DNA of 10,557 nt, from positions 1 to 10,557 of the forward strand of contig CBFGJG010000061.1 in NCBI GenBank assembly GCA_965649055.1. The letters run 5' to 3'. Shown piece after piece: positions 1-10,557 of this stretch; within the stretch, counting starts at the first letter, position 1, and every line of letters starts with the position of its first letter. This DNA is from a candidate division WOR-3 bacterium. GTDB taxonomy: Bacteria > Hydrothermota > UBA3072 > B12-G15. The notes under the pieces were generated by a model, which was not told the origin of the DNA, did no database searches, and saw only the letters and a list, made by a program, of their open reading frames with translations. Both the position numbers and the translations under genes were made by a program.

Positions 1-1
1 A

Positions 2-2251
2 CCCTGTTAAAGAACCGTAATTCTTTACTTTCACAACAAGGTCAAATGTTTCACCAGGATTTATCTTATAATTTTTATTTCCTGAACCTGTTATTGTATC
101 AAATACAGAATATGAAAGGAGGGTTATATAAGGACCTGATGAAGTTATAACTTGTATTGAATCTTCATAGGGTCTAAAATTCTTTGCTGTTATAGTAAGA
201 TAAATTTTTCCAATACTCGTTGTATTTATATTGAAAGAAATTGAACCAGTTCCATCAGTGAAACCAAAACTATATACTTCTTCACCTTTCATAAGGCAGA
301 CAAGTGCATTAGCAAGAGGTGTTGTTCCATCAGACTTTTTTGCAGATATAGAAACAATAGAATTTCCAAGCGGAACAGTCGTTGGAAAACCCGCTATTAT
401 GTTTTGTGGTTCATCAGTCCAGATAGGAAGTTCAGGGTCACCGAATAATGATAATTCATATATACACCATCTTGTCTTAGCATATCTTCCCGTTGAATCA
501 GCATAAGGGACCCATTGGTCTTTTGCTGCATGATGAACCTGTCCAAGTTTATAAAGACCATCATAGAATATCCTTCTATGAAATGTTGTATCAATTCTTT
601 CTGAAGGGCCAGGGACATAATCACCACCATATACTGCACCCCATCCATATCTTGTATTAAAAATAACTGCAATGGCACCTCCACCAATTCTATTAACAAG
701 ATGTTCAGCAAAGCAATCACCAGAAGGTGTTTCATCCCATGCACCTGTAAAACATGCTATGGAATTGAAAATACCTAACTTGTTTCCATTTGTAAGACCA
801 TCAGCGAGTGTAGAAGTAAGATAAGGAGTAGAAGTGCTTAGGTAAATTCCATCTTGATTACCATGACCATTCCATTGACCTAATCCATAACCGGAATTCA
901 ATGAATCGACCATTGCACCTGCATTAAGATTACCAATTCTTTCGTACAATTTCGTATCCCTCCAACCTGCTGGGGTCATATCTGCAATTGAATCCAAAAG
1001 ATAGTCACTCTCTTCATATGTGGTCCACAAGATTGCACCTGGAAGGAGCATTTTCTTGATATAGCCAGATGGTGGGTTTTTTTCATAAGCAAGAACCTTG
1101 TTTACAAAATTTTGAGCTTCTGCAATATTATCTACAGATGCCCTTCCAACATAAACATCTGCATACATATCAACATTATCAGTAAGTTCCCCAAAAACAT
1201 TATTACCATCATAATTCCAGTTTCCATCTAAATCCGCATAATATAAATCACAAGGTATTGTGTCTTCATCATAGTAATATCCAGCATAAGATTTAATATA
1301 CCATGCATCCCTTGCAGGTATTATATTTTCACCTGCTGTTTTATGGTCTGCTGCACCTCCTAATAACACATAGACTGTACCCCATGTATTATGGGCATCT
1401 ATGATAAAATTCCTTATCTTTTCTTGTATATCAACACCAGTATAATTTGAATTTATCCAAGTCCTTGTTACCATCTTCGCAGGAACACCTTTCTTTGTCT
1501 TCCATTGAACGAGTCTGTTGAAACATGTATCTATTGGGGGTTCTGAGATCACAACATAAAGAACGGTATCAGGTGAAAGCAAAGAAGGAGTTAATATTGT
1601 TGGATTACCAACTATTGGAGAAAATGTCTTCACATCGTTTGGGTTTACTACTATTTTATCTATTTCTTCCTCAAATATCCTTTTTTGAAACTCTGATGGA
1701 ATATAATTTGGGTATTTACCTTCTTTATAAATAACTTTATAAGTAATCTTCGATGCAAAATACAATTTCTTTTTTATAGGATTATAACGCAATGGAAAAA
1801 GCTGAACCCCAACCAGGCTAAAACCATTCTTATTCCCATGATGAACAATTTTTATCTTTTCATACGGAAAAACCTGATCATTGTTATACACAGAGGTATT
1901 AGGTATAGGTGGTTCAATATTGAAGATCTTTCCAGGCATTGGTAGGGGGATATCTGGTTGAGACGGAAGAATACTGAATTCACCGGGTAGTTCTACAACC
2001 TCTTCAGATACTATTTCAACACCCACAGGAATAGAGCCAGATGGTATTAAGACATTATCCCTTACATCAGGGAGCCTCGGTAAGCCTACATCAGATATTG
2101 CAGGATAACCTTTTAGTTCTACAACATTATATTCACCAACACTCCGAATTCGCAGATCTTTTTCAGAAAAACTCTTAACCACCACTAGTTCACCAGCACT
2201 TAGATAACAGACAAACAAAACTACAAACAACATAAAAAACCTTTTAAACAT
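2..2251 (-). CDS. Secreted gingipain-like cysteine peptidase, family C25 (signal peptide, propeptide, catalytic domain, Ig-like domains); 3' end beyond the window, at least 750 aa
   Basis: My manual translation gives an uninterrupted frame from ATG at 2251 (GGAGG 4 nt upstream) to the window edge. The N-terminus MFKRFFMLFVVLFVCYLSA-G looks like a signal peptide. Propeptide-like motifs: GLPRLP...VLIP, FPLRYNP. C25 motifs: LVQWKTKKG, IRNFI...WGTVYVLLGG, DLYYADLDG, DVYVGR, WNGHG (His463, codon 863-865), NSIACFTG (Cys500, codon 752-754), CFAEHL...GGAIA, LFGDPELPIW. These are followed by beta-rich domains (ALVCL, LTITAKNFRPY, INPGETFDLVVKVKNYG). Confidence 0.93.
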   Translation of the reverse strand, partial: MFKRFFMLFVVLFVCYLSAGELVVVKSFSEKDLRIRSVGEYNVVELKGYPAISDVGLPRLPDVRDNVLIPSGSIPVGVEIVSEEVVELPGEFSILPSQPDIPLPMPGKIFNIEPPIPNTSVYNNDQVFPYEKIKIVHHGNKNGFSLVGVQLFPLRYNPIKKKLYFASKITYKVIYKEGKYPNYIPSEFQKRIFEEEIDKIVVNPNDVKTFSPIVGNPTILTPSLLSPDTVLYVVISEPPIDTCFNRLVQWKTKKGVPAKMVTRTWINSNYTGVDIQEKIRNFIIDAHNTWGTVYVLLGGAADHKTAGENIIPARDAWYIKSYAGYYYDEDTIPCDLYYADLDGNWNYDGNNVFGELTDNVDMYADVYVGRASVDNIAEAQNFVNKVLAYEKNPPSGYIKKMLLPGAILWTTYEESDYLLDSIADMTPAGWRDTKLYERIGNLNAGAMVDSLNSGYGLGQWNGHGNQDGIYLSTSTPYLTSTLADGLTNGNKLGIFNSIACFTGAWDETPSGDCFAEHLVNRIGGGAIAVIFNTRYGWGAVYGGDYVPGPSERIDTTFHRRIFYDGLYKLGQVHHAAKDQWVPYADSTGRYAKTRWCIYELSLFGDPELPIWTDEPQNIIAGFPTTVPLGNSIVSISAKKSDGTTPLANALVCLMKGEEVYSFGFTDGTGSISFNINTTSIGKIYLTITAKNFRPYEDSIQVITSSGPYITLLSYSVFDTITGSGNKNYKINPGETFDLVVKVKNYGSLTG

Positions 2252-2255
2252 AAAA

Positions 2256-2260
2256 CCTCC
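2256..2260 (-). promoter_or_regulatory. Shine-Dalgarno site of the C25 peptidase gene
   Basis: The minus strand reads aaggGAGGttttATG, i.e. GGAGG just upstream of the ATG at 2251. Confidence 0.85.
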
Positions 2261-2293
2261 CTTTTTTGTTAATACTAAAAAATATTGTTCCCG

Positions 2294-2302
2294 ATTATAA
2301 CA
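2294..2302 (-). promoter_or_regulatory. Putative sigma70 extended -10 element (TGnTATAAT) for the C25 gene
   Basis: The minus strand reads TG-T-TATAAT about 43 nt upstream of the ATG. The -35 position is a poor match (TATCGC or TTATCG). Confidence 0.55.
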
Positions 2303-2310
2303 AATTGATA
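2298..2310 (-). promoter_or_regulatory. Second IHF-consensus match overlapping the putative -10
   Basis: The minus strand TATCAA-TTTG-TTA fits WATCAANNNNTTR. Confidence 0.3.
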
Positions 2311-2332
2311 ATGAATGCGATAAAATTTTAAG

Positions 2333-2351
2333 TGTAGCACATCTTGATACA
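2333..2351. promoter_or_regulatory. Imperfect palindromic operator-like box 1 (TGTAGCAcatctTGATACA)
   Basis: 19-bp TGT...ACA dyad. It matches box 2 at 13 of 14 arm positions and has the same 5-nt spacer. Confidence 0.6.
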
Positions 2352-2371
2352 GTTATATTTTATTTTTAATT

Positions 2372-2384
2372 TAATCTATTGATA
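2372..2384 (-). promoter_or_regulatory. IHF-consensus match between the two boxes
   Basis: The minus strand TATCAA-TAGA-TTA fits WATCAANNNNTTR and sits in an AT-rich tract roughly midway between the boxes. Confidence 0.4.
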
Positions 2385-2399
2385 TTAAGTTAGATATAA

Positions 2400-2418
2400 T
2401 GTAGCAAATTTTGCTACA
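2400..2418. promoter_or_regulatory. Perfect palindromic operator-like box 2 (TGTAGCAAA-T-TTTGCTACA); alternatively a weak terminator hairpin for the kinase operon
   Basis: Perfect 9-bp inverted arms around one central base, 32 nt past the stop codon at 2451. A related copy lies at 2333-2351. Confidence 0.65.
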
Positions 2419-2450
2419 CTATGTCTATTTGGGTGTTATTTGGATTGTAT

Positions 2451-5400
2451 TTATAATATGTCTCTTATTTTATCAATTATTTCAAATATTGATTTTTTAT
2501 TATTTATATAAATTTCTTTGAGGTTTTGGTCCTCAATCTCATGGTATGCTATATCCAGAATCCTTATAGTTTCTTTTAAATGGGAATATGCATTTCTTAT
2601 GAAACCTGATTTTAGATAAGATAATGCTAAATAGTAGTTGCATATATACAGAAATTCAATATGATTGGTTCTCTCTGCAATATCTAATGCTTTAATGAAA
2701 TAAATCCTTGAAATTACTGGTTCATTTTCAAATAAAATCAGACCTTTCAAAAATTCTTTCCCAAACAGATGGATCCATGATTCTGAACTTAACATAGAAA
2801 ACATATTATAATAATATTCCATTTTATCTAATTCACCTATTTTATAAAGTATATTGATACATTCAAAAAATATCTCTTCCTTGGGGACAGTAATTGACTT
2901 TAAATCCTCAGAGTCTTCTATCAATTTAAAAAATTCTAATGTTTTTTCCTTATTTCCCAAATATGCATAAAGTTTAGCTAAACCAATATATGCTTCTGTA
3001 ATAACAGATTTTATTCCTATGTTCCGGGCCTCATTCAAGGCAATTTCTAAATTTTTTCTTGCATTTTCATAATCTCCAATATCTGTAAGCACAAGACCTA
3101 ACAAGATATTTGAGATTGCAATATAATATCTTTCTCCGCATTTCTCTGAAAGTTCAACTGCTTCTTCAAACCATTTTATACTTTTACCAAGATGCCCTGA
3201 TTTGAAATTAACCATTCCTATACTGAAAAGAGAGCCAATAATACCGTGAAGGTCTTTTGTTTCTTTGAAAATCTCAAGTGCTTTTGAAAATACTGAAATT
3301 GAATCTTCAAAATTTCCCATCAACAAATTTAAAAAACCAATATTCTGTAAACCTACACCCATACCTTTTATATCTCCTATCTCTTCTTTTATCTCTAAAG
3401 ATTTATTTTGCAGTTCAAGTGCTTCTCTATATTTTCCCTTCTCTCTTAATACAACCCCTATGTTCCCAAGTGTTAAGGCAACACCCTGAATATCTCTAAT
3501 TTTTCTAAATATCTCGTTCGATTTTTTAAAATAGTCCATTGCATTATCATTATCATCTTTCTCAAGGTAGATCAAACCAATCGCATTCAAAGTAATTCCT
3601 ATTCTCTTTTTGTCATCTTTTGAAATATAATATTTAATTACCTCATTATGATATTTCATTGACTCCTCGTAATTCCCTGACATATAAAAAAGGCTGGCGA
3701 ATGCGGAAAGAATTTTAGTATAGAGTTCTTTATCTTTTTTGTGGGCAAATGATAACATTTTTTTTAGGATATTTTCAGCAGATTTATACTTCCCTAAATG
3801 CTGCTTAATTTTTGCAATATTCAAGTTTGAATATATAATATATTTTTTCTTTTTTATAAATTTTGAGATTTTCAAAGCATGTTCAAAAGCGTTGAAAGAT
3901 TCTTTAACCGAACCTGTAAAAAGTAGTATTTCACCCAATTTTGAATATGTTTCAAAAAGTTTCTCTTTTGAAAATGAATTTTTCAATTTTGAAATTAAAA
4001 TAATTTTTCGATAATAATTTATTGCCTCATTCGATGCAAATATTCTTTCGGCATTCTTTGCAGCCAATCGCATATAATTTATTGCTAAATTATATTTTTT
4101 CCCTTCGAAATAATGATAAGCCAACTGTGAGATTGTTTCTTCTTTTAATGATTTAATACTTTTTATTATTTTTGCTGCTTTTCTGTGCAAATAAATTTTT
4201 TTCTTTGTAGGGAGAGAAAAATATATCTTTTTTCTTATTTCTTCCGATGAAAAACTGTATAATATCTGATCATTTGCCCTTATCTCTTTAATTATACCTT
4301 TTTTAACGAAAAATTTCAAGTTATTATAAATATTATTGGAAAATTTTCTATTCAAAAAAAGAAGTATTTTAGGAGACCAAACGGATGGGAAAATTGAGGC
4401 ATATTTAAGTAGTTCCTTCTCAGATGAATCCAGATTTTTAATACTTTCATCAAAAAATGTATCTATTCCCTTGAATTTAATACCACTTATCAATATATCT
4501 TTGTTGATAGTCCATTTAGCATCTTTAAACCTCAATTTTCTTTTTTCAATCAATTCTTGAATAATTAGCTGAACAAATAGCGGGTTCCCTCCAGATCCAG
4601 AAAACAAAATTGGGCTAAGTTTTTCCGCAATATATTTATCTTTAACAAGGGACATTATAATCAGGTTTACACAATTTTTATCTAATGGATTTAACATAAT
4701 CTTCAAAATATTTTTATCTTCTTTAAAATCTGAGATATCTTCTGTAGATGTAATTATAATTTTGATATTTCTTCTATTTAGACTACTTATCAAATATCTT
4801 AAAAATTCTGTATCTATTGACACCCCTTTATCTACATCATCAATTATTATTAAAAAATCCCCTATAATTTTTCTTGCAAATTCTAAGAAGCGAATAATAT
4901 TTTCAAATAGCTGTAATTTATCATATTCAATTTTTTCCCCAATAACATTGTTAGTTTCAATTTCCGGGAAAAGTGTGTATAAGAAAGGCATAAATGTTTT
5001 AATATCATCAAAATGGTGAGTTTGACAAAGCAAAAAAATTTCTTTCACCAATAGTTTGATGTTTTCTAAAGGCTCCTTTTTTTCGGATTCATATTTTAAT
5101 ATGAACAACTTTATACCTTCTATCTGAGCCCAGATAGAAAACTCGTCTATAAGCCTTGTCTTACCTATTCCTTTGGGACCGATAATGAAAATCTTTTCAA
5201 TTTCATTACTCAAAAAAACTTTCTTTAATGTCTCAAGTTCTTTTTCTCTTCCCACAAATGGAGTATTAATTAAAATATTTCTTAGTTCTTCATATGTTTC
5301 ACAAAGATAACGGGGTTTTACGAAAGTATTTATTTCGTGAATAATTTCATTCGCAAAATTAAATCTATTATTTGGATCTTTTTCAAGAAGCTTTTCAACA

Positions 5401-6131
5401 ATAATCTTAAATTGAAGAGGACAGTCAATATCCTTTAAAAGTTCTATTGGTGGTCTTTCTTTCAAATGCGCTGAAATTATTTCCTTTAAATTTTCTCCTC
5501 TGAAAGGTGGCTCACCAGCTAGCACTTCAAACAACATAACACCAAGAGAGTATAGATCTGCCCTATGATCTACCAGCCCTCCTCTTAGTATTTCTGGGGC
5601 AATATATATAGGGGTGCCATAGATAAATTCGATATTACTTATTTTTCCACTTCTTGCCAGCCCAAAATCCAAAATCTTTACATTTCCATTAGTTATTAAA
5701 ACATTTAATGGTTTTAAGTCCAAGTGTATTATCCCTTTAAAATGAATATATTGTAATGCTTGCAGAAATTGAACAACAATGTCAAAAAATTTTTTCCATT
5801 TATTCTGATCATTTGATAAAACATAATCTCTAAGTGTCTTATAGAAATTCGACCCCTCAATATATTCCATTGTATAATAATATTTGCCATCAAAAAATCC
5901 AAAATCATACACATGACAAAGATTTTTATGATTCATTTGTTTTAACATTTGAAATTCACATTTGAGTTGGAATAAGTCTTCAACTTGAGAGATCTCTTTT
6001 CTGATGATCTTTAGTGCTAATATTTTATTTGTTAAAATATTGATAGATTTAAAAACCTCTCCCATCCCTCCACTTCCTATTTTCTGTATAATTTTATATT
6101 TCCCGTCAATAACTAAATTTTCTACGCTCAT
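2451..6131 (-). CDS. Ser/Thr protein kinase - STAND NTPase (AAA_16-like) - TPR protein, copy A (1226 aa)
   Basis: Kinase motifs: IGSGGMGEV, LALK, HLDLKPLN, LDFG, GTPIYIAPE, DLYSLG. NTPase motifs: FVGREKEL, Walker A GPKGIGKT (5157-5180), Walker B IIIDDVD, GGNPLF (GNP at 4581-4589). Then LAYHY..G and TPR-like repeats (TLNAIGLIY, TLGNIGVVL, GLQNIGFL, SLFSIGMV). No signal peptide or transmembrane segment is evident. Confidence 0.93.
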   Translation of the reverse strand: MSVENLVIDGKYKIIQKIGSGGMGEVFKSINILTNKILALKIIRKEISQVEDLFQLKCEFQMLKQMNHKNLCHVYDFGFFDGKYYYTMEYIEGSNFYKTLRDYVLSNDQNKWKKFFDIVVQFLQALQYIHFKGIIHLDLKPLNVLITNGNVKILDFGLARSGKISNIEFIYGTPIYIAPEILRGGLVDHRADLYSLGVMLFEVLAGEPPFRGENLKEIISAHLKERPPIELLKDIDCPLQFKIIVEKLLEKDPNNRFNFANEIIHEINTFVKPRYLCETYEELRNILINTPFVGREKELETLKKVFLSNEIEKIFIIGPKGIGKTRLIDEFSIWAQIEGIKLFILKYESEKKEPLENIKLLVKEIFLLCQTHHFDDIKTFMPFLYTLFPEIETNNVIGEKIEYDKLQLFENIIRFLEFARKIIGDFLIIIDDVDKGVSIDTEFLRYLISSLNRRNIKIIITSTEDISDFKEDKNILKIMLNPLDKNCVNLIIMSLVKDKYIAEKLSPILFSGSGGNPLFVQLIIQELIEKRKLRFKDAKWTINKDILISGIKFKGIDTFFDESIKNLDSSEKELLKYASIFPSVWSPKILLFLNRKFSNNIYNNLKFFVKKGIIKEIRANDQILYSFSSEEIRKKIYFSLPTKKKIYLHRKAAKIIKSIKSLKEETISQLAYHYFEGKKYNLAINYMRLAAKNAERIFASNEAINYYRKIILISKLKNSFSKEKLFETYSKLGEILLFTGSVKESFNAFEHALKISKFIKKKKYIIYSNLNIAKIKQHLGKYKSAENILKKMLSFAHKKDKELYTKILSAFASLFYMSGNYEESMKYHNEVIKYYISKDDKKRIGITLNAIGLIYLEKDDNDNAMDYFKKSNEIFRKIRDIQGVALTLGNIGVVLREKGKYREALELQNKSLEIKEEIGDIKGMGVGLQNIGFLNLLMGNFEDSISVFSKALEIFKETKDLHGIIGSLFSIGMVNFKSGHLGKSIKWFEEAVELSEKCGERYYIAISNILLGLVLTDIGDYENARKNLEIALNEARNIGIKSVITEAYIGLAKLYAYLGNKEKTLEFFKLIEDSEDLKSITVPKEEIFFECINILYKIGELDKMEYYYNMFSMLSSESWIHLFGKEFLKGLILFENEPVISRIYFIKALDIAERTNHIEFLYICNYYLALSYLKSGFIRNAYSHLKETIRILDIAYHEIEDQNLKEIYINNKKSIFEIIDKIRDIL

Positions 6132-6134
6132 TAT

Positions 6135-9100
6135 CTATTTAAAATTCTCTTCTAATAAATCCTTTAATTTATTAACTATTTCAAATACTAACTTCCTTTT
6201 CGGATTTTTCAAAAATTTGATTTTCAGTCCTTCATCTTCAATCTCGTTACACATTTCTTCAAGGTATATAATCGCCTTCTTACAGCAATCAAAGGCATTT
6301 TTATAATATCTTTTTTCAAGATAATAATTTCCAAGATATGTGTATATTTCAAAAAGTGAATCTTTTAAATTCATCTTTTTTGCAATTAACCTTGCATTTT
6401 CCAAACATTCCTTTTTATCTGTAGTATCTGGGAGTAATGACTTTATCAAATAAGCTTTTACTAAAAAAACATTATTGCTCGTCTTCTCCAAATGTTCAAA
6501 CATTTTATTCAAATTATATATACCCTCATCAATATTTCCTGAATTCAAATAAAGTTCCGAAAGTAATGAATATGCATAAATCTTTAATGAAGTATCATTA
6601 TTTTTTATTGCTGTTTCAAGCCCCTGTCGTAAATAGTTTTCAGCTTTTGAAAAATCCCCTGCATAAAATAAATCAGAACCATATCCGATTAAAACATTAC
6701 TCTCAAATTTTCCCAGTCCAAATTTTTTTATATATTCAAAGCATTCTAAATGTAATTCTTCAGCTTTTTTTATATCCCCTATTTCTCTTAAAATATTTGC
6801 TAAATTATTTTGTGCTATTAAAAACATATGTCTTTCATTTATCTTATTGGATAACTCTACTGATTCTTTAAAATAATTTAATCCCTGTTGATAAGTTTGA
6901 GTTGTAGAATAAACTTCTCCAAGTGCAATGTATGTTGTTAATATCCCTCTTTTTTCTCCGATGCTTTCAAATAGAGTTAATGCCTTCTTTAATGTATCAA
7001 TAGCATCGTTAAACCTACATTGACTTGATAGAATGCCCCCAATATCTCTTAAACAAGCAGCGATTCCCTGTGTATCTCCTACCTCTTCAAAATATTTCAT
7101 AGCAGTTTTATATCCTCTCAATGCTTTTCGAATTAGAAGGTTAGGCACATAGTAAACACTACTTAATGTATGAAGATTCCTGGCAATACTTCTTTTATCC
7201 TTCTGTTTTTTAAATATTCTTAATGATTTTTTCAGGTATATATACGCCTTTTCAGTTTCACCCAAATTATAATAAACCAAGCCTATATTGTGACAAATAC
7301 CTGCATAACGAATTCTATCTTTTATTTTTTTAAAAACTGGGAGAGATTTCGTATAATAATCTAAAGCCTTATTGTTTTCACCCATAGTCCAATATACTGA
7401 ACCAATAAAGCTTAGATTTCTTGCAATCTTTCCATCGTCCTTCAAATTTTCCCAAATCTCTAAAGACATTTTATGAAATTTTATGCTATCTTGAAAATTT
7501 CCCAATCTCCAGGAGACAATCCCAAGATTTTCATAGGCATCAGCAAGTAATTTTTTATCATTTAATGTCTTGGCAACCTCAACAAATTCAGAATAAACAT
7601 CATATGCCTTTCCGTATTCTCCCTCTAGTTCAAATGTAGAACCAAGTTTTAAATAAACTTCTACAGAATCATCAGGTCTAAATAGATCTTGATTATTTTT
7701 ATAAATATCTATGCATTTACGAAAATTTGAAATTGCACGATTTGGTAAATATTTTTTTCTTGCATTCTCAGCAGCTATTTTGAAATAATCAAATGCTTTT
7801 TTAAAATTTTGACCTTTTAAAAAATATTCCGCAACATCTTCAGCATAATTATGTAAATTCTCACAATATACTTTTTCAAATGTTGAACCGAGTTCAAAAT
7901 ATAAATTAACAAGTTCCTTTTCGCTTATGTTTCTAAAAATTAATTCTTTCAATTCTAACTGTGAAATGTAGTAAGATGCAATACCATCTATGATTTCTTC
8001 CAAAATTAGTTTTTTCTCTAATAAGAACGATAGTTCCTTCTTAAGTTCATCCGATTCCATATTCCCAACATATTTTATTATATCAAAGGGTAATTTACCA
8101 TTTGAAATTGCACATATTTTCATTATTTTTAATTGTGGTTCTGATAATTTATTTATTAATTCTTTCAATGAATCATTTAATTCAACAGTAAAATTAATTT
8201 TATCAAAGTCAATATCCCCTATGTCAATTCTACCTTGCTCATAAGATATTATCCCATCCTTCAATAATTTTTTCAATAGCAATTTAATATACATTGGATT
8301 ACCATTTGTTTTAGAATAAACCTTCTCTGAAAGCTCATCTAACTTTTTGCATTCAGGAAATGATTTTGATAAAAAGTATTTTGTTTTTTCAAGTGAAAAA
8401 TTTTCTAATGTAAATGTCGAAGATAAATTTTTTATTTTCAGTCTATTTAAAAAATCAATTATATAACTTGGGCATGACTGAAACTCACTTCTAATTGTAG
8501 CTAAAAATAAAATTTTACTTCCTATCAAATTCTCAATAATATATTGAAGTATTTCTAAAGATTCGGGGTCACACCATTGTAAATTTTCTATTATAAAAAT
8601 AACTTTCTCTCTGCTTTTATAGAATTCTAAAAGAAAATTTAATATATCATCAAAATACTGATTTTTTGGAGGAGTTGCAAATATCCTATTTTTTAAGTAT
8701 CCCTTATTTTTTATTAACGGAAATATTTGATATAGTGAATCAGCAAATCTTTCAATTAAATCTTTTCTTTCATTTTCACCTGAAGCTATAATGTTACCTA
8801 ATAAATGATTTAATAAAGCAAAAGCAGACATTTTAGATAAATTGCAAGAGACCTCAATAAATTCAACCTCTTCCATTTTTAAAAATTTTTTTATTACTCT
8901 TATCAAAGTAGATTTACCAACCCCTTTTTCTCCTTGAATTAAAATAAAATTTGTTCTGTTTATAAATATTTCATTTTTTATTTTTGAAATATCTTCAAAT
9001 TGGCAATAATTTTCTGAGACTATATCTTCATAATACAATTCCCCTAAATTAAATTCTGTGGATTCTCCTATAAATTGTTTCAATTCGTGCATGACTTCAT

Positions 9101-9863
9101 ATGCATTTAGATATCTGTCGGATGGCATTCTTTGCAAAAGCTTTAAAATTATAGATCTTAATTCTTTTGGTATTTTTTGTTTTTCTTCTTCAGTGAACTC
9201 CACTCTTTTTTCAATCTTTTCTTTTATTATCTCTTCAACAGTTTTATTTGAAAATGGATTTCTTCCTGTAAAAATTTCAAAGATTATTACTCCTAAAGAG
9301 TATAAGTCTGTTCTAATATCAACATTTTCATTATTAATAATTTCAGGTGAAATATATTGAGGTGTTCCTTTTATCTTTTTTTCAATTGTTCTTCTTTTGA
9401 AAGATGAGAGTCCTAAGTCCATTATTTTCAATGCTTCATTATTTACGAGTATGTTTTCAGGTTTTATATCAAAATGGATGATGCCCTGAGAATGGATATA
9501 TGCGAGTCCTCTTAACACTTTAACAATAAGTTGAATTTTTTGTTCGAAATCTAAATTCTTTGAAGCTTTTATAATATCCAATCCCTCAAAAAATTCCATA
9601 ATAAACATATAATGTTCCTTAAATTTAAAAAATTCAAATGCCCTACAGAAAAATGGGTTCTCAAGTGAAGACATCATAAGATACTCTTTTTTAAAATCCT
9701 TAATTAGTTCAGAATCATTTTTGTTCTTCAAAAGTTTTAGAGCCAAAATAATATTCTTTTCAATATCCTTAATTTTATAAACTTCTCCCATTTCTCCTTC
9801 TCCGTATTTATCTAATATCCTATACCTATTAAAGATTATTTCATTATTATTTATCACATTCAT
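6135..9863 (-). CDS. Ser/Thr protein kinase - STAND NTPase (AAA_16-like) - TPR protein, copy B (1242 aa)
   Basis: Kinase motifs: YGEGEMGEV, LALK, HFDIKPEN, MDLG, GTPQYISPE, DLYSLG. NTPase motifs: Walker A GEKGVGKS (8910-8933), Walker B-like IFIIENLQWCD, NGNPMY (GNP at 8295-8303). TPR-like repeats: AYENLGIV, NLSFIGSVY, ICHNIGLVY, CLRDIGGI, TYIALGEVY, AQNNLANI. An AAGGA RBS-like sequence lies upstream. Confidence 0.93.
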   Translation of the reverse strand: MNVINNNEIIFNRYRILDKYGEGEMGEVYKIKDIEKNIILALKLLKNKNDSELIKDFKKEYLMMSSLENPFFCRAFEFFKFKEHYMFIMEFFEGLDIIKASKNLDFEQKIQLIVKVLRGLAYIHSQGIIHFDIKPENILVNNEALKIMDLGLSSFKRRTIEKKIKGTPQYISPEIINNENVDIRTDLYSLGVIIFEIFTGRNPFSNKTVEEIIKEKIEKRVEFTEEEKQKIPKELRSIILKLLQRMPSDRYLNAYEVMHELKQFIGESTEFNLGELYYEDIVSENYCQFEDISKIKNEIFINRTNFILIQGEKGVGKSTLIRVIKKFLKMEEVEFIEVSCNLSKMSAFALLNHLLGNIIASGENERKDLIERFADSLYQIFPLIKNKGYLKNRIFATPPKNQYFDDILNFLLEFYKSREKVIFIIENLQWCDPESLEILQYIIENLIGSKILFLATIRSEFQSCPSYIIDFLNRLKIKNLSSTFTLENFSLEKTKYFLSKSFPECKKLDELSEKVYSKTNGNPMYIKLLLKKLLKDGIISYEQGRIDIGDIDFDKINFTVELNDSLKELINKLSEPQLKIMKICAISNGKLPFDIIKYVGNMESDELKKELSFLLEKKLILEEIIDGIASYYISQLELKELIFRNISEKELVNLYFELGSTFEKVYCENLHNYAEDVAEYFLKGQNFKKAFDYFKIAAENARKKYLPNRAISNFRKCIDIYKNNQDLFRPDDSVEVYLKLGSTFELEGEYGKAYDVYSEFVEVAKTLNDKKLLADAYENLGIVSWRLGNFQDSIKFHKMSLEIWENLKDDGKIARNLSFIGSVYWTMGENNKALDYYTKSLPVFKKIKDRIRYAGICHNIGLVYYNLGETEKAYIYLKKSLRIFKKQKDKRSIARNLHTLSSVYYVPNLLIRKALRGYKTAMKYFEEVGDTQGIAACLRDIGGILSSQCRFNDAIDTLKKALTLFESIGEKRGILTTYIALGEVYSTTQTYQQGLNYFKESVELSNKINERHMFLIAQNNLANILREIGDIKKAEELHLECFEYIKKFGLGKFESNVLIGYGSDLFYAGDFSKAENYLRQGLETAIKNNDTSLKIYAYSLLSELYLNSGNIDEGIYNLNKMFEHLEKTSNNVFLVKAYLIKSLLPDTTDKKECLENARLIAKKMNLKDSLFEIYTYLGNYYLEKRYYKNAFDCCKKAIIYLEEMCNEIEDEGLKIKFLKNPKRKLVFEIVNKLKDLLEENFK

Positions 9864-9882
9864 AAAATATTATTCCTTCTTA

Positions 9883-10443
9883 TTACATATATCTGCTTAT
9901 ATGTTCTGCGAATGCTCTAAAAACTTTAAGGTCTTTATCTGAAAACTTAAAATCAGGGAAGGAACTATCCACATACAATACTCCAATTATCTTATTATTC
10001 TTTCTGATTGGAGAACAAATTATAGTTTGGAGTTTTAGATCTCTAATACTCTTGGTCGGCGTATACTTTTCAGTATTTAATGCATTTCCAATAAATATTT
10101 CCTTATCTCCTTCGATTGCCTCTTTAGCTACTGAAATACTTATCTTAAAATCCTCCTGTTTTAAATCATTCCCTCTATTATCTTTTCCTGCAACAAATTC
10201 TAACATCTTATTTTCATCTATTCTCATAATAAAACCTCTATCGGTTTTTGTAAAATCTACAATAATCGTTAGCAATGTCTTTGCGAGACTTAGTGAATCT
10301 TTGATTTTAGAAACCCTCTTATCTGTTTCTTCTAATAAAGAATGTTGTTCTTGTTCATAGTTAAATTTTTGCTCTCTTGATAGAAAATTCTTTGCTTCAT
10401 TTAATTTTTTAAAATAGTCCTTCTCTTTACCGTTCGTTTCCAT
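9883..10443 (-). CDS. Stand-alone GAF-domain protein (186 aa)
   Basis: GAF pattern: LLTIIVDFTKTDRGFIM...ISISVAKEAIE...SIRDLKLQTIICSPI...IIGVLYVDS...FSDKDLKVFRAFA. Strong RBS (AAGGAGGaaatATG). It ends in a tandem TAA TAA. Confidence 0.9.
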   Translation of the reverse strand: METNGKEKDYFKKLNEAKNFLSREQKFNYEQEQHSLLEETDKRVSKIKDSLSLAKTLLTIIVDFTKTDRGFIMRIDENKMLEFVAGKDNRGNDLKQEDFKISISVAKEAIEGDKEIFIGNALNTEKYTPTKSIRDLKLQTIICSPIRKNNKIIGVLYVDSSFPDFKFSDKDLKVFRAFAEHISRYM

Positions 10444-10447
10444 ATTT

Positions 10448-10454
10448 CCTCCTT
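10448..10454 (-). promoter_or_regulatory. Shine-Dalgarno site of the GAF gene
   Basis: The minus strand reads AAGGAGG 4 nt upstream of the ATG at 10443. Confidence 0.85.
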
Positions 10455-10475
10455 TTTATTTAAAATAATTCTTTT

Positions 10476-10506
10476 AAAAAAAAGTCAAGTGATTTTTTAT
10501 TGACTT
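10476..10506 (-). other. Inverted repeat AAGTCAA-N11-TTGACTT followed by a T-run on the minus strand (weak terminator, back-to-back -35 elements, or operator)
   Basis: Arms at 10482-10488 and 10500-10506, with an A8 run at 10476-10483. Each arm contains TTGACT pointing outward. Confidence 0.4.
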
Positions 10507-10557
10507 CTGGAAAAGATCATGCACATGGTGGTACAGTTAAGATAGTGAAGATAGGGG

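What the first reader, a model, noticed from the sequence alone, without database searches (positions are those of the whole stretch)
2451..10443. Candidate undescribed system: stand-alone GAF + paired kinase-STAND-TPR (NLR-like) operon
Seen: three co-oriented genes with gaps of only 19 and 3 nt. The two large ones share the layout kinase / STAND NTPase / TPR, and none of the three has an HTH, sigma54-AAA+, cyclase or histidine-kinase output. Known: effector-STAND-repeat is the layout of NLRs, bacterial Avs antiviral STANDs and MalT/PknK-type signalling proteins, in which ligand binding to the repeats drives oligomerisation and effector activation. Inference: a cytoplasmic sensing module whose only output is Ser/Thr phosphorylation, possibly a hetero-oligomeric sensor/helper pair modulated by the GAF protein. 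It could act in signalling or in phage defence.
Basis: partly seen in the sequence, partly recalled or inferred. Interest (0 to 1): 0.72.

Follow-up and report, generated by a model that had tools for sequence, protein, structure and literature searches.

The report
Output-less GAF subunit caps STAND kinase
In an uncultured bacterium, a small sensor-type (GAF) protein appears to plug into the tail of a large neighbouring signalling kinase; it looks like the remnant of a two-part gene switch that has lost its gene-activating half, and the second kinase next door is not a conserved partner, so this is probably signalling rather than a paired immune receptor.

Summary
The three genes are real and have the stated domains. 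The three-gene 'NLR pair' is not conserved. The one other locus with the orthologous GAF holds GAF, kinase B and the C25 peptidase, but no kinase A. No defence context was found. The conserved unit is GAF + B. In the phylum, output-less kinase-STAND-TPR genes lie beside a separate GAF-(GGDEF)-sigma54 activator gene in 12 loci (10 genomes; 4 of 4 complete unselected cases), and fused versions exist. The window's GAF keeps that partner's N-terminal helix and GAF domain, then stops before any output. A complex model docks this helix into B's last helices (ipSAE 0.76, best control 0.27; the mark was reached by 116 of 157 solved and 2 of 215 mismatched pairs). B's STAND core is degenerate. Paired enhancer-like palindromes and a sigma54-like promoter persist in front of the downstream peptidase gene. 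Best reading: a split STAND-kinase/sigma54 signalling module whose activator was cut down to a docking cap, probably a regulatory or decoy subunit. The scan noted the fused family before on other DNA; its look-ups returned no note on the split form.

The parts
9883..10443 (-). Stand-alone GAF protein, 186 aa: N-terminal helix, then a GAF domain that ends before the output-linking helix of its relatives
   Evidence: 61% identical orthologue P0002
10327..10416 (-). Predicted docking helix of the GAF protein (residues 10-39)
   Evidence: interface of the complex model; a motif fitted after the fact is in 3 of 3 stand-alone GAFs and 8 of 10 GAF-GGDEF-sigma54 proteins
6135..9863 (-). Kinase B, 1242 aa: Hanks kinase with catalytic residues intact (non-RD, the family norm), degenerate STAND core (Walker B second acid is Asn; N-terminal GR motif and WHD His lost), TPR, conserved C-terminal helices
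   Evidence: orthologue in L043 43.5% identical
6144..6419 (-). C-terminal groove of B (residues 1149-1240) predicted to hold the GAF helix
2451..6131 (-). Kinase A, 1226 aa: same layout as B, GR motif and Walker A/B intact, sensor-I Arg and WHD His lost; absent from the orthologous locus; in frame behind B's TAG stop
10448..10488 (-). Ribosome-binding site and -35-like TTGAC hexamer in front of the GAF gene; a TTGAC lies at a similar distance in L043
   Evidence: sequence; function inferred
2400..2418 (.). Perfect palindrome TGTAGCA-N5-TGCTACA, candidate enhancer site of a sigma54 activator; the only perfect copy in the genome; conserved in L043
2333..2351 (.). Second copy of the palindrome (1 mismatch), 67 nt from the first (66 nt in L043)
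2275..2291 (-). Candidate lineage-specific sigma54 promoter (GGAAC at -24, TT instead of GC at -12) about 40 nt before the C25 gene; same motif before three pilin-like genes
   Evidence: function inferred
2..2251 (-). Secreted C25 (gingipain-type) peptidase, likely the sigma54-driven target gene; runs on into contig C51

Best explanation
The locus is a cut-down version of a signalling module common in this phylum (WOR-3, by the label of the closest GAF homologue). The module has three parts: a kinase-STAND-TPR sensor, a GAF-(GGDEF)-sigma54 activator, and a nearby sigma54-driven gene for a secreted protein. Sensor and activator are either fused or encoded as two adjacent genes. In the two-gene form, an N-terminal amphipathic helix of the GAF subunit plugs into a groove formed by the last helices of the kinase protein. 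In this lineage the activator gene was cut down to the docking helix plus GAF domain and has been kept under selection. It therefore still caps kinase B but cannot activate transcription itself. Most likely role: a regulatory subunit that occupies the groove, either holding B's kinase in check until a ligand binds the GAF pocket, or keeping a full-length GAF-sigma54 activator encoded elsewhere from docking. B has lost much of its STAND switch and probably works as a kinase-TPR scaffold rather than an oligomerising receptor. A is an old paralogue gained here or lost in the relative; it is translationally coupled to B and may use the same cap. Shown: domains, synteny, split/fused pattern, truncation point, selection on the GAF. 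Modelled: the B-GAF contact. Inferred: cap or decoy function, action in trans on the C25 promoter, any role of A.
For: GAF-B-C25 order conserved in L043 without A; the A-C25 spacer aligns with the B-C25 spacer there. The GAF is more conserved than B (61% against 44%; pN 0.23 with saturated pS), and a third, partial orthologue ends at the same point (P0124). Output-less kinase-STAND-TPR genes lie next to a GAF-sigma54 gene in 12 loci from 10 genomes. In the test on genes found by the kinase-STAND profile alone, 4 of 4 complete genes with the C-terminal motif had that neighbour. GAF-first order as in the window occurs in L036 and L077. A fused kinase-STAND-TPR-GAF-sigma54 protein (L095) keeps the C-terminal motif directly before its GAF and is sister to three split kinases (support 0.94). 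Complex model of B 843-1242 with the GAF: score 0.76 against best control 0.27, runs agree in at least 95% of contacts, partner pLDDT at least 77; the mark was reached by 116 of 157 solved and 2 of 215 mismatched pairs, and these counts hold only roughly because my own alignments were used. The interface falls where the fusion logic predicted before the job was sent. Canonical sigma54 promoters follow the activator gene in 5 of 13 related regions scanned. B's STAND parts are its least conserved (34% and 30%, against 51% kinase and 60% first TPR block).
Against: The GAF+B pair is seen in only two loci; the neighbours of P0124 and P0127 could not be fetched (one search found no close locus). The GAF tree does not place the stand-alone GAFs inside the GAF-GGDEF-sigma54 clade: they form their own clade (0.90) with poorly supported deeper nodes, so descent from such an activator rests on synteny and the shared helix. 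The helix motif was fitted after seeing the sequences (background 67 of 1369 ORFs), and the split partner from L037 lacks it; those from L088-L092 have equally short N-termini. Interface residues are only a little better conserved between the B orthologues than other nearby residues (16 of 32 against 37%). No activator that could act in trans was identified: the 2020-aa activator next to L043 has no orthologue in this assembly (best 28-29%; 93.8% complete, contig breaks at a repeat just upstream). A complex score is model confidence, not measured binding.
Confidence: 0.55

Rival explanations
1. Adaptor or input subunit: the GAF docks on B (and perhaps A) and passes a signal on, either as the ligand sensor that switches the kinase on, or by GAF-GAF dimerisation with a sigma54 activator encoded elsewhere (for example the 488-aa GAF-sigma54-HTH protein on contig C2), which then drives the C25 promoter.
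For: Same docking evidence. The GAF core is 66% identical between orthologues, more than the helix (47%), so the pocket or dimer face is under selection. The palindrome pair and promoter motif are kept in both genomes. The genome holds RpoN and seven sigma54-type activators.
Against: The helix that carries the signal out of the GAF in all full-length relatives is missing. No ligand or partner was identified; the nearest solved GAFs are at most about 20% identical.
Confidence: 0.25
2. One reading: A and B form a hetero-oligomeric NLR-like sensor/helper pair modulated by the GAF, signalling by phosphorylation.
For: Tight spacing and in-frame coupling of A to B. Complementary motif losses: A keeps GR and Walker B, B keeps sensor-I Arg. 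All ten hydrophobic groove positions are hydrophobic in A as well.
Against: A is absent from the orthologous locus, has no orthologue and is not B's sister. B's orthologue has lost the sensor-I Arg too. Interface identity of A to B is 7 of 32, below the 32% of neighbouring residues. Clusters of several unrelated STAND genes are common in these genomes (L036, L043, L085). An A:B complex was not modelled.
Confidence: 0.1
3. Anti-phage receptor (Avs-like) with a kinase effector.
For: Effector-STAND-TPR layout; A is patchy, as defence genes often are (own knowledge). Defence and non-defence STAND clades are intermingled (PMC12803255, section 4 read).
Against: PADLOC hits shown for A and B (best 25 of 33 and 25 of 37) cover only the kinase domain or TPRs, with no Avs model among them. 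4 of 77 neighbours hit PADLOC, all generic domains. Neighbours are secreted proteins and housekeeping genes. Position next to the C25 cluster is stable. Base composition is like other STAND genes of the genome.
Confidence: 0.06
4. The GAF is a non-functional relic of a decaying activator gene.
For: It lacks any output; the family splits and fuses often.
Against: Same length and same end in orthologues with saturated synonymous sites, 61-64% identity, strong ribosome-binding site.
Confidence: 0.04

Closest known systems
[quoted passage not shown]
   Same: NBD-HD-WHD-arm-TPR core; PH0952 and MalT are hits 1 and 6 of the fold search; control by a separately encoded binding protein (MalY, MalK, Aes for MalT).
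   Different: N-terminal Hanks kinase instead of a DNA-binding domain; the partner is a GAF protein predicted to bind the C-terminal end of the TPR, not the NBD; B's nucleotide switch looks degenerate.
Kinase-STAND multidomain signalling proteins: cyanobacterial HstK-type kinase-GAF-histidine kinases, the C. thermocellum kinase-TPR-GGDEF protein and the M. tuberculosis kinase with a MalT-like domain (PMC1262709, passages read); 'SWACOS' clade of Leipe 2004 (name seen in PMC8195603, definition recalled)
   Same: Kinase first, then STAND and TPR, then GAF and a variable output. Relatives with histidine kinase, PP2C, GGDEF or sigma54 outputs are among A's top hits.
   Different: Here the GAF is a separate protein and carries no output.
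Fused kinase-STAND-TPR-GAF-sigma54 activators (uncharacterised; earlier scan notes e1-6936686, e1-725271)
   Same: Same domains in the same order; one such protein is in this genome (C1, 1499 aa); adjacent sigma54 promoter.
   Different: Split into two genes with a predicted docking helix, and in this lineage the activator part is gone.
Paired plant NLRs and bacterial Avs receptors (pairs recalled; Avs from PMC12803255, section 4 and passages)
   Same: Effector-STAND-repeat layout; two STAND genes side by side.
   Different: The pair is not conserved, there is no defence neighbourhood, and the family's output is transcription.

Membership tests
STAND NTPases | NBD-HD fused to a WHD, then arm and repeat sensor | tested here: met
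   Model of A 286-727 (pLDDT 83.7) matches PH0952, Apaf-1, MalT; the profile hits Apaf-1 over its positions 225-384. Definition from PMC6468293.
STAND NTPases | Intact nucleotide-switch motifs (N-terminal GR, Walker A, Walker B with two acids, sensor-I Arg, GxP, WHD His) | tested here: inconclusive
   A keeps GR, Walker A/B and GxP, lacks sensor-I Arg (kept in 100 of 114 homologues) and WHD His (76 of 114). B keeps Walker A, GxP and sensor-I Arg, lacks the GR Arg (112 of 114), has Asn as second Walker B residue (14 of 114) and lacks the His (5 hits without Walker A were dropped). Motif roles are recalled.
STAND NTPases | Inducer-triggered ADP/ATP exchange and oligomerisation | not testable with these tools
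   needs biochemistry
Hanks-type Ser/Thr kinases | Gly loop, catalytic Lys, helix-C Glu, HxD, DxG | tested here: met
   Pkinase E about 1e-52 for both; residues present in alignment A3; non-RD loop as in most relatives
SWACOS clade of STAND | STAND fused to a Ser/Thr kinase or adenylyl cyclase (recalled) | tested here: met
   kinase-AAA_16-TPR architecture; no reference SWACOS sequences were placed in a tree
SWACOS clade of STAND | Monophyly with the reference members | not tested
   Leipe 2004 not read; no reference set fetched
Paired NLRs (sensor/helper) | Conserved linkage of the two STAND genes | tested here: not met
   A absent from L043; no A orthologue
Paired NLRs (sensor/helper) | Physical or genetic dependence of the two proteins | not tested
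   the single complex job went to B + GAF
Avs / defence-associated STAND | Match to an Avs model or location among defence genes | tested here: not met
Avs / defence-associated STAND | Activation by a phage protein and protection | not testable with these tools
   needs phage assays
sigma54 enhancer-binding proteins | AAA+ domain with GAFTGA loop and Fis-type HTH | tested here: not met
   absent from all three window proteins; present in the partner genes of related loci

The most novel reading that the evidence does not exclude
A widespread, undescribed two-subunit signalling design in which a STAND kinase and an exchangeable GAF-output subunit join through a helix-in-groove dock at the end of the TPR. 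This lineage has turned the output subunit into a dedicated output-less cap that acts as an anti-activator or a switchable adaptor, and may have recruited a second kinase to the same cap.
Probability: 0.35. Interest if true: 0.7.

Novelty: new variant of a known kind. Interest (0 to 1): 0.5.

Why it matters
Kinase-STAND-TPR proteins with GAF-linked outputs are very common in uncultured bacteria (1572 hits at E at most 1e-30 among 8000 scored candidates), and I found no paper on the sigma54-linked ones. The split forms give a small, testable interface for how the STAND/TPR sensor is coupled to its output. The output-less GAF is a natural deletion mutant that isolates that interface. It also warns against reading every effector-STAND-repeat gene pair as an immune receptor.

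Tried and rejected
Readthrough of B's TAG into A: in frame, but no PylS over the cut-off and no CUA tRNA among the tRNAs called; translational coupling is the simpler reading. Recent tandem duplication of B: rejected (26% identity, not sisters; both are long branches, so placement is weak). Other stand-alone GAF loci: genome scans found none. In 272 genomes of the phylum, 129 had GAF matches, but among the listed ones (21 were not listed) the only other frames under 300 aa were two at contig ends; the 208-aa GAF of L040 lies before rpoN and belongs to another clade. No phage match for the GAF. Sigma70 scan: 73 sites against 61.6 expected, uninformative; no terminator found. Expression: no RNA holder listed. 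Linking the contig's right end to another contig through the insertion's target duplication failed. ESM Atlas gave only generic GAF clusters. Sequence search of solved structures found no member of this STAND subfamily. Literature searches with no paper on this module: 0 papers; general papers only; a search for the MalT Walker B mutant returned nothing and that paper is not held, so the effect of B's Asn is recalled and not relied on. Supplements of PMC12803255 (STAND clade tables) were not opened and may say whether this clade is defence-associated.
Full report
Observation. The window is a whole contig (C61) of a 2.08-Mb, 93.8% complete genome. On the minus strand lie a 186-aa GAF gene, kinase B (1242 aa), kinase A (1226 aa) and a C25 peptidase, with gaps of 19, 3 and 199 nt. 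Pfam confirms GAF and kinase/AAA_16/TPR with no output domain. A and B are 26% identical end to end. A model of A's NTPase region matches PH0952, Apaf-1 and MalT best, so it is a STAND. The closest GAF homologue is labelled WOR-3, which I take as the phylum. Short contigs from a hot-spring run match parts of A, B and C25 exactly.

Is the three-gene unit conserved? No. One protein search found a single close GAF homologue, P0002 at 61%. Its locus L043 reads GAF, a 43.5% orthologue of B, then a 78% orthologue of the C25 gene; A is missing, and the window's A-C25 spacer aligns with L043's B-C25 spacer to within 10 nt of A's stop. A was therefore gained in one lineage or lost in the other. A has no orthologue: its best full-length hits are 28-29% identical (only the 8000 candidates sharing most words were scored). 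In a kinase+STAND tree of 53 sequences B groups with its orthologue and A lies apart, both on long branches. In L043 the genes upstream of the GAF are a divergent GGDEF-STAND-TPR gene and a 2020-aa kinase-STAND-TPR-GGDEF-GAF-sigma54 protein; I found no orthologue of the latter in this assembly, whose contig ends in a repeat 65 nt upstream of the GAF start.

What the family looks like. GAF matches in related genomes almost all lie in proteins of about 500 aa (mostly GAF-sigma54-HTH or FHA-GAF in those I annotated), about 680 aa (GAF-GGDEF-sigma54-HTH) or 1500-1800 aa (kinase-STAND-TPR-GAF-sigma54-HTH). Several of the best-scoring ones are GAF-GGDEF-sigma54 genes lying directly beside an output-less kinase-STAND-TPR gene, in either order. 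Because those loci were found through the GAF, I tested the pattern on genes found with the kinase-STAND profile alone (only 2 candidates per genome were scored, so counts are lower bounds). Nine new matches covered the kinase in a frame under 1350 aa. I fetched seven and left two that run off their contigs. Four are complete and end in the conserved C-terminal motif; all four are followed directly by a GAF-sigma54-HTH gene. One is cut by the contig end. Two lack the motif and look like broken fusions. In all, 12 loci from 10 genomes show the split arrangement (L036, L037, L071-L073, L077-L079, L088-L090, L092; L078 is cut before its kinase; L085 has an N gap and is not counted). Split and fused forms are interleaved in the tree, and the fused L095 keeps the C-terminal motif immediately before its GAF.

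The stand-alone GAF. A search of 1.84 billion representatives added a partial orthologue (P0124) and a more distant stand-alone protein (P0127). All end at the last GAF helix, where full-length relatives continue into their output. They form a clade (0.90), but its position is not resolved. The GAF is better conserved than B, with saturated synonymous sites (rough Nei-Gojobori counts), so it is maintained. Its N-terminus is a long helix. A five-position motif fitted to it is found in 3 of 3 stand-alone and 8 of 10 GAF-GGDEF-sigma54 proteins, in 0 of 15 other N-terminal GAF proteins and in 67 of 1369 genome ORFs.

Docking. The fusion pattern predicted that the GAF's N-terminus meets B's last helices. 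The model of B 843-1242 with the GAF scored 0.76 (runs 0.77, 0.76, 0.75) against a best control of 0.27; runs agree in at least 95% of contacts and the partner's pLDDT is at least 77. The mark was reached by 116 of 157 solved complexes and 2 of 215 mismatched pairs; these counts hold only roughly with my alignments. GAF residues 10-39 lie in a groove of B 1149-1240. This is the case of halves of a split gene, which can pass by likeness to solved structures; the nearest solved GAFs are at most about 20% identical and none of the titles shown names such a complex. The result supports binding but does not show it. A keeps hydrophobic residues at all ten core groove positions, but only 7 of 32 interface residues are identical to B's, so binding to A is open.

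State of the switches. Both kinases keep their catalytic residues. B has lost the N-terminal GR motif and the WHD His and has Asn in place of the second Walker B acid, as does its orthologue; A has lost the sensor-I Arg and the His. Between orthologues, B's NBD and HD/WHD/arm are 34% and 30% identical, against 51% for the kinase and 60% for the first TPR block. B looks more like a kinase-TPR scaffold than a tightly switched NLR.

Downstream promoter. The 199 nt before the C25 gene hold two palindromes 67 nt apart, one being the only perfect copy in the genome; both are kept in L043. About 40 nt before the start is a GGAAC...TT motif. A loose form occurs 16 times in 541 upstream regions, against 4 on the reverse strand and 3.25 in shuffles, including three genes with pilin-type leaders (leader motif recalled), whereas the canonical sigma54 pattern occurs 0 times. 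The pattern was chosen after seeing the C25 site. Related split loci have canonical sigma54 promoters after the activator in 5 of 13 regions, and L036 has an intermediate form. The genome encodes RpoN and seven sigma54-type activators. I read C25 as a separate sigma54 unit whose activator now acts from elsewhere; this is inference.

Defence. PADLOC hits shown for A and B are kinase-domain or TPR matches. Of 77 neighbouring proteins from 14 related loci (those over 600 aa cut to their first 600), 4 hit PADLOC, through a radical-SAM, kinase, phospholipase and HNH domain; many of the others are secreted or housekeeping proteins (annotated a subset).

Literature. Read as passages: PMC6468293, PMC10427625, PMC1262709, PMC8195603, bioRxiv 10.1101/2022.12.17.520857; PMC12803255 as passages and section 4. 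Other papers were seen as search listings only. Leipe 2004 and paired plant NLRs are recalled. Searches for this module found nothing specific. Earlier scan notes describe the fused family on other genomes and a helix-docked split sensor kinase of a different family; these are leads, not support.

Verdict. A real locus, but not a conserved NLR pair. It is a variant of a common, unstudied STAND-kinase/sigma54 module in which the output subunit survives only as a docking GAF. Binding of GAF to B about 0.75; cap or decoy role 0.55 overall; adaptor 0.25; A:B pair 0.10; defence 0.06. Interest 0.5.

Noticed in passing
window 10509-10557 and 34 other places in the genome: Left end of an insertion-sequence/MITE family with terminal inverted repeats and about 16-nt target duplications. 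In 31 of 35 copies a GTCAA (TTGAC on the other strand, -35-like) ends 17-24 nt before the element, nearly always 20-21 nt, against 0.6% of random positions. Here it sits just upstream of the GAF promoter and breaks the assembly. The duplication length fits the ISTde1 subgroup of IS1202, but no whole transposase is assembled, so the family is not settled. The scan has noted promoter-targeting elements of other families in other genomes.
   Followed up: partly
window 2275-2291; G000 C3:56363, C13:21381, C13:21910, C10:48537, C12:31810, C48:595, C65:7764: Candidate drifted sigma54 promoter consensus (GGAAC at -24, TT at -12) in this lineage, with no canonical site in 541 upstream regions.
   Followed up: partly
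window 6132-6137: B and A are in frame, separated by one TAG and an ATA codon; no pyrrolysine system found.
   Followed up: yes
window 1-2251 and contig C51: The C25 gene overlaps the end of C51 by 19 nt and heads an array of secreted proteins that includes further C25-type genes, syntenic with L043; nine ORFs of the genome match the C25 orthologue.
   Followed up: partly
L043:485-9850: A 2020-aa kinase-STAND-TPR-GGDEF-GAF-sigma54-HTH protein converging on a GGDEF-STAND-TPR gene, directly upstream of the orthologous GAF.
   Followed up: partly
L040:2145-4437: Another short GAF-only gene (208 aa, different clade) directly before rpoN.
   Followed up: no
L036:3300-3660 and 7800-8620 (minus strand): A duplicated stretch with paired palindromes and a GGAAT...TTTGT promoter-like site follows both the kinase gene and the STAND-sigma54 gene.
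   Followed up: no
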